DNA of 64,000 nt from Myxococcota bacterium (GCA_036012755.1 DASCPX010000087.1:32702-96701), one strand, 5' to 3'. Positions 1 through 64,000 are shown, counted from the first letter of the stretch. Notes: generated by a model not told the origin, from the letters alone. Translations and numbers: made by a program.

Positions 1-2060
1 ACGCTGCAGGAGATGGACTTGCCCCCGGAGACACCCTGGACGTTCACCGGCGGCCCGTAGGACTTGATGGTCATCTTGCAGCCGGTGCCGACGTTCGTGA
101 GCGTCGCAGTGTTGCCTACGACGTTGGCGCGCTGGGAGCCGCTGGGGCAGCTGACCTGCACCTGGGTCGCGTCGATGCCGCTGATCTTCACGATGAGCGT
201 GCCGCCTGGGACCTTCGGAACTGAGGAGCCACCGCCGCCGCTGCTCGAGGATCCGGAGCCCGGGTTGCGATTGGTCGTGTTGGAGGTCGGCTTGCGCTCC
301 GGTTGCTCCTCCAAGGGCTCGTCACTGTCGACAGCCGCGGCGCCGTCTGATGCCTTCGACGATCCGTTCGTCCCCTTGGCGACGTCGGCATCGGCCGCCG
401 CGTTGTCGGCGACCTCTGCGGGATCCGTGTTCTCCCAGGGCCGGAGCCAGACCGCCGCGAAGACCGAGACGCCGACGAGCAGCATCATCGCCAACAGGAT
501 GGCGAAGACGCGGTTGGACTGGGTGCGGGCGCCGGCGTCGGCGGGGGGGGGCTCACCGGGGCCGCCGCCGACCTGGAAGGGCGTCGCGGCCTTGCCGGAC
601 TCGTAGCTGGCGACCGGGCCCTTGCCCGGCTGGCCTGCGACCGGACCGCGGATCCCACCAGGAGCCTGGGCGACCGGGCCCTGGGCGATGGGTGCACCGG
701 GCCCCTGGGCGATGGGCCCCGGGGGAGGCGCCGCAGGAGGTGAAGCGGTCGGACGGCTGTCCTTTGGCGCCGGGATGGCGAAGAAGGCGGTCGCGCTGGG
801 ATCCGCCTCGACGTCGGCTTCTTCCGAGTCCTCTCGAAGGGGGACCATCTCGAGCATCCCGGTCTCGTCCGGGCTGCGCGAGCCCACCTCCCGGACCCTG
901 GGCTTCCGGGCACCGGCGGGCTCCCATGGGGAAGCCTCCGGCTCCGGGGCGCCACGCTTGTCTGGCTCCTTCCGCCCGGTCGAGGGTTTCTCCGACTGCT
1001 TGCGGGCCTCTGCCTCGCGAGCCATGGACGCGCGCAGGCGCTCCTCCATCGACATGCGACGACGGCGCTGGTTGCCGGACGAGTAGGGCGCACGCCCGAC
1101 GGCCCCGTCGAGGGTGGGTGGATCGGCGAGGTCGTAGATCGAACCGTAGAAGAACTCGGCGAACTCGGCGAGGTAGGAGCCCCTGTCGCGGTAGAGCTGC
1201 TGGCGCAGATCGACCAACAGATCCTGGCCGTTGCGGTAGCGGCCGTCGGGGTTGGCCTGCAGAAGCTTTGCGATGATGGGGCCGACCCCGGGCAGCTTCG
1301 CCTCGAGCTCCTGGCACTGGTCCTGGAGCGCGCCGCGCTCGATGTCGTCGAAGATGTCCCCGAGGGGATCGTGGCTGTCCTCCGCGAGGCGGTAGGCCGC
1401 CTTGTTCATGAACAGCTCGTAGGCGATGAGCCCGAGGCTGAACAGATCCGTGCGGTGGTCGACACCGTCGCCGCTGGCCTGCTCGGGCGCCATGTAGATC
1501 GGCGTGCCCTTGATGCGGTCGCCGGCTTCGCGAGCGTACTCGTCGTTGTCGACCCGCGCGAGGCCGAAGTCGAGGATCTTCACCTCGCCCGAGCGCGTCA
1601 GCATGATGTTCTCGGGCTTCAGATCCCGGTGGACGAGGTTGAGAGACTCGCCGTTGTCGCTGGGGGTCGTGAAGGCCTGGTACAGCGCGTCCGCGAGCTC
1701 GCAGATCATCTCGACGGCGGCCTCTGTGAAGACCTGCTCGCGGGCCCGCGCGCACTCGTCGAGCACCTGGCGGAGCGTGATGCCGTGCACGTACTCCATG
1801 ACGACCGCGTCGTCGTCCTGGAGGTACTCGAAGACGCGGACGATGCCGCGGTGCTTGACCTCGTCGAGGAGCGCGAACTCCTGGAGCAGGGCGTCGCGGT
1901 TGTGCTCGTTGGTCTCCTTGAGCTTCTTGATCGCGACGAGCCGCCGCTTGCCAGAGCTGATGCCCCGGCCCGGGACCTCGCCGACCGCGACGTAGACGGT
2001 GCCGTACTGACCGGAGCCGAGCTCGCGGAGGATTTCGTAGTTGCGTATGTGGCGAGGCAT
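1..2060 (-). CDS. Membrane-anchored Ser/Thr (Hanks-type) protein kinase, 3' end beyond the window
   Basis: Translated manually from ATG at 2060: LGSGQYGTVY, VAIKKL, VHRDLKPENI, DFG, GTPIYMAPEQ, then a Pro-rich linker and a TM segment (VFAILLAMMLLVGVSVFAAVWL, ~450-510). Absent from the ORF track because no stop lies within the window. Confidence 0.92.
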   Translation of the reverse strand, partial: MPRHIRNYEILRELGSGQYGTVYVAVGEVPGRGISSGKRRLVAIKKLKETNEHNRDALLQEFALLDEVKHRGIVRVFEYLQDDDAVVMEYVHGITLRQVLDECARAREQVFTEAAVEMICELADALYQAFTTPSDNGESLNLVHRDLKPENIMLTRSGEVKILDFGLARVDNDEYAREAGDRIKGTPIYMAPEQASGDGVDHRTDLFSLGLIAYELFMNKAAYRLAEDSHDPLGDIFDDIERGALQDQCQELEAKLPGVGPIIAKLLQANPDGRYRNGQDLLVDLRQQLYRDRGSYLAEFAEFFYGSIYDLADPPTLDGAVGRAPYSSGNQRRRRMSMEERLRASMAREAEARKQSEKPSTGRKEPDKRGAPEPEASPWEPAGARKPRVREVGSRSPDETGMLEMVPLREDSEEADVEADPSATAFFAIPAPKDSRPTASPPAAPPPGPIAQGPGAPIAQGPVAQAPGGIRGPVAGQPGKGPVASYESGKAATPFQVGGGPGEPPPADAGARTQSNRVFAILLAMMLLVGVSVFAAVWLRPWENTDPAEVADNAAADADVAKGTNGSSKASDGAAAVDSDEPLEEQPERKPTSNTTNRNPGSGSSSSGGGGSSVPKVPGGTLIVKISGIDATQVQVSCPSGSQRANVVGNTATLTNVGTGCKMTIKSYGPPVNVQGVSGGKSISCS

Positions 2061-2082
2061 TGCAGCGGGAGTGTACTCCGGT

Positions 2083-3585
2083 CTACTCTTCCGGCCTCGG
2101 TGGTGTTTCAGGGCGCTTGGGTGGGCGCGCCACGCGCGCAGCGGGATTGACCCGCCCGAAGGCCACGCGACGGATGTTGTAGAGCGCCGCGCCGAGGAAT
2201 GACAGGCCCACCAGCAGACCCAAAGACGGCATCATGAACGCCGCCGATTGGCGGAAGGGGACCGGCTGGGCCCATCCCTCCGAGTCGATCTCAGCAGGGG
2301 GACCATCGAACCAGGCGCTCGGGTAGAGCGTGATCGCCGACTCCGCCTGGCTGAAGTCCTTGAGCCGGATCTTCGTGTCGAAGCTGCGCCTGAGGTAGGC
2401 GACGTCGAGCTGGTAGCGCACCTCGAACCAGTCGTACCGCACGGCGGCGGCGTCCCTGAAGGCCTCGCCGAGTCCCCGCGAGTCGCGTCGGGTGTAGGCC
2501 GAGCCGCCGCCCTGCCGAGCGATCCAGACCAGCGAGGCGTTGTCGATCGCGAAGCGCTCCAGGTCCCCGTCGATCTTGCGCTTGGCGAACTTGCCGCAGA
2601 CATCCGAGGGCTGGACCTCCACTCGACCGGTCTGGGCCGCCTCGCGCACCTTCCTGTTGGCCAACAGCGGCGTGCCGAGGCCGACGGTGTAGATGGTCGG
2701 GCGCTGGGAGATGTCGGTCTTGTCGACGTCTCGCAGCTCCTTGAGGCTCTCGAGCAGGTTGGTCAACCTGCGGGCGTTGCCCCCGCAGGTGTCACTGGAG
2801 CTCAAGTTGTTGAAGCCGTCCGTGAGCACGATGATGGTCGGCGTGGCTTCGTAGCGGGCCATGAAGCGGGCCACCGCCGGGTCCGCGCTCAGCTCGCTCG
2901 CGGCGTAGCCGACGGCGTCGTAGAGGTGGGTGTAGCCACCGCGAACGCCCAGGTGCTTCTTCACCCGATTGCGGTACTTCTTGGGCTCCAGGATGACCTC
3001 GATCTCGTCACTCCCGACGGGGGTCGGTCTCCCGTTCGTGAAGCTCAGGAGCACGACCCCGGTCTCGACGCCCTCGCGGAAGAAGGCGTCGACGACCTCG
3101 TCGAGGAGCAAGGCTTCGCGGACCCGCTCGATCCTGGGCACCCCAGAGGACTGGAACATGCTCGTGTCGGTCTGGTTCATCGAGGAGGAGCCGTCGATCA
3201 ACAGGACGTAGAGCTGGGCGTTGCGGTTCGGGCCGTGGGGGATGACCTCGACCCGCTCGACGCCTTCGTCTGGCCGCACGCGTCCGCCCGAGTGGTAGAC
3301 CTCGATGTTCTCCCGAGTCAGCGGCAGCGGGTAGGCGACGTCGTCCCCCTCGAGCTGGAACTGGACGCCGATGCGCACCTGGCCGCTGGCGCGGTCGACA
3401 TACGGCGTGCAGTACTTCATGTCCTCTTGGCGAACCCAGGCCGCCTCGCAGTCGAGCTCGTCGCGGAAGACGAGCATGTCCATCTCGGTGCCCTCGGTCA
3501 TCTCGACGGCGCCGACACGGAGCGTCGTGCCAGGGACCGGGTCCGAGGGCGCCGAGCAGGCCAAGGCCAACAGCAGCCCGAGCAC
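2083..3585 (-). CDS. vWA domain-containing exported/lipoprotein with C-terminal TM anchor
   Basis: MIDAS motif LIDGSSSM, T in GGYTHLYDA, IIVLTDG, IYTVGLG; N-terminal LALAC lipobox-like; C-terminal hydrophobic helix. Confidence 0.85.
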   Translation of the reverse strand: MLGLLLALACSAPSDPVPGTTLRVGAVEMTEGTEMDMLVFRDELDCEAAWVRQEDMKYCTPYVDRASGQVRIGVQFQLEGDDVAYPLPLTRENIEVYHSGGRVRPDEGVERVEVIPHGPNRNAQLYVLLIDGSSSMNQTDTSMFQSSGVPRIERVREALLLDEVVDAFFREGVETGVVLLSFTNGRPTPVGSDEIEVILEPKKYRNRVKKHLGVRGGYTHLYDAVGYAASELSADPAVARFMARYEATPTIIVLTDGFNNLSSSDTCGGNARRLTNLLESLKELRDVDKTDISQRPTIYTVGLGTPLLANRKVREAAQTGRVEVQPSDVCGKFAKRKIDGDLERFAIDNASLVWIARQGGGSAYTRRDSRGLGEAFRDAAAVRYDWFEVRYQLDVAYLRRSFDTKIRLKDFSQAESAITLYPSAWFDGPPAEIDSEGWAQPVPFRQSAAFMMPSLGLLVGLSFLGAALYNIRRVAFGRVNPAARVARPPKRPETPPRPEE

Positions 3586-4584
3586 CTACTTCTCCTCGCG
3601 CGGGAGCATCAGGAACTCGAGCTCGACCTGGGCTTCGCCCTCGCCCAGCACGATGCGATCGCCGGGTTTGAGGCGGGTCTCCAGCGGCGCCGGACGGCGC
3701 GGGTCGTAGCGGATGTCGATGCTCTCGAGGAAGCGCTTCACCTTGACGGGGTGGAGCGTCAGCCCGCGGGCCTTGTAGTTCTGGTCGTCGTCCACGACCA
3801 CGCTGGCGTGGAGCTCGAGCACCCCTTCCTGGACAGGCATCCACATGTCGAGGCCGCGGGGGAAGTGACCCACGAAGCGCTCCTTGTAGGAGCGATCCAG
3901 GGCGTCCACCGGTATTCGATGGGAGTAGCGGCTCCCCTTCAGCACGCGCAGCCAGCCTGCATAGAGCTCGTTGGGGATGCCCCAGCACAAGAGGCCAAAA
4001 GCGCCACCGAGCGCCGCCGCGCCGAGGGCGCCCGCGAAGTAGAGATCGTAGAAGGCCGTGAAGTTGCAGAGGTGCCAGACGGCGGCCCCGGCGAGCCCGC
4101 ATGCCAGGCCTGCGATCAGGTGGTCGAGCAAATATGCGCCCTTTCGCACGATGAGCGGCCCGATCGCGGCGGAGAGCCCGGCCATCGCGAAGACCCCGAT
4201 GCGGTACCGAAGGCTGATCAGCGAGGCGTCGCCGTAGTCCGCCGCGGCCTCCTCGGGGAAGAGCATGGGCAGGGTGAGGTTGTGCCAGGCGAGGAACCAG
4301 ACACCGGTGAGCCCCCCGCTGATGCCTGCTGACAAGAGCGTCCGGGACACCCGCCAGAGAGGGTGAAAGCGCCGCAGGGTGCCCTCCGCGAGGGTGGACG
4401 AGCCCGCGGTGAAGGCCACGACGACCACCAGGAAGATGAGCCCGTCGAAGTCGATCGACCAGAAGGGTCCGAAGAGCACGACCCAGGACAGACACAGCCA
4501 CCAGCCCAGGAGCGCAGCGGCCCCGGTGAACAGGGCGACCTGGAAGTGCCGAAGCCACGTGTAGGGCACCAGGAAGATGTTCAC
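3586..4584 (-). CDS. Multi-pass membrane protein with C-terminal FHA-like domain
   Basis: About 6 hydrophobic helices, then a beta-rich domain ending LKPGDRIVLG (FHA-like C-terminus). GTG at 4584 follows a GAGG; the track start 4632 overlaps the divergent gene. Confidence 0.7.
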   Translation of the reverse strand: MNIFLVPYTWLRHFQVALFTGAAALLGWWLCLSWVVLFGPFWSIDFDGLIFLVVVVAFTAGSSTLAEGTLRRFHPLWRVSRTLLSAGISGGLTGVWFLAWHNLTLPMLFPEEAAADYGDASLISLRYRIGVFAMAGLSAAIGPLIVRKGAYLLDHLIAGLACGLAGAAVWHLCNFTAFYDLYFAGALGAAALGGAFGLLCWGIPNELYAGWLRVLKGSRYSHRIPVDALDRSYKERFVGHFPRGLDMWMPVQEGVLELHASVVVDDDQNYKARGLTLHPVKVKRFLESIDIRYDPRRPAPLETRLKPGDRIVLGEGEAQVELEFLMLPREEK

Positions 4585-4625
4585 GCTGAGCCCTCGCTGG
4601 CTCGGGACGATAGCATCGGGTCGCA

Positions 4626-6272
4626 ATGGCATCGGACCTCGCCCTATACCTCCGGCTGACCCAGGAGTTCGGCGGAACCAGGTTCGGCCCCTTCGAGGGC
4701 AGCGAGGTCCGGCTCGGCGCCGACGGGGACCGCTGCGACATCGTCCTGCCAGAGGCGCTCGGCGTCATCTCGGTGCACGTCAAGATCATCAGGCAGTCCG
4801 ACGACAACCTGATCATCGCCCCGGTCGATCGGACCGCCGCGGTCTTCGTCTGGGCCGGAGGCAGCCAGCGTCCCAAGCAGGTCACGACGCCGGTCGCGGT
4901 GCGGCACAACGATCGCTTCGCGCTGGTGACGGCCAGCGGACCTTGCTTCATCGTCGAGATCGACGAGCTGCCAGAGGAGATCAAGGAACAGCGGAAGAAG
5001 TCCCGCGGCCGGCGCTCGCGCCTGTCCAAGGAGGGCTTCAAGCAGGAAGGAAAGCGCCAGGTCTGGATGCGTCTGTTGACGACCTGGCCCGGCCAGATGG
5101 CGCAGCGGGCGTACACCTACGTCAAGAGCGGGGCCATCTTCATGCCCCGCAACATCATCATGATCGTGGGCATCTGCGGTGGCTACGTCTTCGGCGGCGT
5201 CCAGAGCTGCCGCATGGGAGGGGTCGAGGAGAACCTGGACTTCGCCGAGGTCGAACTCGGCGAGTGCAACGACCGGGCCGAGGCCGCAGAGAACCTGGGG
5301 CGGGAGAGCGACGAGGCGACCTTCACCGATCTGGTCGGCAAGATCACCATCGACGCGAAGCTCGCCGCCGCGCTCGAGAAGGACAAGAAGCTACGAGCCG
5401 CCGTCAAGGAGCGCACCATCGTCGTGCTCGAGCGGCAGAGCGACTACGAGTGGCTGATCAACCCGAAGAGCGGGCGGGCCCAGGCGGCCTCCTTCGCCAC
5501 CTACCGGGAGAAGCTCCTGGCCGACAGCGACATCGAGACCGAGACCGCCCACCTGCTGGCGTGGACCGCGGCGATCCCGAACGCGCCGAGCCTGAAGGGC
5601 TTCAGCGTCGTGCTCGACAGCAACGGAGACCAGGTCTGCGGGCGGGGTCCGGCGGCGATGACCTGGCGGCAGGCCAACAACCTGGCGATCGGGGCTCAAC
5701 TGGACGCCCTCGTCGGCGATCCCGAGCCGCTGCAGGAGTCCCGAGAGAAGCGCGAAGCGGCGCTCAAGGCCACGGCGGAGGCAGGGGGCGAGGACGAGTG
5801 GGAGTTCGAGGGCGACGTAGAGGCCAACTTCGCCAACATCCGGCAGGGCAACAAGACCTGCATGTACATCGACGGCACCGACCAGCGAGACAGCATCAGC
5901 ACGCTGGTGTCGAAGCTCGGAAACGAGCTCGGCAGCGACGGGGACTACCTGCCCACGACGGCGGAGAACCACCACGCGGTGGCCGCGGTGGCCAAGCTCT
6001 ACGCCGCCGATCTCTCGGACGTGGACATGCGCGACAAGAAGTCGGGCTTCGACCTGACCAGCGTGCCCAGCGTCTCGCTGGACCCCTACCAGGGCAAGGA
6101 CTGGGTACTCAAGCAGACCGCGGAGGTCATCGCCAGGGCGGCGATGCTGCCCTGCATCGCGGTGCTCAAGTACCAGGACAACGCAGAGGTGAAGAACGTG
6201 CTCGGCGACGAGCTACCGAACTCGACGGACTGCCTGGTCCTGGAGTGGAAGCTCAGGAATGACGCTTTCTAG
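4626..6272 (+). CDS. FHA domain-containing bitopic membrane protein
   Basis: N-terminal VRLGADGDRCDIVL...VHVKI...VRHNDRFAL resembles FHA; one TM (IIMIVGICGGYVFGG); large C-terminal region of unknown function. Confidence 0.7.
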   Translation: MASDLALYLRLTQEFGGTRFGPFEGSEVRLGADGDRCDIVLPEALGVISVHVKIIRQSDDNLIIAPVDRTAAVFVWAGGSQRPKQVTTPVAVRHNDRFALVTASGPCFIVEIDELPEEIKEQRKKSRGRRSRLSKEGFKQEGKRQVWMRLLTTWPGQMAQRAYTYVKSGAIFMPRNIIMIVGICGGYVFGGVQSCRMGGVEENLDFAEVELGECNDRAEAAENLGRESDEATFTDLVGKITIDAKLAAALEKDKKLRAAVKERTIVVLERQSDYEWLINPKSGRAQAASFATYREKLLADSDIETETAHLLAWTAAIPNAPSLKGFSVVLDSNGDQVCGRGPAAMTWRQANNLAIGAQLDALVGDPEPLQESREKREAALKATAEAGGEDEWEFEGDVEANFANIRQGNKTCMYIDGTDQRDSISTLVSKLGNELGSDGDYLPTTAENHHAVAAVAKLYAADLSDVDMRDKKSGFDLTSVPSVSLDPYQGKDWVLKQTAEVIARAAMLPCIAVLKYQDNAEVKNVLGDELPNSTDCLVLEWKLRNDAF

Positions 6273-6373
6273 TTCTCTCCGGCCCCCCTGGTAGGAAACG
6301 AGTGCCCCAGCGCCGCGCCGCGCCGCGCCGAAGGCGCCGGTGGAAGGCGCGTCGCGACTTCTGCCGAGGGGCG

Positions 6374-6739
6374 CTAGTCCCTGCGCCTGGCCGCGGCGGC
6401 GGCGAGCAGGATGGCGCCAAGGCCAAGCGGAGCAAGGCCGGTGGCGCAGCCGCAGCCGCCCCCTTCTCCAGCCAGCTCTGCGGCGCCCGCGCCGCTGACC
6501 ACGCCGGAGTCGCCGGAGTCGCTGTCTTCGCCCTCGCTGTCATCCGTGTCGCCGCTGTCGGTGTCACCGGTGTCGGTGTCACCGGTGTCGGTGTCGCCGC
6601 TGTCGGTGTCGCCGCTGTCGGTGTCCCCAGTGTCGGTGTCGCCGGTGTCGGTGTCGGTGTCGCCGGTGTCGTCCGGGGCCAGCCCGGTGTCGTCAGCGTG
6701 AACGGGGGCGGCGAGGAGCCACGAGAGCAGGAGAATCAC
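6374..6739 (-). CDS. Small exported acidic-repeat protein with MYXO-CTERM-like sorting tail
   Basis: Signal peptide (..APVHA-DD), DTGDT/DSGDT repeats, tail GGGCGCATG + hydrophobic stretch + RRRD; GTG start after GGAGG. Confidence 0.75.
   Translation of the reverse strand: MILLLSWLLAAPVHADDTGLAPDDTGDTDTDTGDTDTGDTDSGDTDSGDTDTGDTDTGDTDSGDTDDSEGEDSDSGDSGVVSGAGAAELAGEGGGCGCATGLAPLGLGAILLAAAAARRRD
6545..6675. repeat. Imperfect 15-bp coding tandem repeat (DTGDT/DSGDT)
   Basis: gtgtcgccgctgtcg / gtgtcaccggtgtcg units seen directly. Confidence 0.85.
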
Positions 6740-6829
6740 GGTCGCCTCCACAGCGCAGGCGCAGTGTATCCGTCTGCGATGGCACGCCACATTGGGCCGG
6801 GATAGACCCGGCGGGTTTCTCGGAGATTA

Positions 6830-7621
6830 ATGATGGCCACGAAGCCGCCTACCATCGCCAGTCTTGTCCGTACCGCGACGAAGTCGCAGAAGTTGTATGT
6901 CGAAAACACTTCGTACATCCTCATCGAGGACGACAAGGACCGAATCGTCGAGTACTTCACTCGCTTGAGCCTTCCTCGCGAATGGACCAACCCAGAGGAC
7001 ACCGCCGAGTGGGCCCAAGAGGCCATCGACAACGTCAAGGACTTCGCCTTCGAGCTGGCCCTGATGGACGGGATGACCAAGTACCTCGAGCGCAACCTGC
7101 GCAAGATCAAGTGGCACATCAGCCACCCCGGAGAGCCGGACGCCGCCGCGAGCGCGGGGGCTGTCTACCTGATCTTCGAGGCCCAGGGCGAGTTCGCAGC
7201 CTTCCGGATCCGCCGCCTCATGAACATCATGCGGAACACCGAGACGCTGTCGGCCCTGGAGTGGGGTACCGCCAGGGAGCTCCTCAACCGCTGCTACCGG
7301 GACTACCGCAGCTCCGTTCAGCTGGTCACGATGCGCTACCTCGAGGCCCTGCTCGGCGCAGCAGATCCGGCGGACGCAATCGCTGCGCTCCAGGGCTACC
7401 CGCAGCTGATGCGCAAGCACACGGAGATCCTCGAGGGCCTCCGCACAGAGGTCGAGGAGATCCGCCAGACCCTCGCCGTCCAGCCTGACGGCTACCCGCT
7501 GGTGAGCCCGCCCCGCTACTTCGGCGGTGACCTGCTCGACGCCACCTCGTGGAAGCACTTCTGGGGCGACGTCGGCACGATGTCGGACTCCCTGCGCCAG
7601 CACGTCGGACTCGGCATCTGA
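6830..7621 (+). CDS. Hypothetical cytoplasmic protein
   Basis: 263-aa ORF with natural composition, GGAG upstream, GC3-rich codons; no recognised motif. Confidence 0.75.
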   Translation: MMATKPPTIASLVRTATKSQKLYVENTSYILIEDDKDRIVEYFTRLSLPREWTNPEDTAEWAQEAIDNVKDFAFELALMDGMTKYLERNLRKIKWHISHPGEPDAAASAGAVYLIFEAQGEFAAFRIRRLMNIMRNTETLSALEWGTARELLNRCYRDYRSSVQLVTMRYLEALLGAADPADAIAALQGYPQLMRKHTEILEGLRTEVEEIRQTLAVQPDGYPLVSPPRYFGGDLLDATSWKHFWGDVGTMSDSLRQHVGLGI

Positions 7622-7653
7622 ACGTAGGTCGGGGCGAGCCCGCGACCCCCGGT

Positions 7654-8322
7654 TCAGACCCCGCGGTCCTCTGGGTCCCAGATGACCTTGTGGATCTGCA
7701 GACCCAGCCGAGCCGGGACGCCTGATGACAGCAGCCACTCCACCAACGTGGCGGGCTCCAGGGCACCCCAGACAGGCGAGAACAGCACGGCGGTGACTCG
7801 CTGACCGAGGTCATGAGCTCGCACGAAAGCGACCGCCCAGTCGAAGTCGCGGCGAGAAGCCAGGACGAACTTCACCTCGTCGTGGGGCCGCAGGCGCGGG
7901 ATGTTCCCGAGATCGTTGCTGTCGGCCTCGCCGCTGTCCGGCGCCTTCAGATCCAGGATGACGCGGACCTCGGCCGGGACGCCCTCGGTGGAGATCGAGC
8001 CGCTGGTCTCCAGGAGCACCTCGGCCCCTCGATCGACGAGCCGCTGCAAGAGGACGAGGCACTGGCGCTGGAGCAGCGGCTCGCCGCCAGTGACCTCGAC
8101 CAGCCCGATGCCGTGGGACAGAGCCTCGTCCACCACCGCGTCGATCGAGCGACGCTCGCCACCGGTGAAAGTGAAGGCCGAGTCGCACCAGCTGCAGCGG
8201 AGGTTGCAGCCGGTCAGGCGGACGAAGACGCATGGCCGACCCGCGTGAGTGCTCTCGCCCTGCACCGAGGTGTAGATCTCGCTGACGCGAAGGCGCTCGT
8301 CGATGGGGATCTCGTCAGGCAT
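7654..8322 (-). CDS. queE: 7-carboxy-7-deazaguanine synthase (radical SAM)
   Basis: EIYTSVQGES..GRPCVFVRLTGCNLRCSWCDS, VTGGEPLLQ, LETSG, LQIHKVIW. The real start is at 8322; the rest of the track ORF is antisense to fumC. Confidence 0.92.
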   Translation of the reverse strand: MPDEIPIDERLRVSEIYTSVQGESTHAGRPCVFVRLTGCNLRCSWCDSAFTFTGGERRSIDAVVDEALSHGIGLVEVTGGEPLLQRQCLVLLQRLVDRGAEVLLETSGSISTEGVPAEVRVILDLKAPDSGEADSNDLGNIPRLRPHDEVKFVLASRRDFDWAVAFVRAHDLGQRVTAVLFSPVWGALEPATLVEWLLSSGVPARLGLQIHKVIWDPEDRGV

Positions 8323-8355
8323 CGAAGTTACTTGGAGGCCCCCACTGGAGGCGTG

Positions 8356-9750
8356 ATGTCGTTTCGGATCGAGAAGGACTCCCTCGGCGAGGTCCAGGTC
8401 CCGTCCAGCGCCTACTATGGTGCCCAGACCCAGCGAGCCGTCGACAACTTCCCCATCAGCGGGCGCCCCTTCCCGCCGCGCTTCATCCGCAGCCTCGGGA
8501 TCGTCAAGCGGGCCTGCTGCGAAGCCAACGAGGAGCTCGGCCGCGTCGAGGTCGACAAGGCCGAGTGGATCGCCGCCGCCGCGCAGGAGGTCATCGACAA
8601 CAAGCTCGACGACCACTTCCCGATCGACGTCTTCCAGACCGGCTCGGGGACCTCGACGAACATGAACGCCAACGAGGTCATCAGCAATCGCGCCATCGAG
8701 CTGATGGGGGGCGAGCTCGGCTCGAAGGTGCCGGTCCACCCCAACGACCACGTCAACATGGGCCAGAGCTCCAACGACGTCATCCCGACCGCCATCCACG
8801 TCGCCGGCGCCACGGCCATCCACGAGGACCTCGCCCCCGCCCTGAAGCACCTGCAGAGGGCGCTGGCGGAAAAAGCCGAGGCCTGGGACCACATCGTCAA
8901 GTCGGGCCGGACCCACCTCATGGACGCCACGCCGATCCGGCTGGGCCAGGAGTTCTCCGGCTACGCGGAGCAGGCCGCCAAGGCCGTGGTGCGTGCCGAG
9001 AAGGCCAAGAAGGCACTCTACGAGCTGGCCCTGGGCGGAACGGCCGTCGGCACGGGCATCAACCGCCCGCCGAGCTTCCCGCGCCTGGCCATCGAGCGCA
9101 TCGCCGCAGACACGGGCCTGCCCTTCATCGAGGCCCGCAACCACTTCGAGGCCCAGGGAGCTCGCGACGGGGTGGTCGAGGCCCACGGTCAGCTGAAGAC
9201 CATCGCGGCGTCGTTGACCAAGATCGCCAACGACATCCGCTGGCTCGGCAGCGGCCCCCGCACCGGCTTCTACGAGATCGCCCTGCCCTCGGTCCAGCCC
9301 GGCTCGAGCATCATGCCGGGCAAGGTCAACCCCGTGATGAGCGAGATGCTGACCATGGTCTGCGCCCAGGTGATGGGCAACGACGTGGCGGTGAATATCG
9401 GCGGCGCCAGCGGCAACTTCGAGCTCAACGTCTACCTGCCGCTGATGGCGATGAACCTGCTGGACTCGGTGCGGCTGCTGGCCAACGGCGCCCGGACCTA
9501 CGCGGACCGCTGCGTCGAGGGACTCGTCGCCAACGAGGACCGCTGCCGCGAGACGGTCGAGAAGAACCTGGCCATCTGTACGTCACTGGCCCCGGCCATC
9601 GGCTACGACAAGGCCGCCGCGATCTCGAAGCACGCCTTCAAGACTGGCCAGAACGTGCGGGACGTGGCCAAGGAGTGGGGGGTCCTGCCCGAGAAGGAGA
9701 TCGACCGCCTGCTGGACTTCCACGCGATGACGGTGCCCGAGTCGGAGTAG
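8356..9750 (+). CDS. fumC: Fumarate hydratase class II
   Basis: RIEKDSLG, YYGAQTQRA, QTGSGTSTNMNANEV, HPNDHVN, GRTHLMDATP, GSSIMPGKVNP. Confidence 0.95.
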   Translation: MSFRIEKDSLGEVQVPSSAYYGAQTQRAVDNFPISGRPFPPRFIRSLGIVKRACCEANEELGRVEVDKAEWIAAAAQEVIDNKLDDHFPIDVFQTGSGTSTNMNANEVISNRAIELMGGELGSKVPVHPNDHVNMGQSSNDVIPTAIHVAGATAIHEDLAPALKHLQRALAEKAEAWDHIVKSGRTHLMDATPIRLGQEFSGYAEQAAKAVVRAEKAKKALYELALGGTAVGTGINRPPSFPRLAIERIAADTGLPFIEARNHFEAQGARDGVVEAHGQLKTIAASLTKIANDIRWLGSGPRTGFYEIALPSVQPGSSIMPGKVNPVMSEMLTMVCAQVMGNDVAVNIGGASGNFELNVYLPLMAMNLLDSVRLLANGARTYADRCVEGLVANEDRCRETVEKNLAICTSLAPAIGYDKAAAISKHAFKTGQNVRDVAKEWGVLPEKEIDRLLDFHAMTVPESE

Positions 9751-9822
9751 GGCTCGGGCGCGCTGGGGCCGCCCTCCCGCGCGGAGGCCGAGCCGAGAGC
9801 GCGAGGTCGTCCCCTGCGTCGG

Positions 9823-10134
9823 TCAGTCCGCGTCATCGAAGAGCAGCGCCAGGCCCCAGGTAGAGGCAACCGTCCAGCCGATGAGCACCAGGCCATCTGC
9901 GACCGAGCGGACCCGGAACTCCGATGAGAACAAGGTGCTCCAGGGCAGCAGCAGCATCAAGCCCACGCCGACCCAGACGCCTACGAAGACGATGCACTGG
10001 CTCAGCGGGCCGAAGAAGGCGACGCCCTCGAGCACGGTCCGGGGACGCTCGAACAGCCTCGACTTCACGAGCAGCCAGGCCAGCCCGTAGACCGCCCCAG
10101 AGAACAACAAGAGGTCCAGCCAGCTCCAGCTCAT
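9823..10134 (-). CDS. Small membrane protein (possibly DUF1360-like)
   Basis: Three hydrophobic segments; LSQCIVFVGVW resembles the CxxCxxxW motif with one Cys missing. Confidence 0.55.
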   Translation of the reverse strand: MSWSWLDLLLFSGAVYGLAWLLVKSRLFERPRTVLEGVAFFGPLSQCIVFVGVWVGVGLMLLLPWSTLFSSEFRVRSVADGLVLIGWTVASTWGLALLFDDAD

Positions 10135-10207
10135 GCGGGCGCCACCCGCGCGAGTCTACAGCCGCGCTTGCAGCGCACGACCGGCCTGATCATCCAGCGT
10201 CGGTGTG

Positions 10208-10801
10208 TCATCGCTCGCCCATCCAGTGAACCAGCGCCACCACGTCCACCCCGAGGCCTGACTGGGCATACTTGGTCCCAGAGAAGCCCACGCTACATCC
10301 ATCGGATTCCACGCAGAAGAAGGTCTCACCATCGCGGGGGTAGCCGACACGGAAGACGACAAAAGCGAACTCGTGGGCCAGCCCGACCTCTGCCAGGATT
10401 GCAGGCACCCATACGGTAGGGGTCATGTACGCGATGTCGTCCGGGTCCTGAGACCCCCACCGCCTGTGGAGGCGGTAGAGGGTGGCGTCCACCCCCAGTG
10501 CGAGCCACGTTGAGTCCAGGAAGCGATCGTCGCCACGCCAGAAGCGCGACTGCAGGGCCAAGGCACCCCCCACGGCCTCTGCGCTGCCGCCGTAGAAGCT
10601 CCCATTCCAGCCAGAGATGGCCAGGCTCGGTCCGATCGAGAGGCGCTCAGAGACGGAAACCAGCACCGCCCCGCCAGCCGTCGCCTGCACGCCCGTCGAC
10701 CAGTACAGCGTCCCGTAGGTTGGGCCAGCGTCGACACTTGGCGCCACGTAGACCCCTCCGGCGAGCGAGACGGCTGTCCCCAGGCCCAGGATCAAGAACA
10801 T
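10208..10801 (-). CDS. Hypothetical exported beta-strand-rich protein
   Basis: Short hydrophobic N-terminus, alternating Gly/aromatic beta-strand pattern; start overlaps the end of the upstream ORF. Confidence 0.55.
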   Translation of the reverse strand: MFLILGLGTAVSLAGGVYVAPSVDAGPTYGTLYWSTGVQATAGGAVLVSVSERLSIGPSLAISGWNGSFYGGSAEAVGGALALQSRFWRGDDRFLDSTWLALGVDATLYRLHRRWGSQDPDDIAYMTPTVWVPAILAEVGLAHEFAFVVFRVGYPRDGETFFCVESDGCSVGFSGTKYAQSGLGVDVVALVHWMGER

Positions 10802-12779
10802 GCATCACCCGAGTCACAGGTGGTGTCCTTGGTGTCGTTCCAGCACCGCCACCTGAACTGCCGGCGCGCCACGCCGCCGAGGTCGGCGATGTCCTCTTCG
10901 ATGCGCCTGACCTTGCGCAGGTGACGCCTGTCCAGGCGTTCGATCTTGGCATTCCTCCTGGCGATGCGTCGCTGGATCCGGTTGTGGGCCCAGCTCCCGG
11001 GCTCCTCGTCCGAGAGACCGTCCCGCAGCTCCTCGCGCTCGGCGACGAGCTCGTCCCTCTTCAGCGTGTGCGCCGCTCGCAGCTCTTCCAGCTCCGCCTC
11101 GAGCGCGGCCTGGTCCGAGGCGGAGACCGGGAAGCTCGCCCACCACCGGAGCTCGGGATCTCCGGAGCCCCAGCCCGTGATCTCCCACTCCAGCTTCGCC
11201 TTCTCGTCCGACCTGACCGGGTCGCAGTTCGACGCAATGGACACCGAGCCCTCGAAGAGCAGCTGCTCGGGGTGCTTGACCCCCGGCGCCAGGGTCGGAA
11301 AGGCGGCGTCGAAGTCCTGGCCGAGGCGCTGCCACCAGGTGCTCGATGTCTTCTCCTGTCCGCAGCCCGACGGGCAATGCTCGGAGACGCGCGCACGCCA
11401 CTCCCAGATCTTCTCCACGTGCGTCTCGGAGTTGCCTCCGTAGTAGCCCACCCGTGACTCGCCGAAGACGTGACCGAGCTCGTGGACCAGGGTCTTGCCC
11501 GGCCGCCCCAGGCAGCCGAGGAAGGCCCCGTAGTAGCGCCTCGCCTTGGCGAGCTGGTGGTCGAAGCCGGAGACGCCGTCGATCGTCAGGGCCTCCAGCT
11601 CAGTCTGGAGGACCGCGGCGACCATGGTGAGGAGGCGGGCAGCCTGGTAGCACTTCACCGCGCCGATGATGTAGGGGCGACCAGGGCAGGACCCAGCCGG
11701 ACCAGCGTGGGTGCGGGCGGAACGGGGGAGGGCATCTTTGTGCTCCCTCGCTTTCCGAAGAAGTTCTTCTCGCTCGCGAGCCCCAGCTCCCCGACTGGAT
11801 CGAGGTAGGTCCTGGAAGGCGTCCAGCTCAAGCTCGAGAGGTCGAAGTCCCCGACGAAGGGGACCGGGTACGCCGCTGTCCCGTTCAGGTAGGCGCCGAT
11901 CCGCCCCACCGCGTCCCGCTGGCCGATGGCGACGATCAGGGACGGAGCCACGGTGCCGCTGAGGCGCCAGTCCCAGTGCTTGCGCCGGATCTTGCGGGCG
12001 GGGCCCCCCTTTCGGCGGGAGCGAATCTCGACGGGGGCCAGGTCGATCGTGGCGTGGACCAGGCTCAGGAGCTCGGACAGGAACCAGGTGACCGGGTCCT
12101 GAAGCCAGAACGCCGGCACGGTCCAGCGCCACGCGCCGTCTTCATCATCCAAGCTCCGGGTCACCCGCGCGATGGGATCCGTGTCCAGCTGGACGCCGTT
12201 GTTGACGATGGCGTCGAAGGCCGCCACCGGGAGGCAAGGCGTTGAGTCCCACCGAGACCTCGGGATCCGGGATCTCCATCGGGGCTGCGAACTCCTCCAT
12301 CAACTCGAGCCAGTCCACCGCCCCGTCCGGGTCGGCGAGGCAGAAGGAGAACCCCCTCGTCGCGCGCTCGCCGCCAGATGAGGTGGGTGCAGCCAGTCCG
12401 AGCCCCAGTCCGGGTACCGGCGTTCGCGCGACGGCGGGTGCCGCTGGCGCATCGCATGGGGGCGCGCCGCCCCGAAGCGGACCGTCTGGAGGTCGATCTG
12501 AGGGTCGATCTCTGGAGCGAACTGTGGAAGCGTGGGCTCGGGCGATGCGTCCAGGAGCCACATCCCCCCGTTGAACCCGCTGCCGTGGCGTTTCGCGCAC
12601 ACGTCGAAGGTGAGGCGCACGGTCGTGTCCGGGCCGAGGTTCTCGATCCGGATCTCCACGCCGACGTCCCCCGGTGTCGGACCCGACCAGAGATCTTCCC
12701 GCGTGACGATCCCGAGCGGAATGGGGACATTCACCTGGTCGAGGGAGTCGAAGCCCGCATCCACGATGGTCTTGGCCAT
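10792..12779 (-). pseudogene. Apparently frameshifted large gene with HExxH (zincin-like) motif
   Basis: Protein-like segments continue across four successive ORF segments (MAKTIVDAG.. from 12779; ..FCLADPDGAVDW..; VAAFDAIVNNG.. from 12227; ..YIIGAVKC..HELGH.. to stop at 10792). HELGH is at 11484-11470. Confidence 0.5.
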
Positions 12780-13162
12780 GCTGCGACCGACCGGAAAGTG
12801 GTGTCGGTTTCGACCGTCACCGACTCCGTGCCGAGACCGCACACGAGCAGGAGCTCGAGCTGCCGGGCGGCGCCCGCGGGGGGAGGAGGCCAGATGACGC
12901 CGTGGACGCCCGTGGTCGCGATGGTGATGACCGGAGTGCCGAGCGGATCGATCCGCTCCAGCATCGTCGCCAGCGCCCCCTCGTGGCGGTAGACCTCGAT
13001 CGTGATGTTCGTGCCGATCGTCTCCACGGCGACGTAGTCCTTCGACTCGTCCGCGGCCGCGATCTCGGTGATCAGCGTCGGGTCGGTGAACAGGCTCTCG
13101 TTCGTTCCCGCGGTGATGCTCTTGGTGACCTTGTTGACCGTCTTCCTCACCCATGCCGGCAT
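12731..13162 (-). CDS. Hypothetical protein
   Basis: ATG at 13162 after GGAGG; MPAWVRKTVNKVTKSITAG... is natural-looking and beta-rich. Confidence 0.6.
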   Translation of the reverse strand: MPAWVRKTVNKVTKSITAGTNESLFTDPTLITEIAAADESKDYVAVETIGTNITIEVYRHEGALATMLERIDPLGTPVITIATTGVHGVIWPPPPAGAARQLELLLVCGLGTESVTVETDTTFRSVAAWPRPSWMRASTPSTR

Positions 13163-13373
13163 GACGCCTCCGTGGTTCGAGCCACCTTCCGGTGACCGCT
13201 GTGGTTGTCGCCCGAGTCCCCGGCCACCCCCTACGGCAGCCCCCACGACTCAGCAGGGACAGCCTACTGCGCCCCCCCCCCTAGTGTGCAACAGAGAATC
13301 TCACTTCTTGATGTCACGCGCTCCGCCGCGGTCCGCCTACCCCAGCCTCCGGGCAAGCCACGGACGAGTAGAC

Positions 13374-14108
13374 CTACTCATACTTCGCGACCGCCGCGTC
13401 CATGTACTCGGGGACGTGGCCGCTCCAGTTGTCCTTCAGCACGAGCCCGCGGTCGTAGACCAGGTAGGCGGGGATGCCCTGAATGTAGCCCTCGTCGTAG
13501 AGGGACTCGTAGACCCCCTCCTCTTCGAGCACGACCGGGAAGCTCAGGCCGTGGGCCTCGGCCCACTCGCCGAGAAAGGCGACGTCGGCGTCGTTCTCGT
13601 ACCAGTTCTCGGTCATGAGGTGCATGAGCAGGACGCCGTCGTCCTTGTGCTCGAGGTAGAAGGGCTCGGCTACGCTGGCGGACTGGTTGCAGGGCCCGCA
13701 CCAGCCCGCGGAGATGTCGACGATCACGACCATCCCGTAGAACTGGTGGAACTGGAGCGTCTCTCCGAACTGGTCGGTCATGGTCCAGCTCGGGGGCACC
13801 TTGCCCTTGCGCCAGCCCTCCGCCTCCAGACCATCCGCTTCGGCCCTGGCGAGGCACTGTGGCCAGCCACTGGGCACGCTCCAGCAGGCCTGCGGGTCGC
13901 TGCCGGCGGTCTCCTCTTCGACATCGGTGAAGCCGTCGCCGTCGAAGTCCTCGTCCGAGATCGGCCCCGTGTCCGAGCTGTCCACTGCGGAGTCGGAGTC
14001 TTCGAGGGTGCTGTCGTCCGCGGAGCCCCCGCCGGGGCCCCTGCTGCCGTCACCGCCGCCCGCGAAGCCCTCGTGAGGGGCCAGGCAAGCGGCGAGGACG
14101 AAGGTCAC
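13374..14108 (-). CDS. Thioredoxin-fold (TlpA/redoxin-like) lipoprotein
   Basis: VDISAGWCGPC, DQFGE, QGIP cis-Pro motif; LAAC lipobox; one DFDGDG repeat; GTGA overlap with the upstream stop. Confidence 0.8.
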   Translation of the reverse strand: MTFVLAACLAPHEGFAGGGDGSRGPGGGSADDSTLEDSDSAVDSSDTGPISDEDFDGDGFTDVEEETAGSDPQACWSVPSGWPQCLARAEADGLEAEGWRKGKVPPSWTMTDQFGETLQFHQFYGMVVIVDISAGWCGPCNQSASVAEPFYLEHKDDGVLLMHLMTENWYENDADVAFLGEWAEAHGLSFPVVLEEEGVYESLYDEGYIQGIPAYLVYDRGLVLKDNWSGHVPEYMDAAVAKYE

Positions 14109-14950
14109 TCGCCGCTGTAGAGGGCGTCGACCTTGTCGAGAGTCTTGGTGTAGTCCGTGAAGCTGGCGCGGCTGACGGTCATGTCGTCGTCGAGCATGAA
14201 CAGGGTCGGCCAGGCATAGGTCACGTAGGTGCCCGAGACGTTGCCGTCGTCAGCCAACACAGCGATGTGCTCGTCTGGGTAGTCCTCTGCCCACGAGGCG
14301 ACGGTGTTCTCGGTGGGCAGACCGCCGTTGTCCTTCTGTCCGATGACAGTGACCCAGTAGACGTCGCCGTTCTCGACCGCAGCCGGCACGTTCGGCCAGT
14401 AGCTTCCGAACCCGCTGCTGTCAGGGCCGCCTGCGATCCAGGAGGCCATGGCGCGGCAGGGACCGCACCAGGTGGCGCTGATGTCGATGACGATCGGCAC
14501 GCCGTGTCCGGCGTAGTCGTAGATGTCGACGACGTCGCCGTACTGGTCCAGGAACTGGAAGCGCGGGACCTGGGCGTCCTTTTCGGCCACGGCGTCTGAC
14601 CACGCAACGTCGCCGTAGCTGTCCTTGTCCGGCTGGTAGGGCCAGCCACCGATGTAGATCACCGAGTCCGCGTTGGCGGGGTCGGTGCCCTCGTCGACCT
14701 CCCATCCATCGAGGTAGCCGTCGCCGTCGCTGTCGTCCGAGTTCGGGTCGGTCCCCAGATCCCACTCGGTGCCGTCATCCAGCCCGTCGCCGTCGCTGTC
14801 GACGTTGTTGGGGTCCGAACCCCAGGCGATCTCGTCCTCGTCCGTGATGCCATCGCCGTCAGTGTCGACTGGCTCGTCGTCCTTGTCCGGGCCAGGGATG
14901 CACGCGACGAGGGCGATGAGGACCGGGACGGTCAGGAGCGTGGTGCGCAT
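14105..14950 (-). CDS. Thioredoxin-fold (TlpA-like) lipoprotein with DxDGDG Ca-binding-type repeats
   Basis: LVAC lipobox; DTDGDGI, DSDGDGL, DSDGDGY repeats; IDISATWCGPC; AWPT. Confidence 0.85.
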   Translation of the reverse strand: MRTTLLTVPVLIALVACIPGPDKDDEPVDTDGDGITDEDEIAWGSDPNNVDSDGDGLDDGTEWDLGTDPNSDDSDGDGYLDGWEVDEGTDPANADSVIYIGGWPYQPDKDSYGDVAWSDAVAEKDAQVPRFQFLDQYGDVVDIYDYAGHGVPIVIDISATWCGPCRAMASWIAGGPDSSGFGSYWPNVPAAVENGDVYWVTVIGQKDNGGLPTENTVASWAEDYPDEHIAVLADDGNVSGTYVTYAWPTLFMLDDDMTVSRASFTDYTKTLDKVDALYSGE

Positions 14951-15118
14951 TGGGGGCCTCGGAGACGGGGTTTCGATGCGTCCCCCTTATAGAGAACGCG
15001 GCGAGGGGGCGATGCAAATGGGGCCGTCAAGCTTTCGACAACTGCCGCGACACTCTACTCGGAAAACCAGGGACCTCGCGAACGGTCTCGGGTGTTAGGA
15101 GCCAGCCTCGGAGAAGCA

Positions 15119-15748
15119 ATGTCCCTTCTTATCCTGAACCTGGCCCTCGCCGGCGACGCCGACAAGGCGCACCCCCACCAGGGTGTCATCTCGCCCTTCG
15201 TCGGCGAGCCCCCCGCCGCGAAGCTGACCGAGACCGACCTCCAGACCCTCGCGGCCAACAAGGCGGTGAAGAAACAGGTGAAGGTCGGCGACAGCGGCGG
15301 ACGAGGGGTGGCCATCATGGACATCCACGCGCCGACCGACGTCGTGTGGTCGAAGATCCGCGACTACGACAGCTACCCCAGCTGGGTCGAGAACCTCAAC
15401 ACCTGCGAGGTCTACAAGGAAGACGGAGCCGCCCTGTTCGTCTACTTCAAGGCCTCTGTCCTCGGCATCCCGGCAGAGTGGTGGATCGAGCACGACTACC
15501 AGCCGGGCAAGGGCTACGTCACCTGGACCCTGGACTACTCCAAGCAGTCGGATCTCGACGACTCGGTGGGCTACTGGCGGGTGACCGAGATCAGCGCGGA
15601 TCCGCCCGTCACGCGGGTCGAGTACAGCGTCAACATCCAGCTCTCCGGCTGGGTCCCCTCCGCGTTGGAGGACATGCTCGCCGACAAGGGGCTCACGGTC
15701 GCCACCAGCTGGGTCAAGGCCCAGGCCGAGAAGGAGCACGGCGGGTAG
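15119..15748 (+). CDS. Exported SRPBCC (polyketide cyclase/Coq10-like) protein
   Basis: DIHAPTDVVWSKIRDYDSYPSWV...GYWRV...TRVEY pattern; short signal peptide. Confidence 0.8.
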   Translation: MSLLILNLALAGDADKAHPHQGVISPFVGEPPAAKLTETDLQTLAANKAVKKQVKVGDSGGRGVAIMDIHAPTDVVWSKIRDYDSYPSWVENLNTCEVYKEDGAALFVYFKASVLGIPAEWWIEHDYQPGKGYVTWTLDYSKQSDLDDSVGYWRVTEISADPPVTRVEYSVNIQLSGWVPSALEDMLADKGLTVATSWVKAQAEKEHGG

Positions 15749-15751
15749 ACC

Positions 15752-17500
15752 GTGCTTCGCAGGACCTTCCTGAAGCTCGCAGGGGCGGTCGGCCTGACCT
15801 CCTCTGCTGCTGTGCGCGCCGCCGAGGGGCGCCCACGTGTGCTGGTCGTAGGGGCAGGCCCAGCCGGGATCTCCTGTGCCACCGAGCTTGCCGAGCGAGG
15901 GGTCGAGGTCGTCGTCCTCGAGGCCGACGGGCAGGCTGGAGGCAAGTGGAAGGGCTGGACAGAGGACCTCGACGGCGAGGTCGTCGACGTCGAACACGGT
16001 GTCCACGGGCTCTGGCACCAGTACGTGCACCTCACGGACCTGCTCGAGCGCGCCGGTCTGGACGGGACGCTGCGGGAACCGGAGAGCTGCGGAGCCCTTC
16101 GCGACCCCGGCGGCGAGCTGAGCGACCTGACCTGGGCCGGGCGTCGGGGGCTGGTGGCGGAGCTCGCGAGCCGCGCGAAGGCCCTGGGCTACGAGCACTG
16201 GCGCCTGGACCTGGGCCGAGCGCTGCGAGCCCAGAGGCGCCTCACCACCGCGATCCGCGATGAACTCGGCGCCGTGAGCCTGCGCGAGCACCTCGACTCG
16301 GGGAAGGCCACGCTCTCGATCTGGCGAGTCTGGGAGGAGATGTTCGCTCGCTCCAGGTACTTCGTCGGACCAGGAGACCTCGACGCCAGCGAGTGGCTCC
16401 TCGGCAGTCGCTTCTACGACACCGGCGGCCGCCACAACCACATGGTGCGCTGGCTCCACGGAAACCCCGGACCGGAGCTCTGGCGTCACCTCGTCGCTCG
16501 ACTGGAGAGCCTTGGCGGGGAGCTCCGGCTGGGACAGAAGGTCTCCGAGATCGTCGTCAGCGGCGGGCGCGCGGCGGGTGTGCGGGTCGGAGATCCCCTC
16601 CCCGGCTTCCACATCGAGACCGTGCCGGAGGGCTGGACGCGCCTGTACCGGGGGCCAGGTGCCCCGCCCATCTTCATCGAGAGGGCCGGCGACCGGTATC
16701 GGGCGTTCTCTGGCCGCTGCACCCACGCCCGCTGTCACCTCACCCTCGGTGAAGAGGGCTTCGAGTGCTCCTGCCACGGCGGGCGCTTCGACTTCGACGG
16801 ACAGCCTGTCTCCGGCCCGCCGACGGAGTCGCTGCAAGAGCTCTTCGTGGATGTCGGAAACGACGGCCTCCACGTCGAAGGGGAGCCCCCGAGCGAGGTG
16901 ATCCCAGCCGACTTCGTCGTGCTCTGTGTCGACGCGCCGGCGCTGGTCCAGCTGGCCGGCAAGCTCATCCCGCGCCTCGAGGGCCTGAGGGCCTGCCGCG
17001 CGACGGCGGCCCGCTTCTGGCTCGATACGGACGTCTCTGTCGAGGCGGCGCCAGTCGCCCTCTGCAGGGACGTGTCCCACCTCGACACGGTCTTGTTGGT
17101 CCACCGGCTCCAGGACTCGGCGATGGCCTGGGCCGCGAAGACCGGCGGCAGCGTCATCGAGGTCCGGGCGACGAGGGAGTTGCCGACAGGGGACAGGGAG
17201 CGGATCCTCGACGCCCTCGAGGCCGACCTCCGCATGCTCTACCCAAGGCTGTCCCGCGCGAAGGTCCTCAAGCGCACCCTGACGGACAGCCAGTCCTTCA
17301 CCCACTTCGCCCCCGGGTGGTTCGAGCACGCCCCGGATGTAGAGACCGAGCTTCCAGGGCTCCTTGTCGCCGGAGACCACGTCCGGGTGGACCGCAACTG
17401 CCAGCTCTCCGAGCGGGCCGTCTACACCGGACGCCTCGCGGCCAACGTAGTGCTCCGCGCACACGACTTCTCGGCGGCGCCGATACTGGAGGAGCGATGA
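15752..17500 (+). CDS. Tat-signal FAD-dependent oxidoreductase with inserted Rieske [2Fe-2S] domain (CrtU/amine-oxidase family-like)
   Basis: MLRRTFLK Tat motif; VVGAGPAG..LEA..GGK, EHGVHG; Rieske CTHARC...CSCHGGRF; C-terminal AGDHV..ERAV.TG..AAN. Confidence 0.8.
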   Translation: MLRRTFLKLAGAVGLTSSAAVRAAEGRPRVLVVGAGPAGISCATELAERGVEVVVLEADGQAGGKWKGWTEDLDGEVVDVEHGVHGLWHQYVHLTDLLERAGLDGTLREPESCGALRDPGGELSDLTWAGRRGLVAELASRAKALGYEHWRLDLGRALRAQRRLTTAIRDELGAVSLREHLDSGKATLSIWRVWEEMFARSRYFVGPGDLDASEWLLGSRFYDTGGRHNHMVRWLHGNPGPELWRHLVARLESLGGELRLGQKVSEIVVSGGRAAGVRVGDPLPGFHIETVPEGWTRLYRGPGAPPIFIERAGDRYRAFSGRCTHARCHLTLGEEGFECSCHGGRFDFDGQPVSGPPTESLQELFVDVGNDGLHVEGEPPSEVIPADFVVLCVDAPALVQLAGKLIPRLEGLRACRATAARFWLDTDVSVEAAPVALCRDVSHLDTVLLVHRLQDSAMAWAAKTGGSVIEVRATRELPTGDRERILDALEADLRMLYPRLSRAKVLKRTLTDSQSFTHFAPGWFEHAPDVETELPGLLVAGDHVRVDRNCQLSERAVYTGRLAANVVLRAHDFSAAPILEER

Positions 17501-18501
17501 ACGACCTGTTGCTGCGCGCGCTCGCGGGAGAAGAGGTCGAGCGCCCCCCCGTCTGGTTCATGCGCCAGGCCGGCCGGTACCTGCCCGAGTACCACGTGAC
17601 CCGCGCCGAGGCGGGCTCCTTCCTTGGGCTCTGTCGGGACGACGGGCTGGCCGCCGAGGTCACGCTGCAGCCCCTGCGCCGCTTCGCACTCGATGCCTCC
17701 ATCGTCTTCAACGACATCCTCGTCCCCCCCGCCGCGATGGGCATGGAGCTCGACTTCGTGGCGGGCAAGGGGCCAGTGTTCGCCTCGCCGATCCGCAGCC
17801 CAGAGGACCTGGACCGGCTCACGGCGCCCAGCTCCGAGCAGGATCACGTGCTGCGAACGATCCGGCGCCTGGTCGCCCAGCTCGAGGTGCCCCTGCACGG
17901 CTTCGCGGGCGCGCCCTACACCCTGGCCGCCTACATGATCGAGGGTCAGGGGAGCAGGAACTTCGAGCACGTCAAGACCTTCGCGCTGAACCACCCCCGG
18001 GCCTTCGCGGGACTCCTGGACACCCTGGCGGATGTCTGCGGTGACTACCTGGTCATGCAGGTCGAGGCCGGCTGCGCGGCCGTGCAGCTCTTCGACACCT
18101 GGGCCGGGAACCTCTCGAGCGAGGCCTGGTCGAGGTGGGCGATGCCGGCAGCGAGGAAGGCGCTGGCAAAGGTCGAGGGCGTGCCGCGGCTCTACTTCAC
18201 GCGCAACATCGCGCCGATCCTCCAGCGGGTCCGCGACGTCGAGGCCGACGCCTACGCCATCGACTTCCACATCGACATCGCAGACGCTCGCGCCGTGCTC
18301 GGCGAGGTACCGGTGATGGGCAACCTCGACCCGATCTGGCTGGGGGCGCCCCCGGAGACGCTCCGGGCCGAGGTCCACCGCATCATCCGAGCCGCCGGCC
18401 CGCGGGGCCATGTCTTCAACCTCGGCCACGGCGTCATCCCGACCTCGCCGATCTCGGGTGTGGAGACGATGGTCGCTGCGGTGCGCGAGTGGCGCTGGTG
18501 A
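17497..18501 (+). CDS. hemE: Uroporphyrinogen decarboxylase
   Basis: PVWFMRQAGRYLPEY, FNDILV, GFAGAPYTLA, QLFDTWAG, FNLGHG; ATGA overlap with the upstream gene. Confidence 0.96.
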   Translation: MNDLLLRALAGEEVERPPVWFMRQAGRYLPEYHVTRAEAGSFLGLCRDDGLAAEVTLQPLRRFALDASIVFNDILVPPAAMGMELDFVAGKGPVFASPIRSPEDLDRLTAPSSEQDHVLRTIRRLVAQLEVPLHGFAGAPYTLAAYMIEGQGSRNFEHVKTFALNHPRAFAGLLDTLADVCGDYLVMQVEAGCAAVQLFDTWAGNLSSEAWSRWAMPAARKALAKVEGVPRLYFTRNIAPILQRVRDVEADAYAIDFHIDIADARAVLGEVPVMGNLDPIWLGAPPETLRAEVHRIIRAAGPRGHVFNLGHGVIPTSPISGVETMVAAVREWRW

Positions 18502-19436
18502 AGACCCAGGTCTGGCTGCTCAACATGGGGGGGCCGGACTCGCTGGAGAGCATCCAGCCCTTCCTGCGAAACCTGCTGGCGGACCCGCACATCGTCCGGA
18601 TGCCCTGGTGGCTCGGCTTCTGGTTCCAGCCCCTGTTCGCAGAGCTCGTCAGCCGCAAGCGCGCGGCGGCGGTCCGCGCTTCCTACGCCTCGATGGGCGG
18701 GGCCTCGCCACAGCTGGAGATCGTCAGGGAGCAGGCTCGCGCGCTGCAGGCCACCCTCGGCCAGTCCTACGAGGTCGTCCCGGTCTTCCGCTACTGGGGA
18801 CAAGGGGCTCGGGAGGCAGCCGCTACCTTGGAGCCCGGACAGCCAGTGGTGCTCTTGTCCCTCTACCCCCACGACAGCGACACGACGGTGGGCTCGTCGA
18901 TGGAGGATGCCAGGCGGTTCCTGGGAGATCGACCCGTCGTCGAGATCCCCTCCTACCCGGACTTCGAGCCCTACATCGCGGCGCTCGTCGATGGCATCGG
19001 CGCCGTCGAGCCCACGGAGACCCTGGTGTTCTCTGCCCACGGTCTGCCCACCGCGTACATCGAGGCCGGTGACCCCTACCTCGACCACGTCCAGCGCACG
19101 GTCGCGGCCGTGATGCGCCACCACCCCGGCGTCCCGCATGTCCTCTGCTTCCAGTCCCGAGTCGGGCGCAAGCAGTGGCTGGAGCCCTCAGCGATCGACA
19201 CCCTGCGTCAGCTGACCGGGGCGGTGGTCGTCGTCCCTGTCAGCTTCACCTCCGACCACATCGAGACCATCGTGGAGATCGGCGAGGAGCTTCGGGACCT
19301 GGCGCGTGATGCGGGGGTCACCTCGTTCCGCCGTGTAGACGCCCCGAACACCCACCCTGCCTTCATCGAGGCGCTCGCCGTGCTCGTGCGCCAAAACGTA
19401 GACCAATCCACGATTCCGAGATCAGAGGGGCGATAG
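18498..19436 (+). CDS. hemH: Ferrochelatase
   Basis: LLNMGGP, YASMGGASP, LYPH, FSAHGLP, GDPY, FQSRVG..WLEP, SFTSDHIET; GTGA overlap with hemE. Confidence 0.94.
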   Translation: MKTQVWLLNMGGPDSLESIQPFLRNLLADPHIVRMPWWLGFWFQPLFAELVSRKRAAAVRASYASMGGASPQLEIVREQARALQATLGQSYEVVPVFRYWGQGAREAAATLEPGQPVVLLSLYPHDSDTTVGSSMEDARRFLGDRPVVEIPSYPDFEPYIAALVDGIGAVEPTETLVFSAHGLPTAYIEAGDPYLDHVQRTVAAVMRHHPGVPHVLCFQSRVGRKQWLEPSAIDTLRQLTGAVVVVPVSFTSDHIETIVEIGEELRDLARDAGVTSFRRVDAPNTHPAFIEALAVLVRQNVDQSTIPRSEGR

Positions 19437-19494
19437 GGCCGAAAAACCCTGGCATGGACCTTGCGATGGAGAGAGGCACCACACGGAGCCCCTC

Positions 19495-20466
19495 ATGCTT
19501 CTCTTCGCCATCGCATGCGCCAACACCCCCGAAGTCATCGACTCCCCTGCCGCCGCAGAGGTCTTCACCTGCCCGGTCGAGGCGCGCTTCTGGAGCCCCG
19601 AGCCCAGCATCGAGGCCTGCGTCGACTCCGACGGCGAGCTCCACGGCCCCTGGCAGCGCTGGGATGGTGACGTCGTCGTCGCCGAGACCGCCTGGAGTCA
19701 CGGCCAGCAGGATGGCCTCTACACCTCTCGCCACAGCGACGGATCGACCAAGGTCGTCGGCCGCCACGTCACTGGAGACAAGGACGGTCTCTGGACCGCG
19801 CGTCGCACCGACGGCCTGCCCGACTGGGAGGAGCGCTACGACGCCGGCGACCTGCAGTGGCGCACCGAGTACGGCGTCGACGGCGAGCTCAAGAGCGAGG
19901 TCCACTTCGCCGAGGGTCAGCGCCACGGGGTGGCGACCTGGTACTACAGCGACGGGACGCCGCGGAACCGCCTGATGTTCGATGACGGCGCCCGCTCCGG
20001 CCCCGCCATCAGCTGGCATCCGGACGGCAGCATGAAGAACATGGGCGCCTACGACCGCGATCGGCGTGACGGCACCTGGTTCACCTGGTCCTCTACCGGT
20101 GAGCTGATCAGCGAGGAGTCCTGGACTCGGGGCGAGCTGGTCTCCGTGCAGGGCGTCACCGACGCCGACGCCCTCTGCCCCTCTGGCACCGCCATGGTCA
20201 TCGAGGAGCACGACGCCGGCGCAGTCGAGGTCTGCGAGACCCCCGCCGGGATCCGCCACGGACCGACCACCGCCCGCTACACCGACGGCGCGCTCCGGCG
20301 CGTGGGCTCATACGCCGGCGGTCTCCCGACCGGCGAGTGGATGACCTGGTGTCCCGACGGGCTGCCCGCCAGCCGCGGGACCTTCGTCGACGGTCGTCGG
20401 AGCGGCGAGTGGACCACCTGGTCCTGCGCCACCGGTGAGCTCCTGCGGGTCGAGAACGTCACCTGA
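19495..20466 (+). CDS. MORN-variant (YwqK-like) repeat lipoprotein
   Basis: Repeated G..HG.W..YY.DG / G.RDG.W..W units; AIAC lipobox. Confidence 0.8.
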   Translation: MLLFAIACANTPEVIDSPAAAEVFTCPVEARFWSPEPSIEACVDSDGELHGPWQRWDGDVVVAETAWSHGQQDGLYTSRHSDGSTKVVGRHVTGDKDGLWTARRTDGLPDWEERYDAGDLQWRTEYGVDGELKSEVHFAEGQRHGVATWYYSDGTPRNRLMFDDGARSGPAISWHPDGSMKNMGAYDRDRRDGTWFTWSSTGELISEESWTRGELVSVQGVTDADALCPSGTAMVIEEHDAGAVEVCETPAGIRHGPTTARYTDGALRRVGSYAGGLPTGEWMTWCPDGLPASRGTFVDGRRSGEWTTWSCATGELLRVENVT

Positions 20467-20484
20467 GCCGGATATCGACGCGGC

Positions 20485-21780
20485 ATGGCTCGCGTCATCG
20501 TCGTCGGCTCAGGCATCTCGGGCCTTGCTGTGGCCGCCTGGCTCAGCGAGGACCACGAGGTCATCGTGCTCGAGGCGAGCGACACACCCGGGGGGAACGT
20601 CCGCTCGGAGGTGATCGAGGGCTTCGTCTTCGACAAGGCCGCCAACGGCTGGCTCGATGACGAGCCCGCGGTCGCGCGCTTGCTGGAGAAGCTCGATGTC
20701 GAGGAGGTGAAGGCGACAGAGGGTGATCGCTACGTCGTGCTCGACGGAGAGCTGGTGGCGCTGCCCACGAGCCCAAAGGCCTTCCTCACCTCGCCGGTGT
20801 TGCCCTGGTGGGCCCGCCTGCGCGCCATGCTGGAGCCCCTGATGCGGCGGGGCCCCGACGAGGAGTCCGTGGCCAGCTTCGCCAGGCGGCGCCTGGGTGA
20901 TCGGGCGCTCCGCAACCTCATCGGACCGATGGTCAGCGGGGTCTACGCGGGGAATCCGGAGCGCCTGTCCCTGGCGGCCTGCTTCCCCAAGCTGAAGGTG
21001 ATGGAGCGCGAGCACGGCTCCTTGATCCTGGCGGCGCGCCACCGCGGCGGCGGCTTCGGCCCGAAGGGTCGGCTCACCACCCTGCGTGGGGGCGCCGGCG
21101 AGCTCACCCTCGCCCTGGCCGCAGGCCTCGATGTGCGCACGGGGGCTACCGTCGAGCGCATCGAGCCGGGCTGGAGGGTGCTGGGGCCAGAGCTCGAGAT
21201 GCGCTGCGACGCAGTGGTGCTCGCCACCCCCGCCTACACCTCGGCCACCATCACCCGCGCGCTCGACAACGAGCTCGCGGCCGGCCTCGAGGCGACCCCC
21301 TACGCTGGAGTCGCGGTCGTCTGCGCCGGCCTGCCCCGCGTCGATGGCCTGCCCGACGGCTTCGGCGCCCTGGTTCCGGTGGAGGAGGGCCTGGGCATCC
21401 TCGGCACGCTGTTCACCTCGTCGATCTTCCCCGGACACGGCCCAGAGGACGGCTTCGCCTTGCGCACCATCCTCGGCGGTGCCCGCAACCCGCTGCAGGC
21501 CACCCTCGACCCACAGGAGCTCGCGGCCATCGCCCGGCGTGACAACGAGGCCCTGTTGGGTCCCCTGCCCCCGCCCCTGGTGACGCGCGTGTACCAGCAC
21601 CCCCGGGGCATCCCGCAGTACGTGCTGGGGCACCGCGACCGGGTCCGCGGAGTACGGGCCACCGCGGCGGCGCACCCGGGGCTGTTCCTGGTCGGGAACC
21701 ACCTCGAGGGCATCGGCGTGAAGAACTGCATCGCCGCCGGCGAGACCTGCGCTGCACGAGTCGGACAGTGGCTCAGCTGA
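20485..21780 (+). CDS. hemY: Protoporphyrinogen/coproporphyrinogen oxidase, HemY family
   Basis: VVGSGISGL..LEA..GG, ESVASFARRRLG, PMVSGVYAG, GFGALVP, GIPQY, GIGVKNCI. Confidence 0.9.
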   Translation: MARVIVVGSGISGLAVAAWLSEDHEVIVLEASDTPGGNVRSEVIEGFVFDKAANGWLDDEPAVARLLEKLDVEEVKATEGDRYVVLDGELVALPTSPKAFLTSPVLPWWARLRAMLEPLMRRGPDEESVASFARRRLGDRALRNLIGPMVSGVYAGNPERLSLAACFPKLKVMEREHGSLILAARHRGGGFGPKGRLTTLRGGAGELTLALAAGLDVRTGATVERIEPGWRVLGPELEMRCDAVVLATPAYTSATITRALDNELAAGLEATPYAGVAVVCAGLPRVDGLPDGFGALVPVEEGLGILGTLFTSSIFPGHGPEDGFALRTILGGARNPLQATLDPQELAAIARRDNEALLGPLPPPLVTRVYQHPRGIPQYVLGHRDRVRGVRATAAAHPGLFLVGNHLEGIGVKNCIAAGETCAARVGQWLS

Positions 21781-22046
21781 AGTCCATCGAAGACTGCCGG
21801 AGCTGCGGGGCCTGCTGTCACCTGGGCTTCCACCGCGTCGAGGTCGAGGAGGACGAGGGCATCCCCGAGTGCGCGGTGGACGACTTCGGGCGCCATCTCC
21901 CGCGGCCGAACGGGAGCTGCGTCCACCTCGAGCAGCCCGAGCACAGCTGCCGGATCTACGAGCAGCGCCCTCGCAGCTGCCGGGACTTCGTCATCGGAGG
22001 GCCCGCCTGTCTGGAGGCTAGAAGTCGAGCCAGTGTGGACTGCTGA
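21768..22046 (+). CDS. YkgJ-family (CxxCxxCC) cysteine-cluster protein
   Basis: DCRSCGACC...CVHL...CRIYEQRPRSCRDF. Confidence 0.88.
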   Translation: MAQLKSIEDCRSCGACCHLGFHRVEVEEDEGIPECAVDDFGRHLPRPNGSCVHLEQPEHSCRIYEQRPRSCRDFVIGGPACLEARSRASVDC

Positions 22047-23841
22047 CGGCCCAGTCCTCGCCGCGCAGCACCACCACGAGCCACCGCTCGGCGCTCACCC
22101 GGTGCCAGCCGGCGCCGCTGGCGACGAGACCTCCATCAGCCCACAGCTCGGCGTCCACCGAGAGGTAGACCCGGTAGCCAGGGGTCGGCAGGGTGGCTTC
22201 CTGGACTTCCCACGAGAAGTACGGCCCAGTGGTGGCGAGGCTCTGGCCGGTCACGAGCCCGCGCTCCATGGCGGCCACCGAGGGGAGACCCGCAGAGGTG
22301 TCCGCGGGAGTCCAGGTCAGCGGCCCCGCGACCCCCACCCGCAGTCCCTGGTCCAACAAGCCGAAGTAGGTGTCGAGGTCGTCGAGGGATTCCAACAACA
22401 GCAGGTCCGGATCCTCGGGCCACAGCGCCGAGTTTCCAGCAGCCTCCACCCACGTCGCGTCGACGACGAGGACGCGGTTCGGCGAGTCGTAGCCGTCGGC
22501 GACCGCGAGCAAATCGCTGGCGTCGAGCCCCTCCCAGCGTACGGCGCCGTGCCCGGCTCGCTTGTCGTTGGCGGACCAGGGCCAGGACCAGACCCGGCCG
22601 ACATCAGCGGTGAGCGCCAGCGAGCCCACCCTGACCCGGGCCTCTCGGCTCGTCCAGTCCGACTGGTAGGGCCGGCCGATCTCGTCCGGGGGGGCCTGGA
22701 CGATGAAGTCGATGCCCCCTGCCGCGGCGATCTCGATGTCCTCGTTCTGCTCCACGCGCGAGACCCGCGAGGGGAAGGGGGCGCGAAACAGGTCCGCCAG
22801 CACGAGGTCTCCTGGCACGAGGCGCTCGAGCACGACCTCCAGCGAGACGCTTCCCGAGACCTCGACGGTCTCGGACCACTCGGTGTACCCGGGGCCGTGG
22901 TGGACGCGCACCTCGAAGGTCCCCTCCCCCGTCGGCACCGCCGCGCGGCGAGTGACGGGGGTCTCCTCGTCGCCGACCTCTACGACGACGGGGAGCTCGT
23001 GGCCCTGCTCGTCGACGGCGCGCACGAGGAGCTCACCGAAGCCCCCGAGGGGCAGGGTGAGCCCCTCGCCGACGACAACGGGATCTCCGTCGGTGTAGCC
23101 GCTGGACCGGCAGACCAGGGTCTGGGAGGACTCCGGGACGACGGCGTCGAACTCGGGGGCCAGGATGGCCACGCGCTCGCCGGCGCCGTCGAGCACGTCG
23201 ACCTGGTCGCCCTCGCAGGAGCCCGAGACAGGATGGGTGTAGAGCTCGCGCCGGACCTCGTCCCAGGGTCCGACGAGGACCCGCGTGACGCCGTCGATCC
23301 GCTGGGCGCCACCGAGGTCCTCGACGAGCACACCGTCCGTGCCGTAGAGCAGGTCTCCGCGCACGAAGTCGGAGCCCAGGGCGAGCGAGCGCCGGTCCCC
23401 GTGCAGCCACAGTCCGTCGGCGCCGGAGACCTCGAGCCAGGGCACGTCGGGGGGCAGCGTCCAGCGCACTGATCCGACCTGGATGAAGTCCTCGCCCAGC
23501 TCGGTCTCGACCCCTTGGTTCCAGCCCCCGTCTACGACCGGCACCGCCTCCCAGAGCCGATCCCAGTCCCCGACCGGGGCGAAGTCGACGAGGCTGCCGC
23601 CAGGAGCGCCCAAGACCGTGAGCGACTCGCTGGGAGAGCGGATGACGGCGGTGACCATCGAGTTCTGCATGACCCAGTCGCCACGACGCGCGTCGCCACT
23701 TCCGGGTCCTTCGTCATCGCAGCGCCAGGCCTTGACCCTGACCTCGCCCTGGCCCAGCACGACCGGGTCGCAGCCGGCGACCAGGCCGGTGTCGACAGCC
23801 CCGGGGGGAGCGCAGCCGACCAGGGCCGACAGCAGGCTCAG
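22018..23841 (-). CDS. Exported CehA/McbA-like PHP-fold protein with degenerate metal sites
   Basis: GDWVMQNS..AVI, GGSLVD, VHHGPGY, ADLFRA..AAAGGIDFIV, ATTGPY patterns; LVGC lipobox near 23810. Start uncertain (CTG overlapping the upstream stop assumed). Confidence 0.6.
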   Translation of the reverse strand: MSLLSALVGCAPPGAVDTGLVAGCDPVVLGQGEVRVKAWRCDDEGPGSGDARRGDWVMQNSMVTAVIRSPSESLTVLGAPGGSLVDFAPVGDWDRLWEAVPVVDGGWNQGVETELGEDFIQVGSVRWTLPPDVPWLEVSGADGLWLHGDRRSLALGSDFVRGDLLYGTDGVLVEDLGGAQRIDGVTRVLVGPWDEVRRELYTHPVSGSCEGDQVDVLDGAGERVAILAPEFDAVVPESSQTLVCRSSGYTDGDPVVVGEGLTLPLGGFGELLVRAVDEQGHELPVVVEVGDEETPVTRRAAVPTGEGTFEVRVHHGPGYTEWSETVEVSGSVSLEVVLERLVPGDLVLADLFRAPFPSRVSRVEQNEDIEIAAAGGIDFIVQAPPDEIGRPYQSDWTSREARVRVGSLALTADVGRVWSWPWSANDKRAGHGAVRWEGLDASDLLAVADGYDSPNRVLVVDATWVEAAGNSALWPEDPDLLLLESLDDLDTYFGLLDQGLRVGVAGPLTWTPADTSAGLPSVAAMERGLVTGQSLATTGPYFSWEVQEATLPTPGYRVYLSVDAELWADGGLVASGAGWHRVSAERWLVVVLRGEDWAVSSPHWLDF

Positions 23842-24590
23842 TCCCCCTCGAAGGTGACCGAGATGGGCACGAGCCGCGCTTTCTTGGACCACCCTACGGC
23901 TTCGGGAGCCATGTCCGTGTACCAGTAGGCGCGCGTCTCGCCAGGCTTGACCGGGACCTTCCACTCTTCCTCGATGGGCATGTTGCCGGGAGCCTGCGGA
24001 GCCACCAGCGGCCAGCGGTCCTTGTCGATCACGTTGCCCTCGATGTCGAGGTACTGCAGCTCCATGTTGAGCGTCGTGATGGTCCTGGTGCCCGTGTTCG
24101 TGACCTCTGAGGTGAAGAGGTAGCCGTCGAGGGCCCCATCGGGGTCCTCTGCGAGGTTCACGGGCTCGATCTCGACCCGCCCGATCTCGAGCTGGTCGAC
24201 GTATGCGTTCATGGCGACCCGGCGGCGGGCCTCCTGCTTGCGCTTCTTGCTGCCCTTCGGGTACTCATCGAGCCAGGTCTGCCAGGCCTCGACGGAGTTG
24301 CTGTCCTCGGCCCAGGCGTAGAGGAACTCCTCCCGCTCCTCGACGGCGATCTCGGCGAGCTGGGACTTGGGGTTGCCCTGGTACATCTCGAGGTAGTGGT
24401 CGTAGGCCTCGAGGGTCTTGTCCTTCCGAGCCTTCTCCAGGTACAGCTCCTCGAGGCGGATCTCCGCCATCGTGATGCTGGGGCTGTTGGGCGCGGCCTG
24501 GATGAAGGCCTCGTAGGCCTCGATCGAGTCGGCCTTCTGGACCTCGTGGAAGGAGGGGCCACAGGCGAGCAGGGCAAGGAGCGCGAGCAT
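23838..24590 (-). CDS. Hypothetical lipoprotein (helical repeats plus C-terminal Ig-like/FxLYD-like domain)
   Basis: LLAC lipobox; repeated SIEAYEAF/TLEAYDHY/SVEAWQTW; EVTNTG...LQYLDIEGNVID..VKPGET. Confidence 0.75.
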   Translation of the reverse strand: MLALLALLACGPSFHEVQKADSIEAYEAFIQAAPNSPSITMAEIRLEELYLEKARKDKTLEAYDHYLEMYQGNPKSQLAEIAVEEREEFLYAWAEDSNSVEAWQTWLDEYPKGSKKRKQEARRRVAMNAYVDQLEIGRVEIEPVNLAEDPDGALDGYLFTSEVTNTGTRTITTLNMELQYLDIEGNVIDKDRWPLVAPQAPGNMPIEEEWKVPVKPGETRAYWYTDMAPEAVGWSKKARLVPISVTFEGD

Positions 24591-24614
24591 CGTTCTCTCC
24601 GGCGAGAAGAGCGA

Positions 24615-25337
24615 CTAACCGGCCAGCGTCGCCACGATGAGCACGACGACGAGCGCGACCTGCTGCGCGGCCCCGAGCACATCTCCGGTGAGCCCACCGA
24701 TTCGGCGCCGGGCGTGCCAGGAGATCAGCCCGCTGGTGCCGGTGACGGCGAGCAGGGCCGGAAAGAACCACCAGCCGAGACACCAGAGCCCGATGATCCC
24801 CGAGAACAGCCAGGCGAGAGCCAGGCCCTTGCCGCTGAGGCGACCGCCCATGCGAGCGAGGAGGCCGTCTTCACGAGCAGGTCGGGCGGATGCCACCAAG
24901 GTGGTGAGCACGGCCCTGGAGACGACATGGGCGACGATCAGCCCAGAAGCGCCGGTGAGCGCGGAGACCGCTCCGACCTGCAACAGCAGCGAGAGCACGA
25001 CCGCGACCACGCCGTAGGTCCCGAGCATCGAGTCCCGCAGGATGCGCAGCTGGCGCTCGGCGTCCCCGCCCGCTCCGAAGGCGTCAGCGGTGTCGGCGAG
25101 GCCATCGATGTGGAGGGCACCGGTGAGGAAGACCCCGGCTGTGACGGTGAGGGTGGCCCCGAGCCACGCTGGCAGGCCACCGAAGATCCACCACACAACG
25201 GCCAGGATCAGCCCGACTCCCAGCCCCACCAGCGGGTAGAAGGGCGCGCCGCGCCGGAGATCCTCGTCGGTGATGTCCCCGTACACGGGCACCGGCACGC
25301 GGGTGAGCACGACGATGGCGACGATCAAGGCACGCAC
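24615..25337 (-). CDS. cobS: Adenosylcobinamide-GDP ribazoletransferase (cobalamin synthase)
   Basis: LTRVP, FYPLVG, TGALHIDGLADTADA, RDSMLGTYG, GGLTGDVLGA. Confidence 0.93.
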   Translation of the reverse strand: MRALIVAIVVLTRVPVPVYGDITDEDLRRGAPFYPLVGLGVGLILAVVWWIFGGLPAWLGATLTVTAGVFLTGALHIDGLADTADAFGAGGDAERQLRILRDSMLGTYGVVAVVLSLLLQVGAVSALTGASGLIVAHVVSRAVLTTLVASARPAREDGLLARMGGRLSGKGLALAWLFSGIIGLWCLGWWFFPALLAVTGTSGLISWHARRRIGGLTGDVLGAAQQVALVVVLIVATLAG

Positions 25338-25350
25338 GAGACCGAGGCTA

Positions 25351-25971
25351 CTACTCCTCGTCGAGGACCTCGACCAAGCGGTCCCGAACCCGAAGCACGA
25401 AGCGGTCCCAGCGCTGCCCGGGCCCGTGGCCGAGCAGCCTCTGGAGCCCGGCTTCCTGCTCCGGAGCAGTGGGGAGCCTGGCGATCGATCCGAGCTCCTC
25501 CAGCGCATCCACAAACGGCATGCTGAGCGCGTGGCCGAGCGTCTTGGACAGCGGGTGACAGAAGTGCTTCAACACCGCGAGGCGCTGGGCGGCGTAGGCC
25601 GTGTAGGCCGGCGGGAGCTCGCCCAGGCGGGGCACGAGCACCCTCGCAGAGTTCTCGACCCGCTCCCAAGGATCGTAGCGGCGCCTGCCGTCGACGATCG
25701 GTGGGTACAGGGTCCTGCGGCGTGCTGCCTTTCTCGCGAGGGTGTTGAACCTCTTGAGCAGGGCTGCCTTGCAATAGGCCTTCGGAGCGTCGATGCCCCC
25801 CTTGGCAAGGGCCTCCGACAGTGGCTTGCAGGTGTCCTGGACGAGCTGGTCGGCCAGCTGGGTGCTGATCGATCGCGCCTCTCGGAAGAGCAGCGGGCGC
25901 AGAGCGGACGCAATGGGGGCGGCCTCACCAGAGGCGTGGAGCTTTCGGATGGCATGCCAGCCCGCGTCCAT
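25351..25971 (-). CDS. ECF sigma-factor region-2-like protein
   Basis: LRPLLFREAR...ADQLVQDT...KAYCKAALLKRFNTLARK resembles sigma2 (AEDLVQET..F.AWL..IARN...R); region 4 not clearly recognisable. Confidence 0.5.
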   Translation of the reverse strand: MDAGWHAIRKLHASGEAAPIASALRPLLFREARSISTQLADQLVQDTCKPLSEALAKGGIDAPKAYCKAALLKRFNTLARKAARRRTLYPPIVDGRRRYDPWERVENSARVLVPRLGELPPAYTAYAAQRLAVLKHFCHPLSKTLGHALSMPFVDALEELGSIARLPTAPEQEAGLQRLLGHGPGQRWDRFVLRVRDRLVEVLDEE

Positions 25972-26044
25972 TACAATAGTCTTACCTGCTCGACCTGACA
26001 CTACACGGTCGCCAGCCCTCCAGCAACAAACTACCGAATATCGC

Positions 26045-29000
26045 TTGCAACAGTTGGTCGCTCCAGTGTTCGTCTCCCAGGTCGCGGCAGCCATGGCTGC
26101 TCACGGCGATCCGAAGATCGCCGAGCGGTATGCGCCCGGAGGGGCGCGCCTTGCCCACTACGAACGCGTCGCCTCTTCGCTGCTGCGGAGGCTCGGGGGA
26201 GACGCCGGGATGGCAGGGCTCCTGCACGGCTGCCCGGACGATCTGCCCGAGGCGGTCGAGGCTGCGATCTCGCCAGGAGCTCGCGGGATCCTCCGCGACT
26301 ACGAGCGCCTCCGCGCGCCCTTCCTGTCTCCCGACTCGATCCCTGGCCTCGGGCGTCGCATGATCGAGGAGATGCTCCCCGAGGTGAGGCGGCCAGAGGC
26401 CATCGCCCTCCTCCTCTGCGAGCAGCGCGACCACCTCGACCCCACCGGAGAGCTGACCGGGTGGCTCGTCGCCATGCACCGAGAGCCGGAGCTCGTCTGT
26501 GAGCTCCCTCCACGCGGCCTCGTGCCGATGGTGCGCGAGTTCTCGCTTCACCTCGAGTACGCCGAGGTGGGTCTCTGTCCACTGGCGGAGGAGCTGGGGC
26601 TGTTCTTCGACCGCAACCGGCTCGATGATCTCGTACTCCTCCATCGTGATCCGGATCGGGCCCGGAGGATTCGCCAGTTCGTCGCCGACCAGGCAGGACC
26701 GGGCGGACTCGCCGCGCGGGGAGCGGAGAAAGTCCGAAACCTGTTCCTCGCCTCGGAGAAGGCCCGCGAGTCCATCCTGAGCTGCAACTGGGAGTGGCGG
26801 CACCTCGGGCGTCTCTCTCGCGTGCTGGGCCCTGACGAGACCGGCTGGGAGAGGCAGCTCCGCCTCTGCGGCTTCGTGACCATCAAGTGCAGCGGCAAGA
26901 GCGCCGCATACCGTGCGCTCGGAGCCCTTCATCAGCTCCGACGCTGCGACCCCAGCGCCTTTCGGGACTACATCTCCGCCAAGCGCATCAGCCAGTACCG
27001 CGCCATCCACACGGCGATCGCGGTCCCGGAGATCGGCGTGGACGGGCCCTTTCCGGTGCGGCTGCTCGCGAGCCAGAGCGCCGAGTCCCGCTACCACGAG
27101 GTCGGGCCGGACGACCTCGGGCAGATCCGCCCGAGGTTGGGACCGCAGCGCTCCGACGCCGACCGCTTCACCGCCTACACCCCGGCAGGAGAGGTGAAGC
27201 GACTGCCCCACGGGGCGGCGGTCCTCAACTTCGCCCTGGAGGTCCACCGGAGCTGGGTCTGCCTGGTCGATCACGCCGTCGTCGCCGGCGAGCACCGAGG
27301 TCTCCTCGACCCCGTCCACGAGGGCGAGGCCGTCGATCTCGTCCTGTTGCCGCAGCCCAGGCCCCTGCCCAAGGGCTGGAAGAAGGCGACCCCCCAGAGC
27401 ACCCACGCGGCGATCAAGGCCGGAGCCCGGCGCGCGATGCACGAGCAGCGCCACAAGCAAGGACTGGACTGGGTCGCCATGAAGCTGCAGGAGTCGGGCA
27501 TCGAGGTGGCCCGCGAACGCATAGAGGACTTCGTCGCGGAGGCCGCACGCCAGGCCGCTGCTCGGGAGAAGCTCATCTCGAGCAAAGGAAGCAAGGGGTC
27601 CCCGGGCGGCTGGTGGCTGCGCCAGATCGGGATCCTCCAAGCCCATCGACAGGGAGAACCCACCTACACGAAGGTCGCGATCCAGGAGCATCACCTCGAC
27701 GTACTGCTGCGGACGCTTTGCCGGATCACGGGGACGGTGCTCGACCTGGACTTCGACGCCGAGCTCCGCCTGGGCACCGAGCGCTTCGTCGACTGCGCCC
27801 GCTGCGTTCCCGATCGGGACGGTCCCCTGGCTGTCGTCCGGAGTGGCAAGGAGCTGCGGTTCCACCGGGCAGGCGCCCCCTGCGCTGCAGGCGCCAGCGA
27901 GGTCCGGACGGTGCGCTGGGCGGTCGCACGCCACTACGTCTTGATCGAGGGGAGCAACCGGAAGGGGCTGTTCCGCGATGTCCTCGACGACGTGCGGGAC
28001 CTCGAGCTGGACGTGATCGACTTCGTCGGCCGCCGCTTCGGGCGCAACTGGGCCGTCGCCCGGCTCGAGCTGGACTGCAACGACAGGCGCGTGCTCGACG
28101 AGCTCGTCCGCCACCTGCAGCGCGTCAGGGGTGTCACGCGAGTGCTCCTGGACGAGCGAGACCCCTTCCTGGAGAACGGCCTGCCCGATCGCCTGGAGGA
28201 CAACCAGCTCCCGGGAGCGGGGGTCCGGGGCAACCCCTACGTACGCGGCGGACCGGTCTACCGGGACGAGAAGTTCTATGGACGAGAGCTGGAGTTCCAC
28301 ACGCTCCTCGGGCTCCTCGCCGATGTCCGCCAAGGCGGCCAGATGGCCTGCATCGAGGGGCCGCTGAAGGTCGGAAAGACCTCGCTGGCGCACCGGGTGC
28401 TCAGAGAGGTCAGCCGCCACGCGGACCTCTGGATCCCGGTCTACTACACGACACCCCACGGGACGTCGTGGTCCAGCCGGTACCGGGCTCCGGGAGTGGA
28501 TCTCCCCCCCGCCCGAGACGCCATCGCAGAGCTCCTGGCGCGCTCGGCGGCAGAGGCGGTCCGTCGCCGTGGACTCACCAGCAGCGTGCCCGAGTACGAC
28601 TCACTCGACGACCTCCTGAAGAAGCTGCTGCAGTGGCCAGAGCGCCCGCGCATCGTCCTGGTCATCGACGAGGCCGCGCGCCTTGCGCTGAACTCGGTCG
28701 AGGAGCTGTCCGCTCGAAAGGAGAGCAACACGGGCATCGAGAAGCGAATCGAGGAGGGCCAGCGGGACATCACGCTCGCCGAGCTGGAGCTCCGACCCTC
28801 TGCCAGGCCTGACGCCGACGACCTGGCGCGCTTCGCCCAGAGCGTGGTCTCCAAGCCCGGGCTGGCGGTGATCTGGGTCGGTCCCACGCCTTCGTTCGCG
28901 TCGATCCCCAGCGGCCTCTCGCTGCGTCACGAGCTCTACACGTCCGTTCGACGGATCCCTCTCGGCGCCTTCGGGATCACCGAGGTCGGCCTGCTTCTGT

Positions 29001-29437
29001 CAGCGAAGAAGCTGCGTCCAGCCTCACCGATCCGCTTCCTCGACATCACGCTCCAGGACGTGCACCGGCTCACCGGTGGTGACCCCCTGTTCGTCGGCGC
29101 CATCGCGGACGAGCTGTGGAGTGGTCGACCGGAGGAGGGCTCGCTGGAGTACAGCCCCGAGATGGTGGCGCGCGCTGCCGATCGTGTCCGGAGATTCGGC
29201 TACGAGCTGGACTGCCGGATCGGGCAGTTCGGTCCCCTGCGCCTGCTCGGGCAACAGCTGCTCCAGGGGATGGTGGAGCGCCCCCATCGACCGACAGATC
29301 GGCTCGACGGAGTCGCACCAGACCTGCACCGACACCTCCTCGACATGCTCTGCATGGCCGGTCTCGCCGTCGTCGACGAGGACGAAGACCATCGGCTTGC
29401 CGCACCCCTGATGAAAAAGTACTTGGGGGCGCTGTGA
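26045..29437 (+). CDS. Fusion of degenerate long RelA/SpoT homologue (HD-SYNTH-TGS-ZFD-ACT) and STAND-type NTPase
   Basis: AAH..H..VA..L..AGLLHG (HD-like); PLAEELG..LDDL; YRALGALH..FRDYIS..YRAIHT (SYNTH-like); YTPAGEVKRLPHGAAVLNFALEVH (TGS); CARCVP..FHRA..C (ZFD); NRKGLFRDV..LQRVRGVTRV (ACT); NPYVRGGPV..FYGRE, GPLKVGKT, VLVIDEA, TGGDP (STAND). Start is TTG 26045, GTG 26066 or ATG 26093. Confidence 0.85.
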   Translation: MQQLVAPVFVSQVAAAMAAHGDPKIAERYAPGGARLAHYERVASSLLRRLGGDAGMAGLLHGCPDDLPEAVEAAISPGARGILRDYERLRAPFLSPDSIPGLGRRMIEEMLPEVRRPEAIALLLCEQRDHLDPTGELTGWLVAMHREPELVCELPPRGLVPMVREFSLHLEYAEVGLCPLAEELGLFFDRNRLDDLVLLHRDPDRARRIRQFVADQAGPGGLAARGAEKVRNLFLASEKARESILSCNWEWRHLGRLSRVLGPDETGWERQLRLCGFVTIKCSGKSAAYRALGALHQLRRCDPSAFRDYISAKRISQYRAIHTAIAVPEIGVDGPFPVRLLASQSAESRYHEVGPDDLGQIRPRLGPQRSDADRFTAYTPAGEVKRLPHGAAVLNFALEVHRSWVCLVDHAVVAGEHRGLLDPVHEGEAVDLVLLPQPRPLPKGWKKATPQSTHAAIKAGARRAMHEQRHKQGLDWVAMKLQESGIEVARERIEDFVAEAARQAAAREKLISSKGSKGSPGGWWLRQIGILQAHRQGEPTYTKVAIQEHHLDVLLRTLCRITGTVLDLDFDAELRLGTERFVDCARCVPDRDGPLAVVRSGKELRFHRAGAPCAAGASEVRTVRWAVARHYVLIEGSNRKGLFRDVLDDVRDLELDVIDFVGRRFGRNWAVARLELDCNDRRVLDELVRHLQRVRGVTRVLLDERDPFLENGLPDRLEDNQLPGAGVRGNPYVRGGPVYRDEKFYGRELEFHTLLGLLADVRQGGQMACIEGPLKVGKTSLAHRVLREVSRHADLWIPVYYTTPHGTSWSSRYRAPGVDLPPARDAIAELLARSAAEAVRRRGLTSSVPEYDSLDDLLKKLLQWPERPRIVLVIDEAARLALNSVEELSARKESNTGIEKRIEEGQRDITLAELELRPSARPDADDLARFAQSVVSKPGLAVIWVGPTPSFASIPSGLSLRHELYTSVRRIPLGAFGITEVGLLLSAKKLRPASPIRFLDITLQDVHRLTGGDPLFVGAIADELWSGRPEEGSLEYSPEMVARAADRVRRFGYELDCRIGQFGPLRLLGQQLLQGMVERPHRPTDRLDGVAPDLHRHLLDMLCMAGLAVVDEDEDHRLAAPLMKKYLGAL

Positions 29438-30606
29438 CCAACGACCTGCCAGCCTACGAGCCCTACGACCTGCGCACGCGTGAGCTCCGGGATCACCTCG
29501 AACACGAGCGGCTGATGCTGCTCTTCGGCCCCCGCCGGTTCGGCAAGTCACTCATGCTGGACCGGCTCGCAGAGGGCACCGGCATGAAGAAGGTGCGGGT
29601 CGAGGGGCGTCACGGAGGCGTGCCTCCCCTCCCCGACGAACCGGTCACGATCCTGGTAGACGACATGGACTACCTGGTCGCGGGGTCCGGAGGGGCAGCT
29701 CTGGACTCGCTGATCTCGCAGGTGTTCACGAACCCGAAGCACCGACTGGTCGCCACGAGCGGGACGCCGCGCCGTGAGCTCGCTCGCGACCTGGACTCGA
29801 GCTGTGCTTCCTGCTCGGCGCTGCTGATGAACCACTCCCGCTTCCTCGTGCCCTGGTCCGTGGGCTGGGAGCGCCACATCGACGAGGCCTTCCCCGCAGA
29901 CTGGGGTGGCGCCGTGGCTCGGGTGACCGGTGGCTACCCCGAGCTCGTGAACATCTGTCGGAGCGTGGTGTGGACGGCGGACCGCGAGGGGTTCCAGGAC
30001 GAGGGCGAGCGGGACGCGGCCGTGCTCGCCATGCTGCAGAAGAGGTCACCGGCGATCACCTCCATGGACCGACTGCTCCGGCGACTGGACGAGCACCACC
30101 CCGCGGCCTGGGCCGCACTCCAGCGGACCGTCGAGGGCTCGAAGCGCAGCCCCCACGAGGAGTACGTGTCCGCGTGGGTGGCCCATGGCCTCGCCATCGA
30201 CGGCGGTCTTGGCGATGCCGTCATCGCTCCTGGGGCCTACCTGCGCTGGCGCATCCCGCACTACGAGCCGCTCGAGCGCGAGATCACCGACAACGCCCCC
30301 TTCAGCCTCGTGCCAGAGGGACCTTCATCGGGCAAGGCGGTGATCAGCGGGCCGGGCGGCGACACGCGCACGGTGAAGCTGCGCAAGAAGAAGTGGCAGC
30401 TCGTCCAGGTGCTCCACGAGCACCGGAGCTTCATGTCCGGTGCCCAGCTGCGCGACATCCTGGACCTGGACACGGACGCCGGGCTGCGTTCCCTGGTGGC
30501 GCGCACACGCAAGACCTTCAGCGACCAGCGCGTCGAGGGTGTGATCCTCAACCGCTACGGTGGCGGCTTCGGCCTGGGCGAGCCGCGCCTGCGCCCCAAG
30601 GGCTGA
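29434..30606 (+). CDS. Compact STAND-like P-loop NTPase with C-terminal OmpR-type winged HTH
   Basis: Walker A GPRRFGKS, Walker B ILVDDMD, TGGYPEL; C-terminal VKLRKKKWQLVQVL...LRSLVARTRK..ILNRYGGGF; GTGA overlap with the upstream stop. Confidence 0.75.
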   Translation: MTNDLPAYEPYDLRTRELRDHLEHERLMLLFGPRRFGKSLMLDRLAEGTGMKKVRVEGRHGGVPPLPDEPVTILVDDMDYLVAGSGGAALDSLISQVFTNPKHRLVATSGTPRRELARDLDSSCASCSALLMNHSRFLVPWSVGWERHIDEAFPADWGGAVARVTGGYPELVNICRSVVWTADREGFQDEGERDAAVLAMLQKRSPAITSMDRLLRRLDEHHPAAWAALQRTVEGSKRSPHEEYVSAWVAHGLAIDGGLGDAVIAPGAYLRWRIPHYEPLEREITDNAPFSLVPEGPSSGKAVISGPGGDTRTVKLRKKKWQLVQVLHEHRSFMSGAQLRDILDLDTDAGLRSLVARTRKTFSDQRVEGVILNRYGGGFGLGEPRLRPKG

Positions 30607-30607
30607 G

Positions 30608-31090
30608 TCACCCCGGGGCAGGCAGCAGGACCCACTGCGAGGCCTGCACGGCCAGCCAGACCGGACGCATGGGGTCCTCGCAGAGGGGTGGAGCTTTTGC
30701 GAGCAGGGCCTGGGCGTCCTCGGCGTAGGGAGCGAAGCGCTCCGGGAGGGCCACCACCGCGCGACGAGCGAGGTCGAACTCCAGCGCGTGGGCGTCGGTC
30801 CAACCAAGGAAGCTCAGGGCAGCGGCCACGCTGTCGAGGTTCTCCAGGATTCTCCGGGCGTCGCCTGTCCGTAGGCCGTCGACCAGGGCGCCCGGGTCGA
30901 GGCCGTCTCGGGCATCGGCGACCGTCTCGCCGTGAGCTTCACGCCACGCAACAGCCTCGAGGACCAGCGGGTCGTCGGCTTCAAACCGGGCCAGAAAGCC
31001 AGCGGCTTCCGCGATTCGGAGGGCGTTGTCGCCCTCCGCCAGTGCTACCCCGAGGCAGTCGCGGAGCTCCTCCTGGTCACGGCGAATCAC
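30608..31090 (-). CDS. Hypothetical helical protein
   Basis: GTG at 31090 with AGGAG upstream; Ala/Leu/acidic helical composition; converges on the upstream gene with a 1-bp gap. Confidence 0.65.
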   Translation of the reverse strand: MIRRDQEELRDCLGVALAEGDNALRIAEAAGFLARFEADDPLVLEAVAWREAHGETVADARDGLDPGALVDGLRTGDARRILENLDSVAAALSFLGWTDAHALEFDLARRAVVALPERFAPYAEDAQALLAKAPPLCEDPMRPVWLAVQASQWVLLPAPG

Positions 31091-31245
31091 GGCATCTCCT
31101 GAAACAAGGATATGACGGGCCGCGCGGACCGTGACGTACAGGGGGGGTTCAAGTCGCTCGAATCCTGTGATTACGCAGGGTTGTATCGACAGGTGTCGAG
31201 ATCCGGCCCTCATGACGTCCTGGGAATCCTCACGAAGGAGTCCCA

Positions 31246-32409
31246 GTGCAGCCCCAGAACCCCATCCTCGACTCCCTCCGCGACAACTCCGACCACCTGG
31301 AAGACCTCGCGGACATCTACTTCCCTGACCAGCCGCTGGAGGTGTCCGTGTTCCTTCGCGAGGTCTTCGAGCGCGCTCGGAGGCAGCTGCTGGAGCACTC
31401 AGAGGTCGGCGGCGACCTGGAGGGCGCAGTCCGCGTCACCTTCCTCGGCCAGGGGCTGCTCGTCTATGCCGCCGCCTGTTGCGCCCAGCAGGCGGCCCGC
31501 CGCGACGCGACCGGAGACCGGGGGGACGCGGACCACGACGCCTACCTCGCCCTCGAGAAGCAGGTCAGGGCCGGGAAGACCATGAGCATCCTCGACCACC
31601 CGCGACGCAACCTGTCGGGCTACCTCTCCCGGATCTCCAGGAACGTGCACGGCTGGGCGGCGATGGCGAGACCGGACGAGGTGCAGTGGGACGACAACCA
31701 CCAGGTCGTCGAAGCCGATGTGTGCGACCCGCCGGAGACCGAGGACCGCGACGCCCTGGCCGGCTTCGTCTCGGCCTTCTTCGAGGACCCCGAGCGCCTG
31801 CGCGGCCAGAACCCGGAGCTCTGCCGCGAGATCTGCACGGGGGTTCGCCTGAGCCTGGAGACGTCCTTTCCCACATTCGACGAGGCGCGGGAGGTGTACC
31901 TGAGCCTGCTGTCGCGGGACCCGATCAGCGCACGAGCCATCTCACCCGAGCTCGCCGACGCGGCTCTGGCGACCATCGAGCGCATGGACGCGGCCGCCGA
32001 GCCCTTGTGGGGTCGGCTCTACGACGCTCTCCCACACGCCCACACCTGCAAGGCCACGCGAGGGGCGGTCTGGAAGCGGCAGGTCGGAGTCGCCCGAGCC
32101 TGGCTGGATGGATGGCGTCGTGGTCACGAGCCGACCGCACGCGAGCAGGCCGCCGCGGCCGGTTGGCGCTCACCCAAGACCGTCCACAGGATCAGGACCG
32201 CGCTGGTCCGCGCCGCCGGGTTCCACCCCGAGACCGTGCACGCCATGGCTCGCCAGCTCGCCGTCGAGCGCCGGAGGCCTACAGCACGGTGGCCACGAGC
32301 GAGACCAGCCCTTGATGATCAGCCGGCACGTAGCCCTCGACCGGCTGGGTGTCGTAGGTCATCTTGTAGCTCAGCTTCACGCTCATCGCGGCGGTCAGCT
32401 CGTTCGTGA
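31246..32409 (+). CDS. Putative regulator: sigma2-like region plus LexA-like HTH
   Basis: AAGGAG RBS before GTG; DADHDAYLAL..NLSGYLSRISRN (sigma2-like); GHEPTAREQAAAAGWRSPKTVHRIRTAL (LexA N-terminal wHTH-like). The 3' end overlaps the convergent gene by ~130 nt. Confidence 0.6.
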   Translation: MQPQNPILDSLRDNSDHLEDLADIYFPDQPLEVSVFLREVFERARRQLLEHSEVGGDLEGAVRVTFLGQGLLVYAAACCAQQAARRDATGDRGDADHDAYLALEKQVRAGKTMSILDHPRRNLSGYLSRISRNVHGWAAMARPDEVQWDDNHQVVEADVCDPPETEDRDALAGFVSAFFEDPERLRGQNPELCREICTGVRLSLETSFPTFDEAREVYLSLLSRDPISARAISPELADAALATIERMDAAAEPLWGRLYDALPHAHTCKATRGAVWKRQVGVARAWLDGWRRGHEPTAREQAAAAGWRSPKTVHRIRTALVRAAGFHPETVHAMARQLAVERRRPTARWPRARPALDDQPARSPRPAGCRRSSCSSASRSSRRSARS

Positions 32410-33100
32410 TCGCGGTGTCGCTGATCAAGCGCGTGTCGGTCGGGTCTTCGACGTTGACGAAGACCTCGACATCCTGACCGAAGGCCAGGGTGCTGGTGAG
32501 CACTCGCACGAAGCCCAGGCCGCCGCGGGCGTTGTACTTCATGCCCCGGTTGGGCACGACTCCGTCGGTGTAGTCCTCTCGCGCGGCGTCGACGCCGACC
32601 TCTGCGGAGAGCGACGTGACCGGGTCGTCGTCCGCGGCCTCGTAGAGCAGGAGGTGGCTGTAGCCCAGCTGGCCGTTGAAGCGGCTGTCGTAGCCAGCGT
32701 AGGGGTCGGTGAAGCCGCCGCCGAGCAGATAGAGCGAGTTGCGATCGGTCAAGAAGCGGTCGTAGCGGAGATCGCCCTCCGCCCGCTGGGCGGTCCGGAC
32801 GCGGGAACGGGCTCGCTCGTCCTTGGAGAGCACGCCGTTGCCGTCTTCGTCGATCAGCGCCGATCCAAGGGTGATCTCTCCGGCGCTGGAGAGCTGGTTG
32901 CGGCGCCAACGGTAGGCCGCCGCGTAGCTCGCGGAGAGCTTTCGGCTGTCCGTGTTGCCCGCCGACCAGGCCCCGCCGAACTCCGCCTCGAGATCCTTCT
33001 CAGGCGAATCGACGGGTTCGGCCAGGGGATCCGGCGGCTCCACGAACACGTCGTCTTCAGCGAACGCAACAGCAGCGAGGATCAGCAGGGACGGCGCCAT
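32279..33100 (-). CDS. DUF481/YdiY-family outer-membrane beta-barrel
   Basis: Signal AFA-ED; GAWSAGNTDS, RYDRFLTDR, GYDSRFNGQLGY, KLSYKMTYDTQP. Confidence 0.82.
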   Translation of the reverse strand: MAPSLLILAAVAFAEDDVFVEPPDPLAEPVDSPEKDLEAEFGGAWSAGNTDSRKLSASYAAAYRWRRNQLSSAGEITLGSALIDEDGNGVLSKDERARSRVRTAQRAEGDLRYDRFLTDRNSLYLLGGGFTDPYAGYDSRFNGQLGYSHLLLYEAADDDPVTSLSAEVGVDAAREDYTDGVVPNRGMKYNARGGLGFVRVLTSTLAFGQDVEVFVNVEDPTDTRLISDTAITNELTAAMSVKLSYKMTYDTQPVEGYVPADHQGLVSLVATVL

Positions 33101-33134
33101 CAACACTCGGTGTAATCGAAGAGGGTGCGGGGTC

Positions 33135-33380
33135 TCAAGACCCTTCTGCAGAACATTCGTTCCCGGCGCTGGCGTCCTCTTCCAGGAGGCGGTCGTGCTC
33201 CACCTGGCAGTCGGCCAGTTGCTCGGCGTCCGGGTCGCTGTTCTCGAGCCGGACCCGGTTGCAGTCGTACTCCTCAGCCCGGCACTCACAGATGTAGTCG
33301 GAGTAGTCCTCGCAGGCCCTCTCGGACACGCAGGATGTCGCGAGCCCCAAGAGGCCCAGGACTCCCAGCCATCGCTTCAT
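33135..33380 (-). CDS. Small Cys-rich lipoprotein
   Basis: MKRWLGVLGLLGLATSC, then CEDYSDYICEC; GGAGGAG upstream. Confidence 0.78.
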   Translation of the reverse strand: MKRWLGVLGLLGLATSCVSERACEDYSDYICECRAEEYDCNRVRLENSDPDAEQLADCQVEHDRLLEEDASAGNECSAEGS

Positions 33381-33757
33381 GTGGTCTCCTCCAGGGCACG
33401 ATAGCCGCGGGCCGGCCGTCTCTGGGTAGACCTCCGCGCAGAGCGCTTCGGCACACCGAGGTGCGCGCCCACCGTAGGCCCAGCGCACGGAGGCCTGCCG
33501 AGTGGACCCTGTACAGTCGGGGGCTCACCCGGGAGGCTCGAAGTCATGCGCGCGCTGGCCTGGGGCTTGAAGAAGCCCTCCTCCCGAAGCGTCGCCGAGT
33601 GCTCCAGCTCGAGGGTGCCGCCAGTACCGGCCCTGATGAGGTTGAAGTCCACGTTGAGCTGCCGATACGCTCCAGCGTCGACGACTCCCTCCATGGGCTG
33701 GATGAAGTTGGCCGGAACATCCTGCGCCAACATGAGCTCGAAGACCTGCGATGCCAT
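33377..33757 (-). CDS. Hypothetical protein (C-terminal half possibly degraded)
   Basis: GAGGAG RBS and ATG; the first ~65 aa look natural and beta-rich, the rest is Pro/Arg-rich. Confidence 0.4.
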   Translation of the reverse strand: MASQVFELMLAQDVPANFIQPMEGVVDAGAYRQLNVDFNLIRAGTGGTLELEHSATLREEGFFKPQASARMTSSLPGEPPTVQGPLGRPPCAGPTVGAHLGVPKRSARRSTQRRPARGYRALEETT

Positions 33758-34043
33758 GAGGAACTCCTCGTGTCTGATGTGCCTTCGATCGGTACCGCAA
33801 CAACACCAGGCCGCCAACTCTGGCAAACACGAGTTTGGTCCCCTGGGATCGCGAGCGCGCCGGCTGGGCGGGTGTGGACCCGAAAGGAACTGAAAGACAC
33901 GAAGTCAGCTCTGGTCGCGAACAACGATCCTCCGTCCCCCGAACCGGATCTGCCCGGTTCGTCCGCGGGTCTGTACCACGTCACCGCACCAACACCTCGT
34001 CGTCCAGCGTCCAGAGCACCTTGCCGCACGAGGGACGCTCGCC

Positions 34044-35405
34044 CTACCCCAACACCCCCAGCTCACGAGCCCTCGCCAAGAGCCGCTCGTGGATCTCGGG
34101 GACCTGCTCCTGCCGGCTGGTCTCGGGCATGTTCCTCTCGACCCAGTAGAGCAGCTCGGGCTGGCTGGTGGAGAACCGGTTTCGTCCGTACTGGCAGGCG
34201 TCGGTGACCTCTTCCTCTGGCACGTCGAAGGCAGGGAGCACGATGGGCTGCAGCGCCTCCCCGCTCTCCATGCGGTCGGTGTCGATGCACTCGCCCAGTG
34301 AGTTCGTGCTCAGGAGGCGCTCGTTCCAGAGCGGCAGGTCGAAGCGCTCGCAGACGTACTTCAGGACCGAGGCGTGGTCGAAGACCGTGCTGACGGCGCC
34401 CTGCTTGACCCAGGGACCGACCACCAGTGTCGGCACCCTGAAGCCGAGGCGGTCGAAGCCCTCGGCCGCGAGATCGTCGCCCACGGTCGGAGGCGGCACG
34501 TGATCGTAGAAGCCGCCGTGCTCGTCGTAGGTGATGACCAAGAGCGTGCGCTCCCAGATCGGAGAGCGAGCCAGTGACTCGTAGACCAGCGCGAGGAAGA
34601 TCTGACCGAGGCCCGGGTGGTGGGGTGGGTGGTCGTCGTTGAAGGAAAAACCCGGGTCGACCCAGGAAAAGGAAGGCAGATCACCCGAGCCGACCCGATC
34701 GAGGAAGTCCTCGAACACGCTGACCCGGTCCGGGTCCCAAGCTCCGTCGAAGAGCCCGAGGAAGGGGACGTCGGTGTAGAAGTAGCGCCAGTCCACCCCT
34801 GCCTCGTCCAGCGCCTGGTAGATCGTCTTCTGCGGAAAGGGGGCGTTGCTGATGCTGTTGTTCTGGGCGCCGTTGCTGGAGGCCGAGTGGCCGAAGAGCC
34901 GGTTCGGCCAGGTGGGGCCCATCACCGAGCAGAAGTAGGCATCCGGGACGCAGAAGTGCTGGGCCAGCGCCCAGTGGACCGGCACCTCCTCGTCGTTGTG
35001 GTAGCCCATGACCCACTCGCCCTGGGGCTGGCCGACGTTGCCCTCGTGCTTGAGCACGAAGCCCGAGTTCTCGCCGTCGGCGAACTGGTCGTGGGAGCTG
35101 TTCCAGCCATGGGGCGGGTCGTACTGGCAGTTCTCGCTCAGGTGGAAGACCGGGACGTCGTCTCCAGCGAGGTTCGGGTTCGTCTCGGTGCCGTCGAGGC
35201 CATCGACGTCCATCCCAGCCTCCAGCTTCAGGCCACCGAGGTAGTGGTCGAAGCTGCGGTTCTCCATCATCACGACGATGACGTGGTCGATGCCCGGAGG
35301 CAGCGGCTCGCCGGTGTCCTTGTCCGAGTTGCACGCAGGCAGTGTCGCAGCGGCGATACCCGCGGCGCCCCCAGCGAGGACCGTACGACGCTTGATTCCA
35401 GACAT
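34044..35405 (-). CDS. Tat-exported phospholipase C/acid phosphatase (phosphoesterase family) lipoprotein
   Basis: KRRTVL Tat motif, LPAC; IDHVIVVMMENRSFDHY, GPTWPNR, TYDEHGGFYDHV, LGFRVP. Confidence 0.92.
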   Translation of the reverse strand: MSGIKRRTVLAGGAAGIAAATLPACNSDKDTGEPLPPGIDHVIVVMMENRSFDHYLGGLKLEAGMDVDGLDGTETNPNLAGDDVPVFHLSENCQYDPPHGWNSSHDQFADGENSGFVLKHEGNVGQPQGEWVMGYHNDEEVPVHWALAQHFCVPDAYFCSVMGPTWPNRLFGHSASSNGAQNNSISNAPFPQKTIYQALDEAGVDWRYFYTDVPFLGLFDGAWDPDRVSVFEDFLDRVGSGDLPSFSWVDPGFSFNDDHPPHHPGLGQIFLALVYESLARSPIWERTLLVITYDEHGGFYDHVPPPTVGDDLAAEGFDRLGFRVPTLVVGPWVKQGAVSTVFDHASVLKYVCERFDLPLWNERLLSTNSLGECIDTDRMESGEALQPIVLPAFDVPEEEVTDACQYGRNRFSTSQPELLYWVERNMPETSRQEQVPEIHERLLARARELGVLG

Positions 35406-35450
35406 TGAGGGCCTCCGAAGAGGCCCTCCATAGCACCTGAACAGCTGGCC

Positions 35451-36680
35451 TCAGGTCTCGGAGATGTCAGCCTCTGTGCGGGGGCAGAGCTTCCACTCGC
35501 TGTAGCTGTAGTTGATGACGCCGGTGACGTCGTAGGTCGTGCCGACATCCGGAGCGACGGTGAAGAAGAGGTCGTCGATGTTCAGACCGTCCCAGGAGGT
35601 CTCGAACTCGCCGAACTCACCAGCGGCCGTGACCTCGAGACCCTCGATGGTGACCAGGACGCCCTCGTAGGCCTCCCAGTCGGCAGGGGCGCTCGCCAGG
35701 GTCTCTGCGCTGATCGTGACGCTGTCGCCGCCCCACTCGATGCCCACGTCCTTGAGCTCCGTGAGGTCGTAGTACTCGTCGACCGTGGCGTCGAGCTTGG
35801 CGATGGTGGCGCCCACCGTGACCGTCTCGGAGAAGCCGGGCTCGTAGACATAGATGCCGTTCCAAGCGCCGGCGGCGTCAGCGATCCAGAAGCCCTTGAT
35901 CTCGCCGTCGTAGCTGTAGGTCGGGGTGGTCACGAAGGCGTTCTCGACGGTGATCGTCGAGCCGCTCGCGACCGTTCCGTCCTGGATGTCGGAGATCGTG
36001 ACGATCTCGCCGCCGCCGGAGCCGGCGACGTAGCCCTCGAGATCGGCCGCGTCCCGGGGGTTGAGCTTCCACTCGGAGTAGTTGTAGGCCAGCGGACCGA
36101 TGACGTTCGTCCAGGTGGCGCCTGCCTCTCCGGAGTAGTCGAAGAGCAGGTTGTCGAGCTTCAAGCCGTTGTCGAGCTCGATCTCGCCGTAGCTGTTGAT
36201 GCCGCTGGTGGCCGTAGCGGAGCCGATCGCGATGAGCGTGGACTCCCAGGGCTCGAAGTCGGTGACGCTGCCGACATCGACGCTGTCGACGGTGAGCGTG
36301 CCATTGCCCGTGACCTCGATGGCGGAGTCGTCGGAGACCGACAGCTCGGTCCAGTCGTAGAACTCGGAGACCGAGCCGGTGACCGTGATCTCGTCGCCGG
36401 GCTCGAGGTAGGGGACGCCGGACTGCATGTAGACGAAGATCCCGGACCACTCGCCGCCGCCGGGGCTCTGGATGAAGAAGCCGTCGTCCTCCTGGCTGGC
36501 AGGGCTGGAGACGAGCACGCCGGAGAGCGTCACCGTCTCGCCGTCGGCGATCGTGCCGTCCTGGATGTCGGCGATGGAGGGGCCACCGTCGTTGTTGTTG
36601 CCCGGTCCTTCGCCGGTGTCGTCGTCGCCGCCGCCGGGGCCGAGGTTGCAGCCCATGACCAACAGGGTGATGAGGCTCAT
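35451..36680 (-). CDS. Acidic lipoprotein with two tandem OB-fold-like modules
   Basis: VMGC lipobox; duplicated module IADIQDGT..GFFIQ..WSGIFVY..GSVSEFY..TEL..E..L...YNYSEWKLNPR, resembling accessory domains of extracellular nucleases. Confidence 0.75.
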   Translation of the reverse strand: MSLITLLVMGCNLGPGGGDDDTGEGPGNNNDGGPSIADIQDGTIADGETVTLSGVLVSSPASQEDDGFFIQSPGGGEWSGIFVYMQSGVPYLEPGDEITVTGSVSEFYDWTELSVSDDSAIEVTGNGTLTVDSVDVGSVTDFEPWESTLIAIGSATATSGINSYGEIELDNGLKLDNLLFDYSGEAGATWTNVIGPLAYNYSEWKLNPRDAADLEGYVAGSGGGEIVTISDIQDGTVASGSTITVENAFVTTPTYSYDGEIKGFWIADAAGAWNGIYVYEPGFSETVTVGATIAKLDATVDEYYDLTELKDVGIEWGGDSVTISAETLASAPADWEAYEGVLVTIEGLEVTAAGEFGEFETSWDGLNIDDLFFTVAPDVGTTYDVTGVINYSYSEWKLCPRTEADISET

Positions 36681-36768
36681 CGCATTCTCTCCAGGTGCAC
36701 AGAAGACCCGCAAATACATGCGGCTCCTCGCACCCGCAAGGGAATGCCCGAGAAAGGAGCGTGCCAAC

Positions 36769-37683
36769 ATGGCCACAGGGCAGGCCGCGCTGGAAGTCAA
36801 GGGACTCCGCCGCAGCTTCGGGACCCGCATCGCGGTGAACGATCTCGATCTCCATGTCACCGAGGGCAGCGTCTACGGCTTCCTAGGTCCCAACGGCGCC
36901 GGCAAGACCACGGCGATGCGCTGCATCCTGGGCCTGATCCGCAGCGACGCGGGTGACGTCGCCATCTTCGGGGACACCAACCCGGTCTCCCGGAGACGCC
37001 ACGTGGGCTCGCTGGTCGAGACGCCGCGCTTCTACGACTGGATGAGCGGCCGTCAGAACCTCGACGTCGCAGCCGCCTACGCCAACGCGCCTGTCGACCG
37101 GATCCAGCCAGCGCTGGAGCGGGTCGGCCTGCGCGAACGGGCCGACGACAAGGTCCAGGGCTACTCCCTCGGCATGAAGCAGCGCCTCGGCATTGCGCGG
37201 GCCCTGCTCGCCAAGCCCCGGCTCCTGTTGCTCGACGAGCCCACCAACGGCCTCGACCCGCAGGGCATGAAGGACGTGCGCGAGCTCATCAAGACCCTCG
37301 CCACGGAAGAGGCCATCACGATCTTCATCAGCTCGCATCTGCTGTGGGAGATCCAGGCGGTGGCCACCCGGGTCGGCATCATCGAGAACGGCAAGCTCAT
37401 CGCCGAGGGGGACGTCGCCGAGCTCCTCGCTGGCGGAGACGTGGTCGAGGTCGAGGTCGGCAGCCCTGACATCGACGCCCTGATCGCCGCCGCCGCCGGG
37501 CTCGAGGGTGTCGCACACGTCGGCCCCGGTTCCCACGGCGAGGTCTTCGCGGCAGAGGGCCTCGACGCCGCCGGTCTCAACGCACAGCTCGTCGCCGCGG
37601 GCGTGCGGGTCTCCTCGCTCGAGACCCGAGGGCGCACGCTCGAGGACCTCTTCCTCTCCATCACGAAGGCGGAGATCACCTGA
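36769..37683 (+). CDS. ABC transporter ATP-binding protein (ABC-2/BcrA-like)
   Basis: GPNGAGKTT, YSLGMKQRL, LLLDEPTNGLD, SSH. Confidence 0.95.
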   Translation: MATGQAALEVKGLRRSFGTRIAVNDLDLHVTEGSVYGFLGPNGAGKTTAMRCILGLIRSDAGDVAIFGDTNPVSRRRHVGSLVETPRFYDWMSGRQNLDVAAAYANAPVDRIQPALERVGLRERADDKVQGYSLGMKQRLGIARALLAKPRLLLLDEPTNGLDPQGMKDVRELIKTLATEEAITIFISSHLLWEIQAVATRVGIIENGKLIAEGDVAELLAGGDVVEVEVGSPDIDALIAAAAGLEGVAHVGPGSHGEVFAAEGLDAAGLNAQLVAAGVRVSSLETRGRTLEDLFLSITKAEIT

Positions 37684-38492
37684 TGCCGATGCACCTCCAC
37701 CGCATGGTGGCCGCCGAGCTGAAGAAGATCCTCACGCGGTTCTCGGGCTGGGCTGGGCTGGGGCTGTCGATCACGATCCCCCTGCTCGTCGTCGCAGCGC
37801 TGCTCTGGGTGCGCTCCCAGACCGGCGGCGAGGACGGCATGGTGGTCAACAACAACCCCATCTCCCAGATGGTGGCCTTCGAGGTCTTCACGGTGCTCGA
37901 CTGGGCGCTCTCGGTGAGGAACTTCCTGGTCCTTCCGCTGATGCTGCTCATGATCACGGCCCAGCTCGTCGCCGGGGAGTGGAAGGAGCGAACACTACGC
38001 TCGCTGCTGGTCCGTCCGGTTCCCCGCTGGTCGGTCCTGCTCGCGAAGTTCATCGCGGTCCAGCTCTACTCAGGGGCCTGCCTGCTGCTCACCTGGCTCA
38101 TGGCGTTCGCCCCAGCCATCGCGCTCTTCGATCTCGAGGTGGAGATCGGAGACGTCAGCCTCGGCTACCTCGCCAGCTGGGGCACCGACGCCGGCTTCAT
38201 CGCCATCGGCATCCTTGTCTCGACGCTCTTCCCATCCGTCGTCGGCGTGGTCGTCGGCACCGCGCTTGGCTGGGGCTTCGAGCTGGCCATTCGCGGCGGC
38301 CTGAAGGCAGCCGCCTTCTTCGGCGTCGAGCAAGCCGACTCGATCGGGCCGTGGATGCCCGGCAACGCGCTCGATGCCTGGCAGGGTTTCTCCGGGGGAT
38401 GGGACGAGCGCGCCTTCGGTGGACTGGCGATCCTGATCGCTTTGAGCGCCGTGCTGGCCGTCGTACGCTTCCGGAACACCGACGTACCCTAG
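37683..38492 (+). CDS. ABC-2 type transporter permease
   Basis: About six TM helices, AELKK, GEWKERTLRSLLVRPVPRWSVLLAK, FRNTDV. Confidence 0.9.
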   Translation: MPMHLHRMVAAELKKILTRFSGWAGLGLSITIPLLVVAALLWVRSQTGGEDGMVVNNNPISQMVAFEVFTVLDWALSVRNFLVLPLMLLMITAQLVAGEWKERTLRSLLVRPVPRWSVLLAKFIAVQLYSGACLLLTWLMAFAPAIALFDLEVEIGDVSLGYLASWGTDAGFIAIGILVSTLFPSVVGVVVGTALGWGFELAIRGGLKAAAFFGVEQADSIGPWMPGNALDAWQGFSGGWDERAFGGLAILIALSAVLAVVRFRNTDVP

Positions 38493-38493
38493 G

Positions 38494-39858
38494 ATGGGTT
38501 CGATGATCGACTTCGAAGGTCTGGTCGACAAGCTCGGAGGCCTGGTCCTCGTGTGCGACGAGGACGGGCTGGTCGTCTGGGTGAACGACGACGCTCGCGA
38601 GTTCCTGGGCGAGGACTTCCACGAGCTCTGCGAGCACCCCCTGGACACCTGGCTGCGTGGACCCGACGGCTTCCTGTGGCCGGCGCTGGGCGAGGACAGC
38701 GGCGACCGTGTCCTGATGTACGAGGCCAACGGACGCTCCGAGCGCATGCGCGGCGACATCCGCTCATGCCCCGTCCAGGGCAAGATGGGCTGGGTCGCAC
38801 ACCTGCGGCTGGCGGCGGGACACACCGAGCGGCTGGAGGGACTCCAGGCCCTCTCGGGCACCATCGCGGCCCAGCTGGCTCGTCAGCTCAAGGCGATCAT
38901 CACCAGCGCCACGGAAGCGCTCATGCGCCAGCCGGACGACCCCGACGCCGAGTCCTTCCGCGCCATCCTCGACGCGGCGCAGGGGGCGGCGCTGCTGCAG
39001 AAGCAGCTGGCCGGGCTCGGTGGAGAGGCCGACCTCCGCTACATCTCGATGTCGCTGGGCTCGCTGGTGCAGGACAACACGCGCACCCTCCAGGCGGCGC
39101 TGGGTCGCAAGTACGCCCTCGTGGTCGACAACTGCGAGGCCGGCACCGGGGTCATCGAGGGGGACCCGCACGCCCTCGGCATAGTGCTCGTCGAGCTCGC
39201 CGAGTGGGTCGCGAACTACCACGGTGGACCAAGCGGCGGACTGCGCATCAGCCTCCACGACTCCAGCGACTCCACGGTGCGTCTGCAGCTGACGGACGAT
39301 GGCCAGGGACTCACCGCGACCCAGCGCGCGGCCCTGCACGATCCCTCGGGCCCGGGACTGGGACTGGCGATCGCCTTCGGCGTCGTGAACCAGCACAACG
39401 GCCGCATCCTGGTCGACTCTGTGCTCGGCCGCGGGACCACCTTCTACATAGAGTTCCCCACCGAGAGCGCCCAGGAGCCAGCCCCACCACGCCGCGGGAC
39501 CGAGACCATCCTGGTGGTCGAGGACGAAGAGGTCATCCGGCGCTGGGTCCAGGTGACCCTGGAGTCACTCGGCTACACGGTGCTGACGGCACGAAACGGG
39601 GTCGACGCAGCGGCGCTCTTGCGCGAGAAGCGTGACGAGTGCGACCTCCTCATCATCGACGCGGTGCTCCCCGGCATCAGCGGCCTGGAGCTCATCGCCG
39701 AGACCCGAGCCGCGGATCCCGACAAGAAGGTGCTCTTGATGACGGGCTACTCGGCCGACCTCGTCGGGAGCGAGGTGCTCGAGCTGGTGCCGCTGTTGGA
39801 GAAGCCCTTCACGCCCTCGGAGCTCGTGGACTTCGTGAACCAGATCCTGGACGGCTGA
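38494..39858 (+). CDS. PAS-HisKA-HATPase-REC hybrid protein with degenerate kinase core
   Basis: PAS-like N-terminus; DDGQG and GLGLAI G-boxes; GRGTTF; receiver ILVVEDE..IIDAVLPG..MTG..KPF. The H-box His is missing. Confidence 0.85.
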   Translation: MGSMIDFEGLVDKLGGLVLVCDEDGLVVWVNDDAREFLGEDFHELCEHPLDTWLRGPDGFLWPALGEDSGDRVLMYEANGRSERMRGDIRSCPVQGKMGWVAHLRLAAGHTERLEGLQALSGTIAAQLARQLKAIITSATEALMRQPDDPDAESFRAILDAAQGAALLQKQLAGLGGEADLRYISMSLGSLVQDNTRTLQAALGRKYALVVDNCEAGTGVIEGDPHALGIVLVELAEWVANYHGGPSGGLRISLHDSSDSTVRLQLTDDGQGLTATQRAALHDPSGPGLGLAIAFGVVNQHNGRILVDSVLGRGTTFYIEFPTESAQEPAPPRRGTETILVVEDEEVIRRWVQVTLESLGYTVLTARNGVDAAALLREKRDECDLLIIDAVLPGISGLELIAETRAADPDKKVLLMTGYSADLVGSEVLELVPLLEKPFTPSELVDFVNQILDG

Positions 39859-39868
39859 GGCCGCCGGG

Positions 39869-42800
39869 TCACCCTGAGTCCTCCCACTCGGGACGCATGA
39901 GCGCGCTGAGCCGGGCGACGTCCTCGAGCCCGTCCTCGCTCTCGGCGGCGGTGGTCTTGCCGGTGAGCGAGAAGACGATGCGATCGACGCTGACGTAGAG
40001 ACAGGGCACGACGATCAGCGTCAGGCCGGTGGCAAAGACGAGGCCCCAGCTGATCGAGGTGGCCATCGGGGACAAGAGCGGGTTCTCACCCCCGAGCCCC
40101 AGGCCCAGGGGCATCAGGCCGGCGATCGTCGTCACAGAGGTCAGGAAGATGGGCCGCATGCGCTCCCTGCCCGCGCTCACGACCGCCTCGATGAGCTCCA
40201 TGCCAGCTCGCCGCTTGCCGTTGATGAAGTCGACGAGCACCAGGCTGTCGTTCACGACGATGCCGGTCAGCGCCACGACGCCGATGCCGGCGAGCATGCC
40301 GAAGGGACTCTGGGTGACCAGCAGGCCCAGCACCACTCCGATGAAGCAGAAGGGCACGGCGACGAGCACCACCAGCGGCTGGGTGTAGCTGCGGAACTGG
40401 GCCGCCAGGATGGTGTAGATGAGCAAAGCCGCGATCCAGAAGGCCTGGAACAGGGACGTGAAGCTGTCCTGGGTGCCGCTGAACTCGCCGCCGAAGTCGT
40501 AGGTGTAGCCAGGGGGCGCCTCACCGATGGCAGCGCGCAGGGCGGTGTTGACCTCGACGCTGGTCGTGACCGCGGGATCGACGTCGGCGGAGACCTGCAC
40601 CTTTCGGACCCGGTCCTTGTGGCGAATCACGGACCAGCCGCGGTCCTCGTCGATCGTGGCCAGCTCTGACAGGGGCACGAAGCCCGCTGAGGTCGGGATG
40701 CCGAGCGAGCCCAGAGCTCCGATCCCGTCCAGCTCGGCGTAGCGCACCCGGATCTCGACGGGGGTCGAGCCCTGGCGAATCGACGTGGCGATGCCGCCGG
40801 TGAGCGACAGTCGGATCGCCCCGGCCACATCGGCGACCGTCAGTCCGTGGCGGGCGGCCTTCACCGGGTCGATGTGGACCCGCAGCTCGCGCTTGCCGGG
40901 GTCGAGGTCGCTGCCGAGGTCCTCGACCCCGGGGATCGCGGCGGCGCTGGCCATCATCTGGCTGGCCAGTTCCTCGAGCCGGTGGAAGTCGTTTCCGCGG
41001 ATCTCAACGGCCACGGGCTTTCCAGCCGGAGGGGCCTGCTGGAGCGCCGTGACCTGAACCGCGACGGGCCCGGGGACATCGGCGACGGCCTCTCGCAGCG
41101 CGGCGGCGACCCGGTCGGCCCGGTAGTCCCGTGTCTGCCAGGGCTCGAGGTCCAGGACCACCTGTCCGACGTGGCTGCCGACCTTCGGGAAGCCGTCGGT
41201 GCGCCGGTAGCCGGACTCGACCAAAGAGGTCCGGAGCATCTCCGCTGGTACGGCCTCGACCGCGGCCACCTCGATCGCACCCAGCACGGCCTCCGTCGTC
41301 TCCATGTTCGTGCCCACGGGGAGGTCGACGCGCACGTCCACGATGTCCGCGTCGACGTCCGTGAACATCACGAGGTCCAGCGTGGCGACCCCCAGCCCGA
41401 CGGAGGCGACGCTGAGCATCAGGACGCCGCAGATGATCACGACCCGGTGGCCAAGGGACCAACGGAGCATGCGCTCGTAGCGGGCCCGCATGGCCAGCAC
41501 CCAGCCGGGGGTCTGGCGCTTGGGCACGGCCCCCCAGTCGGCGAGGTGGCTGGGCAGGACGAAGAGGGCCTCGATCAGCGAGGCCACCAACACGGCGGCG
41601 ACGACCTTGGGGATGATCGAGAAGAACTTGCCCATCACGCCGGTCATCACGAGCAGAGGCAGGAAAGCGCTGACAGTGGTGAGGGTCGCGGCGACGACGG
41701 GGACCGCGACCTGGGCGGTCCCTACGACCGCGGCCACGTGCAGTGGATGGCCTCGCTCGGCGTAGCGGACGACGTTCTCGATGACGACGATGGCGTCGTC
41801 GACGACGATGCCGAGCACGATGATCAGCGAGAACAGGCTGAGCATGTTGATGGTGATGCCCAGCGCCACCATCACGAGGACGCCCCCCGCCAGCGCGACC
41901 GGGAGCCCGATGCTGGCCATCGCGGCGTTGCGCGGACCGAGGGAGAAGCCGAGCAACAGGCTGACGAGGACCAGGCCCATCAGTCCGTTGGCGTAGAGAT
42001 CCCCGAGCACCTGCTCCAGCCCCCGCGACGCGTCGGCGTGCAGGCTGAGGCTGACCCCGGGGGGAAGGTCCTCGGAGAAGCGCTCGACGACCTTTTCGAC
42101 GCCATCGACCATGCGGATGAGATCCCCCTCGCGGGTCTTCATGACCGTGAGCAGGACCGCTCGCTCACCATCGACCCATGCGTTCGAGCGAGCCGGGGCG
42201 AAGTCGTCAGCGACCCTCGCCACCTCGCCGAGGCGAAGGACCGAGCCGTCCGGACCGACCCGCAAGACGACGTCCTCGACGGAAGCCGCGCCGGTCTGGC
42301 GCTGATCCACGCGGACGAGGAACTCCTGGCGACCGGCGTCCAGCGAGCCCGCCGGCAACCCGATGCTGCTGCGATCGATGGCCTCGACGATCCAGGGCAG
42401 CGGCAAGCCCAGGGCCTCGGCGCGAGCCCTGTCGACCTCGACGAGGACCTCTGGATCGGAGAGCCCCGAGACGAGGACCTCGCTGGCCCCGTCGACGGAA
42501 GAGAGCTCGTCCTGGAGGGCGTCCGCCAGGGGTTTCAACCTGGACAGATCCGACCCTCGAATCGCCACCTGGATGGCCGGGAAGTCCCGCGTCCACTTGA
42601 TGGTGACCGGTGCCTCGGCGTCCTCTGGGAGCTCGGCCCGGTCGACCGCCTGGGCCAGCTGCATCGTGGCCCGATCGAGATCGGGCACGTCGGTGTCGAA
42701 GGCGAGCCAGACCTCGGCGTAGTTCTCTCGCGCGGTGGACTCGACCGACTCGAGGTAGGGGATGTCGCCGATCTCGTCCTCGATGGGGTCGACGATGAGC

Positions 42801-42982
42801 GCCTCGATCTCGGCCGGGGTCGCCCCGGGCCACACGACAGTGGTGTAGGCCCAGCGGGCCTCGACCTCTGGCAGCTCCTCCCGGGTCATCGTGGAGAAGG
42901 CGAAGATCCCGCCCACGCTGAGCACGATGGCCAGCAGGTTGACCAACACGGGCTGTCGGACGGCGAAGCGTGCGAGGAACAT
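39869..42982 (-). CDS. RND efflux transporter permease (AcrB/AcrD/AcrF family)
   Basis: 1037 aa; GIVVDDAIVVIEN, GIVVNDSLVLVD, RMRPIFLTSVTT. Confidence 0.95.
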   Translation of the reverse strand: MFLARFAVRQPVLVNLLAIVLSVGGIFAFSTMTREELPEVEARWAYTTVVWPGATPAEIEALIVDPIEDEIGDIPYLESVESTARENYAEVWLAFDTDVPDLDRATMQLAQAVDRAELPEDAEAPVTIKWTRDFPAIQVAIRGSDLSRLKPLADALQDELSSVDGASEVLVSGLSDPEVLVEVDRARAEALGLPLPWIVEAIDRSSIGLPAGSLDAGRQEFLVRVDQRQTGAASVEDVVLRVGPDGSVLRLGEVARVADDFAPARSNAWVDGERAVLLTVMKTREGDLIRMVDGVEKVVERFSEDLPPGVSLSLHADASRGLEQVLGDLYANGLMGLVLVSLLLGFSLGPRNAAMASIGLPVALAGGVLVMVALGITINMLSLFSLIIVLGIVVDDAIVVIENVVRYAERGHPLHVAAVVGTAQVAVPVVAATLTTVSAFLPLLVMTGVMGKFFSIIPKVVAAVLVASLIEALFVLPSHLADWGAVPKRQTPGWVLAMRARYERMLRWSLGHRVVIICGVLMLSVASVGLGVATLDLVMFTDVDADIVDVRVDLPVGTNMETTEAVLGAIEVAAVEAVPAEMLRTSLVESGYRRTDGFPKVGSHVGQVVLDLEPWQTRDYRADRVAAALREAVADVPGPVAVQVTALQQAPPAGKPVAVEIRGNDFHRLEELASQMMASAAAIPGVEDLGSDLDPGKRELRVHIDPVKAARHGLTVADVAGAIRLSLTGGIATSIRQGSTPVEIRVRYAELDGIGALGSLGIPTSAGFVPLSELATIDEDRGWSVIRHKDRVRKVQVSADVDPAVTTSVEVNTALRAAIGEAPPGYTYDFGGEFSGTQDSFTSLFQAFWIAALLIYTILAAQFRSYTQPLVVLVAVPFCFIGVVLGLLVTQSPFGMLAGIGVVALTGIVVNDSLVLVDFINGKRRAGMELIEAVVSAGRERMRPIFLTSVTTIAGLMPLGLGLGGENPLLSPMATSISWGLVFATGLTLIVVPCLYVSVDRIVFSLTGKTTAAESEDGLEDVARLSALMRPEWEDSG

Positions 42983-43992
42983 CAGTCCACGACGAGCACC
43001 GGGCTGCCTTCGCGGAGCGAATCGCCGCCCACTGTCACGACGATCTCCCCGGCGCTGAGCCCGTCTGTGACCTCGACCTCGTCCCCGGACGTGGCGCCGA
43101 GCTCGACGGCCCGGAGCGAGGCGACGCCATCCGAGACGACGAAGACCGAGGCCTGTCCGAAGCGCTCGGAGGTAGCGTCCCGGGGCAACACGAGCGCCTC
43201 GCGCGAGCCGGTCTCGAGGAGCACCGTAGCGCTGGCGTTCGGCAAGGCATCACCTGGCTCGACGAGGATCTCGACCGGGACGGCGCCGGTGGCCCGATCG
43301 AGCTCTGGAGCGATGGTCCCGACGTGGCCGGAGAGGACCCCGGCGTCGGTGTGGATCTCTGCGCTGTCACCGACACTGAGCGAGCGAGCGAGCGCCCACG
43401 GCAGGCCGATGTCGACCTGGAGAGCCGACGTGTCGGCGAGGTTGGCGACTGGCGTTCCCGCGGAGATCACCTGGCCGAGGTCCACGATGCGGCGGGTCAG
43501 GGTGCCGGCGAAGGGAGCACGCACGGACATGTCCGCGAGCTGACGCCTGGCGCTGGCCAGGTTGGCCTCCGCGGCGAGCACGTCGGCGGCGGCGACCTGG
43601 GAGGCGAGGCGGGCGTCGTCGAGCTGGGCCTGGGAGAGGTCCCCCTCCAGCGCCATCGCGCGGTCGAGCTGCGCTCGTGCCTGGGCCTGGACCGCCTCTG
43701 CCTTCGCGAGCGTCGCCTCTGCCGCCTGCACGCCGATGGCCTGGCGACCGCTCTCGAGGCGCACGAGCGGAGCCCCGCGCTGGACCTCCTCGCCCACCGC
43801 CACCGGGAGGCCGGACACCCGCCCGGAGGCTTCGCTGAGCACGGTCACCTGGTTGTCCGCCCGCAACACGCCGTTGGCTTCGATGGGCTCGGAGAAAGGC
43901 GACAGGCCGACGGTGACGACCTCGACGGGCACGGCTTGCACCGACGCCGCTTCGGTCTCGGGCTGGCCACATGCGAGCAGGACGAGGAGCAC
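42982..43992 (-). CDS. RND efflux periplasmic adaptor (MFP) lipoprotein
   Basis: LLAC; SEASGRV..VGEEVQRGAPL, helical hairpin, VRAPFAG, VELG..EVTDGLSAGEIVV. Confidence 0.92.
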   Translation of the reverse strand: MLLVLLACGQPETEAASVQAVPVEVVTVGLSPFSEPIEANGVLRADNQVTVLSEASGRVSGLPVAVGEEVQRGAPLVRLESGRQAIGVQAAEATLAKAEAVQAQARAQLDRAMALEGDLSQAQLDDARLASQVAAADVLAAEANLASARRQLADMSVRAPFAGTLTRRIVDLGQVISAGTPVANLADTSALQVDIGLPWALARSLSVGDSAEIHTDAGVLSGHVGTIAPELDRATGAVPVEILVEPGDALPNASATVLLETGSREALVLPRDATSERFGQASVFVVSDGVASLRAVELGATSGDEVEVTDGLSAGEIVVTVGGDSLREGSPVLVVD

Positions 43993-44011
43993 GAGGATCC
44001 CTATCCGATCC

Positions 44012-44536
44012 TCACCACCGGGCGTCGACCCTGGCGAGTCCCAGGTGGAGCTCGTAGGCCCGCTTGTTGGAACGGATCTGCACGAAGCTGCCGGCGTACG
44101 CCGCCGCGAGGGCCCCGTAGGCCGGCACGGCGACCACGCCGTAGGGCAGGTCCGTCTCGTCGATCACCGGCATCAGGAGCGCGCAGCCATAGAAGGTCGC
44201 CACGCCGACCAGGCCCACGATGGCCGGGACGTTGGAGACATCCACACCGCCAGCTCGCAGGCTGCGGGCCGCTCGCCAGGCGAAGATCGAGCTGCTGGTC
44301 GTTCCACCGATCATCGAGACCGTGCCAATGGCAGCGAAGGGCATGACCGCCACGGTCACGACCTGGTCGCCGTCGCTGGCGATGATCGGCACGACGCTCG
44401 CGGTGACGAGCCCCAGGCCGCCTGCGGCTGAGTAGAAGCCCAGGCGCGCCAGCTTCTGCTGCCGGTCGTAGTCGGCCTCCCACGCCGGAGCCTCCGCCGC
44501 GAGCGCGGTCCCAAGCGCGAGGATCAGCGAGACCAT
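44012..44536 (-). CDS. Hypothetical membrane protein
   Basis: Signal ALA-AE followed by 3-4 hydrophobic segments; GGAGG upstream. Confidence 0.65.
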   Translation of the reverse strand: MVSLILALGTALAAEAPAWEADYDRQQKLARLGFYSAAGGLGLVTASVVPIIASDGDQVVTVAVMPFAAIGTVSMIGGTTSSSIFAWRAARSLRAGGVDVSNVPAIVGLVGVATFYGCALLMPVIDETDLPYGVVAVPAYGALAAAYAGSFVQIRSNKRAYELHLGLARVDARW

Positions 44537-44559
44537 CCGAGGTTCCTCCCCAGCCCGAA

Positions 44560-44967
44560 CTAGAACTCCGAGATGGCCATGTTCCCGGCCATGTAGCCCC
44601 CGGTCAGGTAGGTGGTCTCGATGTTCCAGCCGGAGCGTCCGAGGGCGGCGACGGCACCGAAGCGCAGGGCTGGCGACCACGTCATGCGGCTGTCCATACG
44701 GGCGCCGGCTCCCACGACGAAGCGCATCCAGGCCCAACCGGGGCGGCAGTTGAGCGAGGGTGTGAAGGCGAGGCCAGGGGGTCCGGTTCCGATGTCGCCG
44801 CGGGCGGAGACCGCACCATGGAGCGTGAGGCGGCCCCTCGCGAAGACATAGGCAGCGTGGCCTCCGGCCCCCACGTCGATCCCGACGCCCTCTGTGAACA
44901 GGGGACCGACGACCACCGAATGGGCCAGAGGCTGGTCATTGGCGGAGGCCAGAGCGAGGGAGAGCAA
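44560..44967 (-). CDS. Hypothetical small exported beta-barrel-like protein
   Basis: Short signal, alternating beta-strand pattern, C-terminal Phe. Confidence 0.5.
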   Translation of the reverse strand: MLSLALASANDQPLAHSVVVGPLFTEGVGIDVGAGGHAAYVFARGRLTLHGAVSARGDIGTGPPGLAFTPSLNCRPGWAWMRFVVGAGARMDSRMTWSPALRFGAVAALGRSGWNIETTYLTGGYMAGNMAISEF

Positions 44968-44983
44968 TCACATGCCGGCGAGT

Positions 44984-45448
44984 CTACCCCTGCGCCTGCC
45001 ACCCCATCATCGCGAGCCAGGCCGCGCCGGCCAGAGCGCCCGTGCAGAGCGAGGCGACAAGCACCTGCTTCGCGGCGAAGGGTCGCTCCGCGCGCCAGGC
45101 CAACCACAGGGCGAGGCCGAACAGCGGCGTCAACACGAGGTTCACCGCGACGACGCCGATCAGCTTGCCGAGGGCCAGCTCCTCGTCGGGATCCCGGGGC
45201 ACCTCGCGCGTCGATGGGGTCGGGGACAGGTGGGCCCGGGCGCGCTCCAGCAGCTCGGGGGGCGGGTCGATGGGGTCTCCGATGATGATGCGCTCGGCCG
45301 CATCTTCGAGCTCCTTGTCGCTGAGGTGGTGGGACGACAGCAGGTAGGCGTGGAGCCGCTCCTCACCGGTCGGGCGGTGGCCGCAAGCAGCGCAGGACAC
45401 CATCGGTCGTTCCTTGTGGGCCCCACAGCGGCTGCAGATCGCCGTCAC
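44984..45448 (-). CDS. Zinc-ribbon membrane protein
   Basis: ICSRCG...CAACG; C-terminal TM helices; GTGA overlap with the upstream stop. Confidence 0.7.
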   Translation of the reverse strand: MTAICSRCGAHKERPMVSCAACGHRPTGEERLHAYLLSSHHLSDKELEDAAERIIIGDPIDPPPELLERARAHLSPTPSTREVPRDPDEELALGKLIGVVAVNLVLTPLFGLALWLAWRAERPFAAKQVLVASLCTGALAGAAWLAMMGWQAQG

Positions 45449-46410
45449 CGCGGGAGCACCGGGACGGGCCGCTCCTCCTCGGGTCCCGGCCCTTCGACCG
45501 ACAGCGTCGGGTTCGGCTCGCCGAAGAGCCAGATCTGCTCCAGCGGCGAGCCCGCGGCCTCGACCTGCTGAACGAGCCAGTTGCGCACGGCTCGGGGGCG
45601 CTCCGTCTCGGCGGTCGGGTTCTGCAGCGCGATGATCTCGGCCGGATCGAGGTGCACCGCCTGGCAGAGCCCGACCCCTGCCCTCGCGTCGGGCCCCCAC
45701 GCCCTCAGCGGAACGATGTCGGGACCGAGGGCCAAGAACCCCTCCTCGCCAGCGTCCACGACGTGCAGCTCCGGCAGCGACCACGGCGGCTTGAGCAGGG
45801 CCTGCTTCATCGCCTCCAGCGCAGCCCTGCGTCCAGGCTCGTGGCTCCGGTCTGCTCGACGGACGGCGGGCGGGTTCTGATCGCCGTTGTTCCAGGCGGA
45901 TCCTCGCTGCTCCAGCAGGGCCAGGAACTCGGGCAACCACGGGCGGTCGTCGTCGAGGTTCAGGTCACCGAGGCGCACGGTCAACCTGGAGGGGGCGCAG
46001 ATCCTGAAGTCGTTGGTGAAGACCCAGCCCAGGGACAAGACCAGCGGTGCGCCGATGGCGTCGACGAGCTCCGGATCCCGCACCGCCAGCTCGCGCAGCT
46101 TGCCGAACAGGGGCGGATCGAGCTCGATGTCGAGGCGGACCTTCAGCGTACGGTCGCGACCCAGGCGCGCTCGCATGGCCTCTGGGTCCTCGATGTGGAC
46201 CTGGCCATCATCGAATGTCGCCCGGATGTCCATCATCCGAAAGGCCCGGCAGTCCCCCGGGGTCAGGGAGTGGAGCGCCAGGGCCAGCGCCTCGAACAAG
46301 GCCTGGCGAGCGCGAGGGGGTCCTCCGACCCTGACGACACGCCCAAGGTCCTCGACCCGCAGCTCCTGCAGGCCGCTCATGCCTCGCACGCCGAGTCCGC
46401 GGATGATCAC
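45445..46410 (-). CDS. Degenerate ABC-type (OLD/RecF/AAA_21-like) ATPase
   Basis: N-terminal MIIRGLGVRGMSGLQELRV..VRVGGPPRARQALFEAL and C-terminal PLRAWG..IIALQNP..QIWLF mimic the fold, with catalytic residues replaced; GAAGGAAG upstream. Confidence 0.55.
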   Translation of the reverse strand: MIIRGLGVRGMSGLQELRVEDLGRVVRVGGPPRARQALFEALALALHSLTPGDCRAFRMMDIRATFDDGQVHIEDPEAMRARLGRDRTLKVRLDIELDPPLFGKLRELAVRDPELVDAIGAPLVLSLGWVFTNDFRICAPSRLTVRLGDLNLDDDRPWLPEFLALLEQRGSAWNNGDQNPPAVRRADRSHEPGRRAALEAMKQALLKPPWSLPELHVVDAGEEGFLALGPDIVPLRAWGPDARAGVGLCQAVHLDPAEIIALQNPTAETERPRAVRNWLVQQVEAAGSPLEQIWLFGEPNPTLSVEGPGPEEERPVPVLPR

Positions 46411-46482
46411 GACAGCACTTCCTTCAAGGTGGGACCTCGCTGATCCGATTCACCGATCGACTACGTCCTTGGAGATAGTCCC

Positions 46483-47160
46483 ATGAGCGCCGCGGTGACC
46501 GAGATCCCTCCGCTGTGGCTCCGCCGACCCTCAGAGGTCGCGGCCCACCTGGAGTTCGCCTCCGCCCAGATCAAGGCCTGCGTGCTGTCGGTGGGCGGCT
46601 ACCAGGTCTTTGGCTGGATGAGCTTCGACGGCGACCAGCTCGTCTTCGCAGTCCACGAGCGCCTGGAGGGGCTCGTCTCGGCGCCGCGCGCCGGCCAGCC
46701 GGTGGAGCTCGCCTACGAGGCGAAGGCGGACCGGTACCAGTTCCTGACCTCCGTCGACGACATCATGGGTCCGATGCACTGGATCCTCCAGACTCCGAAC
46801 ACCATCGAGCGCCACGACAAGCGCGTCGATCGGCGCATAAGCGTGGTCGACCAAGCTGGCTTCAACCTCGAGATCGAGCACACGGACGGCAGCTCGACCA
46901 TCGTCCCGCTCTACGACCTCTCGGCGGGCGGCTTCGCGTTCCTGTTCTCCCCAGATGACCGCGCCTGGAGCGCTGGCCAGATGGCCACCGGCGTGCTCCA
47001 CATCGCAGAGCTCGGCGCGCTGGTCGTCCAGGTCGAGATCCGACACGTGCGCGACCTCCGCCCGGATCGACAGCGTCATGCCGCCGGCACCCGCCTGCGC
47101 CGCATCAGCTACTCGGATCGCATGGCGCTGACCCGCTTCATTGCGGCCTGGCAGAAGTAG
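46483..47160 (+). CDS. PilZ domain protein (YcgR-like architecture)
   Basis: KRVDRR (RxxxR) and DLSAGG (DxSxxG) c-di-GMP motifs. Confidence 0.85.
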   Translation: MSAAVTEIPPLWLRRPSEVAAHLEFASAQIKACVLSVGGYQVFGWMSFDGDQLVFAVHERLEGLVSAPRAGQPVELAYEAKADRYQFLTSVDDIMGPMHWILQTPNTIERHDKRVDRRISVVDQAGFNLEIEHTDGSSTIVPLYDLSAGGFAFLFSPDDRAWSAGQMATGVLHIAELGALVVQVEIRHVRDLRPDRQRHAAGTRLRRISYSDRMALTRFIAAWQK

Positions 47161-47190
47161 GGAGCAGGATCAGCCCGTACAAGGGGTCAG

Positions 47191-48828
47191 ATGTCCCTGC
47201 TTCGCGCTGTGTTCTGGTTTGGTGTCGTGCTCGTCCCGCTCTTCGGGGTGTGGCTGTCGTCTTCCCTGGCTGCCTACTGGAACGGACCGGTCTGGCTCGT
47301 CGTGCTGGCGGGGGCGCTGTTGTTTCCCCTGGGCCCGGTGGCATGGGACCTCGTCGGCAAGGGGCTGAGGGGACGGGGCAAGAGCGGGGGCGACTTCTTC
47401 GCGGACATGAAGCGCAAGAAGCGGGAGCGTCTCTCGCTCGGCTTCGGCGACCGCCTGCTGATCCGCACCCTGGTGCTCAACCTGACCTTCGTCGGTCTCG
47501 TGCTCGGGCTCTGGCCGGACACCGCCTCCACTGCGCTGTCGGCGAGGGGGGACTGGATGCTCGACGGGCGCGACGACGCGGCCTCCGAGCAGGCCCGCGC
47601 TGCCTTGTTCCACGCGGCGGACGGCCTCGAGTGGCTCTTCGATGAGACCAACGAGGACCCCTACGAGGGCCTCGCCGAGGTCGAACCGGAGGTGGACCCG
47701 AGCCTCGAGAGGAAGGCCGCGACCGAGCCGCAAGACACGGGCCTCTGGCTCGACACGGGCACAGGGCTCGCCGAGGTCGAGGACGCCGAGGTCGAGGACG
47801 CCGAGGTCGAGGACGCCGAGGTCGAGGACGCCGAGGACGCCGAGGTCGTCGGGGACGCCGAGGTCGAGGACGCCGAGGACGCCGAGGACGAGATCGTTGC
47901 AGACAAGAGGAAGAAGCCGCGGGACACGAACTCCGTCGCCACCGCGCGGGGGGAGAAGTGGCCCATGCCGCACACGCCACATCCGATGGTCGACAAGGTA
48001 CCGGCCCACGCAGAGGAGAGCATCGAAGCCCTTGGGGCCTGGGCCCACCGCAACATCTTCGACGACCGCGAGCGGGTCCGCTTCCTCCACGACTGGGTGG
48101 CGGACCACGTCGCCTACGACTTCCCGCGGCTGGACGACAAGACCTACATCCACTTCCAGGACAGCGAGACCGTCTTCCAGCAGCGCGTCGCCGTCTGCGC
48201 TGGCTACGCCAACCTGCTGGTGGCGCTCGGCGAGGCCAGCGACACCGAGATCGTCTACGTCCAGGGCTACAGCCGGGACAGCGACGGCACCATCGCGGGC
48301 ACGGGCCACGCCTGGAACGCGGCCCAGGTCGATGACGGCTGGGTGCTCATGGACGCGACCTGGGACGCTGGGGGCCGAGGCGAAAACGGCCGCTTCCACA
48401 AGGACTACCGGACCTCCTACCTCTTCACGCCCCCGGAGGTCTTCAACGACACGCACCTGCCCGACAACGAGGCCTGGCAGCTGGTCGACAAGCCGGTCAG
48501 CCGAGGCGACTTCACCCGCCAGCCCATGACCTGGGCCGACTTCCACGCCGAGGGTCTGTCCTTCGAGGGCGACACCCGGTCCCAGGTCACGGTGCGAGGT
48601 CAGCTGGGGCTGCTGCTGAACAACCCCAAGGGCCGCCACGTGGCGGTGACGTACGCGAAGAAGTCCAAGCCCGACGAGCGCGAGCACTGCTCGGTGCGCG
48701 GAGACACCCAGCTGACGGTGTCCTGCAAGTTCCCGAAGGACGGCGAATACGACGTCATCATCTTCACGGCAGACGGCAAGTACGACCGCCACAAGGGTGT
48801 GGCGCGCATCGACGTGAACTCGAGCTAG
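47191..48828 (+). CDS. Membrane-anchored transglutaminase-like cysteine protease (KY/Cyk3-type)
   Basis: HDWVADHVAYD, AVCAGYA (Cys), HAWNA (His), MDATW (Asp), THLP..WQL; N-terminal TMs. Confidence 0.88.
   Translation: MSLLRAVFWFGVVLVPLFGVWLSSSLAAYWNGPVWLVVLAGALLFPLGPVAWDLVGKGLRGRGKSGGDFFADMKRKKRERLSLGFGDRLLIRTLVLNLTFVGLVLGLWPDTASTALSARGDWMLDGRDDAASEQARAALFHAADGLEWLFDETNEDPYEGLAEVEPEVDPSLERKAATEPQDTGLWLDTGTGLAEVEDAEVEDAEVEDAEVEDAEDAEVVGDAEVEDAEDAEDEIVADKRKKPRDTNSVATARGEKWPMPHTPHPMVDKVPAHAEESIEALGAWAHRNIFDDRERVRFLHDWVADHVAYDFPRLDDKTYIHFQDSETVFQQRVAVCAGYANLLVALGEASDTEIVYVQGYSRDSDGTIAGTGHAWNAAQVDDGWVLMDATWDAGGRGENGRFHKDYRTSYLFTPPEVFNDTHLPDNEAWQLVDKPVSRGDFTRQPMTWADFHAEGLSFEGDTRSQVTVRGQLGLLLNNPKGRHVAVTYAKKSKPDEREHCSVRGDTQLTVSCKFPKDGEYDVIIFTADGKYDRHKGVARIDVNSS
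47770..47889 (+). repeat. 15-bp coding tandem repeat (AEVED)n
   Basis: gccgaggtcgaggac x4 perfect, then partial and variant copies. Confidence 0.92.
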
Positions 48829-48874
48829 GCAGTGTTCCTGAAGGGGGGCCTCACACCAGAGCTACCCTCTCGCG

Positions 48875-49495
48875 GTGCTCCTGGCCCTCCTCGGAACTGC
48901 CCTCGCCGCTCCGGTCTTCGGTGTCGACTTCGTGCCCTTCGGCCGCGCTGACCTGTTGTGGGCCGACAGCGAGCAGCCCACCGGCACCTTCGTCGGCGAG
49001 TTCGACGGCCTCGTCCGTCCGCCGCTGAGCGCCTACGGGGGGCTGCAAAAGGAGAAGACCGCGTGGATGCTCGGGCTGTCGATGGCCCGGACCGCGAACA
49101 CCAACTGGACCGCCGAGACGAACCGCAAGGTCACCGTCACCGGCATTCGCCCCGCGGTCGACATGCAGCGCTACCTGTTGCCCCGTGACGGCCCCTCGTT
49201 CTGGGTCGGAGGTGGCCTCTACGGCGTGATCCCGATCGCGCGCGACGTCTCGGGAGCCTACGGCGAGGAGGAGAAGGAGGCCGCGAAAGAAGGCTCGCGC
49301 GAGCTCATGGCTCGAGTCGGCGGCGTCGGGGCCCGCGTCGGCTGCGGTGCAGAGGTGCCCCTGACCGAGGGTCTCAGTCTCGGCCTTCGAACTCATCTCT
49401 GGGGCTTTCGCGGGCAGCGCTTCACCGAAGACGCCCTCCTGATCTCGACGTTGATCTCGGCAGACGCCGGAGTGCGGCTCCAGATCGAGTTCTAG
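48875..49495 (+). CDS. Hypothetical outer-membrane beta-barrel protein
   Basis: Signal ALA-AP; amphipathic strands; C-terminal GVRLQIEF. Confidence 0.7.
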   Translation: MLLALLGTALAAPVFGVDFVPFGRADLLWADSEQPTGTFVGEFDGLVRPPLSAYGGLQKEKTAWMLGLSMARTANTNWTAETNRKVTVTGIRPAVDMQRYLLPRDGPSFWVGGGLYGVIPIARDVSGAYGEEEKEAAKEGSRELMARVGGVGARVGCGAEVPLTEGLSLGLRTHLWGFRGQRFTEDALLISTLISADAGVRLQIEF

Positions 49496-49609
49496 GAGGT
49501 CCAGCGGCAAGGCCGCTCTACCTCCTCCCGTGCCTTGCGAAGGCCCCCCTCAGCCGTTAGTCGGGCGCCCCCGAAACGGGGCCGACTCGGCCCTCTCAGG
49601 CGAGGCACC

Positions 49610-50098
49610 ATGTCAACGAGCCTCTTCTTCCTGCTCGCAGAAACGAACGCGTCGAGCGGGATCGAGATCATGCCCGACCTGACGCTGCTCGCGTTCCAGG
49701 TCGTGCCCTTCCTGGCGATGATGGGCATCCTCACTGCCCTGCTCTTCAAGCCCATGGTCAAGTACCTGGAGGATCGCGAGCAGGCGACGGTCGGGGCCCA
49801 CGAGAAGGCCTCTGCCCTCGACGCAGAGGCGGACGGCAAGCTCGACGACTACGAAGCCAGGCTGGCGGCCGCCAAGGTCGAGATCCTCGACTACCGGGCG
49901 AAGATCCGGACAGAGGCCAACGCCGAGCGCGACACCGCCATCGGCGACGCCCGCGGCGAGTGCGAGGCCCAGCTGGCCGAAGCCGTGCAGGCCATCCGCG
50001 CCGAGCGGGAGATCGCGAGCCAGGAGCTCAAGCGCCTCTCCACGGCGCTGGCAGAGGACATCACCGGTGCCGTCCTCGGGCGCCAGGTGGAGGCATAG
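49610..50098 (+). CDS. ATP synthase F0 subunit b'
   Basis: PDLTLLAFQVVPFL...LLFKPMVKYLEDRE, coiled coil, VLGR; first gene of the atp cluster. Confidence 0.88.
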   Translation: MSTSLFFLLAETNASSGIEIMPDLTLLAFQVVPFLAMMGILTALLFKPMVKYLEDREQATVGAHEKASALDAEADGKLDDYEARLAAAKVEILDYRAKIRTEANAERDTAIGDARGECEAQLAEAVQAIRAEREIASQELKRLSTALAEDITGAVLGRQVEA

Positions 50099-50647
50099 AT
50101 GCTGCTTGCCCTCATGGACGTCGCCTTCGCCTCGGACGCCGCCGGACCGCCCTGGAACGAGATCGGCATCCACGCCATCAACTTCGTCCTGCTCTACACG
50201 GTCCTCTTCTTCCTCGCCCGGAAGCCCGTCGCCGAGCTCCTCAAGAGCCGCCAGGCCGAGATCAAGAAGGCGCTGGATGACGGGAACGCAGCGCTGAAGG
50301 CGGCAGAGGATCGCCACGGAGAGCTGGACTCGCGCCTCGGTCACTTCGGCCAGATGGTCGAGGACATGAAGCTCCAGGCCAAGGCGGACGCCGACAACGA
50401 GCGCGAGAACCTCCGCGCCAGGACGGTGACCGACATCGCCTCGCTGAAGGCACTGACCGAGCGCACCATCCGCGAGGAGACCCGCAACGCTCGGGTCGCC
50501 CTGCAGCGCGAGGCCATCGATCTGGCCGTCCAGATCGCCGAAGAGTCCCTGAAGCAGCGGATCACCGCCGCCGACCAGGAGCGCCTCGCCGGTGAGTTCC
50601 TCGCCGCCGTCGACAACGGAAACCAAGCCGGAGGCCCCGATGCCTGA
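50099..50647 (+). CDS. atpF: ATP synthase F0 subunit b
   Basis: INFVLLYTVLFFLARKPV..LKSRQAEI; coiled coil; position in the operon. Confidence 0.9.
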   Translation: MLLALMDVAFASDAAGPPWNEIGIHAINFVLLYTVLFFLARKPVAELLKSRQAEIKKALDDGNAALKAAEDRHGELDSRLGHFGQMVEDMKLQAKADADNERENLRARTVTDIASLKALTERTIREETRNARVALQREAIDLAVQIAEESLKQRITAADQERLAGEFLAAVDNGNQAGGPDA

Positions 50648-51209
50648 TCTCTCCGCCGCCGAGCGCTACGCCCGCGCGCTGGTCGAGCTCGGCCAGGAAG
50701 AAGACCAGGTGGAGCGCTTCCTCGCCGACCTGAACACCTTCGGCGCAGTGCTGGACCTCGCGGACGTCGACGTGCTCGGCACCCTGTCGCACCCGGGCTT
50801 CAGCCTGCAGGAGCGCCGCGGCGTGCTCGACGGGATCCTCGCCAGGCTGGACCTGCACACCCACACGGCCAACTTCCTGCGCATCACGCTGGACAAGGGC
50901 CGCTTCCGCATCCTGCCAGCGATCATCGACTGCTACACCGCCGCCGCCGACAGGCTCGCCGGTCGCGTTCGAGCCAGCGTCACCACGGCCTTCGAGCTCT
51001 CCCCGGAGCTGGAGAAGAGCATCACAGACGCACTCGCCGCCGCGACCGGAAAGACGGTCCACATCGACAAGAAGGTCGATCCACTCATCATCGGCGGGGT
51101 CATCGCAGAGGTGGAGGGGCGCATCTACGACGCCTCCCTCCGCACTCGGTTGGTGAACCTCCGCCAGTCACTGCTTTCGACGAACCCCGAGCAGGCCGCC
51201 GAGGCCTGA
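50640..51209 (+). CDS. atpH: ATP synthase F1 delta
   Basis: AERYARAL, NFLRITLDKGR, VDPLIIGGV..YDASLRTRL. Confidence 0.94.
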   Translation: MPDLSAAERYARALVELGQEEDQVERFLADLNTFGAVLDLADVDVLGTLSHPGFSLQERRGVLDGILARLDLHTHTANFLRITLDKGRFRILPAIIDCYTAAADRLAGRVRASVTTAFELSPELEKSITDALAAATGKTVHIDKKVDPLIIGGVIAEVEGRIYDASLRTRLVNLRQSLLSTNPEQAAEA

Positions 51210-51218
51210 GGAGTCGAC

Positions 51219-52745
<1,527 letters not shown>

Positions 52746-52763
52746 CCCTTCCAGGAGGCCCTC

Positions 52764-55085
<2,322 letters not shown>

Positions 55086-55086
<1 letters not shown>

Positions 55087-55475
55087 TGTCCATCCACGTC
55101 GAGATCGTCACGCCCACCGCGGTCGCCTTTCGGGGAGAGGCCAGCACGGTCGAGGCCCCGGGCTTCCTGGGCGAGTTCGGCGTGCTGCCGGGACACACAC
55201 CCTTCCTCAGCGTCGTGCGCCCCGGCCTCGTCACGATCCACACGGCCGAGGGCGACCACCGCTTCGTCGTCGGCATCGGCTTCGTAGAGGCCGGACCGGA
55301 TCGCCTGGTCGTGCTGACAGAGGAGTTCGAGCGCGCCGAAGACGTCGACAAGGACGCGGCCCGTGCGGAGCTCGACGCCGCGAACAAGGTGCTCGGAACA
55401 GCGGATCCGGACTCCGGCGACTTCAGGAACGCCGAGCGGGACGCGGCGGTCGCACGCGCCAGGCTGAGCGTCTGA
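55086..55475 (+). CDS. atpC: ATP synthase F1 epsilon
   Basis: VEIVTP, GEFGVLPGH, GFVE. Confidence 0.95.
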
Positions 55476-55990
55476 TGCGCCTTCGTCTACTCCTGGGGGC
55501 CAGCGTGCTCCTCGTCCTCGGCTGCTCCGGCGAGATGTGGAAGTCCTGCACCTCTACGGTCGTGGGAACGACCGTAGAGACCACCAAGGAAGTCGGCAGC
55601 GGCATCAAGGAGGGGGTCGAAGAGGGCCGCAAGTCCGGCGAGTCCCTCGACGGCGCTCGCCTGATCACGACCCTGGCCGAGCTCAAGCTCGTCGGCGGCG
55701 TCGAGGTCTACGCCCTGGAACCGGCCGACGGCGGCTCGAAGATCGTGCTGGCGCTGCAGAACACGACGGACGTGCCCCTGCGCATTGCGAACACCGAGTT
55801 CGAGGTCCTCGACGACGAGGGCTTCACGGTGGACGCCATCGGCTTCCCGAAGGAGCTCACGGTCCCGGCCAACGCCAAGGACAAGGCCTCGGCCACGGTC
55901 CCCATCCCTCCCGAGCGCATCGCCACGGTGCGGCTCTGGGGCGAGGACCTGGAGCTGCCCGAGGCTCCGGAAGAGACTCCTCCCGAATAG
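55475..55990 (+). CDS. Hypothetical lipoprotein
   Basis: VLGC lipobox; TGATG overlap with atpC; Ig-like beta C-terminus. Confidence 0.75.
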   Translation: MRLRLLLGASVLLVLGCSGEMWKSCTSTVVGTTVETTKEVGSGIKEGVEEGRKSGESLDGARLITTLAELKLVGGVEVYALEPADGGSKIVLALQNTTDVPLRIANTEFEVLDDEGFTVDAIGFPKELTVPANAKDKASATVPIPPERIATVRLWGEDLELPEAPEETPPE

Positions 55991-56015
55991 CCAGTGGGTC
56001 GCTTCCTCGGCCGGC

Positions 56016-57023
56016 TCAGAGGGGCCTGAAGCGGGGATCCAGGGCGTGCCCGTTGAGCTGCCCCTGGAGGTACTCGACGTGGGAGTTGGCCATGCGCAGC
56101 TGGTTCGACAGGGCGTTGAAGGCCGCGCGCCGGAGCACGCCCGCGTCTGCGCCGTCGCCCTCTCCCCCGAAGAGAGATGCCGGAAGGTGCATGAGCCAGC
56201 TGTTCTCGCAGACCGTCGCCGTGGCCACGTTTCCGCCGCCGTCGACGAGCCCGCAGAAGCCGAAGCCGGTGCCCTCACGCAGGCGGGCGAGACGCTCCTG
56301 GGACTCTCGCAGGGTGGCGATGTGCAGGTCGACGGCGCCGGCGGCGACGATCCAGGCGCCGTCGGGTGTCTCCCCCTCGCGAACGAGGACTTCGCCCTTC
56401 TTCCGCTGGGTCATGTGGCCCCGACTCGCCAGCTGCTTCATGCCGCCGTGGGGCAGATCGCGGAAGGGGGCGGCTTCCTCGAGCGTCTTCCGTGGATCGG
56501 GACGAGCGACCGCGGAGCCCCCACCGAAGATCCCGCCCAGGCGCCCGAACAGACCCTTGCGTTGTTCGATGTCGACCTCGCCGACGGCGACGCTGGCGAT
56601 GAGCCGAGCTGTCTCGCGGAGGCGACGGGCGATGGTGCGAAGGGCGTAGTTCTCCAGCGCCGGCACGACCGGACTGCGCTTCATCCGCAGGAACTTGAGG
56701 CCCTGCTCGTCCAGCAGCAGGATGCGGCAGGGCTTGCTGGAGATCACGGTCGCGGCGCGGCGATCGATGTGGCCGAAGAGCGCCATGTCCCCGACCATCT
56801 CGCCCGGACCGACTCGGGTGAGCTCGAGGCGCGCCTCGCCGATGTGGACGCTGGCCTCGCCGGCCATCAACAGCACCATGGCGCGGTCGCACTCGCCCTC
56901 GCGCATGAGGACCTCGCCAGGTCCGATCTCGCAAGGGATGAAGGCCGCCAGGGCCTCTGAGAGGCGAGCGCGCGACATCCGGCGGAAGATCCCGAGTCGC
57001 TGGAGCTCGCTGACCCCGACCAC
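56016..57023 (-). CDS. Tandem cyclic-nucleotide-binding domain protein
   Basis: Two cNMP-like units: GEVLMREGE..GEMVGDMAL..RAATV, and GEVLVREGE..GTGFG..VATAT (second degenerate). Confidence 0.85.
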   Translation of the reverse strand: MVGVSELQRLGIFRRMSRARLSEALAAFIPCEIGPGEVLMREGECDRAMVLLMAGEASVHIGEARLELTRVGPGEMVGDMALFGHIDRRAATVISSKPCRILLLDEQGLKFLRMKRSPVVPALENYALRTIARRLRETARLIASVAVGEVDIEQRKGLFGRLGGIFGGGSAVARPDPRKTLEEAAPFRDLPHGGMKQLASRGHMTQRKKGEVLVREGETPDGAWIVAAGAVDLHIATLRESQERLARLREGTGFGFCGLVDGGGNVATATVCENSWLMHLPASLFGGEGDGADAGVLRRAAFNALSNQLRMANSHVEYLQGQLNGHALDPRFRPL

Positions 57024-57025
57024 GA

Positions 57026-57415
57026 CTACATCCCAGCTCGGGCGCGGTCCCACTCGACGGCGCGCTGGTAGTAGGCCTGGGAGTGCACCTGGTGGTAGCG
57101 CGAGGCATCCAGCACCGAGATGAACCACGTCGCCGTGCCGGTCGCGATGCCGGCGAAAGACAGCATCTTCCAGGTGCGCTCGCCCTCGTAGTCTTCGAGC
57201 TCGCCAGCGGCGTACATGCGGTTGGTGGCGACGCCGCCGAAGGTGAACCCGCTGACCTGCAACAGCGAGAACATGGCCCCGAGGCCCCAGCGGCGCTGCG
57301 AGAGCTGAGGAACGCCGAGCGGGGCGACCAGCGCGATCGACGGCGGCGACTTGTACTCGGGCTCGTCCTCGGAGGCGAGTGCGACAGCGGAGAGCAGGAA
57401 GATGGAGCCGGTCAT
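57026..57415 (-). CDS. Hypothetical membrane protein
   Basis: Signal ALA-SE; PLGVPQ followed by two TM helices; ATGA overlap with the upstream stop. Confidence 0.65.
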   Translation of the reverse strand: MTGSIFLLSAVALASEDEPEYKSPPSIALVAPLGVPQLSQRRWGLGAMFSLLQVSGFTFGGVATNRMYAAGELEDYEGERTWKMLSFAGIATGTATWFISVLDASRYHQVHSQAYYQRAVEWDRARAGM

Positions 57416-58020
57416 GACTTCTTGGGTATGGCCTTCAGCCTGGCCTTGCCGTCCTCGATCGCGACGCGGAAGCTCACGGACTCGCACTTGTAGCGGCCCT
57501 TGATGTTGCGAACCTGGTTGCGGAGGGTCTTCTGCACGCTCTCGTACTGCATGTCGGTGGACTGGCCGCACTGCTTCCGAGCGTCCATGAACTTGTCGTA
57601 GATCTGCTTGAAGGCGGCGTCTTCCTTGCGCTGGCGCTCTGCGCGCTCGCGAGCGATGTTCGACGTCCGCTCGCGCCGATCCTGCATCTCCCTGGCCTGG
57701 CGCTCCTTCAGCTTGGCGCGGAACTGCATCTTGGGGTGGGTGCCCCGCTCGATCATCACCAGGTTGCGCTGGATGTAGAGGTCCAGGATGTTGAACCGTG
57801 CCCGGAGCTGGCGGAAGCGGTAGGCCTGGATGGTGTTGGTGATGTGCTCCCGCATCAGGTCGCGAATCAGCGCCTTCACGCCGTCACGCTCACGGATGGG
57901 CTCCAACCGCTCGATCCCGTTGAAGTACTTCTCGTACTGGATCTTCAACACGAACATGGACTGGTGGAGCTCATCGAGGCGCGCGTTCATCGCGCGGTCG
58001 AGCTTGATGCGTCGGGCCAA
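57412..58020 (-). CDS. MXAN_5187 C-terminal domain-like protein
   Basis: LKIQYEKYFNGIERLEP, IERGTH, FRVAIEDGKARLKAIPK; TTG after AAGGAG. Confidence 0.75.
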   Translation of the reverse strand: MARRIKLDRAMNARLDELHQSMFVLKIQYEKYFNGIERLEPIRERDGVKALIRDLMREHITNTIQAYRFRQLRARFNILDLYIQRNLVMIERGTHPKMQFRAKLKERQAREMQDRRERTSNIARERAERQRKEDAAFKQIYDKFMDARKQCGQSTDMQYESVQKTLRNQVRNIKGRYKCESVSFRVAIEDGKARLKAIPKKS

Positions 58021-58075
58021 GGACTCTCCTTCCAAGCGTGCCAGCGCTTGGTGAATCGTAGCGTAGACTCTGGCT

Positions 58076-59122
58076 GTGAGGGACCTCCGAATCCTCGTTG
58101 TCGACGACGAGCGCGCAATCCTCGAACTGCTCAGCGAGTACCTTCGCGCCCGAGGATGCGTAGTAGAGGTCGCAGAGGACGGCGAGGAGGCCTGGGAGAG
58201 GCTCCTGCGGGGCGGCATCGACCTGGTGATCTCGGACGTCAAGATGCCGCGCCTCAGCGGGCCGGAGCTCCTGGAGCGCATCCACCAACGCGAGGAGCCC
58301 GTCGCGGTCGTGCTGATGACCGGCTACGGCACGATCGACGCTGCGGTCCGGGCGATGCGGGGAGGAGCCAGCGACTACCTGCTCAAGCCCTTCAAGCTGC
58401 GCGAGCTGTACGCGACCATAGAGCGGGCTGCCGGGACGCTGGAGCGCCAGCGGCGCAGCCTCTGGGTCCAGGGCGTGGAGGAGCTGCTCCAGGCCTCGCG
58501 CGCCTGCCGCCTCGAGGACGCGCACGCCCTGCTCGACCAGCTCGTCCAGGTCTCGGCGCAGGAGGACCACGTAGACGGCGCGGCGCTGATGCTCACCCAG
58601 CCGGCGTGCAAGCGCCTGGTGCTGCACAACCAGACCGGCACGATCGACGTCGACCTCGAGCACGCCGCGAAGACAGGCAAAGGCGCCCGGCCCTGTCTCA
58701 GCCTGCCATTCCGGTTTGGAGACGAGGTCGCCGGCCACCTCGTCACCATAGGCACCCGCCAGCTCGCGCAGCGTCGGGCGATCCAGTGCTACGCGGACAT
58801 CGTCGGGGAGAGCCTGCGCAGGCTCTGGGCCGAGCACCCCCTGGCCTTCGCGAAGGACTTCAGCGGTCACCGAGCGGTGCTCCCGACCGGCCTGCCCTCC
58901 AGCGCGCTGGACGCCTGGTGCGACGGGACGACGGCGCGTCAGCTCCGTCGGGACCCTGGTGAGCTGGATGACACGGGCGCCGAGGTGGTCATCCAGGCTT
59001 CCGCCGGCGCGGGCCCACTCTGGCAGGCCGTCTGGATGGACCTCACGACCCAGCGCGGGGCCTGGGTGCCGCTGCTCAGCGAGGAGGCTGCTCGTCGCCG
59101 CTGGGAGTACTGGAGCGCCTGA
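58076..59122 (+). CDS. Response regulator with uncharacterised (GAF-like) output region
   Basis: ILVVDDE, ISDVKMP, MTGYG, DYLLKPF. Confidence 0.85.
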   Translation: MRDLRILVVDDERAILELLSEYLRARGCVVEVAEDGEEAWERLLRGGIDLVISDVKMPRLSGPELLERIHQREEPVAVVLMTGYGTIDAAVRAMRGGASDYLLKPFKLRELYATIERAAGTLERQRRSLWVQGVEELLQASRACRLEDAHALLDQLVQVSAQEDHVDGAALMLTQPACKRLVLHNQTGTIDVDLEHAAKTGKGARPCLSLPFRFGDEVAGHLVTIGTRQLAQRRAIQCYADIVGESLRRLWAEHPLAFAKDFSGHRAVLPTGLPSSALDAWCDGTTARQLRRDPGELDDTGAEVVIQASAGAGPLWQAVWMDLTTQRGAWVPLLSEEAARRRWEYWSA

Positions 59123-60470
59123 GGAGCCCGAGTCCGAGCAGGAGGAAGAGGCCTCCAGCCACGCCGGAGCCGCCGCAAGACCAGCCGAACTCGGGCTCAC
59201 AGACGATCGGGCCCTCAGGATCGCTGTCATCCGTGTCTGAATCTCGAGCGGTATCCTCGGAATCTGGAGTCGAGTCGCCGGAATCTGGAGTCGAGTCGCC
59301 GGAATCTGGAGTCGAGTCGCCAGAATCCGGGGTGGAGTCACCGGAGTCACCAGTGTCGGGTGGCGGGCAGGGACCGTGGACGACATGGACGCTGCCGTCG
59401 GTGGCGTCGCTCGCGAGCAGGTCGGGGCAGCCGTCCCCGCTCCAGTCCGAGGCGACGACGAGCTGGTCTGCCTGGATGGACCAGGTGTCCACCGCGGCGG
59501 CCAGCGCCGTGCCATCCGCGAAGGGAGGCTCCAGGCGGGCGATCACGTCCTGGGCCCGCAGGTAGAGGGCTTCGTCTCCCTGGCTGTCGACGAGCACCGC
59601 GCCAGCGGAGGCTTCGGTCTCCGTGTCGAGCTCCACCCTGGTCCCTGCCGAGAGGTCGAAGACCTCCGCCTCGTCGTGACCCACCGCGGCGAAGCCATCG
59701 CCGAGGGGGTGGATCGACCGCACCATGAAGTCGATCGCCTCGATGCCGACGGCATTGTCGACGGTCTGATCGGTGTTCCAGGCGCTCGCGCTCCACCAGA
59801 GCAGCTCGCCTCCGTCCGGACAGGTGGTGCTGGTCAACTCCTTCCCGACGCAGCCACCTGCGACGATGAAGCCGTCGACCACCCCGACCGCGTACCCGGC
59901 CCCGCTGGCTCCGCTCACCGTCCCGGCGGACTCGGATGCCGCGATCTCTCCCGTGGCGGAGCCCTCGTAGATCCCTGCGCCGCTGAGCCCCGGCGCGCCG
60001 ACGACGAGCTCCTCGAAGCCGTCACCGTCGAAGTCGGAGCCAGCCAGGCTGGCGCCGAAGATGCTCTGGCCGGAGACTGGCGCGATCGTGGCCACGGCGA
60101 TGTTGGCGATGCGCGCGCCGTCGTCGCTGGCGCCGAGGCCCGAGAGGACGTGGACTACCCCGGCGCTGTCGACGGTCTGGCCGGCACCGACGATCAGCTT
60201 GTCGACCCCGTCCCCGTCGCGGTCGGAGGCGAGCAGCCGCACGAGTCCGACGGCCTCGGCGAGCCCGATGTCGATGGTGCCGCCCGTGCTGGAGAGCCAG
60301 ACGGTGAGCGTGCTCTCGAGGCTCCCGTCCCCGCTGGTCAACGCGATGTCGGGGAGGCCGTCACCGTCGAAGTCCCCCTCTGCCAGCGCCACGCGACCGC
60401 TGTTGGCGGAGGTCGTCAACAGCAGGGTGGAGTCCCCGGCGAGGGCCAGTCCGACGAGGCTAACGAGCAA
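59076..60470 (-). CDS. FG-GAP/integrin-like repeat surface protein with DSGDSTP linker and C-terminal membrane tail
   Basis: GDFDGDGLPDIA, DRDGDGVDKLIVGA, DFDGDGFEELVVGAP, DWSGDGCPDL; tail FGWSCGG + hydrophobic stretch + RR. Start TTG 60470 assumed. Confidence 0.82.
   Translation of the reverse strand: MLVSLVGLALAGDSTLLLTTSANSGRVALAEGDFDGDGLPDIALTSGDGSLESTLTVWLSSTGGTIDIGLAEAVGLVRLLASDRDGDGVDKLIVGAGQTVDSAGVVHVLSGLGASDDGARIANIAVATIAPVSGQSIFGASLAGSDFDGDGFEELVVGAPGLSGAGIYEGSATGEIAASESAGTVSGASGAGYAVGVVDGFIVAGGCVGKELTSTTCPDGGELLWWSASAWNTDQTVDNAVGIEAIDFMVRSIHPLGDGFAAVGHDEAEVFDLSAGTRVELDTETEASAGAVLVDSQGDEALYLRAQDVIARLEPPFADGTALAAAVDTWSIQADQLVVASDWSGDGCPDLLASDATDGSVHVVHGPCPPPDTGDSGDSTPDSGDSTPDSGDSTPDSGDSTPDSEDTARDSDTDDSDPEGPIVCEPEFGWSCGGSGVAGGLFLLLGLGLLRRSSTPSGDEQPPR
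59260..59352. repeat. 21-bp coding tandem repeat (DSGDSTP)
   Basis: gaatctggagtcgagtcgcc(g/a) x3 plus a variant copy. Confidence 0.9.
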
Positions 60471-61416
60471 GGGACACCCCCAGCCCGATGTCCGCGAAGG
60501 GGTCACGCGAGTAGCCGGCCCGGACCTGCAGCTCGAGCACCAGCGGCCCGACGAGGCGTCGTGGGTAGCGCACGTGGACCGCGCCGCCGGGGTGGAGCTT
60601 CGTCTCGGTCGTGCCGTCGGGGCAGAGCTCCTGGCCGAGCAGGTTCACGCTCTGGAGGCCCACGGCGAAGGGCCCGGCGGTGGTCTCGAAGCCAGCCGAG
60701 ATCGGAAAGTGGAACCTGCCCCCATCGCCCTGGATGCCGAGGTCGATGGTCAGGGCCACCGTCGACATCAGGCGCTGGCGGGCGACCATCTTGGCGCCCA
60801 GTTGGGGGGAGTCGGCGGCGTAGGCCCCGGTGAACATCAGGCCCAGGGACTGGCGCGGTGGTCCGAGGCGAAGCTCCAGGTCCGCGCCCGACCAGGGCTC
60901 GACGAGCTCCGGCGCGGCGTCCCCGATGACCTCTGCGGCCTGGCCTCGCCGAACGAGCACCTCGCCCGCCTCGTTGGCGACTCGGACGCGGCCGTCCCTC
61001 ACGGTGACGTGGACCGTGTCGTCCTCGACGTCGAAGGCGAAGCGGGTGCCCTCGACGGCGGCCTCGACGCCTTCGTGCTCGACGCGGAAGAAGCCCTCGA
61101 CCTCGTAGAGCACCTCGCCGAGGCTCTGGAGCACTCCCTCCTCTTCGAGGACGAGCTCGCTCTGGGGTGCGACGACCATGAGCTGCCCGTCGGAGCGCTC
61201 GATGCGCGCCCGAGCCGAGCCGGTGGTGAAGGTGTCGCCGATGTCGACCTCGTCGCCGCGGCTGGCGCCTTCGCTGTCGTCGATGTGGACCTCTGTCGAG
61301 GTGGCGACGAGGACCCAGGCCTTGCCTTGCTCTTCCCAGATCGCGTCGATGCGCGCGTATGGCGCGGCCTGGGCGGACTCGGTGAGCAGAAGGAGGGGAA
61401 GCACGACGGGGATCAA
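60460..61416 (-). CDS. Exported FecR-domain protein with C-terminal beta-rich region
   Basis: GDTFTTGSARARI..DG..VVAPQSEL, AAVEGTRF, VTVRDGRVRV..GEVLV..GQ. Confidence 0.78.
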   Translation of the reverse strand: MIPVVLPLLLLTESAQAAPYARIDAIWEEQGKAWVLVATSTEVHIDDSEGASRGDEVDIGDTFTTGSARARIERSDGQLMVVAPQSELVLEEEGVLQSLGEVLYEVEGFFRVEHEGVEAAVEGTRFAFDVEDDTVHVTVRDGRVRVANEAGEVLVRRGQAAEVIGDAAPELVEPWSGADLELRLGPPRQSLGLMFTGAYAADSPQLGAKMVARQRLMSTVALTIDLGIQGDGGRFHFPISAGFETTAGPFAVGLQSVNLLGQELCPDGTTETKLHPGGAVHVRYPRRLVGPLVLELQVRAGYSRDPFADIGLGVSLAR

Positions 61417-61498
61417 GGGCCAGACAACTCAGGAGTTACACGCTCTCGTCTGAAATCGAGTGCCGGGTCCGCCCCTTCATAGCGCTTCAGGAGATTCG

Positions 61499-62467
61499 AT
61501 GACGCCGCTGTCGGAACAGATCGCCCACTTCGTCGAGACCGGCGGTGGCGCGGGTGCGCTGTGGGCCAGCGTGCTGCGACATGTGCGGCAGGCCACCCGG
61601 CGCTACCCGGACGCCTACTTCGAGCTCGGCCAGAAGAACGACGAGGCCGTCGAGGGTCTGGCAGGACGGGTCTTCACCATCTGCGCGAAGGCCGAGAAGG
61701 GGCGCTTCCCCTTCATGAAGCGGACCCCCTTCGTGACCTACGTGGAAGAGGACTTCGACGACCCGCCCATCCGCTACCACAGCTTCTACGCCAAGCTGTC
61801 GATCACGCGCGAGGTGCTCCGCGACGACTACGCGAAGAACGTGCGGCGCGACCCCATCCTGCGCTTCCGCGACGACCTTCACCGGCGCATCGGAGCCGTG
61901 CTCAAGGAAGCGGGGGTGCCTGTGGAGGGCGGCCATGGGGGGCATCGTCGCTGGACGGTGGTGGCCGGTCCGCGCATTCCCGTGTCAGAGGATGTCGTGC
62001 TCGATGAGCTCCGGGGCATGCGGACGTGCGACCTCGATGTCCTTGTCGTGCACGCCCTGAAGGCCCTGGCGGTCCCGATCAGCCACAGCCGCCTGTCCAA
62101 CCTGCTCGGCAGCGTGCTCGAGCCCAAGAGCCTGGAAGAAGCGGCGGAGTCGCCAAAGGGCGATCTGGAGGAAGTCCTGACCATTCGCAATGCCGTCCTG
62201 GAGGCCTGGGCCGACCTCGACTCAGACGAGCGCGCCCTGGTCGCGGCCCTGGCTCGCGGAGACTCCTACGACGAGCTCATCGCCCGCTGCCCACGCCTGA
62301 AGAACCGCGTCGCGGTGAGCCGAGCCATCAAGCGGGTCGGCTACCGCTTCGTCGCCCGGGTGGTAGAGGCCGTCGGCGGCACGTCATCTGGCGACACCCC
62401 ACCACGTGAGCTCCTGGAGCAGATCGTAGCTGTGTTGATCCCCTTGCTCCCGGAGATGGAGTCATGA
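61499..62467 (+). CDS. Atypical ECF sigma-factor-like protein
   Basis: C-terminal AWADLDSDERALV..GDSYDELI..VAVSRAIKR resembles sigma region 4; helical N-terminus; AGGAG upstream. Confidence 0.55.
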   Translation: MTPLSEQIAHFVETGGGAGALWASVLRHVRQATRRYPDAYFELGQKNDEAVEGLAGRVFTICAKAEKGRFPFMKRTPFVTYVEEDFDDPPIRYHSFYAKLSITREVLRDDYAKNVRRDPILRFRDDLHRRIGAVLKEAGVPVEGGHGGHRRWTVVAGPRIPVSEDVVLDELRGMRTCDLDVLVVHALKALAVPISHSRLSNLLGSVLEPKSLEEAAESPKGDLEEVLTIRNAVLEAWADLDSDERALVAALARGDSYDELIARCPRLKNRVAVSRAIKRVGYRFVARVVEAVGGTSSGDTPPRELLEQIVAVLIPLLPEMES

Positions 62468-62868
62468 AGAAGCTCCTGGCAGAAGACCCCCTGGTCGAAG
62501 CCTTCGCAGAGGCCGCCGAGACCCACCGTGCCTGGCTCTCCAGAGGTCTCGCAGAGACCGAATACGAAGAGGGTCTGTATGTGGACGAGGCCGAGATCGA
62601 TGCCCTGGTAGATCAGGACGAGGCCCGGCTGGCCGCGAAGTCTGGTGGTCGCGAGCTCCCGGCTGAGTACCGAGGAGGAGGCTGGTTCCTGCGCATGGGG
62701 CTGACGGCTCTCGGCGTGGCCTACGTGGAGCTGGTCAGTGGGCCTGGGCCACTGCAGGTGTTCGAGCGCTGGTTGGGGGTCGGGGAGCGCGCAGAGCTTC
62801 CGGATGTGGAGGCGCCGGAAGAGGTCGTGGGGGTTGATGAGAGTGGAGGGATCCGGGTGTTGCGGTGA
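62464..62868 (+). CDS. Hypothetical acidic protein
   Basis: ATGA overlap with the upstream gene; GGAG RBS. Confidence 0.7.
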   Translation: MKKLLAEDPLVEAFAEAAETHRAWLSRGLAETEYEEGLYVDEAEIDALVDQDEARLAAKSGGRELPAEYRGGGWFLRMGLTALGVAYVELVSGPGPLQVFERWLGVGERAELPDVEAPEEVVGVDESGGIRVLR

Positions 62869-62928
62869 CGGTGACGGGGGACGGTGATGGTGACGGGAAC
62901 GGGGACAGGAGACGGTGACGGGAACGGG
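62864..62928. repeat. Degenerate hexamer tandem repeat (G[TG][GA]ACG-like)
   Basis: gtgacg gtgacg ggg... gtgatg gtgacg ggaacg gggaca ggagacg gtgacg ggaacg immediately after the stop codon. Confidence 0.7.
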
Positions 62929-63005
62929 CGTGCGTCGCCTGGTCCGCGGGATGACTTGCAGCGCCGTGGACTGAACGAGAGGGGGGGACTCTGGCAGAAT
63001 GCGGC

Positions 63006-63170
63006 ATGGCCGAAGCGCCCGATTACCTGCGTCGAACACGGGTCATGCTCGTGGTCGCCGCTGTGGGGCTGTTCGTCTCCGGCGTGACGATCTGGCCCTG
63101 GGAGGTCGAACTGGAGCTCGCGCTGGCCGCTTGCGCTGCTCTGGGACTGCCGGAGGCGCGGCCCGCTTGA
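63006..63170 (+). pseudogene. Short ORF, possible truncated membrane-protein gene
   Basis: Translated manually: MAEAPDYLRRTRVMLVVAAVGLFVSGVTIWPWEVELELALAACAALGLPEARPA* (54 aa, below the track cut-off). Confidence 0.4.
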
Positions 63171-63265
63171 GCTGGTCGGCGAGGTTGCTGTTTCCACGAG
63201 GTGGCGACGGCGCCCGGTGGCGCCTTCTCGTTAGCCGCCACTGCACGCTGTCGCTACGCATGGGC

Positions 63266-64000
63266 CTATCTGGGCCAGCCTTCAGCGCGCTCAGCGAGAT
63301 CCTCCGCGTACCCACATGTGTGGACATTGCTCCGGAGCTGACAGGCTGCTTCGGCATATGCCAGCGCCGCCTCGAGATCTCCCGTAGTCTCAGCGGCGAC
63401 AGCCAGGTTGTGGGACGCCCGCGCGGCGAGGCCTCGGTGTCGCGAATCAACGTGGGCGCTCCAGCCCGCGGCGGCCGATTCCCAGTCGCCCTGTTCGATG
63501 GCACCGGCCGCTGCGTAGAAGCCACCGGCCATCCCATCGTACATCGTCCTGCGCTGCAGCTGTATCTGTGGCAGGAAACGCTCCACATAGGCAGTGCCCA
63601 CCCTCTGGGGGTTGTTCGAATCCAACGAGGCCGAGTCGAACCGGTCCCCGTTGCATGAGTAGCCGCCCCAGCCGCTTCCGGTGAACTGCCCGTCGGCGCT
63701 CTTGTCGACTCGCTCGAGTGAGATCACCGCCGTGCCCGTTGTCTGGTCACAAACCCGCGCAACCACGTGAGGAGCCATGTCGCCGCCGATGTAGACGTTC
63801 GCTTCGTCGTATGCGGCCTGGCCGAGTTCCGGCTCCACCACCGGAATGCCGGTCCCGGCGGCGAAGTCCTCTCCGAACCGACGAATGGCATCCCGGCCTT
63901 CGGGGTCGGTGCGAGTGCGGTCGACGACCGTGACCGATGTGACGTCCGGCGGCAAACCGATGTGCGATCTGGGCGAGGCTGACGCGCCGGGTCCCCAAAA
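63266..64000 (-). CDS. DUF6340-like/TPR-containing protein, 5' end beyond the window
   Basis: IGLPPDVTSVTVVDRT near the N-terminus; C-terminal GDWESAAAGW..ASHNLAVAAE..GDLEAALAYA TPR-like helices. Confidence 0.6.
   Translation of the reverse strand, partial: FWGPGASASPRSHIGLPPDVTSVTVVDRTRTDPEGRDAIRRFGEDFAAGTGIPVVEPELGQAAYDEANVYIGGDMAPHVVARVCDQTTGTAVISLERVDKSADGQFTGSGWGGYSCNGDRFDSASLDSNNPQRVGTAYVERFLPQIQLQRRTMYDGMAGGFYAAAGAIEQGDWESAAAGWSAHVDSRHRGLAARASHNLAVAAETTGDLEAALAYAEAACQLRSNVHTCGYAEDLAERAEGWPR

Follow-up and report, generated by a model that had tools for sequence, protein, structure and literature searches.

A long-RSH homologue lacking catalytic residues, fused to a STAND-type NTPase and paired with a putative transcription-factor protein, in a Myxococcota bacterium

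In a Myxococcota bacterium, a gene on the plus strand (gene A, 26093–29437) encodes a full-length homologue of the long RelA/SpoT homologues (RSHs) that lacks the catalytic residues of both enzymatic domains and is fused to a STAND-type NTPase. The gene lies in a stretch of 64,000 nucleotides, here called the window, and is followed by a partner gene (gene B) whose product is predicted to end in an OmpR/PhoB-type DNA-binding domain. According to the explanation that we prefer, and to which we give about an even chance of being correct, the two products form a two-protein STAND signalling unit: a sensor protein and a transcription-factor protein. An earlier note, made from the sequence alone, had not recognised the fusion among the described RSH classes; this is borne out by the accessible portions of the RSH classification papers and of the other literature searched, which hold no description of such an architecture.

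Gene structure and soundness of the fusion

Gene A occupies an open frame that extends from 25778/25793 to 29437. Third-position GC becomes coding-like in this frame at about 26090, and the database copy of the protein (P0002, 1114 aa) starts at the ATG at 26093; the gene is therefore placed at 26093–29437 and not, as in the earlier note, at 26045–29437. All the motifs named there are nevertheless present where it placed them. A promoter candidate (Table 1) sits about 115 nt upstream of the gene and is the only promoter-like site in 25300–31400, the mean for shuffled sequences being 0.2. Among the best 150 library representatives, 116 relatives are 1000–1320 aa long, and in nearly all of these 116 the Walker A motif lies about 750–800 residues in. 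Moreover, contigs from the runs of two studies, possibly the source of this DNA, cover 26000–30700 with 0 differences and 0 gaps. Given these long relatives bearing a Walker A motif and the gap-free contigs, the fusion is not an assembly artefact, which answers the concern raised at the outset over a stop or mis-assembly between the ACT and ATPase parts.

Table 1. Features of the two-gene unit, in window coordinates.
Feature	Position	Strand	Evidence
Sigma-70-like promoter candidate, ATGGCA-17-TACAAT	25949..25977	+	consensus match only
Gene A: 1114-aa pseudo-RSH + STAND-type NTPase (P0002)	26093..29437	+	ORF, Pfam, NCBIfam, family
Pseudo-HD (hydrolase-like) domain, residues 1–160	26093..26572	+	family alignment, 106 rows
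Pseudo-synthetase domain, residues 161–345	26573..27127	+	partial Pfam RelA_SpoT, NF008303 alignment
TGS domain, residues 361–417	27173..27343	+	Pfam TGS, 25.2 bits (cut-off 22.2)
Helical domain, residues 430–555, motif WWLxQ(I/L)G	27380..27757	+	collinear with RelA helical region
ZFD/conserved-cysteine domain, residues 560–605, CxxC..H..C	27770..27907	+	family alignment
ACT/RRM domain, residues 618–684	27944..28144	+	ACT_4, TIGR00691, RelA profile alignment
Conserved linker LPxR..PY..G to FYGRE, residues 689–725	28157..28267	+	column conservation
STAND-type NOD (NTPase, helical, winged-helix), residues 727–1114	28271..29434	+	AAA_16, AF2 model, structural matches
Gene B: 390-aa STAND-like NTPase + OmpR/PhoB-type wHTH	29434..30606	+	sequence, hhalign, AF2 model, structural matches

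The RSH-derived scaffold

By homology and by its collinear order of HD, synthetase, TGS, helical, ZFD and ACT/RRM domains, protein A belongs with the long RSHs. The model TIGR00691 (spoT_relA) is collinear with P0001 (residues 459–784 against model positions 363–685, E 1.4e-14); the score for protein A, 53.4 bits, is below the curated cut-off of 499.2. A family profile built on 70 sequences matches ribosome-bound E. coli RelA (5iqr_8) at E 7.6e-52, with profile positions 159–697 against RelA 164–737, and matches 18 more Rel/RelA/SpoT-type chains. These two alignments uphold the domain order first proposed and extend to the end of the ACT/RRM domain (model position 685 of 687; RelA residue 737), for which Pfam ACT_4 gives a weak match to protein A (E 0.0085). 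Pfam RelA_SpoT matches protein A in part and under its cut-off (23.8 bits against 27), and the SpoT model NF008303 aligns its positions 167–314 with P0001 residues 262–413. Support for the HD part comes from conserved His positions and from the less degenerate relatives P0128–P0138, which exceed the Pfam HD_4 cut-off. In the 5iqr_8 alignment the TGS His385 (27245–27247) corresponds to E. coli RelA His432. Between the scaffold and the NTPase, 6 of 35 linker columns are dominated by a single residue (at least 80% of rows).

Residues were counted over 106 full-length family rows. For the hydrolase we take the HD dyad and the ED pair to be catalytic, with roles assigned from Rel structures, and for the synthetase we assume the same of the RxK motif, the Mg-binding Asp and the ExQIRT Glu; neither catalytic set is retained in protein A. 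In the HD-like domain the first His is kept in 89/106 rows and the His of the dyad in 85/106, and the Asp of the dyad has become G in 75 and A in 12 (G or A in 87/106; LLHG at residue 43, nt 26219–26230, in the window's protein). The ED pair, deleted in the window's protein, is a gap in 102 of the 106 rows; the position of the KLAD Asp holds E in 68 and D in 20, and that of the RLHN Asn holds H in 60 and R in 27. As to the synthetase-like domain, RxKH is replaced in the window's protein by WEWRH (26789–26803), of which W233, W235 and H237 each occur in at least 80% of family rows. The Arg of RxK has given way to E in 80/106 rows, the column of the synthetase Asp is a gap in 98/106, and at the ExQIRT Glu position, which holds Pro in the window's protein, the six commonest residues (R, P, A, S, K and T) account for 88/106 rows, with no Glu among them.

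Other parts of the scaffold are retained. FRDYI at residue 290 and YRAIHT at residue 302 (nt 26960–27013) belong to a segment in which the family keeps the KDYI Asp (98/106), the Tyr (99/106), the His (90/106) and the Thr (98/106). The TGS His is kept in 68 rows and replaced in 38. Within the ZFD, whose Cys/His residues span 568–597 (nt 27794–27883), the second Cys is kept in 103 rows, the Pro in 95, the His in 103 and the third Cys in 99; C568 and C571 are each conserved in at least 80% of rows, and the first Cys of the RSH 'CC' pair is lost. The family alignment thus agrees with the earlier note that the catalytic residues are lost and that the TGS His, FRDYI and YxxxHT are kept, and it shows the loss to be family-wide and not a matter of decay. 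The term 'dead' follows from the missing residues; as the altered sites are themselves conserved, they may still bind a ligand or support a different chemistry.

Conservation along the protein is highest in the TGS domain (2.11 bits per column) and lowest in the helical domain (1.32). The altered HD-like (1.56) and synthetase-like (1.69) domains match the ATPase (1.62) in conservation. The C-terminal half of the RSH scaffold is the constant core: one genome (G660) has a 763-aa form without the N-terminal half, no N-terminal gene being found within 1.4 kb upstream, and gene B still follows downstream.

The STAND-type NTPase and the partner gene

A STAND-type NTPase that has both Walker motifs and GxP and closes with a winged helix, as first described from the sequence, is supported by AAA_16 (46.3 bits against a cut-off of 32.6, E 8.9e-12), by an AF2 model and by structural matches. 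Its motifs are NPY..FYGRE from nt 28232, Walker A GPLKVGKT (28358–28381), Walker B (VLVIDE; motif placed at 28658–28672, with IDE at 28664–28672) and GxP (TGGDP, 29072–29086); G761, K762, D859, E860 and G996 are invariant in 70 sequences, and T994, G996 and P998 are conserved. The model (pLDDT 88.8, pTM 0.89) has the three-part NOD, and its best structural matches, which extend over the full length, are 2qen_A (Z 23.2, 326 residues aligned) and 2fna_B (Z 22.6, 314 residues), followed by ORC2 (Z 17.1), plant NLRs (Z 17), Avs5 (Z 14.7), MalT (Z 14.5), CED-4 (Z 13.2), Avs3 (Z 12.4) and NLRC4. The family profile also matches 2qen at E 4.4e-5, and relatives of protein A match Pfam nSTAND1 and nSTAND2. 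Since the scores of ORC/Cdc6 AAA+ proteins (Z 14–17) are close to those of the NLRs, the module lies at the border of STAND and ORC proteins. It has the P-loop with Walker A and B and the NOD of NTPase, helical GxP and winged-helix parts that define STAND proteins, but protein A does not combine a sensor with an effector or output domain: nothing lies C-terminal to the winged helix, and the RSH scaffold is the sole other part. The sensors of STAND proteins are usually C-terminal repeats.

Gene A, treated in the earlier note as a lone gene, turns out to be the first of an obligate pair. The GTG start of gene B overlaps the TGA stop of gene A (GTGA), and a B homologue lies directly downstream of A, on the same strand and overlapping or abutting, in 10/10 loci examined; as three of these are close kin, they represent about seven independent lineages in two phyla. 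Comparison of the window's B with the downstream genes of eight other loci gives an hhalign probability of 98.8% (E 1.1e-16, residues 25–382). The NTPase part of B comprises residues 1–280, with Walker A at 29527–29550, and the DNA-binding domain residues 287–385 (nt 30292–30588). An AF2 model from 9 sequences has a pLDDT of 74.9, residues 291–390 being mostly at 86–92 and at 72–79 in three 10-residue blocks. In this predicted structure, residues 2–280 resemble the NB-ARC of plant NLRs (Z 14.2 and 14.0), and residues 287–385 have an OmpR/PhoB-type DNA-binding fold, matching VanR (7lza_A; Z 11.2, rmsd 1.9, 85 residues) and also AdeR, GlnR, VicR and ArlR. Pfam Trans_reg_C (PF00486) has no match at E < 1 in the window's B; it is found in 5/9 B proteins, of which one, L015, exceeds the cut-off (30 bits against 26.2). 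The DNA-binding domain of the window's B is accordingly a prediction from a moderate-confidence model and from homology to the other B proteins. The Walker A and B motifs of B are degenerate in 2/9 loci. As judged from an hhalign match of only 27 columns at the GxP motif (probability 34%), the NTPase modules of A and B are not close paralogues. The two proteins are complementary: A has a sensor without an output domain, and B an output without a sensor domain.

Comparison with known systems

With Rel, RelA and SpoT (E. coli RelA on the ribosome, PDB 5iqr, 5kps), protein A shares the order of domains, the TGS His aligned with His432, the ZFD Cys and His residues and the Tyr/His guanine loop; unlike them, it lacks the acidic residues in both centres, carries an additional 390-aa NTPase and is tied to B. 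Large SARP regulators such as AfsR combine an OmpR-type wHTH with BTAD, NB-ARC and TPR. MalT (PDB 8bob) and the SARPs couple a STAND NOD to a DNA-binding domain and activate transcription through ligand-triggered assembly; MalT matches the NOD of A, and B shares the OmpR-type wHTH with SARPs. In A-B, however, one protein holds the sensor, an RSH scaffold, and the other the DNA-binding output, while the wHTH of B is C-terminal and B has neither BTAD nor TPR. The closest solved folds of the C-terminal module of A, the archaeal ATPase_2 (PF01637) proteins PABY2304 (2qen) and SSO1545 (2fna), are stand-alone proteins of 350 aa without an N-terminal sensor and 15% identical to it.

In the accessible text of Atkinson 2011, E. 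coli RelA is hydrolase-dead with an active synthetase. Fungal NLRs of the type RELA_SPOT-NACHT-WD40, as presented in the available portion of Dyrka et al. 2014 (PMC4986451), have an RSH-derived domain N-terminal to a STAND NTPase, as in protein A; that domain is read there as an enzymatic effector, the WD40, ANK or TPR repeats being the sensor. On that partial account the fungal proteins carry a small synthetase domain only, whereas in protein A a whole, disarmed long-RSH scaffold stands in the sensor place, C-terminal repeats are absent and the NTPase is of the AAA_16/ATPase_2 and not the NACHT kind. The vWA-MoxR-VMAP conflict systems, from the excerpt available of Kaur et al. 2020 (PMC7159879), have RelA nucleotidyltransferase or TGS domains in effector position and so likewise recruit RSH-derived or TGS domains into NTP-dependent multi-protein systems of multicellular bacteria; as described in that excerpt, these are single modules fused to a vWA protein, with MoxR as the NTPase, and not a complete long RSH with a STAND NOD.

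Distribution and alternative explanations

The canonical rel gene sought elsewhere in the same genome is present (724 bits, TIGR00691), and protein A is therefore not the housekeeping enzyme. The A-B pair occurs in 8/401 sampled genomes of the window's phylum and 2/301 of Gemmatimonadota; it is absent from 21 other genomes of the same family and from the two same-genus genomes searched, one of them only 73% complete. Core regulators show so sporadic a spread less typically than accessory or defence genes do, and this favours the main rival to a sensor and transcription-factor pair, an anti-phage or conflict system of Avs or bacterial-NLR type, which we consider unlikely. There, A would sense phage-altered translation or, as a decoy, a Rel-targeting phage protein, and the A-B assembly would then shut the cell down or switch on defence genes. 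The STAND architecture, with Avs5 and Avs3 among the NOD matches, and a self-contained two-gene cassette set among different, unrelated housekeeping genes in every lineage are in keeping with this, as is CapRel, an RSH-derived protein that acts in defence. In Avs proteins, however, the effector (nuclease, SIR2 or another domain) is N-terminal and the sensor consists of C-terminal repeats, and domain scans of A and B found no nuclease, protease, TIR, SIR2, pore or other effector domain, leaving the OmpR-type DNA binder as the sole output domain. A PADLOC-DB 2.0 scan of protein A returned no defence family, only mad8 (E 0.039, 11.5 bits); the flanks of seven loci hold no integrase, transposase, nuclease, other toxin-like or defence gene; and the GC content agrees with that of the surroundings. 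The decoy role suggested in the earlier note finds no support on the first three of these counts: effector domains, defence-family matches and flanking genes.

Alternatively, A may have been neofunctionalised, its altered pockets (H..HG..E..H..D in the HD-like domain, WEWRH with the Tyr/His loop in the synthetase-like one) running another reaction or hydrolysing or binding another nucleotide, with the ATPase and B regulating or reporting on it. Of the four positions that we take to bind Mn in Rel hydrolases, three persist (as H, H and E/D), a conserved His and Asp116 are new, the conserved Trp and His residues of WEWRH point the same way, the N-terminal half is constrained like the ATPase, and the HD dyad is kept in 7–8/11 less degenerate relatives. 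Yet both acidic residues that hold Mg in the synthetase are gone family-wide, the ED pair is nearly always deleted, and the natural form without the N-terminal half keeps B, so that this half is not essential to the unit; we regard neofunctionalisation as improbable. More improbable still is a ribosome-directed ATPase acting in hibernation, rescue or sequestration of stalled ribosomes with B only autoregulating the operon: the conserved core is indeed the ribosome-binding half of an RSH, but STAND/ORC-like NODs (best folds ATPase_2, NLR and ORC) are switches and not unfoldases or motors, and a B with its own NOD in every locus is more than an autoregulator needs.

Proposed mechanism and significance

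In the two-protein signalling unit that we favour, protein A would no longer make or degrade (p)ppGpp, would keep part of the guanine-nucleotide pocket, and would use the RSH scaffold, above all its TGS-helical-ZFD-ACT half, as the sensor arm of its NTPase. In RelA and Rel this is the half that binds the ribosome and recognises deacylated tRNA in the A site. The candidate signal is a starved ribosome or uncharged tRNA; an alarmone, a nucleotide or an amino acid is the alternative. Docking in the manner of RelA is not assured, given the weak conservation of the helical domain, the missing first Cys of the ZFD and a TGS His that is replaced in over a third of rows. On meeting the RSH-derived arm, the signal would cause the NTPase of A to exchange nucleotide and to assemble with B, which is probably translationally coupled to A and would contribute a second STAND-like NTPase, without a sensor of its own, ending in the OmpR-type domain. 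This assembly may render the DNA-binding domains of B active on promoters; no conserved target gene or operator shared by the loci was found. The OmpR-type DNA-binding domain of the second protein suggests that the unit acts on transcription and is not an NLR-like death switch. If this holds, the bacteria that carry the pair could respond to translational or nutritional stress at the level of transcription, with no alarmone synthesis by protein A, and the pair looks like an undescribed route from a translation or starvation signal to gene regulation.

Gene A and its reading frame

Within the open frame that holds gene A (see the table of features), GC3 reaches the coding level of this genome of 68-70% GC only from about position 26090 onward, and a protein in a public collection that is identical to A (P0002, 1114 aa) starts at the ATG at 26093; the gene is therefore taken to begin there. 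Its GC content (0.68-0.70) is the same as that of its surroundings, and every motif which the earlier note had read in the frame was found in its place. Contigs from the runs of two studies, which may be the source of the assembly, cover 26000-30700 with zero differences, and a short contig of a third study (hydrothermal vent) bridges exactly the junction of A with the downstream gene B. In the low-depth runs X7 and X9 the interval 28041-28668 is uncovered, which is a gap in sparse contigs only.

Rfam gave no match between 24000 and 32000 at E up to 0.1, so that no riboswitch or leader is assigned. A repeat search upstream of A returned just two short two-copy repeats and one palindrome, with no callable operator, and a terminator scan picked out two weak candidates, both within gene A, which is roughly what chance alone would give.

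Coordinates of the features considered, in the window unless another locus (L) is named
Feature	Position	Strand	Remark
Open frame holding gene A	25778-29437	+	ORF scan
Gene A	26093-29437	+	Start from GC3 onset and P0002
Candidate sigma-70-like promoter	25949-25977		Consensus-type match; the single such site noted
Gene B	29434-30606	+	GTG overlaps the TGA of A (ctGTGAcc)
ORF divergent from A	25351-25971	-	206 aa
CobS ORF	24615-25514/25568		
ORF	22018-24264	-	748 aa, stop to stop
ORF	31216-32409	+	397 aa, stop to stop
ORF	35451-36872	-	473 aa, stop to stop
Short form in genome G660	L056:1474-5228		763 aa
Carrier with aminoacyl-tRNA synthetase upstream	L015:3804-7730		Divergent
Carrier with aminoacyl-tRNA synthetase upstream	L052:4536-7372		Divergent
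Kinase-AAA_16-TPR gene in genome G113	L050:12164-16471	-	1435 aa

A long RSH scaffold without its catalytic residues

With Pfam, the TGS domain of A scores above cut-off; RelA_SpoT matches in part and ACT_4 weakly, both below theirs. TIGR00691 of NCBIfam is collinear with P0001, the longer translation of the frame (residues 459-784 on model 363-685, E 1.4e-14), at a score of 53 bits that lies far below the family cut-off of 499; a SpoT model extends from the last part of the HD domain over the synthetase domain. The proposal that the N-terminal 690 residues are a long RelA/SpoT homologue (RSH) is placed beyond doubt, as far as homology is concerned, by a profile of 70 family members, which matches ribosome-bound E. 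coli RelA (5iqr_8) at E 7.6e-52 (profile 159-697 on RelA 164-737) and, in addition, 18 chains of Rel, RelA, SpoT, TGS-domain and small-synthetase type. In the 5iqr_8 alignment the TGS His of the core family falls on His432 of RelA, a residue required to recognise the deacylated CCA end.

Catalytic residues were counted in 106 full-length members aligned with four canonical Rel proteins, including that of the same genome; the roles given to the aligned residues are presumed from Rel structures. In the hydrolase domain the two His are kept in 89 and 85 members, the Asp of the HD dyad is replaced by Gly in 75 and by Ala in 12, and the ED pair has been deleted from 102 members. At the KLAD Asp, 68 members have Glu and 20 still have Asp, and at the Asn that follows, 60 have His and 27 have Arg. 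In the synthetase domain, RxK is changed to ExR/H inside a conserved WEWRH motif, the column of the Mg-binding Asp is a gap in 98 of the 106, and the Glu position of ExQIRT is occupied by R, P, A, S, K or T. Other synthetase residues are retained, namely the KDYI Asp (98), the stacking Tyr (99), His (90), Thr (98) and the QIRT Arg (89). The copy in the window fits this pattern exactly, with LLHG, no ED and Pro at the ExQIRT Glu position. The earlier description of A as catalytically dead thus holds for one part of its meaning: from these losses it can soundly be inferred that A no longer synthesises or hydrolyses (p)ppGpp. It need not extend to the altered pockets, which may bind a ligand or serve a changed function.

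The pseudo-catalytic domains are under constraint and are not decaying. Over 107 rows, one canonical Rel among them, mean column information is 1.56 bits in the pseudo-HD domain and 1.69 bits in the pseudo-synthetase domain, against 1.62 bits in the NTPase domain, and these comparable values indicate that the N-terminal half is constrained about as the ATPase is. The remaining means are 2.11 (TGS), 1.75 (ACT), 1.61 (ZFD) and 1.32 bits (helical domain).

The STAND-type module of A

The C-terminal ATPase of STAND type that had been proposed for A is borne out by profile, residues and model alike. The last 390 residues match AAA_16 at 46.3 bits (cut-off 32.6), and AAA_22 and ATPase_2 of Pfam likewise; the Gly and Lys of Walker A, the Asp-Glu of Walker B and the Gly of GxP are invariant in 70 sequences; and the AlphaFold2 model of residues 690-1114, built from 66 sequences, is confident (pLDDT 88.8, pTM 0.89). 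Foldseek gave 2qen, archaeal ORC1 and 2fna as its top matches. In an exhaustive structure alignment against 48,161 chains, 2qen_A (Z 23.2, 326 residues aligned) and 2fna_B (Z 22.6) are separated by a clear gap from plant NLRs (17.3 and 17.1), archaeal ORC2 (17.1) and ORC/Cdc6 (14-16), with Avs5 (14.7), MalT (14.5), NLRC4 (13.8), CED-4 (13.2) and Avs3 (12.4) among the further scores. From these profile and structure matches the module is placed among the ATPase_2/AAA_16-type switches, where STAND proteins border on ORC-like AAA+ proteins. By sequence and fold it is a STAND-type NOD (NTPase, helical and winged-helix module), but unlike the usual STAND proteins A has neither sensor repeats in the same chain nor an effector, and no sequence follows its winged helix. 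The Pfam families nSTAND1, nSTAND2 and AAA_35 are matched by less degenerate relatives.

The partner gene

The earlier note had taken gene A alone and missed its partner. In the first nine loci compared (the window, five other Myxococcota lineages (three close kin) and a Gemmatimonas MAG), A is followed in all nine by a gene for 390-550 aa on the same strand, overlapping or abutting. A short form of the fusion in a Gemmatimonadota genome (G660) also has B downstream (HMM E 3e-18), so that B adjoins A in 10 of 10 loci. In the window the two genes are translationally coupled, and a G-rich stretch lies immediately 5' of the start of B.

The B proteins form a family of their own. Aligned to a profile of the other eight, the copy in the window gives an hhalign probability of 98.8% (E 1.1e-16, residues 25-382). 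Walker A is present in seven of the nine, Walker B reads LLIDDxDH, and G-x-P is invariant within a GG(H/Y)P motif. Trans_reg_C of Pfam is found at the C-terminus in five of nine, one of them above cut-off; the copy in the window has no match. The model of this copy (pLDDT 74.9, nine sequences) resembles plant NLR NB-ARC domains (Z 14.2 and 14.0), 2qen (13.1) and CED-4 (12.0) over residues 2-280, and over residues 287-385 it resembles VanR (Z 11.2, rmsd 1.9 Å over 85 residues), as well as AdeR, GlnR, VicR and ArlR. On account of these matches B is a NOD of STAND-like type that ends in an OmpR-type winged helix and has no sensor domain. Recent duplication of the ATPase of A as the origin of B was rejected, for hhalign aligns the two over only 27 columns at GxP, with a probability of 34%. 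A predicted A-B complex scored 0.00 against a mark of 0.32, a value that counts neither for nor against an interaction.

Family and distribution

A word-index search with A returned only A itself, a protein designated P0003 and one canonical Rel, and the same search with B returned only B itself and one other protein, P0154; full HMMER was needed to reveal the family. A two-sequence profile run against 1.84 billion representatives found 128 proteins at E up to 1e-30. Among the best 150 representatives, 116 are 1000-1320 aa long, nearly all of these with Walker A some 750-800 residues in, and clustering at 50% identity divides the RSH-ATPase family into over 100 clusters, from three phyla or more. 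In the ESM Atlas the same Pfam combination occurs, under automatic names, in three clusters (87, 63 and 53 members); where a member has a record, which few do, the phylum most often given is Chloroflexota. A related-locus search of genome contigs with a two-sequence alignment found the Gemmatimonas locus only.

In a FastTree phylogeny of the TGS-to-ACT half, which includes seven canonical Rel and many long branches and has no bootstrap, 120 rows form one clade on a long stem apart from canonical Rel (local support 100), comprising 104 long forms, 14 shorter ones and two others. The short rows lie dispersed over the tree, and most of them may be metagenomic proteins that have been cut short; the short form is confirmed in a genome for G660 only, where it starts at TGS (family profile 377-1117), with no gene for the N-terminal half in the 1.4 kb upstream. 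Three proteins of 1265-1304 aa (P0111, P0114 and P0116) have a TGS start some 100-150 residues later than usual, and hence extra sequence in or before the N-terminal half. A less degenerate fusion set (P0128-P0147, 11 representatives) scores above the Pfam cut-offs for HD_4, RelA_SpoT, TGS and ACT_4; the HD dyad is retained in 7-8 of the 11 and the synthetase Asp is absent in all. Nine of them are provisionally placed beside canonical Rel in the tree, and P0137 and P0141 lie in the core clade.

Among genomes the fusion is sporadic. The source genome (6.7 Mb, 250 contigs, 96% complete) carries the expected canonical rel on another contig (724 bits). The fusion is found in neither of two genomes of the same genus, one of them 73% complete, in none of 21 others of the family, and in one of 40 relatives of the same order (G034, 33% identity to A). 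Its presence in other genomes, which the earlier note had wished to see checked, was established in 8 of 401 across the phylum (E at most 1e-200, the next best match being canonical Rel at 1e-60) and in 2 of 301 Gemmatimonadota. For one carrier, the label of the partner protein names a Myxococcales MAG.

Surroundings of the pair

No neighbour besides B is conserved between lineages, and the flanking genes are of ordinary kinds. The pair is flanked in the window by CobS, amine oxidases, DUF481, a phosphoesterase and an ABC/RND efflux set; in Gemmatimonas by LeuRS, PEP carboxylase and a beta-lactamase-fold protein; in genome G136 by SerRS, serine dehydratase, a cation efflux protein and a histidine kinase; and elsewhere by a sulfatase, PKD proteins and a Ser/Thr kinase.

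At two loci of unrelated carriers, an aminoacyl-tRNA synthetase and a matching amino-acid enzyme lie divergently upstream: LeuRS with a weak Glu/Leu/Phe/Val-dehydrogenase match in one case, SerRS with a serine dehydratase beta chain in the other. This pairing is absent from the window and the other loci. It could be due to chance, or such genes could be targets of the A-B pair, a role at which the synthetases and amino-acid-degrading enzymes hint.

In the window, the ORF divergent from A has coding-like GC3, matches no Pfam family and overlaps the region in which the CobS ORF starts; its apparent extension to 26094 is an inflation, since CCATGG at 26091-26096 gives ATG on both strands. Three further ORFs have coding-like composition and match no Pfam family at E up to 1e-4. 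The Ser/Thr kinase-AAA_16-TPR protein that adjoins the pair in G113, a further signalling protein of STAND type, is probably just typical of Myxococcota genomes.

Comparison with known systems

A is homologous to the long RSHs, but it ought not to be classed with the Rel/RelA/SpoT enzymes, since it falls short of the family cut-off and of both sets of catalytic residues. The nearest published fusion of RSH and STAND parts is the fungal RELA_SPOT-NACHT-WD40 class (Dyrka 2014, PMC4986451), in which the small synthetase domain is interpreted as an effector. RelA nucleotidyltransferase and TGS domains appear in Kaur et al. 2020 (PMC7159879) as effector-position modules of vWA-MoxR systems. The suggestion that the architecture lies outside the described RSH classes agrees with two main texts: in that of Atkinson 2011 the terms 'ATPase', 'AAA' and 'NTPase' are absent and 'P-loop' occurs in a cited title only, and in that of Jimmy 2020 all four are absent. 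Full-text literature searches brought up no account of such a fusion between a long RSH and an ATPase; the supplements of these two papers, which give every classified RSH, could list members as 'divergent', and the domain combination is already in databases under automatic names.

Possible mechanism and significance

A offers a sensor-like arm and a switch with no output, and B a switch and a DNA-binding output with no sensor. The simplest mechanism, to which we give even weight, is a split STAND transcription factor, in which the RSH-derived arm of A would recognise a signal, A would assemble with B in a nucleotide-dependent manner, and B would then bind promoters. As to the signal, which we infer, a ribosome or tRNA cue is favoured by the constancy of the C-terminal half of the RSH part, by the strong conservation of TGS and by the existence of a form without the N-terminal half; a nucleotide or alarmone cue has room in view of the WEWRH motif, which is new, and of the Tyr/His loop, which is conserved. 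In textbooks, amino-acid starvation is sensed by the long RSH enzymes, and to our knowledge their only output is (p)ppGpp. More tentatively, the pair may form a (p)ppGpp-independent branch of the stringent response, where disarmed RelA on starved ribosomes would read deacylated A-site tRNA through TGS, ZFD and ACT and, by ATP-dependent co-assembly with B, act on promoters.

An anti-phage role of the pair is unlikely; it would suit the sporadic distribution and the STAND cassette, but there is no effector and no defence neighbourhood. The flanking genes examined include no integrase, transposase, restriction or toxin-like gene, and PADLOC gave no meaningful match to A. That A has a changed enzymatic activity is improbable, and that it acts directly on ribosomes slightly more so.

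We rate the A-B pair as a STAND signalling system that has a split output and a pseudoenzyme sensor, the latter without precedent. In this family the entire sensor scaffold stays under selection although both catalytic centres are lost, and it is joined to a STAND switch and to a partner that binds DNA. Were it a defence system, no STAND sensor derived from a stringent-response factor would have been known before it; were it to bind alarmones, it would represent a new class of (p)ppGpp receptor. Should the scaffold still read ribosomes or tRNA, translation status would reach transcription by a protein-only route, and the family would supply a natural separation-of-function variant with which to study ribosome sensing by the C-terminal half of RSH proteins.
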